Positions 1-64,000 of a stretch of DNA of 64,000 bases are shown here, one piece after another. Source of the DNA: Centroscyllium fabricii (lineage: Eukaryota); NCBI GenBank assembly GCA_051313645.2, contig JBNRSN020000002.1:399590001-399654000 (forward strand). The letters run 5' to 3'. A program made the translations under genes and the position numbers. Position 1 is the first letter of the stretch. Each line of letters begins with the position of its first letter. The notes beneath the pieces are model-generated. The model saw only the letters and a list, made by a program, of their open reading frames with translations, did not search any database and was not told the DNA's origin.

Positions 1-1853
1 CGGTGGCCGAGGAAGTCAATGGTATCGAGACCGAATTTGCACTTGGTAGGGCTTAATATGAGGCCGTGTTCGGCCAGGCGCTGGAACAGGGTCCTGAGGT
101 GCAGGAGGTGTTCCTGGGGGGAGGTGCTGGCCACGAGGATGTCGTCTAAATAGACGAAAATGAACTTCAAGTCCCGCAGGACCGAGTCCATGAGGCGCTG
201 GAAGGCCTGGGCCGCGTTTTTAAGGCCGAAGGGCATCCTGAGGAACTCGAAGAGCCCGAAGGGGGTGATGACGGCCGTTTTGGGAATGTCCGCCGGGTGC
301 ACCGGAACCTGGTGGTAGCCACGCACCAGGCCAATCTTAGAGAAGATCGTGCAGCCCGCTAGTCTGGCGGAAAAATCCTGGATGTGGGGTACGGGGTGCC
401 TATCCGGGGTAGTGGCGTTGTTGAGGCGGCGGTAGTTACCGCAGGGGTGCCAACCCCCGGCTGGCTTGGGGGCTATGTGGAGAGGAGAGGCCCAGGGGCT
501 GTTGGAGTGGCGGATAATGCCGAGTTGCTCCATGGTGCGGAACTCGGTGCGGGCGATCTCCTGTTTGGCCGGGTCGAGCCTACGGGCGTGGGCATGGATG
601 GGAGGGCCTGTGGTCATAATAAAGGGTTCCACCCCGTGTTTGGCCTGGCGGGCGGTGAACATGGGGTTGGTTAGGGTGGGGAACTCTGCCAGGAGTGTGC
701 CGTAGGCATCGGAGTTCCGCGAGCGGCATTGGGCTGCCGCGTGGGCCAGGAGTGCGGGCCCTGTGGAGCATGGGATGGTCGTCATGTTATTCATGTTAAC
801 CAAGCGGCGCCGGGTCACATCGACCAGTAGGCCGTAGGCGCAGAGGAAATCTGCCCCGAGGAGGGGTGAAGTGACCTGGGCTGTGACGAAATCCCAGGTG
901 TACGTGTGGCTTGCAAGTGTAATAGTGAGCTTGCGGGTGCCGTACGTTTTAATACTGGAGCCGTTGGCCGCTGCGAGTGGCGGGCCCCGGGTGCCTTGTT
1001 TGGTTTCTGCAGGGGAGGCTGGCACGATGCTGTGCTGCGCGCCTGTGTCGCAGAGGAACCTAAGGCCTGTGCCTCTGTCTGTAACAAAGAGCAGTGCTCC
1101 TGTGTGGCCTACAGACATAGTGGGGGCTGGTTTGGGCCGTGGCTTGAACGCGCATGGCTGGACGCAGCGGTGCGCTTTGTTATCGAACCGCGTGTGGTAG
1201 TAGCACCAGCCGGTGCTAGAGGGACGCGGTTGCCTAGGTGGGCGCGGGGCCCTAGGTTCAGGCGTAAAGTTAGGCCTGGGGGGTGATTGGTTGCGCTCTA
1301 CCGATGCGGAGTTAGGGTCGCACGTGGTTGAGCGGGTGCGCTGCGCCTCCATGAGCCTGTCAGCTTCCTCAGCGAGCTCGTCGTCGCTCTGTTGGCCAAG
1401 GGCCGCCAAGGCCGGTCTGATGGAGCGGGGCAGTTTAAGGAGGAAGACGGTGCGGAACAGGGAGGCCGGATTGGGTGTGAGCGCTTGCATCTGACCTAAG
1501 AGGTCCGATGGGTCTGCGTCCCCGAGTTCGGGGAGGTCGAGGAGCTGGCAGTCGCGCTCAAATTGAGAGGGGGTAAAAAAAATTATAAGCGCGGCCTTAA
1601 GGGATTCGTACCTGCCTGTAGTGGGCACACGCTGTATTTTTGACCACATCCGATCGATCGTCGATTGCGGTAGGGCTGAGAACACCAGGTCGTAGCGGTC
1701 GTCCCCCTGGATGCCATGTGTGCGGCAGCTGGTCTCGATGCACATAAACCAGGCCGCTGGCCGTTGCTCCTAGAACTCGGGTAGAGTTAGTCCATGTCCG
1801 AAGTTCTGGCCAAGTCCTTGTGTTCGTGGAGCTTGGTTCCTTGCTCTTGCCAT
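1..1853 (-). pseudogene. gag-pol (gag, protease, RT N-terminal half), disrupted
   Basis: ATG at 1853 gives MARARNQAPRTQGLGQNFGHGLTLPEF then TAG (1770-1772) where the paralogue at 47053 has W; probable frameshift near 1575-1600. Confidence 0.85.
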
Positions 1854-1930
1854 GTTTTCTGTTTAAAATGTTCTTTGGCTGGTGGTCCCTGATCCTGCGG
1901 CAGCTTTTCTTCTTTGGAAGTCGTTCCAAT

Positions 1931-1942
1931 TCGGGGTCACCA
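1931..1942 (-). promoter_or_regulatory. Primer-binding site, tRNA-Trp type
   Basis: TGGTGACCCCGA is complementary to the 3' end of eukaryotic tRNA-Trp (...TCGGGGTCACCA). Confidence 0.8.
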
Positions 1943-1943
1943 C

Positions 1944-2189
1944 TGTAGCGCCAGCAAGGCCTAGGAACCACACGTGAGCCAGAGCTAGAGAAAACACAAC
2001 TTTAATACACTAGAGCTAAACAAGAAAGAGAGTGAACCACTCGCAACAAGCATATTTAAACTGTCCCGCGGTTGGTGACGTCATCGCGTCGGCAGACGTG
2101 GTGACGTCGTCGCGTCACCCGGATGAGCGGGGCTCTGCTCCGTGGAGTTCCCGTGGCGGATTCGGTGTCCCAGTGGGCGTGCCGCCACA
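1944..2189 (-). repeat. 5' LTR (246 bp) of the CsRn1-like element
   Basis: TG...CA ends, TTTAAATA box, two CRE-like TGACGTC motifs, directly followed by the PBS. Confidence 0.85.
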
Positions 2190-3240
2190 ACCACATATAA
2201 TTTGGGACTCCTCTATTAAATCTCCCTTAACCTTCCCTGCTCTAAGAAGAACAATCTTCTCCTTTCTCTCCACATAACTGAGTCTTTCATCCCTGGTACC
2301 AGAAATCTCCTCTACACCCTCTCCAAGGCCTTGACATCCTTCCTAAAGTGTGGTGCCCAGAATTGGACGCAATACTCTAGCTGAGGTCTAACCAGTGATT
2401 TATAAAGATTTAGCATAACTTACTTGCTTTTGAACTCTAAACCTCTATTTATAAAGCCAAGGATCCCATAAGCTTTTTTAACAGCCTTATCGAGTTGTCC
2501 TGTCACCTTCAAAGATTTGTATTCGTAAACCTCCAGGTCTCTCTGTTCCTGCACCCCCTTTAAGATTTTACCAATTAGTTTATATTGCATCTCCTCATAC
2601 TTTCTTCCAAAATGCATCACTTTACACTCTGCATTAAATTTCATCTGCCACATCTCTGCCCATGTCACCAGTCTGTATGTGTCCTCTTGAAATCTCCTAC
2701 TATCCTCCTCACCGTTTACTACATTCCGAGTTTTGTGTCATCTGCAAACTTCGAAATTATGCCCTTTATACCCAAGTCCAGACCATTAACATATATTTAA
2801 AAAGCAATGGTCCTAATAATGACCCCTAAGTGACACCACTGTATACTTCCCTCTGGTCTGAAAAACAGTCGTTCCCCACAACCCTCTGTTTTCTGTTGTA
2901 TCCATGCTGCTACTGCCCCTTTACTCCCATCGGCTTCAATTTTGCCTACAGCTCTATTATGCGGTACTTTGTCAAATGCCTTTTGAAAGTCCATATACAC
3001 AATATCAATCACACTACCCTCATCAACCCTCTCTGTTACTTCATCGAAGAGCTTAATCAAGTTTGTCAGACATAATTTGCTTTTAACAAATCCATGCTGG
3101 CTCTTAGTTATTAACCCATGTCTTTCCAAATGATTATTGCCTCAAAGTTTCCCCAGCACCAACATTTGGTTGAGTGGCCTGTAGTTACCGGGCCTATTCC
3201 TCTCCCCTTGTTTGAACAGGGATGTAACATTTGCAACTCT
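2190..3240 (-). mobile_element. CR1 LINE RT fragment, degraded
   Basis: ORFs with QHGF..CLTNL, MDFQKAFDKVPH and WQMKFNAECKVMHFG. Confidence 0.9.
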
Positions 3241-4232
3241 CGTTTTCTCGTTAAGCCTTTCTTAAAGGCCTATGCTAAGAAAATCACAGAGGGATGTGTG
3301 TGAATTGGTGGGGGATGTGCGTACAGGAAAAAAGTTGGTTCTGAACTCGATTTTTAGAACAGATGTTATGAGCAGCAAAAATAATAAGCACCATCACAAT
3401 CAACTCAATGAACTATTATGCAGGTGTGAGCTGAGACAATGCTGGCAGACTATTGGATCATTGGCATCATACTAAATCTGAGATGATAATGCAGCAACAA
3501 AGTAATTATTCACTAATCGAATGTGCGCCAGTATTCCGAATGGAATATTGAAAAATGTTGTAACAGGCTGGTTCAGTGTAAGTTGCGAATGTATCTCCAT
3601 GCTATTGTATGGCAAAACAAGCATTTGCACAACAGTGTATTTTATTACTTGTAATGTACTTGTGTATTTACAGACTGTCTTTGTACAAGCCAGCAGTCGG
3701 TCACAGGCTGCTTTACTCTGAATTAGCAGTAAATTAGAAATTATTGTGTGACACACGTGTACTTGCACACTGCTTCATCATAATGTTCAATTGTAGTTAC
3801 ATGTCACTGCACCCGAAAAGCAACAATGCATTTGTAGTTTCAGTATGTGATTTTAAACTATGTAAAGGCACTGACTGACACTTTACTATAAATTAAGTAT
3901 TTCTAGTTTCTGTGCTGTCCAGTACTTGTATACTGACAGACTGATTAACTTTATAGCTTTAGTGTATTTTCATGCTACATTACTCTTATGCACTGGCAGA
4001 TTCACTGGTGATTTAACTGTAAGGCACCAATGTACTTGCAGATTACTTACTGTAAAGTACAAATCTATTGATTTACAGTTACAGTAAAATAGCCTATAAA
4101 TATGCTGTTACGTTAGAGTAAACCCATCTGTATCTACAATTATTTTACAGTAAAGAACTCCATGAATACTATCCCATTCTAGTTAAGTATTTTTAATATA
4201 CAATTACATTTTACATTGGTGTAGCTTGTGGA

Positions 4233-4688
4233 ATTTTTTTTAATTCATTGATGGGATGTGGGCGTCGCTGACTGGCTAGGCCTGCATTTAGTGCCCATCC
4301 CTAATTGCCCTTGAGAAGATGGTGGTGAGCTGCCTTCTTGAACCGCTGCAGTGCTTTTGTTTTTCGTAGCGGTTGTTTTTACAACTGAGTGGCTTGCTAA
4401 GCCATTTCAGAGGGCATTAAGAGTCAACCACATTGTTGTGGGTCTGGAGTCACATGTTGGCCAGACCAGGTAAGGACGGAAGATTTCCTTCCCTAAAGGA
4501 CATTAGTGAACCAGCTGGGTTTTTGCAACAATCGACAATGGACAATGGTATCATGGTTGCCATTACTAAGACTAACATTTAAATTCTATCAGCTGCCGTG
4601 GTGGGATTTGAGCCTATATCCTCAGAGCATTTGACTGAGCCTTGGGCTTACTAGTCTAGTGACATAACCACTACGCCACCGCCTCCCC
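4233..4688 (-). mobile_element. tRNA-derived SINE, full length
   Basis: Reverse-complement homologue of 53343-53812; A/B-box head, 3' tail shared with the LINE at 40650-44586. Confidence 0.85.
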
Positions 4689-4919
4689 TTGGTATTCTAC
4701 GTTATATCAGGTAATAAATACTTCACTGTTTTGCAGACAAATGCATCAATAGCTGTCATTAGGAAATAAAAGTTACGAGTGCCAGTTATGATCTCTTACA
4801 GGAAAATATTTGCAAATTTACCTAAAACATAACTTTTAAGAGCAACATATGTCATAAAAGATACACAAAGGAAGTGACAATCACTCCTAATGACTTAAGC
4901 TTGTCAGGTTTAATTGACT

Positions 4920-6069
4920 GGGGCCGATTTTCACGCCGAGCCAGTCTGTGAGCTGGGTACGGAGGCTCGAACCATTTTGAGCTCAAATCTCGTTGCAGCT
5001 CGCGGGTATTGGGTGGCTCAAATGCTGCTCAGGTCTGCAGGAAGTGGGTGGAAGGAACTAATTATACTCCTAGGGCTAGAAATTCGGTGGCTTGCGCCTG
5101 CCGTTAGTGGGTGCTAATTTGGCGCAAGACACTTAGCGCCTGCGCTGCCGCCTTCTGCGATATTCAGTGGGGCGCTGATGTGGGCGGTAGCTGATAGCAC
5201 CCCACTGAATATTACACACTGTTCGCTGCTGAGAATGACGTCATAAGTGCGCGCAGCGCCACTCTCGCGCCAGCGGTTAAAATTGGGTAGCGTTCGCTGA
5301 GTTTCCGGTGAGCGCTACCCGCGACAACGTCATCCTGTCCTTACTGCAGCGGGAGAGCGCTGCTTAAAGGGGAGGGTGCCGGGCGGCCATTTTTGTTGCT
5401 TGCCAACTGCCAGCACCTTCCGCCTCTGCTGCCTCCGGCCTCCCCCCGCTGCCCCCTCCCCGTGGTGTCATGCCTCTTCTCACTGAGCCTGGAACTTCCC
5501 TCGAGTGCCGGGCTCCTTCGGCGTCATGGCGCCCCACGACAGCCCCGTGGGGCTCCGGCCGAAACCGCACTAGGCCCCTCCCCTTTACTCGGGGAAGAAG
5601 TCCTGCAGTACCGCGGCGCGGCACTCTGCGCTGTGTGCCGCAGCGACCCACAGCACCTGGAACTTCAGCTGTAGCGCCTAAAGAACGAGGTCGGGCGCCT
5701 GTATTAGCGTCCGACCTCCTACTATGGGCACTACAACCGAATTTCAGCACTAATGACGCCAGCGGTCGGCAGGCGCTAAAAGTAGTGCTGCACCAAGGTT
5801 ACCGCGAGAAAACGTGCGCGACCCAATTTATCCCCCTACTGTTCCGGGCTTCAGAAGGTTATAGCCCAAGAAATGTTCTGGGTCATTTTTGTATTGTATT
5901 GTTATTGGGGTCCTAACTCTATCACAGGGCTCGGATTTGCACAATCAGGAGGAGTACCACCTGAAACAATTGTGCGCTCCAGCCATTGAAGAGAAGTCTC
6001 CTTTAACGGCGCCATTTTGAGCCTGTTGCTGCCCGTTAACATCAACTTGGCCTGGTGAAAATCAGCCCC
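4920..6069. mobile_element. Non-autonomous TIR element (GGGG..ATTTTC family), host of a nested copy
   Basis: GGGGCCGATTTTCAC at 4920 and GTGAAAATCAGCCCC ending at 6069. Confidence 0.6.
5073..5835. mobile_element. Nested GC-rich non-autonomous TIR element
   Basis: Ends GGGCTAGAAATT / AATTTATCCCC with possible CTA duplication; interior homologous to 61086-61687 (GCGCTGCTTAAAGGG, CACTAGGCCCCTCCCTTTA). Confidence 0.65.
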
Positions 6070-6189
6070 CCTGCATATATGCTTATTTCACAAGTAGAGG
6101 AAATGATTGTGCATATCCTGAGAAATTAATGAAAGCAGGAATAAAGCTGAAAGTCTCAGCAGAAAGATAATATTTTGTATAAAGCCATA

Positions 6190-6533
6190 TGAAGATGGAG
6201 TGGATAGGAAGGACCTATTTCCCTTAGCAGAAGGGTCAATAACCAAGAGGCATAGATTTAAAGTAATTGGTCGGAGGTTTAGAGGGGAGTTGAGGAGAAT
6301 TTTTTTCACCCAGAGGGTGGTGGGTGTCTGGAACTCTGCCTGAAAAGATGGTTTTGGCAAGACTCTCATCACATTTAAAAAGTACTTGGATATGCACTTG
6401 AAGAGCCGTAACCTACAAGGATACGGACCAAGTGCTGGGAAGTGAGATTAGGGTGGATAGCTCTTTGTTGGCCATCATGGACAAGATGGGCCGAATGGCC
6501 TCCTTCTGTGCTGTCAATTTCTATGATTCTATG
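6190..6533 (+). mobile_element. CR1 3' end
   Basis: Encodes RGHRFKV..FFTQRVV..WNS; ends in (TTCTATGA)n. Confidence 0.85.
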
Positions 6534-6584
6534 AAGGGCCTGGATCTCCTGATCTGCTGGGAATCTCACTGAATCAGAAGGAAT

Positions 6585-6780
6585 AAACTCGCATTTGTAT
6601 AGCGCCTTTTACCCCCAAGACATCTCAAAGTACTTTCCAGCCAATTCCATCATTTTGAAGTGTAGTCACTGTTGTAATTTAGGGAAACATGGCAATCAAT
6701 TGCGCACAGCAAGAGCCCACAAACAGCAATGAGATAAAAGACCAGACAAACTGTTTCTGATGGCATTGGTTGTGAGATGA
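6585..6780 (-). mobile_element. L2-like 3' tail fragment
   Basis: Similar to the L2 tail at 55447-55520 (GCATTT.TATAGCGCCTTT...CAAAG). Confidence 0.5.
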
Positions 6781-7287
6781 GCATTGATGTTTCTGCCTGT
6801 GCTCACAAGTGAATTGCTACAAAAGCTCCCTCATGCAAGCTTCCAGAATCACATCAGACATTCAGAAGCTGTTGTCGGAGCCTAGCTGCTGATAGGACAG
6901 CAGGGACCAAACAAACGATAATCAGAAAGTACAGAAGACTGTTGTTCTAGTCCGATCTACTTGAATGCCAAAACTGATTAGATAACATGATTGCCAGCCC
7001 AGTACAAAGAAACCTCTTTGATCTTTTGTGCTGAAATCAGCATTCAGAGTCTTAGAATAATGGTTTTCCCTCGATTTTCGTTCCTTATTTGCTCATCTGT
7101 TTCTACCCTGTAGCAGTGAGAGGAGCTCCATGGAGTCAGGTACCCATTTTAAAAGAGACTCAGTTACAAGATTCTGGATGAAACTTATATGATTTTGTCT
7201 GCTTGATTTTTATTTTGGAGTTCTTAAGTACTTGCAAGTCAAGTTTTGTTCTGCTGGTAACTCAGCAGGCGGAGAGAAAATCAGACT

Positions 7288-7317
7288 TGACGTTTCAGGT
7301 CGCTGACCTTTCGTCAG
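7288..7317 (-). ncRNA. Minimal hammerhead ribozyme, inverted copy
   Basis: Minus strand CTGACGA-A-AGGTC-AGC-GACCT-GAAAC-GTC. Confidence 0.8.
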
Positions 7318-7712
7318 AACTGGAAAAAAGGAAGAAATGGAAAGCAAGGTTGGGGGTTGGGAAAAGGGGGAGGGGATGAAAGAACAAAAGGGAAGGTCAG
7401 TGATAGGATAGAAAGCAGGAGAGATTAAGAGACATTGAGAGACAATATTCAAGGCGAGAGGAGGTAGTAATGGGACAGGTTAAGGAACAAAGGATGGCTC
7501 TGGATAAAGTGTGAATTGTGCTGGCAGAATGTAGGACAGCTGAAGGGAGGGAAGAAAAAAAATGAGGGGGGCCAAACAAAAAGTGTGGATTTAAAAAAAT
7601 GAAGATAATATATGTATGTGATAGGGGCCGAGGTTATGGTCTGAAATTGTTGAACTCTATGTTGAGTCCAGAGGGCTGTAGAGTGCCTAATCGAAAGATG
7701 AGGTGCTGATCC

Positions 7713-9250
7713 TTGAGCTTACCTTCTCTAGATCTTTTCATTGCAAACTGCCGCCGTGACATTGGCCATCTCCATTTCTCTGCTTCCCTCACTCACTCCA
7801 ACCTACCTCCCTCTGAACTTGCAGTACTCCAGTCTCTCAGATCCAACCCCGACATTGTCATTAAACCTGATGACAAGGGTGGTGCTGTTGTTGTTTGGTG
7901 AACCAACCTCTACCAATGGAAGCTGAACGCCAACTCTCCGACACCTCCTCCTACCTCCACCTGGACCATGACCCCATTAGCGAACATCAAGCCACCATTT
8001 CCAAGACTGTCACTGACCTCATCTCCTCTGGAGATCTTCCCCCCACGGCCGCCAACCTCATAGTTCCCCAACCCGCACAGCCCGCTTCTACCTCCTTCCC
8101 AAGATCCACAAACAGGACTGCCCTGGTAGACCCATCATTTCAGCCTGATCTTGCCCCATGGTACTTATCTCTTTCTATTTTGACTCTTTGTTGCCCCTTG
8201 TCTAGTCTCTTCCCACCTACATCCGCGACTCTTCCGATGTCCTCCGCCACTTTAACAGTTTCCAGGCCCCAACTGCCTCCTTTTCACTATGGATATAAAA
8301 TCCCTCTACACTTCCATCCCCCACCAGGATGGCCTGAGGGCACTCCGCTTCTTCCTTGAACAGAGGCCCAACCAGTCCCCATCCGCCACCACCCTCCTCC
8401 GCCTGGCTGAACCTGTTCTCACATTGAACAACTTCTCCTTTGACGCCACTCATTTCCTCCAAATCAAAGGTGTTGCTGTGGGTACCCGCATGGGTCCTAG
8501 CTATTCCTGCCTTTTCGTGGGATATGTGGAACACTCTTTGTTCCAGTCCTGCTCGGGTCCCCTCCCTCACCTCTTTTTCCGGTACATTGATGATTGTATC
8601 AGTGCCGTCTCCTGCTCTCGCCCGAACTAGAAAATTTCATTCACTCTGCTTCCAGTTTCCACCCTTCCCTCACCTTCACATGGTCTATCTCTGACTCTTT
8701 CCTTCCCTTCATCGATTCTCCGTCTCCATCTCTGTGGATAGGCTATTGACTAACATTTACTACGGGCCCACTGACTCCCAAAGCTACCTGGACTACACTT
8801 CCTCCCAACCCGCCTCCTGTAAGGACTCTATTCCATTCTCCCAGTTTCTGTGTCTCCGCCGCATCTGCTCTGACGATGCCACCTTTCATACCAGTGCTTC
8901 TGACGTCTTCTTTTTTCCTCAAACGAGGATTCCCCTCTACAGTGGTTAACACAGCCCTCGACCATGTCCGTTCTATCTCCCGCACTTCTGCCCTCACCCC
9001 TGCCCCTTCTTCCCGGAACCACGATAGTGTTCCCCTCGTCCTCACCTTTCACCCCACCAGCCTCCACATTCAATGGATCATCCTCTGCCATTTCCACCAC
9101 CTCCAGAGTGATCCCAACACCAAATGCATCTTCCCCTCACTTCCCCTTTCAGCATTCCATAGGGATCACTCCCTCCGCGACACCCTAGCCCACTCCTCTG
9201 CCAACCCCAGCACCCCTTCCCCTTCGCCTGATTCCTTCCCGTGTAAGCAC
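7713..9250 (+). pseudogene. Penelope reverse transcriptase, frameshifted
   Basis: RT motifs are spread over ORFs 7713..7901, 7895..8359, 8289..8630, 8734..8949 and 8876..9355. Confidence 0.9.
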
Positions 9251-9255
9251 AGGAG

Positions 9256-9648
9256 ATGCAACACATGTCCTTATACCTACCCTTTCGCACTGTCCAGGGC
9301 CCCAAACACCACTTCCAGGTGGAACAGCGATTTACTTGTACTTCTTGCAATTTAGTATACTGTATTCGCTGCTCACGATGTGGTCTCCTCTGCATTGGGG
9401 AGACCAAACGCAGATTGGGTGACCGCTTTACGGAACACCTCCATTCAGTCCGTAACGGGGACCCCAAACTCCCGGTGGCCTGTCACTTTAATTCACTGCT
9501 CCATTCCCACTCAGATCTCACCGTCCTCAGCCTCTTGCATTGTTCCACGGAAGCTCAGCGTAAGCTCGAGGAACAGCACCTCATCTTCCAATTAGGCACT
9601 TTACAGCCTTCTGGACTCAACATAGAGTTCAACAATTTCAGATCATAA
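9256..9648 (+). CDS. Penelope GIY-YIG endonuclease domain
   Basis: NLVYCIRCSRCGLLCIGETKRRLGDRFTEH...PVACHF...LEEQHLIFQLGTLQPSGLN. Confidence 0.9.
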   Translation: MQHMSLYLPFRTVQGPKHHFQVEQRFTCTSCNLVYCIRCSRCGLLCIGETKRRLGDRFTEHLHSVRNGDPKLPVACHFNSLLHSHSDLTVLSLLHCSTEAQRKLEEQHLIFQLGTLQPSGLNIEFNNFRS

Positions 9649-9976
9649 CCTCGGCCCCTATCATATATATATATTTTCTTTTTTTTTAATCCACACTTTT
9701 TGTTTGCCCCCCTCCTTTTTTTCTCTTCCCTCCCTTCAGCTGTCCTTCATTCTGCCAGCACAATTTACACTTCATCTGGAGCCATTCTTTGTTCCTTAAC
9801 CTGTCCCAATACCACCTCCTCTTGCCATGAATATCTCTTAATGTCTCTCAATGTCTCTTAATCTCTCCTGCTTTCTATCCCGTCACTGACCTTCCCTTTT
9901 GTTCTTACATTCCTCCCCCTTTTCCCAGCTCCTAACTTGCTTCACAATCTATTCCTTTTCCTACTTTTTTCCATTT

Positions 9977-10006
9977 CTGACGAAAGGTCATCGACCTGAA
10001 ACGTTA
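9977..10006 (+). ncRNA. Minimal hammerhead ribozyme
   Basis: CTGACGA-A-AGGTC-ATC-GACCT-GAAAC-GTT: conserved core, stem II, palindromic stem III. Confidence 0.8.
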
Positions 10007-10574
10007 ACTCTGTTTCTCTCTCCACCGATGCTGCCTGGCCTGCTGAGTTTTTCCTATGTTTTCTGTTGTTATTTTGGATTTCCAGCATCCGCTGAATTTT
10101 GCTATCATATTTGTTCTGTTGGTTCCTTGCTGTACTCGTTTCCCTCTGTGTAATTATACTCTTTGCTTGCTCGTTTGTAGTATGATAGCATGCTATTTAC
10201 TGTCTTTGGAGTGGACATGCGAGCATGGTATACAACCCATACAATTTCCACTGCTTAATACTGGGGCAAAAGGGCAATTATTAATCCCGTCACGTTATTC
10301 CTATTCACATCATGCGCGAGTGAGCAACTTTCGCTTCATGGAGACGTGGGTCTGCCAAAGAAAATTTCCTCTTTGCGATGGCCTCAGTATTGGGAGAGAG
10401 CCCAAATTGTAATATTGGCATTACGACCTCATGTGTTTCCAAAAGCACGTGGGGGCAAATAGAGCTGGCATGTTTTTTTCTAACAGTAGCAGCAGTCGTG
10501 GAGAAATTGTGCAGCATGGCAAACAAACACCCCACACCAGAAATTCAGCTGGATTACTCTCTATCTGCTACTAG

Positions 10575-10909
10575 ACAGAGAGAAACTGTTCACAGTGGCA
10601 GCAGGGACAAGAACCAGAGGACACAGATTCAAGGTGATTGGCAAAAGATCCAAAGGCGATGCGAGGGAAAACTTTTTTACACAGCGAGCGGTTAGGATCT
10701 GGAATGCACTGCCTGAAAGGGTGGTGGGGGCAGAGTCAATCGTGGCTTTCAAAAGGGAGGTGGATAAATAGCTGAAGGAAAAAAAATGCAGGGCTACAGG
10801 GAAATGGCGGGGGAGTGGGACTAAGTGAAATGCCCTTGCAGAGAGCCGGCATGGGCTCGAGAGACCGAATGGCCTCCTTCTGTGCTGTAACAATTCTATG
10901 ATTCTATGA
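10575..10909 (+). mobile_element. CR1 3' end
   Basis: Encodes RGHRFKVIG..FFTQRAVRIWNALP; (TTCTATGA)n tail. Confidence 0.85.
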
Positions 10910-11227
10910 TACCGCTCAGCGGCAAACCGCTGCATTCCCGCCACGTTTGTGCCCGCTGCTATTTTAACTCCTGAGACTGGCAGAAGCATAAATGCATACC
11001 ATTAGAGACGAGCATATTTCTGGCCACGACTGGCTGAGTGGCTGAACTCTTCAGTTTTACTCCTTCTGCCCTGTGTGGTATATTCCCCAGCAAAAAGATG
11101 CCCTCCCCGGTACGGAGTTGCACGTGTACATGTCGGGGGAGAACCAGATCAGATAATGATGTGGAGATGCCGGTGTTGGACTGGGGTGGACAAATGTAAG
11201 AAGTCACACAACACCAGGTTATAGCCC

Positions 11228-11500
11228 AACATAAGAACATAAGAAATAGGAGCAGGAGTAGGCCAATCGGCCCCTCGAGCCTGCTCTGCCATTTAACAAG
11301 ATCATGGCTGATCTGATCCTAACCTCAATTTTATTTTTACTCTCCATCCCACCCAAACCCATGTGATCACCCGGGAGAGGCGAAAAACCAGATTAAAAAC
11401 CCAGTGGCCAATTTGGGAGAAAAAATCTGGGAAATTCCTCTCCGACCCATCTAGGCGATCGAAAACTGGTCCAGGAGATCACATGGCCGATCTGAACCTA
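11228..11500 (-). mobile_element. CR1 3' UTR insertion
   Basis: Reverse-complement homologue of 55030-55307, including the (TTCTTATG)n end. Confidence 0.85.
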
Positions 11501-11705
11501 GCCTCACGTCCAGCTTTATTAGAAATCACAAGCTTTCGCTGCTCCTTCGTCAGGTGAAGTGAAGAGATGCATATAGGCACAGCATATATTGCGGTGATTA
11601 TCTCTGCTGAGGTGTGCTAAAGGGCAGTTAGAAAAATGACCTGTAATCATCTGGCAGTGTTCTCTGACTATATATGCTGTGCCTATATGCATCTCTACAC
11701 TTCAC

Positions 11706-11735
11706 CTGACGAAGGAGCAGCGCTCCGAAAGCTTG
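11706..11735 (+). ncRNA. Minimal hammerhead ribozyme
   Basis: CTGACGA-A-GGAGC-AGC-GCTCC-GAAAG-CTT. Confidence 0.75.
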
Positions 11736-13594
11736 TGATTTCTAATAAAACTATTGGACTATAACCTGGTGTTGTCTGACTTCTTACACAGATCAGATAA
11801 GGCTGTGATGCTTGCCACAGTCGAACAGCATGTCATCATTCATTGTCAATACACGCATACTGGGCGAGGTGATGACTGCCAGCTATAAAACTGAGCCCAA
11901 TAAGGAATCGCCGCCTTCAGTGGCGAGGGGAAGCTTACATCTGTTAGCATTTCACTCATTTCCCGGGTAACATCTGTTAGACAAGAATCAGCCCAGGATT
12001 TAAACTTCGCACATTGCACATGCACGGTCGCATTCATTAGGTGGCTTCTGCACTTGTGAGCAAATATAAAGCACCCAACTTAGCAAGTAATTACAGCCAC
12101 ACTTAGCAGCACTAGACATGCAAAAGATTTATGGCCTCTCAGTCTCTCGAGTTAGCCAGTTTGTGTCAGGTTAATTTTTTAGCTGTCATATTAGTCATGT
12201 TGGTGAATATGCCCCACTCGGGTGAGCTAGCCAATGGGATTGTTAACCTTATGAACAGTTGCAGTGATGCATTGGTGTGTCAGAAATAATTTAAAGCTTA
12301 TTTGTCTCATTGGGGGTAGAGCTTGACTTTGTGCGATACTGTAAAACGGGTGACAGCGAGTCTGCACTGACTCCAATGCAAGTAACAATCGGCTATCACC
12401 CGTTTTACAGCATCGCACAAAGTCAGGATCGGCCCCATTCACCTTTACTTGCTTACAGCTCTCATTGCATTTGATTGCTTTCCTATTTTCATTTTTAGTT
12501 CATCTGCCAAAGTTTTCCCTCACAACACAAATGATAAATACAAATATTTGCACTTCATGTGTCACGTATGCTCGGTTTGTTTTCAATTGCTGTAGGCAAG
12601 GCCGTTGAAATGTGTTCGTCACAGATCAACGTGCAAAGCGGTTTCTCCAACATCCTCGGAAAAGTCCTGGAACTCTCCTGTGTAAAAAGTAGAACTTAAA
12701 AAAAGTCAATCAGTGCTCCGAGTTAAAGACTTATATTCGGGGCTGCCTTTGAGTTGTCGGTTGTTTTTTTTTTGAGTGTCTTGTTTATTTGATGTTGCTC
12801 AGTTTTTTTTCCGCTCGATTTCTGCGTGTGCGGGGACGAGAGAAAACTGGCAAGTGAAATGTGCATCAGGTGGTGTAGCAACTGGCCAGACATAGACAGG
12901 AGACGACAGCTACACCACCAGGAGCTGCAGCTGCTGTCGCATTGTGAAGATGTCTGCAATATAAATGCAGCACTTATCGTGCAAAATCTGTTGTTGATTT
13001 TGCCAACGAAATTAGTACCATTGCGAGCCAATGCCCAGGGCAATTTGGATTGTGTTGACTTCCAAAGCTTTTCTTTGTTTTCACACCACCTGCTAATTAG
13101 ACACAATTAGCAGTCTGTCTGGGAAAGTGAGCAGCCGAGCTGCTGACCAGAGAATTAACGATGAACACGAAGACAGCCTTAATCTTTTCAAAGAGTTACT
13201 TTTTTATGATACATAATATATAGTCGAGTTCCCATGGCGTCGCACACAGTAGATTTAAGAGTAAATGCAGGGGCCAAAAACCCTTTTCCGCGCAATTCTG
13301 GCGGGAGTGTGACAGAAGGGCCAGTGAAAGGTCAAGGGGTTGACACGTGCCAGACCTTGCCCAGGAGTTTCCTGTGGCCTTTGGACTGGTTGCTCTGCCC
13401 ACCCCAAACAAGCCACTGATGTGGAGGTTGTCAGGGCAGGGGGCGGGACTTTTAAAGCTTCAAGATTGTAGCAAGAAGCAAAGACTCGGGGAGATGGGGA
13501 GATCCCCAGTTTTGAGGTCCTGGGGAAAAAATGAATTACGGTAGGAGACTGCTCATTGAATCTTCATTTCACAGAGTGAATCTGCAGTGAAAAG

Positions 13595-13728
13595 TGTGGT
13601 GATAGTTACCCTCCGCCCCGGTAGGTGGCGAGGGAGGGTAAATGGAGAGTGAAAGAAAAATCATGAAAGAAGCCTCGTGTTGATGGCTGAAGGAATACAT
13701 CCCGTGTCCGTGTGTTGATCACATTACA
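13595..13728 (+). repeat. 5' LTR
   Basis: TGTGGTGATAG...CACATTACA; about 11 mismatches to the 3' LTR. Confidence 0.95.
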
Positions 13729-16645
13729 TGGTGACAGAAGTGGCAAGAACCCAAAATACCCACGTTAAAGACTGTCCGCGTCAATGGAACTAACTTTCCC
13801 AGTGAAACCAGTCAGCTCCCAGTGAGTGAACGTTTACGATTGCGAGTTAAGCCAGGACGGAGATAAACAAGAGAGACAGAGAGAGAGAAAAAAAGTGTAC
13901 TTATCCCACTTTGCTTACCATCATGGCCACTCAAAGTCCTGCATTCTTTCAGATTTCTCCCCCCCTCCAAATTTGATTTTACACGGCCGGAAGAGTGGCC
14001 GTTGTGGCTCAGCAGATTTGAATGCTTCAGACAGGCTTCAGGCCTTGATAAACAGTCACAGGAAAAACAGGTCAACACGCTATTTTATTCCATGGGAGCG
14101 GAAGCTGAAGCAGGAATATTACGGCTGATCAACTGAACAGCTATGACACAGTTAAAATGGAGTTGTCTAATCATTTCATCCTATGGAGGAATTTGATATT
14201 CAAACGCACAAGATTCCATAGGCGCGTGCAGGAGAGAGGGGAATCGGGTGATAGCTTCATCAAAGCGCTATATGAGCTCATAGAACACTGTGAATATGGA
14301 GCTATGTGGGATGAACTAATTCGTGACAGATTGGTTGTTGGACTAAGGGATCTTAAACTCTCTGGAAAATTACAGATGGATCCAGACCTCACAGTTGACA
14401 AAGCAAAAACAGAGGTTTTCCAAAGTGAAACAATAAAGAAACAGCAATCAATGCTTCAGAAAGATAGTAATGAGGAGGAGGAGTCCATTGAAACCATAAG
14501 TGCCCCCTGACAATCAGGCCGCCAAAAACATTTTTCTAACAAATCGAGACAAATTGACTCACATCAATATGTACAGAGGACTCGCACTGGGACTCAAACT
14601 GGAACACATTTCCGACCACAAAAGCGGAGTTGCAGATGGTGTGGCCAGCATACACACAATAGACAAATCTGTCCAGCCAAAGATGTTAGCTGCAGGAATT
14701 GACAGAAAAAGGAACATTTTGCTGCAGTTTGCCGATCCACACCTGCGGTTGCTGAAATATCAGAGGACGACAACAATGAGATAGCATTCCTGGGGTCAAT
14801 TGGAGATGGGGAGGACCAGCCATGGACCATCCCCCTAAGCCTGTGTGGTCACATGACTGAATTCAAAATCAATACGGAGCTGATGTCACTGTCATTAAGG
14901 AATGCCTCTAAAATGACCTAGGTCAAGAGGCTCTCCAGAGCACCTCTAAGATTCTTCAGGGGCCTGGTCAAGTCCCGTTGAATGTCAGAGGAAAGTTTTC
15001 AGCTACCCTGACCTGTGGTCCACGGTCTACAAAACAGGACGTATATGTGGTACGTGGTCTACGACCAGCGCTCCTCGGTCGCCCCGCCATCATTTTCCTG
15101 TGTCTGGTGTCCAGGTTGGACCCACAAGTAGCAGAGACAGTATCTACAGCCCTTGAACGGGAGGTCAGACAGCAGTTCCCCAGACTGTTTAAAGGCATTG
15201 GGCGACTGCAAGAGGAGTATCACATTCGCCTCAAGCTGGAGGCTAAACCTTTTGCTCTCTCTACACCCCGATGTGTCTCGCTCCCCCTTATGTCCAAAGT
15301 TAAGGAGGAACTCACCCACATGGAGCAACTGGGGATAATTGCAAGAGTTGAGGAACCCACCGCCTGGTGCTCCGGAATGGTTGCAGTCCCAAAACCCAAC
15401 GGAAAAATCAGAATCTGCATAGACCGAACAAAACTCAATGAAAGTGTCTGTAGAGAGCTGCATCTCTTACCCTGCGTAGAGCACACTCTGGGGCAGCTGA
15501 AAGATGCAAAGGTTTTTACAAAGCTTGACGCTCAATCTGGGTTCTGTTAAATACCCTTGTCAGAGGAGTCAAAACGTATAACCACGTTCATCACGCCATT
15601 CGGACGTTACTGTTTCCACAGACTGCCCTTTGGAATATCCTCTGTCCCTGAGCATTTCCAACGTCGCATGTCCCGCCTCCTTGAGGGACTTGAAGGGATC
15701 TTATGCCAAATGGATGATGTGTTGGTGTTTGGCGCAACCCAAGAACAGCACGATCAGCGACCTTTTTCAATTCTCGGTAAACTACAGCAAGCCGGACTTA
15801 CTCTTAACTCCAAATATGAATTCGCCAAAACACAGGTGAAATTTCTTGGCCAGGTCATCGATGGAACTGGTGTCAGAGCAGATCCTGACAAAGTCAAGGC
15901 CCTTGCACACGTGGCTGCACCAAGGATTGTATCTAAATACGCCGCTTCATGGGCCTGGTCAATCACTTGGGCAAATACATACCCCATCTAGCCGATAAAA
16001 CCAAGCCACTCCGGGATCTCCTCAACAGGCAGACCTCATGGGATTGGGGACCCCAGCAGTCCCAAGCTTTCACTGAGATAAAGACAGAGCTAACCACCCC
16101 ACCAGGCCTTGCACTGTATGACCCCAATGCACTCACTAAAGTGTTAGCTGATGCTTCATCGTTTGGTTTGGGTGCAGTCCTTTTACAAAAGAGACCTGAC
16201 ACTGACTGGCGCCCTGTAGCCTATGCTTCACGAGCCCTTTCAAAAACAGAGCAGTGCTATGTGCAGATTGAAAAAGAGGCCCTGGCCATTACATGGGCGT
16301 GTGAGCACTATAGAGACTTCCTAATAGGCATGACATTCCAGGTCGAAACAGATCACAAGCCCCTCCTTACACTATTGGGATCTAAAAACCTGGACGAGTT
16401 GTCCCCCTGCATTCAGCGCTTTGGGATGCGACTCATGCATTTTCACTTCACTATATCACATGTGCGACCCAGGGAAGAGCCTATCAACTGCCGACGTCCT
16501 CTCCAGAGCTCCCTACCAGCTGCCAGTGGATAATTCCCCTGAGGTGCTGTGCATAGAGAATTATGTACACTCAATACTCACTGCACTGCCCATTACCGAG
16601 AAACACCTGGCTGCACTTCGTCAAGAACAGGAAATGGATGAACTA

Positions 16646-17103
16646 CCGGTTCAGCACCATTAATCCGGCACGGGCGGGACCAGGCCCGTGCCAGGAAAGT
16701 GAAAATCCCGAACGATTGAAGCTTCGGCGAGCGCATGCGCGGACCATTCAAAATGGCCACCACGAAAGGCCGGTGGCCATTTTGAGTGGTCTGCGCATGC
16801 GCTTATCGTTTGGGGAGGCCCGGCATGCGATCGGCTCTGAGAGACTCGGAGGCCCAGCCCGTGATCGGCTTGGAGAGACTCCGGGAGACCCGGCCCGAGA
16901 TCGGCTCGGGGAGACTCGGCCCGCGGAGACCATTGTGAATGATCTGCGTATGCGCTCGCCGTTCGGTGACGCATGCACAGATCTTTTGCTGAAGCATCAA
17001 GCGCGGCGACCATTTTGCGCATGCATAGGGCAGTCGGGGCAATTTATGCTGGACGACTGAAGCTGCCGGCTTTCCGGTTAACGGATTACTGGTGCTCAAC
17101 CTG
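16646..17103. mobile_element. TA-flanked TIR element (Tc1/mariner/pogo-type MITE) inserted in pol
   Basis: TA|CCGGTTCAGCACCATTAATCCG ... CGGATTACTGGTGCTCAACCTG|TA. Confidence 0.85.
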
Positions 17104-17698
17104 TACTTTGTCAGGTCTTCACAGACTGCCATGGGGGCTGGTCAGATCATGCGAAGCTTGACAACGCTCTTAGACCTTGCGCAGCCGTTTCAGGTGACCT
17201 CACTATTGCACAAGGATTGCTGCTACAAGGGTGCCAGTTGGTCATTCCAGCATCAATGCAGAAAGACATTCTAGACAAACTGCATGATGGCCATCAAGGG
17301 ATCACAAAATGCAGAGCACGAGCCAGGTGTTCTGTCTGGTGGCCTGGATTAAGCAGTCAACTACAATGTAAAGTACAACAATGCCCAAGCTGCACCCAAA
17401 TGAGACAACAACCACCAGAGCCATTGATTCCAGATGACACCCCTGTGGGCCCATGACAGAAGGTTGGGGCTGATCTATTTCATTTGGATAATTCAACTTA
17501 CTTGGTAATGCTTGACTAACTTGCTAAGTTCATTGAAGTTAGCAAGCTTTCCTCCACCACCTCACATGCAGTCGTTAAATGTATGAAATCCCGCTTTGCC
17601 CGCCTAGGGGTCCCCCTGCTGGTCTGAACAGATAATGGCCCCCAATATTCCTCGAATACCTTTCGCTCATTTGCCGACAGCTGGGACTTCACCCATGT

Positions 17699-17991
17699 TC
17701 CTGGGACTAGGGACAGGGCCACTGGCAAGGCTTGGGAGCTAAGCAGAGCCAGGCCTGGTTAGTACTTAGAGGGGCAACCACCAGGGAATGCCAGGTGCAG
17801 AAGGTCACGAAAGGAGCCCCGGGGAGGGGCGGTTGGCTGAAGATTGTCGGAATGATGGAAAGATGGAATGGCGGCGCGCACAGACGCAGCGGCTTTGCTG
17901 GACTCTTGGGAGCTTGCAAGATCACATTTCGTTGTTCATGTACTTGTACATTGTATAATGACAATAAAGTTGAATTATTATTATTATTATT
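17699..17991 (+). mobile_element. Short retroposed insertion in the integrase
   Basis: Splits FTHV/TSSP; flanked by ATGT on both sides; ends ACAATAAAGTTGAA(TTA)n. Confidence 0.7.
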
Positions 17992-18914
17992 ATGTCACAT
18001 CCAGTCCTCTGTATCCTCAAAGCAATGGGGCTGCCGAGCATGCTGTTCAGACAGCCAAACAGCTTTTAAAAAGGTCACCTGACCCATACCGGGCACTCCT
18101 TGTATACTGCTCCACACCTCTTTCTAGCGGATTCAGCCCTGCCGAGCTGCTACAAGGCAGAAAACTTCATACAACCATGCCAACTATGCCATTACTCCTA
18201 ACCCCAGACTGGCCCGACCTCCAGAATTTTATAGACAAGGACAAACAATCTAAACTAAGACAACAGGCCAACTTCAACAGTCACCACAGAACTAAGCCCT
18301 TGTGTTCACTCCTTCCAGGTGACTATGTGTGGATACGTGACTTCCGCAAAAGAGGCATTGCGCAAGGACAGGCCAACACCCCAAGATCGTATCTGGTTGA
18401 TATCCAGGGCCAGATTGTTCGCAGGAACCGCAGACACCTCGCACTTACACAGCAGCCCCCTGACGCTGATGAGCCTTCCATTCCCGATGACTACAATGGG
18501 GATGCGGGTCCTGGAACTCCTCCACCCACAGGGGATACCCCACCCATAGGGGATACCCCACCTCCATCGGGTTCCAGACGATATCCTGAAAGGGTCCACA
18601 ATCCTCCTTCATACCTCCAGGACTTCGCAACATGAATAGCTTAAGAACCAAGACACCTCATTGGGTCAGAATAATACCCGAGGTACTTGGTGGAGGATTC
18701 AGGCAGTCACCTTGTCCCTCCAAGCTTACTCTGCTTGCATTATTGATGTTTTTCTAAAAAAAGAAAAATAAGAGATACATTGTGCATTAGACATGTTATG
18801 TTTGTTAGAGTTTGTTATTTCTTAAGCACAGTAAAAAAGTAATGATTTGAAAGAAGGCCATTTGAAATGTTAATAGTAAAGGAATAGTATTCAAAGTCTG
18901 TTTAGAATGGGAGA

Positions 18915-19048
18915 TGTGGTGATAGTTACCCTCCGCCCTGGTAGGGGGCGACGGAGGGTAAATGGAGAGAGAAAGGAAACTAAAGAAAGAAGCCTCATGT
19001 TGATGGCTGAAAGAATACCTCCCGTGTCCGTGTGTTGATCACATTACA
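18915..19048 (+). repeat. 3' LTR
   Basis: Direct repeat of 13595-13728, preceded by purine-rich AGAATGGGAGA. Confidence 0.95.
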
Positions 19049-19384
19049 AAAAGGACCAGAAGGCAGGGAGGCGTATTTGTAGTTTAGAAGAAACCGAATT
19101 CAGAGGAGCACTGACCATAGTAGCAATAATAAAATAGACAGAGACTAAGAAAAGTTGCGATGGGGACGGGGTTAGAGAGAGTGAGAGGGAGAAGATGGAA
19201 GTGAGAGAAAATATCGCCTGTCAGACTGCAAGCTTTTCCTTGTAACCTGTGCAAAAAATTGTAAGAGGTTCCGTCGCGGGAGCAATATTCAAGTCTAAGA
19301 CAAAGTTAGACTTTATAGAGAGTAAAGGTTGGATGGTGAGGACATTGATATGGAATAAACTGTGTAGTTTTGACTTTCTGCAGA

Positions 19385-19568
19385 AACCATCGCAACATTT
19401 AAAAAATATTTGGACCAGCACATGAAGGACCATAACATACAGGGATATGGGCCAGGTGCGGGCAAATGGGGTTAGTATAGCGAGGAGTTTCCTGGGCCGG
19501 TGCGGACTGGATGGGCCGAATGGCCCTTATCCGCACTGTAAAATTTCTATGATTCTATGATTCTATGA
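19385..19568 (+). mobile_element. CR1 3' end, young subfamily
   Basis: Near-identical to 39799-39983. Confidence 0.9.
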
Positions 19569-19704
19569 TAATGTTATCGGGATATGATCTGCAAGTTTAG
19601 TTGGAGGCCTGAGCGGGGGAGCAGTGACAGTGTCAGACCAGACTTGCCGGGAGGTGGTTGATGGGCCAAAAGAAGCCAAGGCAGGTAAGTAATTAGGAAG
19701 GATG

Positions 19705-20515
19705 GATCATAGGAACAGGACTAGGCCATTGAGCCGCTCGAGCCTGTTCTGTCTTTCAATTAGATCATGGCTGAACTCTATCTTAACTCCATCTACCCGC
19801 CTTGGTTCTGTAAGCCTTATTACCCTTGCTATTAGAAAAACCTACCAATCTCAGTTTTGAAATTTTCAATTGATCTCCAGCCTCAACAGCTTTTAGGGGG
19901 AGAGAGTTCCAGATTTCCATTACCCTTTGTGTGAAGAAGTGCTTCCTGACATCACCCTTGAATGGCCTAGCACTAATTTTTAAGGTTATGCGAGGAGCCA
20001 GGTCTTGGTCAGGAATTTGCAAGCCACGACGCTGGGCCATGTTGTGAAGTTGACAGCAAACCACTACCATTCTGGAGACCCTGGCTGGGGAGTATTGCAG
20101 GGCTCCACCTGATCTGTCCAAGCATCTGAAACGCATTTTGAGCAAGCCAATGGTGTGCTCTATAATGCTTCTGGTGGAGATGTGTGTGGAGTTGTAGTTC
20201 TTCTCAGCCTCATTGGCTGGCCTCCTGACTGGCGTCAGCAGCCAGCTCCTGAGGGGATAGCCCTTGTCTCCAAGTAGCCATCCCGAAAGCTCATCCGGCG
20301 GAGCAAAGAGTGTAGGCAAGGTTGACTGGCGCAGGACGAAGGAGTCATGGCAGCTGCCAGGGTACCTGGCACACACATGCAGAATCTCCTTCTTGTGGTC
20401 ACACACCAGTTGAACATTGAGCAATTTAACCCTTTTAGCCCCTGTATCATTACGGGTACGGGGGCCCAGTACTCTAGATGGGGTCTAACTAGAGCTTTAT
20501 AAAACTGTAACATGA
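19705..20515 (-). mobile_element. CR1 3' fragment interrupted by Harbinger sequence
   Basis: [12 protein letters not shown] on one side, [29 protein letters not shown] plus tail on the other. Confidence 0.8.
19992..20424 (-). pseudogene. PIF/Harbinger (HARBI1-like) DDE transposase fragment
   Basis: [57 protein letters not shown]. Confidence 0.9.
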
Positions 20516-21179
20516 CTTGGAAGTAGGGGAAGGCCCCTCTGTCAGAATTACTCAATGTGGCCAGAGTAGAGTGGAAAGTCGATGGAAACGGGCTGCCCCA
20601 AATTCCTCATTCCCTATTACACCAAGTCTATTCCCAAAATCTGTTGGAATTTCTAGGGGATGCACTTTTAATTTAGACAGGTTGCTAGCTATTTATTAAT
20701 GGCATCACCCTAATACTTGAAGTTGTTTTTGGTGGCATTTGGCTTGCTATGTATATCCTCACTAAAGTAATTCCCTCTGTGCAGTTCCCCTTGGCATGGA
20801 GGGATCTGCGGTATTCGCTACTGCTGCAGATTCTTCACTTTCTCACCTTTGTCTTCCACTGCAATACTTCCTGGCGAGAGGTTTTATCATCTGGCTTGAT
20901 TTGAGGTTCTCCAGTGTAAGGCTCTGTATTCAGGGATCCATCCTTGCTTGGGGCCTGAGGTTGAAAGTTGCTGCACAGCACGGGGGTGTCAAATCAATAT
21001 CTTCACTAATGTCCAGGCCATATGACTATTTTGGGAAGTGGCACTTTGAGATAAGTTATTAGAATTAACACATCGTTGTTTCATTAACTCCAAGTTAATG
21101 CTGGGTAAAAACTTACTCTTAGTTTGGACACGCTACAAGTTACTTATTAATGAAGTGAGGGTCCTCAGTAGAAGCCTTT

Positions 21180-21720
21180 ATAGAATTATACAGCACAGAA
21201 GGCCATTCGGCCCATTGTGCCTGGTCTTTGATACAGCTATCCAATTAGTCCCACTCCCTCTTTTTTTCCCACATAGCCATGCTTTTAAAGTATATTGTGG
21301 CGTACTGATCACAGAACGGACACAATCCGCTTTCCGGTCCGTAGTCTATAAGTCAGGCATCATGCCTTTCAGAGGCATCACGCCTTTAAGAAACTCTGTC
21401 TGTATATAGTTGGCCCAAGAGCGGGAAAGTCAGTTGAAGCTGTTGTCTCAATAAAACCAGTCATACTGTTGGTGTGCTCCCAGTCTCCATTTTGTGCTCA
21501 GCTTACACAATATATCCAATTCCCTTTTTAATGTTACTATTGAATCTGCTTCCACCACCCTTTCAGGCAGTGCCTTCCAGATCATAACAACTCGCTGCGT
21601 AAAAAAAATTCTTCTCATCTCTTCTCTGGGTCTTTTGCCAATTACCTTAAATCTGTGCCTTCTGGTTACTGCCCCTCCTGCCAGTAGAAACAGTTCCTCC
21701 ATGTTTACTCTTTCAAAACC
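21180..21720 (-). mobile_element. CR1 3' fragments
   Basis: RRHRFKVIG..FFTQRVVMIWKALP (21507-21720) and a tail remnant near 21180-21260. Confidence 0.75.
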
Positions 21721-22605
21721 CTTGGCGCATCGGCAGGCGAAATTGTGGCCCATGCCTCTGTAAAGGTCAGGATCCCTTATGCTATTTTAACAGCCTTTGA
21801 GGAACCCTCCTGGCACCACTGTGGACTTGGGGTGGAGAAGGTTGCACAGCAAGGTGGCATGCAGTAATTATTCAAGTCACTTTATCAATGTCATGGCTGT
21901 GTGTCCTTTTTGCAGCCGGGTCAAAATGATTCATCACATTTAACTGCAATAAAAGAGGTTGCAGTTCGTGTTCCACAATCTGAAGGGGCGGTTCCTCAAT
22001 TTTTTGGGATCATTTTCAACAACTATACTCACATATAATTGGTGCGAAGAGGTTCATGTTTAGCATAAACACCGATATGGATATGTTGGGCTGAATGGCC
22101 TGTTTCTGTGCTGTACATGCTGTGTAATATCTAGTCACCTAATGAGCAAGTTGAAGGACCTCTTGGTTGGACTGCCCCTGGATTTGATGAAGTCAACAAC
22201 ACATGAGTTCAAGGTATGTAGGATCGGCGGGCAGAGTCTCTCCAAGTGCTTGTCATATTTAGAGTTCTTGTACACGCCGCAATAACCATGGAAAGTGACC
22301 AATGTGTTAACCATCAGTTCGCTCGAAATTTTCTAAATCTGTGGGCACAGCAAGGGCTTTATTGTTTAATTGACAGAAACACAGTTGTTATTTGAACGAA
22401 TTGTTTTATTTTGTTTCATACTGTTCACCCCCCCACCACTTTGGGGAGTGCTTGTAGTATTGTACAAAACAGTACTGAAGTGAGGGAACACAGATAAATG
22501 TTCATACTACATCACTGCATCCTTTCTTCGAAACAAATAAACATTTGCACTTACTTTTGAACAAATGGCTCTCTTTTAATTTTTTGATCAGTTTCTAAAC
22601 TTGTA

Positions 22606-24214
22606 CAGGTTGAGCACCGGCAATCCGGCACCCGATGATCTGGTAGCTTCAGTGGACTTGCACGATTGGAAACCGGCGCTCTTCAATTTGCGGAGCAGCC
22701 ACTTGGTGGCGCCACCGTTTCCCGGGAAGGGTGAGCGAGCGCCAAAGGCGTCGGGTGTTTGGATTTCTGTTTCTTTAGGTTTTGTAAGTGTTCTATCCCC
22801 GGGCTCCCTCCCGGGGAAACATAGAAATATAGAAGATAGGAGCAGGAGTAGGCCATTCGGCCACTCGAGCCTGCTCCGCCATTCAATGAGATCATGGCTG
22901 ATCATCCAAACTCAGTACCCTGACCCTGCCTTCTCCCCGTATCCCTTGATCCCTCTAGCCTTAAGAAATACATCCAGCTCCTTCTTGAATATATTCAATG
23001 AACTAGCCTCCACCGCCCTCTGTGGCAGAGAATTCTACAGGTTCACCACTCTCTGGGTGAAGAAATTCCTCCTCATCTCTGTCCTAAATGAGTTACCCCT
23101 TATCCTTAGACTATGACCCCTGGTTCTTGACTCTCCGATCATCGGGAACATTCTTCTTGCATCAAGTTTGTCCAGACCAGTTAGAATTTTATACGTTTCG
23201 ATGAGATCCCCTCTCAATCTTCTAAACTCCAGAGAGTACAAACCCATTCTACCCAGTCTCTCCTCATACGTCATTCCTGCCATCCCAGGTATCAGTCTGG
23301 TGAATCTTCTCTGCACTCCCTCCATGGCAAGAACGTCCTTCCTTAGATAAGTAGACCAAATTTGCACACAGTGCTCAAGGTGTGGTCTCACCAAGACCCT
23401 GTACAACTGCAGCAAGACCTCCCTGTTCCTGTACTCGAACCCTTTCGCTATGAAGGACAACATACCATTTTCCTTCTTAATCGCCTGCTGCACCTGCATG
23501 CTCACCTTCAGTGACTGGTGCACAAGGACACCCAGGTCTTGTTGTACTTCCCCTCCTCCCAATCTATTGCCATTTAGATAATAGTCGGCATTTCTGTTTT
23601 TGCCCCCAAAGTGGATAACCTTGCATTTATCCACAATATACTGCATCTGCCACGTCTCAGCCCACTCGCCCAACCTGTCCAAATCATCCTGGAGCTTCCT
23701 GGTATCCTCCTCGCAGCACACATGCCCTCCCAGCTTTGTGTCATCTGCAAACTTGGAGACATTACATTTCGTTCCCTTTTCTAAATCATTAATGTATATT
23801 GTGAATAGCTGGGGTCCCAGGACCGATCCCTGCGGTACCCCACTAGTCACTGCCTGCCACTCGGAAAAAGACCCATTTACTCTTACTCTCTGCTTTCTGT
23901 CCGCCAACCAATTCTCAATCCAAGTCAATACCTTGCCCCCAATTCCATGTGCCCTAACTTTACATGCTAATCTCTTGTGCGGAACCTTGTCGAACGCCTT
24001 CTGAAAGTCTAAGTACACCACATCTACTGGTTCTTCCTGATCAATTTTCCCAGTTACATCCTCAAAAAATTCCAGGGAGTGTTCTACCCACGCGCTCCGG
24101 GCCCTGGGGAAGTGCTCTACTGCGCGCTCCCCCCGAACCTTCAGTGGTTCGGAATTTTCAGTGGTCCGGCACCGGCCTGGTCCTGAGGGTGCCGGATTAA
24201 CGGTGCTGAACCTG
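22606..24214. mobile_element. TA-flanked TIR element hosting a CR1 insertion
   Basis: TA|CAGGTTGAGCACCGGCAATCCGGCACC ... GGTGCCGGATTAACGGTGCTGAACCTG|TA. Confidence 0.85.
22818..24072 (-). mobile_element. 5'-truncated CR1 (HER1-like) with a nearly intact RT
   Basis: YLDFQKAFDKVPH, GVPQGSVLGP, KFADD; one premature stop at 23035; tail matches the HE1-like SINE tail. Confidence 0.95.
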
Positions 24215-24800
24215 TACAAATAATTGGAAAATCAGGTTTTTTTTCCTATTTCTATGATAAAGATAACATTTGGTTGGATTGCAATCCTCCCACCATGAAC
24301 TGAAGTATAAGACAACAGGCAAGCTAGATCTCTTCCATGATATGATTCCTATGGCTTGTAATGTAATGTTTGTACCCATGTGCATAACCACACATGTACA
24401 TTTACAAAGTATCATCCCCCCCCCCCGACTGTTTTTACAATTGTCACAGTGCTCGATGATATTTTTGTAATTTTTTCATAATCGCTCATACACATACTTA
24501 GCTGAAGGTAATAATGACGTATCTTCCGATACACGTATTTAACCCACCTCTGTCAGACGTTCAATGTTGTTTATTTTCCAATGGAGACCATTGTATCCAT
24601 GTGATCCAAATAGTTGCCAACAAAAATGAGCTCAGTACCAGCACCAGCACCAGCTTGATCACCCCGCAGAAAACTGACCTGTATGTAAACAGTAGACACT
24701 GGATTGTCTGCAGAAAACATTCAAAGCTGTTCGCTAATTCTCCTCCTTTTGCTTCTCTTTATCATCATTGATACAGGTTGAGCACCGTTTATCCGGTGAA

Positions 24801-24946
24801 GGGGAGGCGGTGGCGTAGTGGTTATATCACGAGACTAGTAAGCCAGAGGCTCAGTCAAATGCTCTGAGGGTATGTGTTCAAATCCCACCACGGCAGCTGG
24901 TGGAATTTAAATGCAATTCAATTTAATTCTGGAATTAAATGTTAGT
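24801..24946 (+). mobile_element. 5' part of the tRNA-derived SINE
   Basis: Matches 53343-53490 (TGGCGTAGTGG A box, GTTCAAATC B box). Confidence 0.8.
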
Positions 24947-24947
24947 A

Positions 24948-25335
24948 GGGCGGCACAGTGGTTAGCACTGTTGCCTCACAGCACTGGCGACCCGTGTTCA
25001 AATCCGGCCTCGGCTACTATCTGTGTGGAGTTTGCACATTCTCCCCGTGTCTGCGTGGGTTTCCTCTGGGTGCTCCGGTTTCCTCCCACAGTCCAAAGAT
25101 GTGCGGGTTAGGTTAATTGGCCATGATAAATTGACCCTTAGTGTTAGGGGGATTCAATATGTGGGGTTACGGGGACAGGGTGGGATATGTGTCGGTGCAG
25201 GCTCGATAGGGATATGGGGAGAGGGCAGGGGCGGGGTACTGGGATTCGATGATCAGCCATGATCTCATTGAATGGCGGAGCAGGCTCGAAGGGCCGAATG
25301 GCCTACTCCTGCTCCTATCTTCTGTGTTTCTGTGT
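24948..25335 (+). mobile_element. HE1-like V-SINE
   Basis: tRNA head GGGCGGCACAGTGGTTAGCAC, V-domain TGTGTGGAGTTTGCACATTCTCCCCGTGTCTGCGTGGGTTTCC, CR1-type tail. Confidence 0.85.
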
Positions 25336-26718
25336 AACCGAAAAGCCGGAAAATTCAGTCGTCCGGCATAAATCGCCCCGACTGCCCTGCGCATGCACAA
25401 AACGGCCATCGCAATCGAGGCTTCGGCGAATGATCCGCGCATGCGCCGTCGAACGGCGGCGCATGCGCAGATCATTCAGAATTTCGCGTGGTGCGGCTGC
25501 CATGGGAGACGGGGAGAGTCTGAGGGAAGAGCCACGGTCATCACTCAAGCACCAAGCGTTTTAAATCTTACCGAACTTACAATGCAAAGCGAAGTGACGG
25601 TGGCAAGAAACAGCTGCACCTGCAGAAGAGAATCACCTCCCCCCCCCCGCCTGGGGCCGCTCTGCACCCAACCCGTCAGCTCTTTCCCTGAACGGTGAGT
25701 GCATGCGCAGATCATTTAAAATTTTGCGGCGGCCATTTCCAATGTTCTGCACATGCGCGTGGCCATTTTGAATGGTGCATGCATGCGCACTGAACGACGT
25801 AATTCTTCCGGCTTTTTCACTCTACCAGCGCGGGCCTGGTCCCGCCTGTGCTTGATTAACAGTGTTCAACCTGTATTTTGTGTTTATTTTATGTATGTGT
25901 GTTATTTATCTCATGTTCCAAAAGGGTTACATTCCTGTCCTCCTTTATTTTAGAAAAAAAGACATGAGTATAAAGTGGTCAAATACAACATTTTGCTCCG
26001 GTCTATTTTCTTGCTACAATTACTGAAGTCGTGATTTCACCCTACCTGCTCCCGCCCCCCACCCCCCCTACCCCCCCGCCCCCGCCATTCTGTTTCTTAG
26101 TCATCAGTTCTGTTCTGAGTTTAGTTTCTCTATTTTCCTACTGCCAAGCACAAAAGAAAACTGCGATTATATAAGCACAAAAATGGAAGAGGGTTAAGGT
26201 AGAGGCCAACGTGTATTCAGCAGGAGGGATGAGAGAAGGGCAAAGAGCCCAGGACAGACCAGTGAGAAGCTCGAGAATACAACAGGAATATGGCTGGACA
26301 GTTAGGAAGGTGTAAGTGAATGGGGGGGTGGTTAGATAGAGAAAGCAATCGGGTCAGAATCCGATCTATGGCAGCATCACCCTTGCGAGCAGAACTGCTT
26401 TCATATTTGTGCATGAAAGATCTGGAGAAGCAAATTACAAGTCACAAGCTTGAAATTATATTGAGAGATAATACCATATGAACACTTAATACATTTGTCT
26501 GAAAGTTTTGAAGTCAATGGTAAAAAAAAGTCAGATGGTGTGTAAAACAGGCAGCCATCTACTACCGTGGAAGATTAATTTCACCGCCAATGACTGCTCA
26601 AACAGCAAAGAGTGGACTTTCCGATGAACCTGGTAAGTGTTCGTACACTAGTATCTCAGTGCAGCTTGAAGGCCAGTGTTCCATGGGACAATATGTGCGC
26701 TTAGCAAGGAACGATGAA

Positions 26719-27175
26719 GGGGGGACAATTCGTTTGATTTGCGGGGTGCAAAGCAACTAGCGCCCGGGCGCGGTACTGCTAACACCTCCCGCGAAATTCA
26801 GCGGGAGGTTAGCGGCGGCAATAACCATTAGCGCCACGTGGCACTGCACCTCTGGCGATGATGTTATTTCCATGCGGAGCGTCCCGCTTGCGATCTTTGG
26901 TAGCGCCCCCCTGACTTACCGCAGGACATTCTGTCCGGCAGGGTCAAGGGGGCCAACCTGCGGCCGGGGTGGCGCAAATTAAAGGGGCGGTGTCAGGTGG
27001 CCATTTTTGTTGTTGGCCACCTGCCAGCGCCTGCCCCTTCCAGTAGCACCCTGCCTCCCTCTTGGGGCACTGCCTGTGAATTTCGGGCATGGGGACATTA
27101 ATTTTTTCAGGGTGCTAAACGTAGCGTCCCGGCGGAGTTAGCACCCCAAAGGGTTCACGACCCAATTTTGCCCCC
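26719..27175. mobile_element. Non-autonomous GC-rich TIR element
   Basis: GGGGGACAATT / AATTTTGCCCCC ends; interior related to 5073-5835. Confidence 0.55.
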
Positions 27176-27830
27176 AAAAGCTCTGACATCCTATGAGGGT
27201 TCTCCTGGCGGGAGACCGGCGGAGCTCCCAGGAAAACAGCACAATGGCTGTTTGTGGCCGTTCCCACATTTCCGCTTGGGCTCCCACAAGTTTCCTGCCG
27301 GAAGTACAGCGGAAGACTGGGAAAAGCTCTCACAGAATTTCATGGCTACAAAGTGCAACTTTTTCTTAAGTAACCAATGTTCCCAACAGGAAGTTAATTT
27401 GCAGTTAAAATTGCCATCTGAAATATAGGAATTTTTAAAGTATTCCGATAAAGACAATTTTTAGCAAAAAAATAGGTTCTGACAGTCACAGTAAATCTCA
27501 GCAACTCGTGTAATAAATATGATTCAGTGTCTAACTGAGACACACCCAACCATGTACTTATAAGGCCTTTGAAGAAATACCAACAGTATGTGATAATAAA
27601 ATATAATCTTGTTTACAAGCAGAAAAATAAGCACGGTTATATCTCCAGCACAACTGCATTACTTTATATACAAAGTAACTCTGACTTTGTGCTTCTACAA
27701 AAAAAGTGGTCGGCCTCTTCATTTGCATACAGTTGCTCTTTCAGAAAACATCGATACCACATTAATAAATTCTAGTTCATCATTAGAAAATCTATGTACA
27801 TTAATTACAGAAAAAAAGTAAACACACAGA

Positions 27831-28010
27831 CCCTGAAATCCTGTGGGTGGGGGGGTTCTCCTGGTCTGCTGCCATAACTTTGATGGTTTGATGGAAGATC
27901 AGCAGAACTTCGCCCCTCTCCCCTCCCCCAACCACCTCAGAGAAATGGCAGAAACAACTGTTTCCACCTAGCAATGGACCAGGAGAACACCCTGCCACAG
28001 GATTTCAGGG
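27831..28010. mobile_element. 180-bp MITE
   Basis: Perfect 16-bp inverted repeat CCCTGAAATCCTGTGG / CCACAGGATTTCAGGG. Confidence 0.65.
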
Positions 28011-29240
28011 CTGCAGAACGTCCCTGTATTTCTTTTTTGAAGTGGTTGGGCAGAAATTAGGATTCCAGTGGATGACTCCATCGAAATGGCCAAGCATTCC
28101 TTTGACATTTGCAGTCTCACAGTATTCATAATGGCCAGGAGCTAATCCCACCAATGGAGCTAATCAGTTGTAATTTTTTTCTGGAGGCACTACCTCCATA
28201 ATGATCTGGAGTGTCTTGGTCATTGAATCTGCAACAGAAAACAAAATGTTACCAATGTCTTATCCAAGGTCATTTAGTCCGAGGAAGAATAAAAAGTAAC
28301 AAAAAGCACGCGTGCTTTAATCTGAAATAAAAGCTCAACATTTTGAAAATGCACAGCAGTCGGTATCTCCAAGGGAAAGATAGGTTAACATTTCAGATGT
28401 GAGCCGTCATAAGAAGGATTACACCTCAACTGTTAATATCCTTTTTTTCATATGTTGACTAAATTGCTTTACATTTCCAGTATTTTCTGTCTTATTTCCA
28501 GGAATCTATTGAATGGAGGATATTTTGACACATGTGTGGCAGACTATTAATACAGTGATGTTAAATAAAGATCAGTTGCCCCATTTTTGTTATGCGCATT
28601 GGATCTCATTAAGATGGGAATGTGGCCACATCGAGGAATGCAATGTTTTCCCACTTTCATCTAGAAGTGGAACTGGCTTCCAGATCAGGATCAAATGTAA
28701 GATTCTTCCCTTCACACTGACCTACTGCAGTAGAATAACACTTCCATCTCTCACACACACTTGCCATAAATGGCAAATTAATGCATGCAATCAGGGATGA
28801 CCTCCCAAAGGAATAGACAATTGAAAGTAACCTGAATTGAAATGACATAGAGTAATTTGCAAATGTCTGAATTTTAATCCAGTTCAGATGTTTACACACT
28901 CTTATTTCTGCGGGTTTTTCTTGTAATAATGATAAGAGTGCCGGGAAAGAGTTGCTTTTGTATTTTAATAGAGTTTTACTGACTGGCTCATTTTTCTGGG
29001 ACATACATCAAACCACCTAGCTGCCTTGCTTCTATCAATCCATCCAATTTCTCTGCCTATGTGTTAATCTCCGTAAATTCCTTATAATTTACTGAATCCA
29101 ATATATTTTAAATTCCCTGGGGGTTGACGGATTAAGGGGGCAGTTTTCTGTTTTTTATTTGTAGCAGAATCATAAATCCATTCAGATCCTCTTTAGTGGA
29201 AATCTTTGTCTTCAGTATTCCTAGTTTGAAAAGTACACTA

Positions 29241-29710
29241 CAGGTTGAGCACCGTTAATCTGGACACTGTTTGTCCGGCAACTTCAAATGTCCGGCACAA
29301 ATCTGTCCGACTGATGCACGCATGCGCAAAATGGCCACCGCACTTGGCTACGCATGCCCAGGCCTCTCCCCGACTGGTCTGCGTATACGCAAAATGGCCA
29401 CCATGCGTGGCTGCGCATGCGCATGCCCAGGCCTCTGCCCGACTGCCCTGCGCATGCGCAAAATGGTCGCCGCGCGTGGCTGCGCATGCTCGGGCCTCCC
29501 CAATTGGTCTGTGTATGCACAATATGGCCATCGCGCTTGGCGGCGCATGCCCGGGCTTCTCGGCGAGCGCATGCGCAGACCATTCAAAATTTTGCGGCGG
29601 CCATTTTGAATAGTCTGCGCATACGCTCAGTGAACTTCAATCATTCGGATTTTTCAAAAATTCGGCACAGTCCTGTTCCCGACCGTGCCGAATTAACGGT
29701 GCTCAACCTG
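29241..29710. mobile_element. TA-flanked TIR element with an internal tandem array
   Basis: TA|CAGGTTGAGCACCGTTAAT ... ATTAACGGTGCTCAACCTG (19-bp perfect TIR); right flank is CA. Confidence 0.9.
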
Positions 29711-30229
29711 CACCAGTTTTACCCATTCACTCATCTTGTAGGTGGGATGAAATTCTTGCAACTTTTATTTTGTTTTTAATTTTCAGGTTGAATCTTTCAA
29801 AAACATCTCAATTGGTTCACAAGGAGATTAATATGACTTTATTCCCCCTCAGTCTAACTAACACATTCACTTAGTATTTTTGTTGTCACTTCAATACATG
29901 GACAGCTTGCTAATTATTTAACAATGAATCATGGAATATTGTAATGAAATAAAATAACTAGCAATTAGGTGACAAACGATTCAGCTTAGAATTCCTACAA
30001 CTGATGTTGTGATTCATATGCAGTCCAGTAATAGTTTGGTTATAATAGTATGACTGAAGTTTCAAATTTTATGTTCCCCGACGGTGTACTGGCACCAGCG
30101 TGTTCACAATATATAGATTCCCCAGTGATCTAATGCCTGTCTAATATATCTAGTTAGAGTTAAGAAATAAGGAGCAAAGTGTTCCTATATTGGGAACACA
30201 TTTTACACCATTGAATAGTGGAAAAAAAA

Positions 30230-33030
30230 TTGAGGGTGAGATTTGTAGGCAATTGTAATAATGGGGTACTTTAATTAAAACTATCCTAAAATAGCCTGGA
30301 AAAGATACATGTTTATGGGATCATTAAAATGCATCCAGAACTGTTTCCTTAAAAGTATGTTGCATGTGCAACAAGGACAGATGCAGTGCTAGCTCTAGTT
30401 CTGGGTAATGAAGTAGGACAAGTAAGCAACCTGCAAGTAGGGCAGCACATGGGAAATTCGTGACATGACCTCATTAGATTCACCTTGAAAATAAGCAAAG
30501 ACAAAGTTGAGCTCAAGATAAACCTGTTGGGACTGGAAATTAGCTAATTTCAATGGCGTGGAAGAAGACCTAGCCCAGATTAATTGGTGAAAAATGGAAG
30601 ATCAAACAGCGAAGAAGCAGTTAGAGATATTGAAATGGGAAATGAGCAAGGTACAGGTGAAATGCATTCTGACTAAGAGAACTAAAGGGAATATGTCAAA
30701 AGCAAGGGTTCCATGGAAAAATAGAGAGGTTAGAGAAATAATGGAGGTTATTTTGACTTTGGGTGATAGTGTAAAGCGGATAATATAGGATCAGCCGCCT
30801 GCTATACGTCTCTCCCGATTTTCATTTCTATCAATGCAGCTGATCCGATATCGCCAGTTTGACTCTATCGCCCAAAATCATAATTACCCCCAAGGAGTTT
30901 GAAAAAGTATGAGATTAAGAGAGGGGATACAGAAAAAACTATGAATATTATAAAATGAAACAAAAGGAGAGAGATTAGGAAGACTAGGAGGGAGTAAATT
31001 TAAGGCACATGGCATTAAAGAAAATCTAGCCAAATCGATAGAGGGATAGCTAGGAGACAAGGCAGCAAAGAAAAGGGTGTAAAAGCATGTTTTTCAGATT
31101 GGTGAGATATAGTTGATGGTGTGCTCCAAGGAGCCGTGCTGGAACCTCTTTTGTTTTCTATTTTAACAAAATTATTTGGACATAGGCACAAGGAAATAAT
31201 ATCAAAGTTCGCTGATGATACCAAAGCAGGCAGTATGGCAGAATGCGAGGAATAACGCAAAGATTGTAGAAGGATATGGATAAGTCAGAGTGGTAATATT
31301 CAAGGCAGATCCAGCTCAATGCAGAGAAATGGGAAGAAGTACAATTCGTGAAAAAGAACAGTGAAAGGAAGTATACCTTAAGTGGTAAGACTCTTAAAAT
31401 GAAGGAATAGCAAGATATCAGAGTGATCTTTAAAGGTGCAGGCAGAAAGGCTCTAAATAGGATAAATAAATGTGTTTTATTCATTTGGCCATTCAATATA
31501 AAAGCAACGAGGTGATGTTGAATATATTACAAGACAATGGGGGGCATTTTCGGAGAGCCGTGAGTGCAGGTTTCTGGCGGGGCAGGGACTAAAATTGCAA
31601 TTCCGCTGGGCGGGAAGGCACCCCGCCAGATCCCCGCCCATTTGGGATTTTTGTTGGGCGGGTTTTGCCGCCCCGCATGTTTCCCGCCTGCCGCCGGCGG
31701 GGATGCTTAGTGAGCTTGTTGAGGGCCCTTAATTGGATGGCTAATCCTATTTTAAGGGCCCTCAGCTATTTTGACCCTCTTTCTACCCAAAACCCACCTG
31801 GTGAAAACCTCGCCATAAAAAGGTGGTGGGAACCCAGGCAGCTGGGTGTCTGCCACTTTCAAGGCATGGGCACAGCAGCCACACAGCAGCTTGCTAGCCT
31901 CAACCATGCTGGAGGTGCAGCTGCCATCCAAGGGTGAGAAACTTCAGAGCCCCAAAACATAGAAATCATTCACCTTCAAATTGCTCCTATTCAACACAGA
32001 TCGGCATGCTGCACTGTGTCTGTGAGCCCAGCTGTCAATCACCCAGGGGATCAGTTTCTGTTTACATTCCATTGAAACCACAAACAAACAGTGTCTCACT
32101 TCAACTGTTTGTTTTGTGGTTTCACGTATTCCTTTCATAGTCTGACTCACAGAGGCTATGTCAACATAGAAACAAAGGCAACACTTCAGATCTGTCAATC
32201 AGGCTTAGTGAGTTCTTACTATTCAGGCCTGTCAATCAACAGCCTACCCCACTCAAACTGTGAACGTCCAGCTACGACTCTCCCTCATGTTCCTGCCTAT
32301 TAGTGTGTATTAGAAATCCGACAGACCAGCGGCGATTTAAGTGGCCACTTGAGCCAAAATCGCTCGGGCCTCCCAGGTCCTTGGGCGGGCGGGACAGAAA
32401 GCTGACCCGCCCAAAACCCGACAGCTTCCCCCACCTTTTTAAAAATTCCCCCCATTGACTAAGTTACAACTGGAGTATTGAGTGCAGTTCTCAGCACCGC
32501 ATTGCTGGAATGGAAGTAGACCCATGGAAGGGGTACAACAAAGATTCACTAAAATGGTACTGGGAATGTAAGGTTATAGTTATGAAGAAATGCTTGAAAA
32601 ATTGGGTGACTTTTCACTAGAATAGAAAAGGATCAGGAGGGATCTTAATAGAGACTTCCAAAATTATAAAAAATATTCCGAGGCTAACTAGTGAAAGAGA
32701 GTTTCCACTGGTTAGTAAATCAGTTGCAAGAGGACAGAGACTCAGGATTGCTCCTACAAGAAAGAAGAAGTAAGTCAGAAGACATTTTTCACAAATATGA
32801 TTAGAACAACATGGAATGCTTTACTACAGGTGGCGACTGAGGTAGGGACTATAACACGAGTTAAATGAAAATTGGACAAGCATTCGAAAAGGAAGAATTT
32901 AAAAAGGATGCAGAGAAAGAGAGAATAGAATTAAAGTAGACAGCTCCATTTATGGAACTAGCACAGGTAGCGGGAAGATAAAGTGAACAGCTACTGCAGG
33001 TGCTGTAAATGTTATGGTTCTATGGATTCT
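30230..33030 (+). mobile_element. Old, heavily decayed CR1 LINE
   Basis: Residual GVLQGAVLEP, SKFADDTK and LEY.VQF remnants; split by 31539-32452. Confidence 0.6.
31539..32452. mobile_element. Non-autonomous TIR element
   Basis: GGGGGCATTTT / AAAATTCCCCC ends; the CR1 sequence resumes on either side. Confidence 0.65.
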
Positions 33031-33291
33031 TCAGCAGTTCAGTAGCTGTGTATCTATCTCTAATTTTGAGTCAGTGTAGTGGCTGAGTGCATGGCCTAAT
33101 TTGCAGTCTAGTTGCATGATGTCTATCCCAATTCCCTAGCAATTGACTGGCTATATGCCTGTCATAAATCCTCCACAATCCATGCTGGTTCCTGAGGAAG
33201 ACAGTGGGATACAAAAGTCATGATTTTGTGGTGGTCTGCACTGACATTCAGTTGTTTTTCAGGATTACTTGGTGTGCTCGATTCAATTTGT

Positions 33292-36200
33292 TCAACAAGG
33301 AATAACTTTTCTGCAAAATGAAATCAATAAACCGCAGGACATACCTACATAGGATTTTGAATGGGATATGGTAACAAGTTTAATCATTATGGAGTGAGTG
33401 GAGGGGATTTTCCTCGGGCCGTGAGGGCGGGTTTCCGGTGGGGCGGGGCTTAAAATCGAGAAACCTGTGGGGCAGGGGGGGGGGGTGGGGTGCTGTGCCT
33501 GCGGTGCGTCGTCCGGTTCTTCATCCTCAGCTGGTAGTGGCGGGGGCTCCGGTGTGTGTGTGTGTATCGGCCAGTATCCGGTGGGTTGTGGGTGGTATAT
33601 AGGCCAGTGGTCGATAGGTAGTGGCTGGACGGGCTGAGGCTCGACCAGAGGCTCCGCTGTGGTGCTCCCGGCGGGCGCTAGGTCCCTGATGGAGATGGTG
33701 TCCTCGCGCCCGTCCGGGAACTGCACGTATGCATACTGTGGGTTGGCGTGCAGCAGCTGCACCTTCTCCACCAGGGGGTCGGTCTTATGGCCGCGGACAT
33801 GCTTCCTAAGTAAGACCGGCCCCGGCATCGTGAGCCATGGTGGAAGGGCTGTCCCCGATGTCGACTTCCTGGGGAAGGAAAAGAGCAATTCGTGAGGTGT
33901 GGCGTTGGTGGCTGTACACAGCAGAGAGCGGATCGAGTGCAGCGTGTCTGGGAGGACTGCCTGCCAACGGGACACTGGAAGGCCTCTGGACTTCAGGGCC
34001 AGGCTGACCACCTTCAAGATGATCCCGTTCTCCCTTTCTACCTGGCTGTTCCCCCGGGGGTTGTAACTGGTCGTTCTGCTTGAGGCAACCCCTTTCTGAA
34101 GCAGAAACTGACGCAGTTCGTCGCTCATGAACGATGACCCCCGGTCGCTATGGATGTAGCTGGGGAGACCGAAAATGGCGAACAGCGTGGTGAAGTGCTT
34201 GATCACCGTTGCGCTCATCATATCTGGGCAGGGGAAGGCGAAGGGGAAGCGGGAGAACTCGTCTATGACCGTGCGGAAGTACGAGTTGCGGTCGGTGGAG
34301 GGGAGGGGGCCTTTGAAGTCCACGCTTAGACGTTCAAAGGGGCGGGTGGCCTTAATGAGGTGTGCCGCGTCTGGCCTGTAAAATTGGGGTTTGCACTCGG
34401 CGCAAACAGGGCACTCTCGGGTCATAGCCTTGATCTCCGTGATGGAGTAGGGGAGGCTACGGGACTTAACGAAATGGGCAAGTCTGGTGATACCCGGGTG
34501 GCAGAGGCGATCGTGGAGTTCCTTCAGCCGGTCTAGCTGGGCACTGGCGCACGTTCCCCTGGACAGTGCGTCCGGGGGTTCATTGAGTTTGCCTGGTCGG
34601 TAAAGAATGTCGTACTCGTAAGTCGAGAGCTCGATCCGCCACCGCAGGATCTTATCATTCTTGATTTTACCCTTTTGTTTATTATTAAACATAAACGCGA
34701 CCGACCGTTGGTCGGTGAGCAGGGTAAAATGCTTACTGGCCAGGTAATGACGCCAGTAGCGCACAGCCTCCACGATGGCCTGGGCCTCCTTTTCCACTGC
34801 AGAGTGGCGAGTTTCTGGTCCCTGTAGGGTGCGGGAGAAAAACGCTACGGGCCTGCCTGCCTGATTCAGGGTGGTGGCAAGGGCAAAGTCCGAAGCGTCA
34901 CTCTCCACCTGGAAAGGGATGGACTCATCAAAGGCGTGCATGGTCACCTTGATAATATCTTCCTTGATCCGGGCGAACGCCGTGTGGGCTTCTACCGAGA
35001 GGGGGAAGACGGTAGCCTTGAGGAGCGGTCTGGCCTTATCCGCGAACTGGGGAACCCATTGCGCGTAATAAGAGAAAAATCCCAGACATCTCTTCAGGGC
35101 TTTGGGGTTGTGAGGAAGGGGCAGTTCCTGTAAGGGTTGCATACGCTGTGGGTCTGGGTCGAGGACCCCGTTTTCCACCATGTATCCGAGGATGGCGAGC
35201 CGATCTGTACTAAAGACGCACTTATCTTTATTGTACGTGAGATCGAGCCATTTCGCCGTGTGGAGAAATTTGGCCAGGTTGGCATCGTGGTCCTGCTGGT
35301 CAGGGCTGCAGATGGTCACGTTGTCCAGGTAGGGGAAAGTGGCCTGCAACCCGTTCTGGTCAACCATGCGGTCCATCTCCCTCTGGAATACCGACACTCC
35401 GTTGGTCACGCCGAAGGGGACCCGGAGGAAGTGGTAGAGCCGACCGTTCGCCTCGAAGGCGGTGTACGGGCGGTCGGCTTTCCGGATCGGGAGCTGGTGA
35501 TACGCCGACTTAAGGTCGATTGTGGAGAACACCTTGTACTGGGCGATCTGGTTAACCATATCCGAGATGCGGGGAAGGGGGTAGGCGTCGAGCCCGGTGT
35601 AGCGGTTAATGGTCTGGCTGTAGTCGATCACCATCCGCGGTTTCTCGCCAGCCTTAACCACTACGACCTGGGCCCGCCAGGGGCTGGTGCTGGCTTCAAT
35701 TATCCCCTCCTTCAGCATACGCCCGACCTCCGACCTGATAAATGTCCGATCCCCTGCACTGTAACGCCGACTCTTGGTAGTAATAGGTTTGCAGTTGGGG
35801 TCGAGGTTGGCGAACAGCGAGGGGGCGTCGACTTTCAGGGTAGAGAGGCTGCAAGTCAGGCTCCGCTTTAGGAAGGGATTGTCCTGGCTACTGACGGTGA
35901 GGGGGGCCAGGGTCCCGCCGAACTCCATTGTCACGCTCTTAAGGTGGCACTGGAAATCCAGTCCCAGTAAGACTGGGGCGCACAACTGTTTGAGTATGTA
36001 CAATTTAAAATTACGGTACACGCAGTCCCTAACTGTGAGCGTGACGGAGCAGTAGCCGGTGACGTCCGCTGTGTGGGACTGTGAAGCAAGGGAGACTTGG
36101 TAGCGCGTGGGCAGGATCTGCAGTCCGTAGCGCCGCGCTGTATCGGGGTGGATGAAGCTCTCTGTGCTTCCGGTGTCGAACAGACAGTTAGTGGCATGGC

Positions 36201-36672
36201 CGTTGACTTTAATCCCCATCATGGAATTTGATAGGGAGTGCGGCCTAGCCTGGTCGACCGTGGCTGAGGCCGAAGTGTGTGTGTTTGTGTGGGAGCCCTC
36301 CGCTGGCCGGGGCCGTGCCCAAGATGGCAGCGCCCGTGATTCGCACATGGTCGGCCGCTGTGGACAAAATGGCGGCGCCGGGGAGTTGCACATGGCTAGC
36401 TGCTGAAGACAAGATGGCGGCACCGGTGGGTCGCACATGGCTGGCCACTGCGGACAAGATGGCGGCACCCGTGTTCCGCACGCGGCGGGCCGCTGTGGAT
36501 GCGGTGGCGGTGCCCGTGGTTCGCACACAGCGGGCCACGGTGGCTGGGTTGGCGGTGCCCGTGATTCGCACGCAGCGGGCCACGCTGGGCGAGATGCCGG
36601 TGTAGGGGGGTCGCACATGGCCGGCCGTGGCCGAGTTTGGCGTGCCGTGAGCGCGGCCGGCCTCTGCCGCAT
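33292..36672 (-). CDS. Gypsy pol (PR-RT-RNase H-integrase), open frame; the last residues run into flanking DNA
   Basis: LFDTGS, IDLKSAYHQ, PFGVTN, YLDN, DASDFA, HPG..CPVC, SVDFKGP/HSDRG/QVERENG. Confidence 0.92.
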   Translation of the reverse strand: MRQRPAALTARQTRPRPAMCDPPTPASRPAWPAACESRAPPTQPPWPAVCEPRAPPPHPQRPAACGTRVPPSCPQWPAMCDPPVPPSCLQQLAMCNSPAPPFCPQRPTMCESRALPSWARPRPAEGSHTNTHTSASATVDQARPHSLSNSMMGIKVNGHATNCLFDTGSTESFIHPDTARRYGLQILPTRYQVSLASQSHTADVTGYCSVTLTVRDCVYRNFKLYILKQLCAPVLLGLDFQCHLKSVTMEFGGTLAPLTVSSQDNPFLKRSLTCSLSTLKVDAPSLFANLDPNCKPITTKSRRYSAGDRTFIRSEVGRMLKEGIIEASTSPWRAQVVVVKAGEKPRMVIDYSQTINRYTGLDAYPLPRISDMVNQIAQYKVFSTIDLKSAYHQLPIRKADRPYTAFEANGRLYHFLRVPFGVTNGVSVFQREMDRMVDQNGLQATFPYLDNVTICSPDQQDHDANLAKFLHTAKWLDLTYNKDKCVFSTDRLAILGYMVENGVLDPDPQRMQPLQELPLPHNPKALKRCLGFFSYYAQWVPQFADKARPLLKATVFPLSVEAHTAFARIKEDIIKVTMHAFDESIPFQVESDASDFALATTLNQAGRPVAFFSRTLQGPETRHSAVEKEAQAIVEAVRYWRHYLASKHFTLLTDQRSVAFMFNNKQKGKIKNDKILRWRIELSTYEYDILYRPGKLNEPPDALSRGTCASAQLDRLKELHDRLCHPGITRLAHFVKSRSLPYSITEIKAMTRECPVCAECKPQFYRPDAAHLIKATRPFERLSVDFKGPLPSTDRNSYFRTVIDEFSRFPFAFPCPDMMSATVIKHFTTLFAIFGLPSYIHSDRGSSFMSDELRQFLLQKGVASSRTTSYNPRGNSQVERENGIILKVVSLALKSRGLPVSRWQAVLPDTLHSIRSLLCTATNATPHELLFSFPRKSTSGTALPPWLTMPGPVLLRKHVRGHKTDPLVEKVQLLHANPQYAYVQFPDGREDTISIRDLAPAGSTTAEPLVEPQPVQPLPIDHWPIYHPQPTGYWPIHTHTPEPPPLPAEDEEPDDAPQAQHPTPPPCPTGFSILSPAPPETRPHGPRKIPSTHSIMIKLVTISHSKSYVGMSCGLLISFCRKVIPC

Positions 36673-36740
36673 CAGGGTGGGAGACGGGGGCGCTTGTACC
36701 CTACCCCCGGACCATCGCTGGGTCGCGCTGCAGCTGCAGC

Positions 36741-37556
36741 TTACCTGAGGCCAAGGGCCGGTGTTGGAGCTTTCACAGGCCGCGCTGTTGTACCTGGAGC
36801 TGGACGCCGGGGCCGATTTGCAGGCCCTGGCGTAGTGTCCCTTTTTCGAGCACTTCTCGCAGGTCGCGGTCCTCGCGGGGCATTTCGCTCTTGGGTGTAA
36901 TCCCTGGCCGCAGAATTAACATTTCTTCTCCGCCGGCGTCTTCGCAGCTGCCACTGCCGTTGTGGGGGTCTCGACCCGTTGCGGGGCCGCCCAGGAGTCG
37001 AAGGTAGCGTGTGGGTTTTGGCCGCTGTACGCCTGTAGTCTGCGGCGCGCGCCATCCACAGCGTTGGAGAGGGAGATCGCCTCTTCCAGCGTTAGTGTCT
37101 CTTTCTCCAGCAGCCGCTGGCGGGCCTCTGCGGACCTGATCCCCGTTACATAGGCGTCCCGGACGAGGACATTCGCCTCCTCTTGTGCCGTCCGTGGTTT
37201 GCAGTCACAGGCCGGACAAGGGCTTGGAGCGCCAACAGGTACTGTTCATTAGACTCACCCACTAGTTGTGGTCTGGTCGCTAGCACATGTCTGGCATAGA
37301 CTGAGTGGACCGGGCGCACGTAGCATACCTTCAGTTTCTCCACGGCTTCAGTGTACGTCTTAGCGTCGCGGATGAAGGAGTATACCCGGCTGGAGATCCT
37401 TGAAGTGAGAACATGCAGCTTGTTCCCGTCGGTTGTCGCCTTGGCGGCCTCCATGTAGGCCTCGACGAGACTGAACCAGTGTGCAAAGGTATTGGCGGCG
37501 GATGGGTCCTGTGGACTAATGTCCAGCTTTTCGGGTTTCACCGCGCCGCTCTCCAT
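36741..37556 (-). pseudogene. gag, frameshifted
   Basis: MESGAVKPEKLDISPQ..VYARHVLATR..GES, homologous to the gag at 62670; Zn-knuckle remnants near 36830-36930. Confidence 0.85.
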
Positions 37557-37579
37557 TAAAAATTTTAAGCAAATAAAAT

Positions 37580-37879
37580 TGACGTATCGTCAATAATCTA
37601 ATAAGACTAAAGACGCGTAGTTATCTTAACTAAAGGCTTTTATTAGCTTACAAAGGAGCTACGCTCCGATCGAGCATCAGGTACAGAATGAGTGGGGGCA
37701 GGTCAGCCCCCACCTATAAGGCACTCACCTGAGGGGAGGAGGTAGAGGTGTGGCTGACCTGACCCCGCGACAGTGTCGCAATACAAAGCTGTGTATAGTG
37801 CACTCAGCTGCTATACATACTGGTTAATATTGTGCAACAATATTACGGTGGTAAAATAGCATATATAACGGTTACCACA
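37580..37879 (-). repeat. 5' LTR (300 bp)
   Basis: TG..CA ends shared with the solo LTR at 42626-43000; TTATAG and AATAAA on the minus strand. Confidence 0.9.
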
Positions 37880-38752
37880 GGCATAAAGGATCAGATGGGT
37901 GGAGCACATAGCGTAAAATCGGGCGTGCAAGATTTTACACCTGTAACAGAGTCTGCCTGATCGTCTGCCCATTTAAATTAATAGTCAGAAAATTGGACAG
38001 ACTGCATTCTGGGATTGTTGAGGGATAAATAGGGGCCTGTTGGTCTCCAGCTACTCTCAGGTGGGGAAATTGGTCTCCCACTGGAAACCGGTGCGAAGTG
38101 GGCGGAGCGATCAGCCTACAATGAAGATGATGGCCTGAGACTCGCTGGAAATTTGGCCTCATCTACATAATACCGATGCGCTGCGGATGCCAATTAGACA
38201 TCCTGATGCAGACTTCCATCTGGGGGCCTTCTCCGAATTCGGGCAGCTTGGTGTCCGAGCCAGCCCGCAGCTACGTACTGAGGGGTATTGGGGGGGGGGG
38301 GGCGGTGAATGGGAGGGTGATGAACATGGAAGCAGCAAGTGGCATTGCTGTGGATCCAGGAATGGCACTCCTGCTTCTCTTGGCTTCACATGAAGAGATG
38401 AAACTTACTGTTCCTCAGCGGCCTCCAGCGGGCCTTTTACGGCCTGTTGGCTAGGCCGCTGTAAACCCAGATAAACTGAGAGGAACACGTGCAGTGTGTG
38501 CTCTGCCCAGTTTTTGCTGATTTTGGCATTGGGGCCCTAAAACAGGCGTTCAGCCCCTCATTAGCACATTCAAAAGGGCTACTGCCTATTGTCTTCTCCA
38601 AGGACTGGCAATGGGTGTCCAGAATAACTTTTCAGTAAAATGTCGGATTATTAGTTGGGCAATTTCCCCTAACTTTACCTTATATTCTTTTGATGACATA
38701 ATAGTTACCGCAGCCCCAGTGTCCAATTCAAATTTACACTTAATACATTAAT

Positions 38753-40533
38753 GGCCCAGAAATTCCAGTCCCAACGTGTGAGTTCGTGCTGGGCACTCAC
38801 CTGCAGGCCCATCGGAAGTGCCGGTTTCGTGCATGCACAGCGCATGTGCACACAACCGGCACTTCCGATCCCCTGACAGAAGGGGTCAGGGGTCGGAACG
38901 CTTGTGCATGCGTGGCAGCGGGTGCGCAATGCACTTTCGATTTTGTTTACAGGTCTGTGTGCGGCTAAGTGTTTCTAGTTTCTAGACCCTTACTGTTTCT
39001 AGTATACATCAACGATTTGGATATGGGAGTAGGGGGTATGATCAGCAAATTCGCTGATGATACGAAAATCGGAAGGGTGGTAAACAACGATGAGGATAGT
39101 AAGGGGCTTCAGGAGGATATAGATATAATGGTTAATTGGGCAGAAAAATGGCAAATGGAGTTCAACCCAGAGAAATGCGAGGTCATTCAATTCGGTAGAC
39201 CAAATGGGGTAAGGGAATATACCATGAACAACAAAACGTTAAATAGGACCGAGGAACAGAGGGACCTGGGGGTACAGGTGCACAGCTCCCTGAAGGTTGC
39301 TGGACACGTTAACAAGGTGGTTAAGAAGGCATACGGAATTCTCGCCTTTATTAACCAGGGCATAGTATACAAAAGTAGGGAGGTAATGTTAAACTTGTAT
39401 AACACACTGGTGAGACCTCAGCTGGAGTACTGTGTGCAGTTCTGGTCACCGCACTTCAGGAAGGATGTGGTTGCCCTGGAAAGGGTGCAGAGAAGGTTTA
39501 CCAGGATGATACCTGGTCTGGGGGACTTATGCTACGAAGAAAGGCTGGACAGGCTGGGGTTGTTTGCCTTGGAGAAGAGAAGGTGGAGGGGTGACATGAT
39601 TGAGGTGTACAAGATCATGAGGGGACACGATAGGGTAGACAAAGGGGCATTGTTTCCCCTGGTGGGAGAGTCAAGTACTAGGGGACATAGATTCAAGATC
39701 AGGGGGGGGAGGTTTAGGGGGGAGGTAAGGAGAAATTTCTTTACCCAGAGGGTGGTGGAAGTCTGGAACTCCCTGCCTGTGAGGGTGGTGGAGGCAGGAA
39801 CCATCACAACATTTAAAAAATACTTGGACCAGCACATGAAGGACCATAACATACAGGGTTATGGGCCAGGTGCGGGCAATTGGGGTTAGTACAGTGAGGA
39901 GTTTTTCTGGGCCGGTGCGGACTGGATGGGCCGAATGGCCCTTATCCGCACTGTAAAATTTCTATGATTCTATGATTCTATGAAGTATGGAGAAAGATAC
40001 GGCTCCTATTTTCAAGTGCAAAGACTGGTTTTCAGAAGGTAAGTGGTGAATTAATTCAATTAAAAAAAAAGTTTCCACAGGTTTTTTATTTTTAAATACT
40101 TTAAAGAAAGGTAAGTTTATTTTTGGCCCCGTTAAAAAGTTTAATTATTTTTTTCAAAATTTTTAATTTTTGTTTAAAATAGCTAATTTATTTAATTGAT
40201 AGTTATTTTAAAACATGTGATGTTTTTAAAAAAAATATTTGAAGATTTACTGAGGTTTTGGGGCTTGTAGTATTCATAAGTTTGACAGATCTTCTTGTCA
40301 AACTTATGAATGGAGTATTCTGTGCTCTGATTGGCTCTCTGTGGCCCACGTGATCCCGCGCGATCCCTCACACTATCTGCACCGCTGGGATCCAGGAGGG
40401 CGGTGCGCCGGCACTTCAGGAAGGCCCCGTATCAGGATTCCATGCGGGCCCATAGCTCAACGGCCGGCGCGCTAGGTAAGTGCAGGTTGGAGGCTTACAC
40501 TCGCGGGAAGCCTCCAACCCGAATTTCTGGCCC
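38753..40533. mobile_element. Non-autonomous TIR element hosting a CR1
   Basis: GGCCCAGAAATTC / GAATTTCTGGCCC ends. Confidence 0.7.
38985..39983 (+). mobile_element. Young 5'-truncated CR1 with an uninterrupted RT C-terminal ORF
   Basis: ORF 38969..39889: [35 protein letters not shown]; (TTCTATGA)n tail. Confidence 0.95.
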
Positions 40534-42625
40534 ATTTTCTCTCCAGACCTGGATTTTTGTCTTTCCTTCTGTTGATTCCTCAATGTGCTATGAATTGGAG
40601 CTTCCTTTTCTTTCCTTTCAAAGCTCAGACAAAGCGGTCTCCTAGTGCATTATTGAGAAATCCGCCAAAGTCAAGTTTCGCACATTTTACTCAGTTCTAC
40701 CACAAACTGAGCAACATTTTCATCATCCCTTTGCCTCCTCTGGTTAAACAGAATTGTATTCCACCACAATCTGTAACCTCATGGCCCGGCATGTCCCTCA
40801 CTCTACCATTACCGTCAAGCCAAGGGACCAGCCCTGATTCAATGAGGAGTGCAGAAGAGCCTGCTAGGAGCAGCACAAGGTGTACCTAAAACTGAGGTGC
40901 CAATCTAGGGAAGCTACAACACAGGACTACATGCATGCTAAACGGCAGAAGCAGCAGGCTATAGACAGAGCTAGGCAGTCCCACAATCAATGGATAAGAT
41001 CAAAGTTCTGCAGTCCTGCCACATCCAGTCGTGAATGGTGGTGGACCATTAAACATTTCAGGGGAGGAGGAGGCTCCATGAATATCCCATTCTCAATGAT
41101 GGTGGAGCCAAGTACGTGAATGCGAAAGACAAGGCTGAAGCGTTTGCAATGCTATTCAGCCAGAAGTGCCGAGTAGATGATTCATATCGGCCTCCTCCTG
41201 AGGTCCCCACCATCACAGAAGTCAGGCTCCAGCCAATTCGATTTACCCCAAGTGATATTAAGAAACGGCTGAGTGCACTGTATACAGTAAAGGCTATGGG
41301 CCTCGACAACATCCCGGCTGTCATGCTGAAGACTTGTGCTCCAGAACTAGCCACACCTCTAGCCAAGCTGTTCCAGTACAGCTACAACACTGGCATTTAT
41401 CTGACAATGTGGACAACTGCCCAGGTATGTTCTTTCCACAAAAAGCAGGACAAATCCAATCCAGCCAATTACCACCCCATCAGTCTATTCTCAATCATCA
41501 GCAAAGTGATGGAAGGTGTCATCGACAGTGCTATCAAGACTCACTTACTCACCAATAACCTGCTCAGTGATTCTCAGTTTGGGTTCCACCAAGACCACTC
41601 AGCTCCAGACGTCATTACAACCTTGGTCCAATCCTGGACAAAAGAGCTGAATTCCAGAGGTGAGGTGAGAGTAACTGCCCTTGACATCAAGGCAGCATTA
41701 GATGGAGTGTGGCATCAAGAAGCACCAGTTAAATTGAAGTCAATGGGAATCGGGGGAAAATTCTACACTGGCTGGAGTCGTACCTAGCACAAAGGAAGAT
41801 GGTTGTGATTGTTGGAGGTCAATCACCACAGCCCCAGGACAGCACTGCAAAAGTTCCTCAGGGCAATGTCCTAGGTCCAACCATCTTCATCTGCTTCATC
41901 AATGACCTTCCCTCCATCATAAGGTCAGAAGTAGCGATGTTCGCTGATGACTGCACAGTGTTCAGTGCCATTCACAACTCCTCAGAAAATGAAGCAGTCC
42001 ATGCTCGCATGCAGCACAACCTGGACGACATTCAGACTTGGGCTGATAAATGGCAGGCAACATTTGTGCCACACAAGTGCCAGGCAATAACTATCTCCAA
42101 CAAGAGAGCATCTAACCACCATCCCTTTACATTCAATGGTATTACCATCACTGAATCCCACATCATCAACTTCCTGGGGGTCACCATTGACCAGAAATTA
42201 ACTGGACCAGCCACATATATACTGTGACAACAAGAGCAGGTCAGAGGCTGGGTGTTCAGAGGTGACTGTCTCACCTCTTGACTCCCCAAAGCCTTTCCAC
42301 CATCTACAAGGCACAAGTCAGAAGTGTGATGGAATACTCTCCACTTGCCCATATGAGAGCAGCTCCAACAACGCTCAAGAAGCTCGACACCATCCAGGAC
42401 AAAGCAGCCTGCTTGATTGGCACCCCATCCACCACCTGAAACATTTACTCCCTCCACCACCGGCATACCGTGGCTGCAGTGTGTACCATCTACAAGATGC
42501 ACTGCAGCAACTCGCCAAGGCTTCGTCGGCAGCACTTCCCAAACCCACAACCTCTACCACCGAGAAGGACAAGGGCAGCAGGCGCATGGGAACACCACCA
42601 CCTCCAAGATCCCCCAGTTACACAC

Positions 42626-43000
42626 TGACGTATCGTCAATCAAACATGAAAGACGAGCAGTTACCCAAACTACAGGCTTTTATTAATTTACAATGGAGCT
42701 AGTCTCCTGTCGAGTTCAAGGCGAGAATGAGCGGGGGCAGGGCGGCCCTCATCTATAAGCTCCCACCTGAGGGGAGGAGTTAGAGGTGTGGCTGACCTGG
42801 CCTTGCACACAATGTACAGAGTTGAAGGTGAACACATCCATATATATACACACAATGTACAGAGGTGAAGGTGAACACATCCATATATATACACACAATG
42901 TACAGAGCTGAAGGTGAACACATCCATATATATACACACAATGTACAGAGGTGAAGGTGAACACATCCATATATATACACTGGTAATTACGGTTACCACA
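42626..43000 (-). repeat. Solo LTR related to 37580-37879
   Basis: Same termini (TGACGTATCGTCAAT ... CGGTTACCACA on +), TSD CACAC, four copies of an approximately 44-bp tandem unit. Confidence 0.92.
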
Positions 43001-43023
43001 CACACCATCCTGACTTGGAAGTA

Positions 43024-44398
43024 CAGGCTGTGCACCGTTAATCCGTTACCCGATAAGCCAGCAGCTTCAGTCTTCCGGAACAAATTGCCCCGACTGTCCT
43101 GCACATGTGCAAAATGGCTGCCGTGATCGCTGCTTCACCGAATGATCTGCGCATGCGACGCCAAACGGCGAGTGCATGCGCAGATCATTCAAAACGGCTG
43201 CCGGAAGAGAAGTGATGCCTGTGCTCCCAGAATGCTGCGGGTGGGTGGGTGAGGAAGATGGCGCTGAGCGGCCGGCGGTGCGGACACGGAGCGGCTTCCT
43301 TGTAAAAGCTGGGCTGAAGCCGGTGGGAGAATAATGTGAGTGTGAAATGTTTCCCGCGCCGACATTGTTGATGAAAAGGCCTGCTCCCTCTATCTGCGCG
43401 AGGAGTGAGAAGTTCCGCGGCTGCAGCTATCACATCCATAAACATTCCCCCACAAGCTTTCAAATGTATCTCCCCTCCCGGCTTCTCTAGTTTTGGAAAA
43501 AGGTCATCGACCTGAAAGATTAACTCTGCTCCTCTCTCCACTGATGCTGCCTGGCCTGCTGAGTTTCTCCAGCATTTGTCTGTTGTTATTTAACATTTCT
43601 TTAAGACTTGCAGCTCTCGAGTGTCTGTTGAACACCCGCTCGGCTTGGTCTGAAGGCGATGGCGGACTTGCTCCGAGAAGAGCACGGAAAGGTAAAGGCC
43701 ATCAATAAGAGGGCGGCGAGTTTTACGAATGAGACGGAGCCGCTGGACTGGCGGCCTGGGCTGGAATGGGCTCCTCGGGCGCGCCCTTGAGCCCGGCTTC
43801 TCTTTAAAGGGAATACCAACAGAAAACCCTGGAGAAACTCAGCGGGCCAGGCAGCATCGGTGGAGAGAGGAGCAGAGTTGACGTTTCAGGTCGATGACCT
43901 TTTTTCAAAACCTTTTCTCTTTAAAGGGATCGCGCCTCACCGCCTGGCTTCAAATGTCACGGATCCCCGCAAACCCGCCGCAAGCTCTTCACTGCCGTCC
44001 GGCTAACTGGGCGCAGCCCCTCCACCCCTTCCCCACCGGGGGCGGCGGCCAGTTTGCTGCTGTACTTTGTGCTGACTCTCTGTCCCGGGTCTGGACTTTG
44101 CACCGATTCCATGGGCTTCGGCCCCGCTCGGTTAGAAATCTCCGCTCAGAGTCGCGGGGAGAGAGAAAGGAACCGGGCATTTGATTAAAAAGTGGTGTGC
44201 CTCATTTTTAATTTAAAAAAGTACATGAGTTTCGAATTCTTCAAAACTTCGCGGCAGCCATTTCCAATGTTATGCGCATGCGCGCGGCCAGTTTTAATGA
44301 TGCGCGCATGCGCACTGGCCGGCTTCATTCTCCCGGTTTTTTCGGTATACCGGCGCAGGCCTAGTCCCGCCCGTGCCAAATTAATGGTGCACAACCTG
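43024..44398. mobile_element. Long TA-flanked TIR element with heterologous cargo
   Basis: TA|CAGGCTGTGCACCGTTAAT ... ATTAATGGTGCACAACCTG|TA; the host LINE 3' sequence resumes on either side. Confidence 0.88.
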
Positions 44399-46703
44399 TA
44401 TATCATTGTTCCTTCATCATCGCCGGGTCAAAATCCTGGAACTCTCTCCATCATAGCGCTGTGGGAGTACCTTCACCTCATGGACTGCCGCGGTTCAAGA
44501 AGACGGCTCACCACCATCTTCTCAAGGGCAATTGGGGATGGGCAATAAATTGCCAGCGACGTCCACAATCCATGAACGAATAAAAACATGAACCTTTCTG
44601 CAAGTAGATTTGGGCTCAGGTGCTGTCTGATCATTGGACTAACTCCTCATATATTTTGTTTCTCAGGCAGGAGCGATCAGATTCTTAATCAATGTAGATG
44701 TTGTAGGTCTGCAAATTATAATCAAAATTGCTTTTTTTGGGGCATCTATTACAAGTTAATTTGCTTCAAGATAAAAATGTAGACCATGATATTTACCAGG
44801 TAGGTGGGTTGGAGGGGAGGCCTGTGGGTGGGGGTTGGCCTTATGGTGGTGACCGGAGGCCTTGTAGGGGGGGTGGTCTCCGATCACGGAGGGTGGTTAT
44901 GGTCAGGGCCCTGGATCCGGGAGGTAGGTAGGTTTAAGTGCCGGGTTTCACGAATTGTGTGAAACTCGTCCCCAGGCAGTTAAATTTAAAATGATGGGGA
45001 AAATAGATGCTTCCAGCCTCGTTGCAGTGTTTACATTGAAGTAACGCCTGCTGGGAGAGGCTTGGTCGTCCTTCCTCCGTCCCGCCTCTGGGAAAACCGG
45101 AAGTGGGTGGACTGAAGGCGAGATCATGTCAGGAATCTCATTTTTAACATTTTAACTATCCCCACGCTCCAAACCCACCCGGTTTTTTAGGGGAAAATTC
45201 CGGCCTAAGTCATCATACATACTTACTCCAGCTCAACCCCATTGATATTCTCTAATTTTTTTAACTAATGCTGACATTTAAAAAATGGTGACAAGATAGA
45301 CCACAACCTAACTAACAAATATGTCCATAATTCAATTTTTTTCAACAGTGCGTCGACCATTGTCCTTTTCACCACTGTTATGTCCGAATAAACACTCAAT
45401 GAGTACAACAGTTAGTCCGAATAAACACTCAATGAGTACAACTAACTGTTTCTTTATGCAACAATACAAACTTCAGTTACACAGCCCACTACCTCCTCTT
45501 CAGCTGTTGGTGCTGCTAAAGTACCTACTGAATGGAAGGCAGCCAATCAGCAAACTAGGAATTTCCTCAGCTATTGAATAAATGTTCCAGCAGTCAGAGC
45601 GGTAGCGTTTAGTAGAAAGGCATTGTTCCAGTATGAGTGATGCTGTGTTAACTGCATTGAACCCACATGAGAGGAACAATCGTACAGCAAAGGAACAATG
45701 CGTCTCTGAAGTGATTTGTATCAATGGATTAAATGTCAGGTTGGAAAATGTGTCTTCATAGTAACTGCAGACCAAGGGAGCACAAGCTGCATCAAAAGAA
45801 TGATGTTACTTCAGCAAACATAATCAGTCATAAAATATTAGACGCTGCTGTAATGTTCCCCTTTTACTGATGTGGGCCCACTTAATGCTCCGTGAAGAAA
45901 TGGGATAGGCTAAGAACCATGCAACTTCTCAAAAAATTGGAACCAGTTTCTGGTTGTTTCAGCAAAGACCCTTCCCAAAATCTTGCTGAATGTATCATTA
46001 ACAAATCTCTCTCTTTTTCTTCTTTCCTTTCAGGTGTGAGGTGATGGGTGATATTGCATGGTGTGCTGGGGACAGGAACTACCACCAGCTGCAATTGTGA
46101 TGGGGGTGGTGGGGAATGTATCTCTGAGTGACTCCCATTGCATCACCTCCTTCAAACTATCATTCTTCTCCCACCCACAGGCTCCCATCATATCTTCAAC
46201 TCCTTCACTTTCCCAATTCTCATTCACATTCATACTACCATTTCACTTCTGTCACTAACCCATTTCTTCCTCTTTTAACGAACTGCTGAATCCTTGTTTC
46301 CTCCCTTTCCCTTGCTCCACTATCACCCACTTGACCCGTAGACCTCCATCCAATCTCCCCACGCCCATTTGTTCCCTGCAAGAGGCCAGATGTCCCCTCG
46401 CCCACAGCCAGTTACCTCCTACACCTCTTTCCTATCTGTTTGCCTCAAAGAGGCATGGTTATCTTTCAAAATTCTACTTTTTATAAAAAATAAGTGTAAA
46501 TTCCCGAATGTGGAACAAAACTATAGGAGTTCATTTTTGTCTCTCTGCCGTTCCATTTTTTGACGTGAACAGAGCAAGATGAAAATCACAAGACACAATT
46601 GCCTACTTACTGCTAGAGGCTTTCCTATTTTGATTATCAGGTGGACCTCAAATTAGGCAGACAACTCTTCCACCAAAAACTGAAAGGAACCTAATGAATG
46701 TAT

Positions 46704-46942
46704 TGTGGCAGACCGCCGGCTGGCGAATCCGCCTCGGGAATACTGCGGGGCATAGCCCCGCCCACCGGGTGATGCGATGACGTCACCACGTCTCAGCGTG
46801 ATGACGTCAGAGGCGAGCGGGGGGTTTAAAAGAGCCTGCTCCTCGTGGCTCAGTCTCTTTCTGTTGTAGCTCTGTGAAATAAAGAAGTGTTGACTGTCTC
46901 TCTTCGGCTCCTGCTTGATCCTTGGGTCCTGTAAGCACTACA
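46704..46942 (+). repeat. 5' LTR
   Basis: TGTGGC...CACTACA; contains TTTAAAA and AATAAA. Confidence 0.97.
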
Positions 46943-47052
46943 GTGGTGACCCCGTCTTGGAACGTCTTCCGAGAAGAAAATAGCAGCTTAACAGGGTTTA
47001 AGCCAAGCAGTCTGTACAGCCTCAGGACAGTTTAATAACGCAACCTGCAACA

Positions 47053-50000
47053 ATGTCCACAACCAACAGAAACCAGCCTTCCCGTCAGCAAGGACGTGGC
47101 CAGAACCCTGGGCACCGACTAACTTTACCGGAGTTCTGGGAGCAACGCCCGGCAGCGTGGTTCATGTGCATCGAGACCAGCTGCCGCACCCATGGCATCC
47201 AGGGGGACGACCGCTATGACCTAGTCTTCACGGCTCTACCGCAGTCGACGATCGACCGGATGTGGTCAAAGCTACAGAGCGCGCCCGCAACAGGCAGGTA
47301 CGACTTTATTAAGGCCGCGCTACTCAAAAAATTCACCCCGACCCAGTTCGAGTGCGACTGCCAACTCCTCAACCTCCCCGAACTCGGTGACGCAGATCCA
47401 TCTGACCTTTGGGGCCAGATGCAGGCGCTGACCACCGACCCTGCCTCCCTGTTTCGCAACATTTTCCTCCTTAAGCTGCCCCCCTCCATCAGACCGGCCC
47501 TGGCGGCTCTCAGCAACCGGAGCAGGGACGAGCTAGCCGAGGAAGCCGACAGGCTCATGGCAGCCGAGCGCACCCGCTCCGCCACGTGCGACCTGACTGC
47601 CGTGGCGGTCGAGCCCGCCCACACGCACCCCAGGTCCACCCCGATGCCTGAACCCAGGCCCCCGCGCCCTCCCAAACAACCGCGTGCCGTGAGCACCGGT
47701 TGGTGTTACTACCACGCGCGGTTCGGCGCCAAAGTGCACCGCTGCGTCCTGCCCTGCACGTTCAAGCCACAGTCCAGCCCAGCCCCCACCATGTCCGTAG
47801 GCCACACCGGAGCCCTGCTCTACGTTATTGACAGAGGCACGGGTCTCCGGTTTCTCTGCGACACGGGCGCACAACACAGCATCGTGCCAGCCTCCCCCGC
47901 AGAAGCCAAACAAGGTACCCGGGGCCCGCCCCTCGCGGCGGCTAACGGCTCCGACATAAAAACATACGGGACCCGCAAGCTAACCATCCAGCTTGCCGGC
48001 CATACGTATGAGTGGGAGTTCGTCACAGCCAAGGTCACTTCACCCCTCCTTGGGGCAGATTTCCTGTGCGCACACGGCCTCCAGGTCGACATGACCCGGC
48101 GCCGTCTGGTTGACATCAAAAACATGTCGCCCATCCCATGCTCCGTGGGGCCGGCACTACTAGCCCATGCGGCGGCAAGATGCCGTGCCCGGAACTCCGA
48201 CGCGTACAGTGCGCTCCTTTCAGAGTTCCCTACACTGACCAACCCCACCTTCACCGCCCGAACGGCCAAACACGGGGTGGAACATTTTATTCCCACCACC
48301 GGCCCTCCCGTACACGCCCACGCCCGCAGGCTGGACCCGGCCAAGCTGGAGATTGCGCGCGCTGAGTTTGACACAATGGAGCAACTCGGCATAATCCGCC
48401 GCTCCAGCAGCCCCTGGGCCTCTCCCCTCCACATTGCCCCCAAGCCGGGCGGAGGTTGGCGCCCCTGCGGCGACTACCGCCGCCTCAATAACGCCACCAC
48501 CACAGATAGGTACCCCGTACCCCACATCCAGGATTTCTCTGCCAGGCTAGCGGGCTGCACGGTCTTTTCCAAGATCGACCTGGTACGTGGCTACCACCAG
48601 GTCCCGGTGCACCCGGCGGATGTCCCTAAGACAGCTGTGATAACCCCCTTTGGCCTGAGAATGCCCTTTGGGCTCAAAAACGCGGCCCAGGCCTTCCAGC
48701 GCCTAATGGACTCAGTCCTACGGGACTTGCAGTTCATCTTCGTCTACCTAGACGACATCCTCGTGGCCAGCACCTCCCCCCAGGAGCACCTCCTGCATCT
48801 CAGGACCCTGTTCCAGCGCCTGGCAGAACACGGCCTTATATTAAGCCCCTCAAAATGTAAATTCGGCCTGGACATTATAGACTTCCTGGGCCACTGCATT
48901 TCCAGAACCGGGGCCATACCCCTGCCCTCCAAAGTGCAGGCGGTCCAGGAGTTCCCCCGCCCGCACACCGTCAAGGGCCTGCAGGAGTTCCTCGGGATGG
49001 TTAATTTTTATAACCGCTTCATCCCAGGAGCAGCCGCCCTCATGGCTCCCCTATACCAGGCCACACGCGGGCAGTCCGGCAAAGCCGCTGTCGAGTGGAC
49101 GGCCGACGCCGCCACCGCGTTCACCAAAACTAAGACTGCCCTAGCTAACGCCACCCTCCTAGCCCACCCCAGGCTCAACGCCAGAGTGGCCCTCACCACT
49201 GACGCCTCCGACCATACCGTCGGGGCCGTTTTTGAACAGTGGGTGGACAACTCTTGGCAACCGCTGGCCTTTTTCAGCCGGCACCTACGGCCCCCGGAGG
49301 TTAAGTACAGTGCCTTCGACAGGGAGCTCCTTGCTCTCTACCTCGCTGTGCGCCATTTTCGCTTCCTCCTTGAGGGCCGTCATTTCACAGCCTTCGTGGA
49401 TCATAAGCCGCTGACTTTTGCGATGGCTAAGATCACCGAACCCTGGTCGGCCAGGCAGCAGCGCCAGCTCGCAGCGGTGTCGGAATTTATGACCGACATA
49501 CAGCATATCTCCGGCCGCGACAACGTGGTAGCCGACTGCCTGTCACGCCCCACCATTAACGCCGCCCAAATGGCGGTGGATTACGCCAAAGTGGCAGCAG
49601 ACCAGCTGGCGGACCCTGATCTTCGCGCCCCGGCAGAAAAGCTCCCCGGCTTACGTTTGGCCAGCATCCCCCACGGCCCTGCGGCCAACGTAGTGTGCTG
49701 CGACGTCTCACTGCAGCAGCCCAGGCCCGTCGTCCACCAGGCATGGAGGCGGCGCATCTTTGAGACCCTCCACGGCCTGTCCCACCCCGGCACCCGCGCC
49801 TCCATCAAGCTCATTTCGGCCCGTTTTGTGTGGCGCGGCCTTCGTAGGGACGTCCGCGCCTGGACCAACGCCTGCATCGCCTGCCAGCGGGCCAAAGTGC
49901 ATAAACACGTCAAGGCCCCTCTAGAAAACTTTACCGTACCAGCCAGGCGCTTCGACCATGTCCACGTCAATCTCGTCGGACCACTGCCGCCGTCCCGGGG

Positions 50001-50857
50001 CCACACCCATTTGATGACCATGGTGGATCGCAACACTCGCTGGCCAGAAGCAGTCCCCCTGGCCGCAACCAATACTACGGACTTAGCCAGGGCGTTCATT
50101 GCAACTTGGGTCGCCCGTTTCGGCGTGCCCACCGACATCATGTCAGACAGAGGTCCCCAGTTCACGTCCGCACTATGGGCTGCCATCGCCCGCAACCTCG
50201 GGGTGACCCTGTACAGAACCACCGCGTACCACCCGCAGGCGAACAGGCTGTGCGAAAGGTTCCACCATTCAATGAAAGCCTCCCTGCGGGCCAGCCTGGA
50301 AGACGCATCCTGGACAGACCGCCTACCGTGGGTATTGCTCGGCAAAAGAGGACTTGCACGCCTCAGCAGCGGAACTCGTCTACGGCCAGACATTGAGAGT
50401 GCCGGGCGAGTTTCTCCCCGAATCGAACGCCACCTGGTCGGCCGACCAGTTCCTCAAAGACTTTGCCAACCCGGCATGAGCTTTCGCCCCCTTACCGGTG
50501 ACCCGGCACGGGGAGCCGGTGGCACATGTGCCCGACGCCATCCAGCAAGCCAAGTTCATTTTCGTCTGCCACGACGCTCATCGCACACCTCTACGGCCAC
50601 CCTACGACGGCCCTTATAGAGTGCTTCGGGCGGGACCTAAAACTTTCGATTTACAGCTGGGCAACCGAACTGAAACTGTATCAATCGACCGGCTGAAACC
50701 GGCTCACATGATAGCGGGCGACATGGCGGTCCCCGCCCACCCACCTCAACGGGGACGCCCTCCCGCACCACCACCCGCCCACACTCCACCGCAGCACCAG
50801 GAGCAACGCAAGACCCGTGCCGGCCGCACCATACGGCCACCACGACGCCTCTTGTAG
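47053..50857 (+). pseudogene. Single-ORF gag-pol with lesions
   Basis: 1188-aa ORF: CYYH..C..C knuckle, CDTGA, YLDD, DAS, HPG..CIAC, DRG; frameshift near 50345; the GPY tail is in ORF 50498..50857. Confidence 0.92.
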
Positions 50858-50891
50858 ACATTTTCCCTCGGACGGATTCTGGGGGGAGCTG

Positions 50892-51130
50892 TGTGGCGGA
50901 CCGCCGGCTGGCGAATCCGCCTCGGGAATACTGCGGAGCATAGCCCCGCCCACCGGGTGACGCGATGACGTCACCACGTCTCAGCGTGATGACGTCAGAG
51001 GCGAGCGGGGGGTTTAAAAGAGCCTGCTCCTCGTGGCTCAGTCTCTTTCTGTTGTAGCTCTGTGAAATAAAGAAGTGTTGACTGTCTCTCTTCGGCTCCT
51101 GCTTGATCCTTGGGTCCTGTAAGCACTACA
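50892..51130 (+). repeat. 3' LTR
   Basis: Direct repeat of 46704-46942. Confidence 0.97.
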
Positions 51131-51304
51131 GTATTAAGATGAGGTTCCTGTGATGTTGTTAGGACTTAAATACCATTTTTATGTCAATCAGTGCTGTAAC
51201 CATTGCTCCCTCAATCCGCCCACAAACCATGAGCTGGATAGGTCAGAGGCAGCTATTTGCAGTGCTACTTAAAGGGACTATGACCCGCTGTTGGGTACAG
51301 CTGG

Positions 51305-52925
51305 AAGCATAGGAACATTAGGAACAGGAGTAGGCTATTCAGCCCCTCAAGCCTGCTCTGCCATTCAAGTCGATCATGGTTGATCTGCACCACAACTCCA
51401 TTTTCTTGCCTTTGCTCCATATCCTTTGATATACTTACCGAACACAAATCTGTATCTATCTCAATGCTAAAAGCTCCGATTGACCCAGTATCTGCGGCCT
51501 TTTAGGTGAGTGAGTTCCAGATTTCTACTGCCCTGGGTGTGAAGTAGTGCTTCCTGATTTTACTCCTAAATGGCCTAGCTCTAATTTTGAGATTATTTCC
51601 CCTTACTCTTGATCCCCCCGCACCAGAGAAAATAATTTATCTGTAGCTACCCTATCAAATACTTGTAACAATTTAAACAGCTCGATCTTCTATTCTTCAG
51701 GGAATGCAAGCTGACCTCATAAATTAGCCCTCTAAGCCTCAGTGTCGTTCTGGTAAATTTGCACTGTACCGCCTCAAGGCCAATATATCCTTTCTGAGGT
51801 GCGTTGCCCAAAACTGAATACAATATTCCACATCGGGTCTGACTAAGATGCTATACAACTGAAGCATAACTTCCTGCCCTTTGTATTCCAGCACCTTTGT
51901 AATAAAGGCCAAAATTCTATCAGCGAGTGTCTCACCTCCTGACTCCCCAAAGCCTTTCCACCATCTACAAGGCACAAGTCAGGATTGTGATGGAATACTC
52001 TTCACTTGCCTGGATGAGTGCAGCACCAACAACACTCAAGAAGCTCGACACCATCCAAGACAAAGCAGCCTGCTTGATTGGCAATATATCCACCACCTTA
52101 AACATTCACTCCCTCCACCACCCACGCACCGTGGCTGCAGTGTGTACCATTTACAAGATGCACTGCAGCAACTCGCCAAGGCTTCTGAGGCAGCACCTCC
52201 CAAACCCGCGATCTCTACACCTAGAAGGACAAGGGCAGCAGGTGCATGGGAACAGCATCACCTCCAAGTTTCCCTCCAAGTTACACACCATCCTGACTTG
52301 GAAATATATCACCGTTCCTTCATCGTCACTGAATCAAAATCCTGAAGCTCTACCTAGCTGCACCGTGTGAGTACCTGCACCACACGGACTGCAGTGGTTC
52401 AAGAAAGCGGCTCACCACCACCTTCCCAAGGGCAATTAGGGATGGGCAATAAATGCTGGCCTTGCCAGCGATGCCCACATCCCATGAACGAATACAAAAA
52501 AAAAGCCTTTTTGATTTATTTTTGTGCCTGTCTACTAGCTTTTAATGATTTGTGTACTTGGACTCCCAAAGCTCTTTGCTCCTTAACAGTTCCTAATTCC
52601 TCACCATTTACAAAATACTCCAATTTATCTTTCTTGGGTCCAAAATTGATGATCTCACACTTGACCACACAGAACTCCATTTGCCATAATTTTGCCCACT
52701 TACCTAATCTGACTCTGTCCCTTTGCAACATCCAGCTCCCATCTTCACTACTTACTGTTCCTTCTGACTTAGTATTATCTGCAAACTTAGATATATAACT
52801 CTCTCTTCCTTCATCCAAATCAATAATAAATATGGTGAAAAGTTGAGGCCCCAGTACAGATCCCTGAGGAACACCACTTTTCATGTCCCACCAATGAGAG
52901 TATTTTCTCTTTATCCCCACTCTCC
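51305..52925 (-). mobile_element. CR1 3' region, split by another LINE
   Basis: GVPQGSVLGP, KFADN and VEYCIQFW remnants; tail at about 51305-51420. Confidence 0.85.
51927..52505 (+). mobile_element. LINE 3' end, same family as 40650-44586
   Basis: IYKAQVR.VMEYS..AW; tail ends in an A-run. Confidence 0.9.
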
Positions 52926-53342
52926 AACTTTAGCTCATAAAGTCACAGCTCTGGGCAAAAATATCTCCAAGTTCAGGCTTTTGGGAGAGGCAGATGGCTA
53001 TAAGTAAAAGGCATTACAAGACACAAACAGCAACAATGAATACATTTAATTATGCCATTGTAAAATATGTAATGTTTGAATGTGTTATTTTGGACAGTAG
53101 AAATTTCAGTTAAAAATGGTGGCGAAATAAATTCAGGAAGCAATTTGAAGGTTTTGTTGGAACCTGGCGATCAAATAGCACAATCACAGGGTGATATACT
53201 CTCGCTATATCTGCTATTATGTGTCACATTGTGTGATAATTTTAACATTGAAAATACTGATTACAGCATCACTTACAGGAGTAACGGATAGGTTTCATCG
53301 TCTGGTGATCTTATAATGAGTTTTCAATGAAACGTTTAATAT

Positions 53343-53812
53343 GGGGAGGTGGTGGCATAGTGGTTATCTCACGCGACTAGTAAGCCAGAGGCTCAGCCAA
53401 ATGCTCTGAGGATATGGGTTCAAATCCCACCATGGCAGCTGGTGGAATTTAAATTCAATTCAATTTAATTCTGGAATTAAATGTTAGTCTTAGTAATGGT
53501 GACCATGATACCATTGTTGATTGTTGCAAAACCCCATCTGGTTCACTAATGTCCTTTAGGGAAGGAAATCTGCCGTCCTTACCTGGTCTGGCCTACATGT
53601 GACTCCAGACCCACAGCAATGTGGTTGACTCTTAATGCCCTCTGAAATGGCCTAGCAAGCCACTCAGTTGTAAACAAGCACTACAAAAAATGATAAGACT
53701 GCAGCGGTTCAAGAAGGCGGCTCACCACCATCTCAAGGGCAATTAGGGATGGGCACTAAATGCAGGCCTAGCCAGCCAGCGACGCCCACATCCCATCAAT
53801 GAATAAAAAAAA
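53343..53812 (+). mobile_element. tRNA-derived SINE, full length
   Basis: A box TGGCATAGTGG, B box GGTTCAAATCC, LINE-shared tail, A-rich end. Confidence 0.88.
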
Positions 53813-54596
53813 TAATAATAATAGGGCTGAGCTTGTTTTTTATCCTTCCTGTTCTCAAATAGGGACCATAAAGTGTGCTTTTCCAAGAAATCCCCATGTC
53901 AATCCAGGGGTCCAATGCATGAGCCATTTTAGGTTTCTAGGAAACACAGTCACCGCCACCCATTAGGGTTCTCGAAGCATGGATGCATTCTTTCCCTAGA
54001 ATGCTGGGAAATCTCTGTACCAACATATGCCAGAAAACTTCCAGAGAGTGCAGAAACAGATATATATATATATATGCACAATACTGGATGCCCATGGAAT
54101 TGGGCGCAGAGCACTGGTAGACCACCTGAGAATTACTGGCAGGTGTTACTCATCTACTACCTGGCCAATAATGAAAACCTAATGGAGGTATGTGGGAGAT
54201 TGTGGTGAAACCAATCATTGAACAGTGACTCTCAGTAATCGTTCAGTGATATGCAAGATCTATATGCATCTTTTAGACTGGTGAAAGATTACTCTTTATG
54301 CGCCTCCCAGTGTTGTGCTCATTTCCCATGTTCCATTTTAATTTTGGATCTACAATTTTTTTTCCCCCAGACAAATACTTCAAACAATTTTACCAAGTTG
54401 ATGAAATGTTCATGCCTGAGTGAGCTGCGCAAATCTGGTAGGTAGCAGAGGAGTAGTGACAGCTCGATGCTGCACAGGGAAAATAGTTTTTCTTTTAATA
54501 CTTCTGAATTATCGATCATTGCTCCAGAGAACAGATTGAAAATGTCTTGCATAACCAAAATACCTAATAACTGGAAGTGCACAGAGCAGTCAACAT

Positions 54597-55307
54597 CTGA
54601 TGTACTTGCTCTGGAGGCAGTGCAGAGAAGGTTTACATGGTTAATTCCAGGGATGAGGGGGTTGACATATGAGGAAAGGTTAAGTAGGTTGGGACTTTAC
54701 TCATTAGAGTTCAGAAGAATGAGAGGCGATCTTATTGAAACGTATAAGATCGTGAGGGGCCTTGATCGGGTGGATGCGCTAAAGATGTTTCCAATGATCG
54801 GGGAGACCAGAACTAGGGGGCACAGTCTTAGAATAAGGGGGGGCTCTTTTAAAACTGAGATGAGGAGAAACTTCTTCACTCAGAAGGTGGTTAATCTATG
54901 GAATTCGCTGCCTCAGGGAGCTGTGGAAGCGGGAACGTTAAATAAATTTAAAACGGAAATAGACTGTTTTTTAGCAGACAAAGGAATTAGGGGTTACGGG
55001 GAGCGGGCAGGGAAGTGGACCTGAGCTATTGTTAGTATAGTAAGACCTGAGTGATCTCCTGGACAAGTTTTGATCGCCTAGATTGGGGTCGGAGAGGAGT
55101 TTCCCGGATTTTTTCCCCAAATTGGCCTGGGTTTTTATCCGGTTTTTCGCCTCTCCCAGGAGATCACATGGTTTTTTGGGTGGGATGAAGGGTGATAGTG
55201 GGAAGAAGGTTAGGGTAGGATCAGCCATGATCTTATTGAATGGCGGAGCGGGCTCGAGGGGCCGTATGGCCTACTCCTGCTCCTATTTCTTATGTTCTTA
55301 TGTTCTT
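54597..55307 (+). mobile_element. CR1 3' end with a long UTR
   Basis: DVLALEAVQRRFT..LEFRRMRGDLIE..FFTQKVV; (TTCTTATG)n end. Confidence 0.92.
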
Positions 55308-56428
55308 AAAGACAGATTAACCAGTTCTGGCGAAAGGTCCCATCCAAAACATTAACCTGTAATTTTGGATGCTGGTGGTCCTACTGTGCACCTCTACCAT
55401 TTTCAGTTTTTATTTACGATTTCCAACATGTACAGTTTGTATCATGACAACAACAACACCAACTTGCATTTACATAGTGCCTTTAACATAGTAAAACGTC
55501 CCAAGGCACTTTATGGAGTGTTATAAAACAAAATTTGGCAGCGAGCCACGTAAGGAGAAATTAGGGCAGGTGACCAAAAGCTTGGTCAAAGAGGTAGGTT
55601 TTAAGGAGGAAAGAGAGGTAGCGAGGCAGAGAGGTTTAGGCAGGGAATTCCAGAGCTTGGGGCCTAGACAGCTGAAGGCACAGCCACCGATGGTTGAGCG
55701 ATTAAAATCAGGGATGCTCAAGAGGGCAGAATTTGAGGAGCGCAGATATCTCGGGTTGTTGGGGGCTGAAGGAAATTACAGAGATAGAGAAGGGCAAGGT
55801 CATGAAGGGATTTGTAAACAAGGATGAGAATTTTCAAATCGAAGCGTTGCTTAACCAGGAGCCAATGTAGGTCTGCAAGCACAGGGGTGATGGGTGAACG
55901 GGACTTGGTTCGAGTTAGGACACGGGCAGCCGAGCTTTGGATGACCTCAAGTTTACGTAGGGTAGAATGTGGGAGGACTACTAGAGGTGCGTTGGAATAG
56001 TTGAGTCTAAAGATAACAAAGGCATGGATGAGGGTTTCAGCGGCGGATGAGCTGAGGCAGGGGCGGAGACGGGCAATGTTATGCAGGTGGAACTAGGTGG
56101 TCTCGGTTATGCTGCGGATATGTGGTCGGCTGCTCATTTCAAGGTCAAATATTACACCAAGGTTGCGAACAGTCTGATTCAGCCTCAGATAGGTGCTAGG
56201 GTGAGGGATGGATTTGGTGGCTACAGAATGGAGTTTGTGGCTGGGACCAAAGACTATGGGCGCGAAATTTGTGCTCTAGCGCCGGCCCGTTAGCGCCCAT
56301 GGGCGCTAATGAGCCAGCGCCGAATTAGCACCAAAAATAGCGCCCCATGCTAAATTCAGCTGGGCGCTAATCCGGGGGCTAGCTGTTAGCGCCCCAATGA
56401 ATTTAGCACCCAGCTGGACGTCCTGAAT

Positions 56429-59400
56429 TGTAGTAACCTGTAAGGTTAGGAGTAACAGTGTCCAGCAGGTGGTGCTATGGTAATGGACTCCCGAGTTCAC
56501 GATAGTGTTCAGTCTTGGTTTTATAAGGTTGGGTCTTTTTGGCAAGAAACCATTTTAGGTTTAAGCTGAGTTAGGCTTGCAGTTCAGAGCCAGGTTGTAA
56601 AGACTGATTAAACTTGTTAACCAGTTAACCTAACCTGTGTCTGTGACCCCTCAAGATACTACATATGGCGATGAGAATAAAGGGTCAGTTAAAATAGTGG
56701 TGGAGTATTCGGAAGAAGTGCTCGAGTCAGTTAGCAAGCCAGTCGGAAAAGCATTAGACTAGGCTGGAGTGACTGGACTTCAAGGATGGCAGGAACGGTA
56801 GGCTCCCTGGCACCTTTTGACAGCAAGTCGCAGTTTTGGGAGGAGTATTGTGAAATACTGAGCCATTTTTTCATGGCAAACCGTGTGGACAGTGTTGAAA
56901 AGAAAAGGGCCATTTTGCTGAGTTGTGTGGGAGCGCAAACCTATACACTGATGAGAAATCTGCTGAGCCCGGAGCGACCGGGGGATAAATCTCTGGACGA
57001 GTTGCTGAGTCTACTGAAGAAACATTTCAATCCGAAACCGAGTGAAATAGTACAGAGATGGAAATTCAATTCGAGGACGAGGAGGCCGGAAGAAAGCATT
57101 ATAGAGCTTCGGAAGCTCGCACAGGACTGTAATTTTGGAAATATGCTCAAAGTCATGTTAAGGGACAGACTGGTATGCGGAATTAATGACGACGGTATAC
57201 AGCGAAAGTTGTTGTCAGAATTAACATTTGAGATGGCGCTGAAAAGAGCACAAGCCATGGAGACGGCTAATAAGGACCTTAAGGATTTAAGCTGTATGAG
57301 CAAGGAGATATGGAGTAAACCAGTGGGAGGAACTGTGTACAAGATGGAAACGGGCGCGAAAAGTCAACCTGTTGGGGGTGGGGAATGCTACCGATGTGGC
57401 GGGACGAGCCATTATGCCAAGGACTGCAGGTTTGCAATGGAAAAGTGCTACAATTGTGGAAAAATAGGGCACTTGAAGAAAGTCTGCAAAAGGGCAGTGA
57501 GTGAGAGAAGCAGTGCTAAAGGGACAAAGCATGCTAAAGGGGGGAGGGAGAAGCACACAAAGCGGGCAAACCACATACAAGAGGAAGAAGAGTCTAGTAA
57601 GGAGGTTTTCACTATCTCCAGTATAGACACTTCAAGGCCCAATGTACCCCCTCTCACTCAGTATTTGATAGTGAACGGAGGTCAAGTAAAGTTTGCGATT
57701 GATACCAGATGTAGTGTAACCATAATGTCCCAGAATGAATACGCCAAGCTATGGGGGAAAGCAAAAGTACCCGAGCTAGGTACATGGCCCATTAGTCTAA
57801 AAACCTACACAGGACAGAAGGTGGACATTTTGGGGGCGGCCGAAGTACAAGTGAAACACAAAGGAGCAACCAAAGAGCTCACGGTGGTAGTAGTAGCAGG
57901 GTCAGCGCCAAACCTGTTAGGGCGAGTGTGGGTCAGGGAGTTGAGGGTGGACTGGCAAGCAATGAATAAAATGGAGGACAGTACAGAGGCACTGCAAGAA
58001 GTGCTGATGAAGCAGGAGCTAGTGTTCGAGGACGAACTGGGCACCTTAAGGGGAGCCACAGCCAAGATTCATATAGCCAGTGATGCCACGCCTCGGTTCT
58101 TTAAACCAAGGTCGGTACCTTTCGCCATGAAACCCAAGGTGGAGGCGGAACTAGATCGCCTGCTAAACTAGATCGCCTGCTAAAGGGCAATGTAATAGAA
58201 CCAGTGAAATTTTCAGACTGGGCGGCACCGATAGACGGTAACATCAGGGTGTGTGGTGACTATAAGTTAACAGTAAACAGAGTATCATCACGGGAACAGT
58301 ACCCCATTCCTAGAATGGAGGACATGTTCACATCGCTAGCTGGGGGAGAAAGATTCAGCAAACTGGACACGAGTCATGCATCTCAGCAGATAGTGCTAGA
58401 TGAAGAAGCCAAAAAGTTTGTCACGGTGAACACGCACAAGGGGCTGTTCCCGTATACCCGGTTACCATTTGGTGTCAGTTCTAGACCCCCAATATTCCAA
58501 CGGACTATGGAGGGCATTCTGCAGGGCATTCCAAAAGTGGCCGTGTACTTCTTAGATGATATTCTGCTAACAGGAAGTGACGATCAGGATCATGTAAAAA
58601 CACTGGACAAAGTGCTACAGCGGCTGGAAGAGGCGGGGCTACGCCTGAAACGGAGTAAGTGTAATTTCATGGAGAAGGAAGTTACATTCCTGGGACACCG
58701 GGTGGACGCCACAGGCCTTCATCCAGTACCAGGGAAAGTGCGGGCAGTGTGGGATGCACCGGCACCCACCTCAGTGACGGAACTGAAAGCCTATTAGGAC
58801 TCCTGAACTATTATAACCGGTTTCTTCCCAACTTATCGATGCTACTGGCACCCCTGCACAAACTGCTGAGGAAGGAGGAGCCATGGGGTTGGGGGCCAGA
58901 GCAAGCAAAAGCGTTTCAGCAGTCAAAGGAGCTACTTCAGTCCAGCAGGGTGTTAGTGCATTACGACGAGAAGAAGGAACTCATAATGTACTGCGACGCA
59001 TCACCCTATGGAATGGGGGCAGTGTTGGCCCATGGCATGCCAGATGGAGCGGAAAGGCCCATCGGGTTTGTGTCACGCACTCTCACTGCTGCTGAAAAGA
59101 ACTATTCACAGCTGGAGAAAGAGGGGTTAGTCATTATATTTGGGGTGAAGAAATTCCATAAGTACATTTATGGGAGGAAGTTTGTAATCCGTACTGACTA
59201 CAAGCCACTTATTAGCTTACTGAATGAGATGAAAGCGGTGCCTCAAATGGCTTCACAGAGAATAATGAGATGGGCTGTACTACTAAGAGCCTACGGATAT
59301 GTGATCACGTACAGAGCCGGCAAGGAAAACGGGAACGCTGATGTTCTCAGCCGCCTGCCCTTCCCAGAATATCCTCGCAGTAATTCCCCGGAGGAGCACG

Positions 59401-61085
59401 TTCTGATGCTGAATCAGGATATCAGTCCCCTGATGACTTCAGAGCAAATCCGGGGCTGGACAGCCAAGGACCCTGTTCTGTCAAGGGTCCGTGAGTATGT
59501 GTTGAAAGGCTGGCCAGGTCACAGCGATGGACCGGAATTCACGCCTTGCAAACAGAGACAGAGACAGCACGAGCTCAGCGTCCAAGATGGATGTGTACTA
59601 TGGGGAGCACACATCATAGTTCCAGAGCAGGGACGCTCTGCTTTGATGGAACATTTGCATCAATCGCACCCAGGGATGACTAGAATGAAAGGACTGCCGA
59701 GGACTGCCTGTGGTGGCCTATGTTGGATGCTGAAATCGAGTCAAAAATAAAGTCATGCACTATATGTCAGGAACAGACGAAGGCACCTGCCGGCGCACCA
59801 CTCCATCCCTGGGAGTGGCCCAGCATACCTTGGAGGAAAATTCACATGGACTATGTGGGACCATTTATGGGAAAATTGTTTCTGATACTTGTAGACGCTC
59901 ACTCAAAGTGGATCGATGTTTATCCAGTGAGCTCTGCGATGACTGATGCCACACTGGATTGTCTCAGGAACAGCTTCAGCACGCACGGCATTCCAGAAAT
60001 GATGGTATCCGATAATGCACAGTGTTTTATGAGTGAAGCGAGCAAAGAATTCATGGCAAGGAATGGAATCACACATGTTACCTCGGCTCCATATCACCCA
60101 TCCTCAAATGGGTTGGCCGAGCGAGCCGTGCCGACTTTCAAGGAACTCATGAGGAAGAGCTCAGGTGACACCCTGGAGACCAAGCTCCATAGAGCCTAGT
60201 TTAGTTATCGTATAACACCCCAATCGACCACTGGGCTTTCGCCAGCGGAGATATTGATGGGAAGGAAGTTGCGCTGCACGTTAGAACTAATACACCCAGA
60301 TCTCAGAAGCAAGGCTGAGACAAAACAAACAAACCAAAAAGCGTATCATGACAAACATGCTAAAGCTCGCCATTTCGCCATAAAGGACTCGGTGTACACC
60401 AGGAACTTTGGCTATGGACCTAAATGGATACCAGGACTTATCCAGGACATTACAGGACCTGTGTCATACTCCGCATTACTAGGGGATGGTTGAGTGGTGC
60501 GTCAGCATGTGGATCAGCTTTTCAGCCGGCAGTAGAGGAGGCTGTTCCAGGGCCCAACACGGTCTGCAAGATGCCAGGGGACACTGGTACTGCCCGGCTA
60601 CAGTAGGACCAAGTACAAGCAACATCAGAGACTGCTCCAGTCTCAAGCGCGAGTGAATCGGAGAAGCCACCACAAGGGGAATTAAGATGTTCACAATGGT
60701 CTCGCAAGGCTACAGAAAGACTTATAGAAACCTGTTAAATTAGTTAAGTGTTAACCTGCTTAGCGCAGGCTGGTTCATTAAAATGTAGTACTTAGTACTG
60801 GCTATTGGTGAAGAATTACATATTGAAATCTTAAGGGGGGAGGAGTGTAGTAACCTGTAAGGTTAGGAGTAACAGTGTCCAGCAGGTGGTGCTGTGGCAA
60901 TGGACTCCCGAGTTCATGATAGTGTTCAGTCTTGGTTTTATAATATTGGGTCTTTTTGGCAAGAAGGCATTTTAGGTTTAAGCTGAGTTACGCTCGCAGT
61001 TCAGAGCCAGGTTGTAAAGACTGATTAAACCTGTTAACCAGTTAATCTGTGTCCGTTTCTCTCCATGACCCCTCTAGATACTACA
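56429..61085 (+). mobile_element. Full-length Gypsy (Mag-like) LTR retrotransposon, decayed
   Basis: LTRs 56429-56663 and 60846-61085, TSD TGAAT, PBS TGGCGATGAG (tRNA-Ser-like), PPT AAGGGGGAGGAG. Confidence 0.95.
56786..60720 (+). pseudogene. gag-pol, frameshifted
   Basis: Two CCHC knuckles (CYRCGGTSHYAKDC, CYNCGKIGHLKKVC), FLDD, DASPYG, HMDYVGP/SDN/GLAER. Confidence 0.92.
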
Positions 61086-62358
61086 TGAATGATGTCATCA
61101 GGCTGCGCAGCACCTGGGAGACACTGCGCACCCAAAATTGGGCAGTGCCTGCCGTTTTATCGCGGCGTTCTGCCAGCGCCAGCTTTTTTCTGTCCAAACA
61201 GCAGCACCCGAGCGCTGCTTAAAGGGAAGTGTGACGGTCGGCCATTTTTATTGCTGACCGACTACAACCACCTTCCCTCTCGGCTTCCCCCGGCTTCCCC
61301 CGCTGCTCCCCGGCGGGGTGAGGCTTCCCTCAGCTGAGCCCGGCACTTCCTCCGAGTGCCGGGCTCGTTCTGCGGCTCCCAGTCCCTCGGCGGCCCCGCG
61401 GGGCTCTCGCTGCAGCCACACTAGGCCCCTCCCCTTTAATGGAGGAGACCAGCCTGCCGTTCCGCGAGCCGCCGTTGCAGCCTCCCGAATGCAGCACTGT
61501 GCTAACGGCCCGGTATTCAGCCGCCTCACAGTAAGAGCGAGGCAGCCCGCCCGATTTAGCGCCCGCCCAAATGGAATGGGCAATGCGGCCAATATCGGCA
61601 TTTTTAGCACCAGCGATGAGCTGGCGCTAAAAATAGCACATCGCCCAGGTCAGCGCCACTTTTTGTGCGCTGACCAATTTAGCCCCCAATGGCTTCGGTC
61701 TTCCCAATATTTAGTTGGAGGAAATTGCTGCTCAGCCAGTACTCAATTTAGAGTCCGTGGAAGGGTCAAGAGAGCTGGTGGTGCTGAGGTAGAGTTGAGT
61801 GTCGTCAGCATACATGTAGAAACTGATGCTGTGTTTTTGGATGATGTCACTGAAGGGCAGCATGTCCATGAGAAATAGGAGGGGCCAATGATAGATCCTT
61901 GGGGGACACCAGAGGTAACGATGCGGGAGCGGGAAGAAAGCTGTTGCAGGTGATTCTCTGGCTACGATTAGATAGATAAGAATGGAGCCAAGTGAGTACA
62001 GTCCCACCCAGCTAGACAATGATGGAGAGGTGTTGGAGGACGATGGAGTGGTCAACAGTGTTAAAGGCTGCAGACAGGTTGAGAAGGACGAGGAGGGCTA
62101 GTTTACCTTTGTCACAGTCACATAGGATGTCATTTGTGACTTTGATAAGAGCCATTTTGGTATTGTGGCAGGGGTGGAAACCTGATTGGAGGGATTCAAA
62201 CATGGAGTTCCGGGAAAGATGGGCACAGATGTGGGAGACGACAAGACGTCCAAGGACATTGGAGAGGTTTTTTGAGGAGAGGAATGATGACGGGAGATTT
62301 GAAGGAGAGTGAGACAGTGCCTGAGGAGTGGGAACAGTTAACAATATCAGCTAAGGTG

Positions 62359-64000
62359 TGTGATGAACCATTTGGTGTGGTTCACACTGTGCTATTATTG
62401 TATATAGTTTGTGTTAATATATCTGTACCTTTCTGGATTATTGTATATAGTTTGTGTTAATAAATCTGTACCTTTCTGTAAGGACCTGGACCGGCTGACT
62501 CCGCCTCTGGGTATGAGTATAAAGGATAATGCTCCGCCCACCTGACTCTCATTCCGGGCGGACTCATCACAGACTAGGTTCAGTTCTTTGTAAATAAAAG
62601 CCTTTCATTAGAACAAGCTGTCGGCTCTGATTTGAGGCTCCTCAATTTTATTTACAAATAATTTTTACAATGAGCCTGCAGGATGATGACCAACAACAGA
62701 GCCACCAGCCAGCAGCATCAGAAAACTGGAAAACTATCCTTAAACCAAAAACTCTCGACCTCAACCCCCAGGCACCGAACGCGTCGGACGATTTTGAGCA
62801 CTGGCTGAGCTGTTTCGAATCGTTCCTGGTAGTGGCCGGAGTCAGCGATGCGCACAGGAGACGAGTCCTGGTCTCCTGCGTGAGTGGCAGGGTATATTCT
62901 ATCATTAAGAATGCCACTGACTACGATGCAGCATTGGAGCTGCTGAGGGCTCGATACCTCCAGCCAGTCAACGCCGTCTACGCTCGCCAACTACTCGCCA
63001 CGCGGAGGCAACAGCATGGTGAGTCGCTCTGCACTGCGGATGTGCCCCTGTTAACACCCAGGAGCACATGGACCTCCTCGTCCGCGATACCTACATGGCA
63101 GGAATCAGATTGGCCCCAGCTCGCACCCGCCTGCTCGAGCAGGATAATTTGTCCCTGAATAAGAACATAAGAACATAAGAAATAGGAGCAGGAGTAGGCC
63201 AATCGGCCCCTCGAGAAGCTTTCCAATGCGGTGGATGGGGCCCTCCGCAGCCTGGATTCGTACACGGGGCACGGCTCCCACACGGTTTCCCCTGGGCCTT
63301 GGGACTCGCGTTCGATGCCCTCGACGGCGACCGTGGCGGCGACGGCGTCATCTGGACAGCCAGTGCCTCTGAAATGCTATTTTTGTGGCCAGAAACGCCA
63401 TCCACGAAGCTCCTGTCCAGCAAAGTCGTCATCCTGCTCCAAATGTGGCAAGAAGGGCCACTTTGTGAAGGTCTGCTGATCGGCCCCGGAATCTGCAAGG
63501 AAAAACGGCAGCAACCTGCGATGTCCACGCCACAGAGTGGCCTCAGGTACCTGGCGCCCCCCAACAGCGGCCCCCAGAACGATCACTACCTACCTTGCCT
63601 TGGGTGCGGCCTGCCAGCGTCGTTTCCCATGCTCCGCCATCTTTGGGGGGCGTGGCCTTCTTTCTCCTCCGTTGGATCTCTGCCATCTTTTGGGGCGTGG
63701 CCTTCTTCCTCCCTGGAACGGCGCGAAACGCGGGCGCCGTCGGGCCTCCGGGCAGTAGAGGCCCCGCACCATCACGTGACGCCACCATCTTCCCGCGTCA
63801 TGGCAGTAGCAGCCCCGCCCCATCATGTGTCGCCGCCATCTTGGTACAGGATGGCCTGCATCCCGGCAGCTGAGGCACCGCCCCATCACGTGACAATGCC
63901 ATCTTCCTGCGTCACGGCATCAGCGGCCCCGCCCCATCACGTAACACCACCATCTTGGTATAGGACAGCCCGCATTCCGACAGCAGCGGGCCCGCCCCGT
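62359..64000 (+). mobile_element. Gypsy LTR retrotransposon lacking a tRNA PBS, 5' part (runs off the window end)
   Basis: LTR TGTGATGAACC...CTCCTCA (62359-62644) with TATAAA and AATAAA; gag from 62670; knuckles CYFCGQKRHPRSSC and CSKCGKKGHFVKVC. Confidence 0.9.
63157..63213 (-). mobile_element. Very short CR1 tail inserted in gag
   Basis: Matches 11229-11279 (ACATAAGAACATAAGAAATAGGAGCAGGAGTAGGCCAATCGGCCCCTCGAG). Confidence 0.85.

Follow-up and report, generated by a model that had tools for sequence, protein, structure and literature searches.

Animal Pack-TIRs, transposons that hold host DNA between terminal inverted repeats (TIRs), were surveyed by Tan et al. (2021, PMC8277862), where the sections drawn on here list 370 of them in 100 genomes, four being multicopy, give an example with three copies, record none in elephant shark, and describe the animal elements as few in number, in most cases present once and in most cases formed without transposition. 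As set out in those sections, the pipeline required a unique best match at 90% identity or more, and because of that requirement high-copy families could be missed or masked as repeats. The names 'URI1', 'NPRL2' and 'CENPW' are absent from the 12 supplementary files of the survey. For the pogo superfamily, the relevant part of Gao et al. (2020, PMC7386202) gives a TA target duplication and TIRs of at most 40 bp. Our literature search returned nothing on Pack elements in sharks, or on URI1 and a transposon in sharks; subscription journals lay outside its scope, and an entry in a repeat library (Repbase, Dfam) is possible.

Here we describe an element of this kind in a 64,000-nucleotide stretch of Centroscyllium fabricii DNA (contig JBNRSN020000002.1), referred to as the window. 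With a probability of about 90%, it belongs to a non-autonomous, TA-inserting TIR family that has spread a start of the host gene URI1, about 840 bp long, to 800 sites or more; a pogo/Tigger-type transposase has likely moved the family in trans, and its copies are likely decaying methylated passengers.

Results

Ends and arms of the element

The left end reads TA followed by CAGG..TTAAT at 43022-43042 and its inverse closes at 44398, directly before the right TA, with 17 of the 19 TIR bases matching (Table 1). Arms of about 190 bp on the left and 160 bp on the right enclose an interior of 1026 bp. Within the left arm lie GCGCATGCGC and AAAATGGC-type repeats. The arms are 70-81% identical to those of five other window elements, in line with an earlier, sequence-only reading of this DNA, which had matched the TIRs to those of copies of roughly 460 bp. 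TA stands on both sides of 70 of the 88 TIR-bounded elements from the window and the fetched loci, a few places being counted twice. A TA duplication with short TIRs, here of 19 bp, is the combination of the IS630-Tc1-mariner group, which includes pogo; likewise, as in other Pack-TIRs, the two ends of one TIR element enclose between 100 and 5000 bp. Membership in the Pack-MULEs was rejected, given that those have an 8-11-bp duplication and long TIRs against the 2-bp TA and 19-bp TIR found here. The sequence-only reading had called this a Pack-type TIR element with a TA target, and TIRs, TA duplications and a TIR-free parent were all found. The motifs that it placed are likewise all present: CCGGAAG at 43201, AAGATGGCG at 43255, GTGAGT at 43336, the ATG at 43659, AG before GTAAAG at 43692, and CCTCAC at 43935-43940.

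The CpG observed/expected ratio of the element, 0.8-1.0, is unexceptional in the window, where many repeats reach the same. Just to its left, at 42806-42977, a 43-bp unit is repeated in tandem about four times.

Table 1. Parts of the element and its flanking duplications, in window coordinates.
Feature	Position	Strand	Remarks
Target-site duplication, left: TA	43022..43023	.	TA both sides in 70/88 family elements
Left transposon arm	43024..43212	+	Opens with 19-bp TIR; common to elements with other cargo
URI1 cargo 1: transcript-start region and 5' UTR, includes AAGATGGCG	43213..43446	+	Consensus 90% versus C667:72323883-72323661
Insertion 1: 151-bp piece of common dispersed repeat, 6-bp duplication AACATT	43447..43597	+	
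URI1 cargo 2: 5' UTR end, exon-1 coding part, donor 43692, first 120 bp of intron 1	43598..43812	+	
Insertion 2: 117-bp piece of insertion-1 repeat, 15-bp duplication	43813..43929	-	
URI1 cargo 3: intron 1	43930..44238	+	Colinear with C667:72323375-72323046
Right transposon arm	44239..44398	+	Closes with 19-bp TIR
Target-site duplication, right: TA	44399..44400	.	Read from sequence

The interior aligns with the 5' end of URI1

By alignment, the interior of 43024-44398 is one contiguous piece of about 840 bp from the 5' end of URI1, split by two later repeat insertions. The parent is the URI1 gene on the minus strand of contig C667, where an arm-free stretch from 72323883 to 72323046 is colinear with all three cargo blocks; BLAST identities to the parent, gaps included, are 90, 88 and 78%. 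At non-CpG positions the family consensus lies 3.9% from the parent in the UTR, 1.7% in the coding part and 7.3% in the intron, and 86 of 87 coding nucleotides are identical (parent exon 1 coding part at C667:72323599-72323513). No match to the arms was found within several kb of the URI1 5' end on C667, so that the parent is TIR-free. Given that the cargo keeps the boundary between exon 1 and intron 1, with some 440 bp of the intron, the capture took place at the DNA level and the cargo is no retrocopy.

The cargo peptide matches URI1 of Pristiophorus japonicus at 87% over 48% of the query, one match among 26 candidates, and the matched protein has prefoldin domains. The reading MADLLREEHGK, from the ATG at 43659, is URI1 exon 1 minus 54 nt, an in-frame deletion in the window copy; the longer family reading, which lacks this loss, reproduces the first 29 residues of the Pristiophorus japonicus protein. 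Pfam searches with 17 stop-free frames of the interior gave no family, and a Myb/SANT-like identity was dropped once URI1 had matched. All 17 aligned long copies keep the ATG, and 14 keep the donor at 43692. The GTGAGT at 43336 results from a C>T change found in the window copy alone (1/17), the family majority and the parent having GCGAGT, and the minus-strand GTGAGG at 43935-43940 is again found in the window copy alone among the 17, where the majority and the parent read GCGGCG. The donor at 43692 is the sole genuine donor among the three.

The sequence-only reading had seen several first-exon fragments in this element. With the insertions taken out, the blocks join up exactly along one URI1 stretch, to which they are colinear; the three therefore come from a single capture. 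In the leftmost fragment the letters are as described and AAGATGGCG lies in the region of the URI1 transcript start and 5' UTR, while its donor falls away and CCGGAAG turns out to be left-arm sequence, outside the cargo. In the middle one the start codon and donor stand, and the peptide is a shortened exon 1. The rightmost, taken for a minus-strand block with a donor, is plain URI1 intron 1 on the same strand as the other two. Searching the genome with the three fragments, as that reading had suggested, yielded many TIR-bounded copies, and there is a TIR-free parent at a gene 5' end; what it had named as speaking against it, an interior of repeats only or without a TIR-free parent, is not the case, the URI1 parent lying on C667.

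An inverted twin of the URI1 promoter and exon 1 lies about 10 kb upstream of them and matches at 94% over 1244 bp, a GC-rich tandem repeat included (C667:72323085-72324294, locus L057, and 72332695-72333930, L058). The genic copy was the template, because the cargo continues beyond the twin for about 40 bp and there agrees with the genic copy. GC-rich minisatellites start within tens of bases of capture boundaries, at the URI1 parent from C667:72323894 upward and at the NPRL2/CYB561D2 parent, described below, on both sides.

Unspliced exon-1 contigs from three related organisms cover the parent UTR and coding part in one piece and end at the parent donor (L057 positions 5514, 5514 and 5512); that they are RNA is a guess. 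A run of organism F, likely DNA, has five records on the parent at even depth, with no arm junction among the matches listed. Arm-cargo and insertion-1 junctions are present in run X1 of organism A, and runs X2, X3 and X16 have neither among the matches listed, an absence of little weight.

Two later insertions inside the cargo

Insertions 1 and 2 make up a quarter of the interior and are inverted to each other, 90% complementary over 100 bp. The sequence-only reading, which had rightly seen about 1 kb of interior between the arms, overlooked this inverted repeat of 151 and 117 bp. Both insertions are absent from the URI1 parent; insertion 1 is also absent from older subfamilies, and insertion 2 from L018, L061 and the short subfamilies. 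Free copies of the inserted repeat occur elsewhere, a CTGANGA..GAAAC core being present in 7 of 19 matches and decayed in the window element; Rfam gave two sub-threshold chance matches on the element and no hammerhead. The repeat may well be a Penelope-like end with a decayed hammerhead core. Penelope-like elements have been linked with a hammerhead in their terminal repeat (PMC6155905, in the section consulted). Insertion 2 (43812-43911) shares diagnostic bases with insertion 1 (43490-43590) in some copies and carries the free-repeat variant in others; there are hints that conversion may have occurred between the inverted arms.

Copy number, forms and age of the URI1 family

With each of the three interior fragments we searched the animal's own assembly, 7.2 Gb, obtaining 1322, 1749 and 2238 first-look candidates, of which 40 for each fragment were scored. 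The fetched loci share the arms and, at 86-94%, the interior. In 29 of 34 loci the two ends could be located, and the flanks are distinct in nearly all; thus, as in multicopy Pack-TIRs, several loci carry their own target duplications. A 21-nt pattern across the arm-cargo junction, absent from the parent, has 807 exact matches genome-wide, and its reversed control has none. The URI1 cargo has spread to at least 800 sites. Given that the exact junction is found in 23 of 34 fetched junction-bearing copies, a biased set, there would therefore be about 1,200 junction copies, and the 800-830-bp form, which lacks the junction, comes on top. Unselected DNA contained the cargo 0 times in 400 kb and once in 827 kb, too few for a density (220-49,000).

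The long form measures 1.3-1.46 kb and shorter forms about 740, 800-830, 930 and 1230 bp. Neither insertion is present in L061 or the 800-830-bp form; both of these retain a piece of intron lost in the long form, and their TIR is mostly CAGGTTGA.., while CAGGTTGT.. is the TIR of the forms with insertion 1 and then of those with both insertions. Non-CpG divergence from the consensus has a median of 2.8% (17 long copies), and age estimates are biased young because the consensus copies were the top matches. Compared across copies, the cargo is a fixed family sequence, captured and then amplified. Sampling of host DNA by each copy for itself is not supported.

Transposase and class

None of the 45 loci fetched from 150 DDE_1 matches is a transposase-coding element with these TIRs. 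The dominant DDE_1-coding family has another TIR, with CAGG and a ATCCGGCAC-like box as the common part. In its TA duplication and the shortness of its TIRs the family agrees with the pogo group, and the pogo/Tigger label is likely, if unproven. Two loci, L074 and L081, were considered as the autonomous partner and rejected, the Pack elements there being nested in an unrelated coding element. They sit (L074:2050-2350, L081:1331-1464) at nearly the same place and in the same orientation, immediately before the DDE domain in two copies of the dominant coding family, with their right parts lost; the shared site may reflect selection by the DDE search.

The window also contains two uninterrupted frames of 1200 codons, at 33292-36915 (minus strand) and 47002-50619 (plus strand), with protease, RT, RNase H and integrase in Ty3/gypsy order, and a third, broken one at 56735-59750.

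Sister elements with other gene starts

Elements with the same arms among the fetched loci have several interior types. Type D carries the CENPW promoter and most of exon 1; its arm-free parent at C1:428958824-428958977 is 85% identical over 154 bp and lies 10.7 kb before a PF15510 exon. An element at L179:8803-9435 carries the entire bidirectional promoter of NPRL2 and CYB561D2, together with the first exon and the donor of each gene, and its parent, C1156:5726003-5726377, is also arm-free (86% over 386 bp). That parent was reached via PF03188, and the two genes were named by PDB and protein matches; a homolog search and the Atlas with a 42-aa CYB561D2-like peptide returned nothing. Types B, C, E and G are also gene-start-like, and B, C and E are high-copy, with 404, 1274 and 2526 candidates, among the best 40 of which no parents of these cargos were found. 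Parents were thus located for three of the three cargos sought through a recognisable coding exon, and because parents were located in this way, 5' matches are favoured. As far as tested, the sequences support the idea that the starts of various host genes travel in sister elements, and the earlier view of a TA-targeting family sampling host gene starts is upheld by TIR-free parents for URI1, CENPW and NPRL2/CYB561D2.

The L179 element comes from an unselected sample of 400 kb, taken at fixed round coordinates, which contained six left ends and five complete elements; three of the five hold tandem repeats only and two are gene-start-like. Six ends per 400 kb scale to about 108,000 elements genome-wide (40,000-235,000).

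Several sister families have features of their own. Family C (L081:2377-3076, L110-L124; 1274 candidates) is 700 bp long with copies 98% identical; the CENPW promoter piece comes first, then another exon-like fragment closing in a GTAAGG donor, and by its arrangement the family is likely a product of sequential capture. Family E (L044:666-1265, L148-L167; 2526 candidates) has a pyrimidine tract and then a short exon-like piece with a GTAAGG donor, a start that we take to resemble a 5'-TOP first exon. Family G (L143:1722-2244, L173:4767-5271, C712:111159406) has a box before the ATG, presumably RFX-like, and is likely abundant because it was met three times by chance. Within the window, 25335-25876 is a family member with a type B interior (404 candidates), its left end damaged by a later insertion. 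The short window copies at 16646-17103, 29241-29710 and 22606-24214 do not represent a single element in empty form: different tandem repeats fill two of them, and another is apparently split by about 1.3 kb of other repeats.

Decay of the copies

CpG transitions in the URI1 family are 4.2 times as frequent as non-CpG C/G transitions, equally in arms and cargo, and 3.3 times in a transposase-coding control family. CpG decay per copy is 6-12%, and 0 of 17 copies are protected; the URI1 parent keeps its CpGs. Of the 17 long copies, 7 have the whole exon-1 coding part, and its frame is open in 5. The CpG decay and broken exon 1 would fit methylated passengers. In run X1, from a related organism, family-derived contigs are deeper than the URI1 exon contig; the run is guessed to be RNA and may be DNA, and the deep contigs could reflect transcription.

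Discussion

From the shape of the junctions we infer how the capture may have come about. A break inside an element would have been repaired by template switch, copying from the open URI1 promoter region. Microhomology at the cargo junctions is 0-1 nt. In one copy, the oldest-looking L061, a 14-nt piece of URI1 exon 1 occurs a second time, in front of the cargo at the left junction, which would fit a template switch, possibly in two steps. The captured product would then have been moved in trans by a pogo/Tigger-type transposase and amplified in waves, from no insertion to insertion 1 to insertion 2, with internal deletions, the TIR probably shifting across the waves from CAGGTTGAGCAC.. to CAGGTTGTGCAC... 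The bias of the cargo to gene starts would most likely, at about even odds, reflect accessible CpG-island DNA that serves as repair template; it may instead come from selection among cargos or from ascertainment in this analysis. The capture mechanism and the 5' bias are directly testable because the parent, the subfamily series and the junctions are all preserved.

Could the interior nonetheless be a mosaic of three first exons captured separately from different genes, as first supposed? Three promoter- or donor-like motifs are present, donor-like hexamers number 4 against 1.36 in shuffles (a count reached in 2 of 100), and sequential capture does seem to occur in the wider family, where family C has the CENPW piece and then another fragment. 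Yet two of the three donors occur in 1 of 17 copies and the blocks, colinear with one URI1 stretch, rejoin exactly once the insertions are removed, which makes a mosaic very improbable. We give as little credit to retroposition or segmental duplication, in place of DNA transposition, as the source of the copies: three of them (L037-L039) do belong to a tandem segmental repeat and share their flanks, and L027 and L031 have flanks in common, but most copies have distinct flanks ending exactly where TA meets the TIR, and the cargo keeps intron 1 and has no poly(A). Least credible of all is the reverse direction, in which URI1 would have taken its promoter and first exon from the transposon by exaptation. 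The sequence is indeed far commoner inside transposons than at the gene; however, the parent is without arms, its exon encodes the URI1 N-terminus in another shark, the sequence is single-copy-like in three other organisms, with no arm junctions among the matches listed, and the parent CpGs are intact whereas the copies are losing theirs. Judged from these comparisons, the direction of transfer is from host URI1 to transposon.

Are some copies, finally, mobile cassettes of promoter, first exon and donor that start new or chimeric transcripts, a capacity that drove or followed the spread? The cargo contains a transcript-start region, an ATG and a real donor (14/17), the arms are rich in motifs that we take to be NRF1- and YY1-like, and family-derived contigs are deep in the one run of a related organism that is guessed to be RNA. 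Moreover, at least 30% of animal Pack-TIRs occur in chimeric transcripts, according to the pertinent section of Tan et al. (2021, PMC8277862). On the other hand, cargo CpG decay equals that of the arms and the control family with no copy protected, exon 1 is repeatedly deleted or frame-broken, and no spliced junction from a Pack donor was found in the contigs of related organisms, which as contigs cannot show starts. We therefore regard such cassettes as unlikely and prefer decaying passengers. Equally doubtful, in our view, is the larger conjecture that a shark TIR superfamily of about 100,000 elements preferentially harvests housekeeping promoter-first-exon-donor units (URI1, CENPW, the whole NPRL2/CYB561D2 bidirectional promoter and more), with tens of thousands scattered and some new starts spliced into neighbouring genes. 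If true, it would amount to promoter shuffling by cut-and-paste transposons on a scale unreported in vertebrates.

In the preferred reading, a captured gene start founded a family of more than 1,000 copies in successive waves, and sister families did likewise, which would be plant-like Pack behaviour in a vertebrate. For annotation, Pack copies yield hundreds of false URI1 exon-1 matches, and masking with a de novo repeat library would hide the genuine promoter and first exon of URI1.

Among described Pack-TIRs, the frog Pack-hAT-N8_XT, with CAPSL 5' UTR, and the fly Ssk-FB4 (both in PMC8277862, as presented in the sections used here) are like the URI1 element in having host DNA between TIR arms, a distant TIR-free parent, distinct duplications and a 5' gene part. 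Compared with the multicopy Pack-TIRs in those sections, the URI1 cargo is present at least 807 times, spread over several subfamilies, more than 200-fold above the three-copy example. Plant Pack-MULEs, in the account of PMC5861414 drawn on here, share with the shark family a preference for GC-rich gene sequence, gene 5' ends and open chromatin, whereas MULEs make 8-11-bp duplications and the URI1 element a TA duplication, with short TIRs. The cargo of Pack-MULEs is said to be low copy in many cases; in the shark family, each cargo founds a high-copy family. Non-autonomous pogo/Tigger derivatives, as far as PMC7386202 is cited here, are alike in TA duplication and short TIR, the URI1-element TIR beginning with CAG. 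Unlike them, the URI1 element has an interior of host DNA with no transposase remnant. Bat Helitrons, which have reportedly captured host promoters and first exons, resemble the URI1 family as vertebrate DNA elements that spread host gene fragments at high copy; they are rolling-circle elements with no TIRs and no TA duplication, whereas the URI1 element has both.
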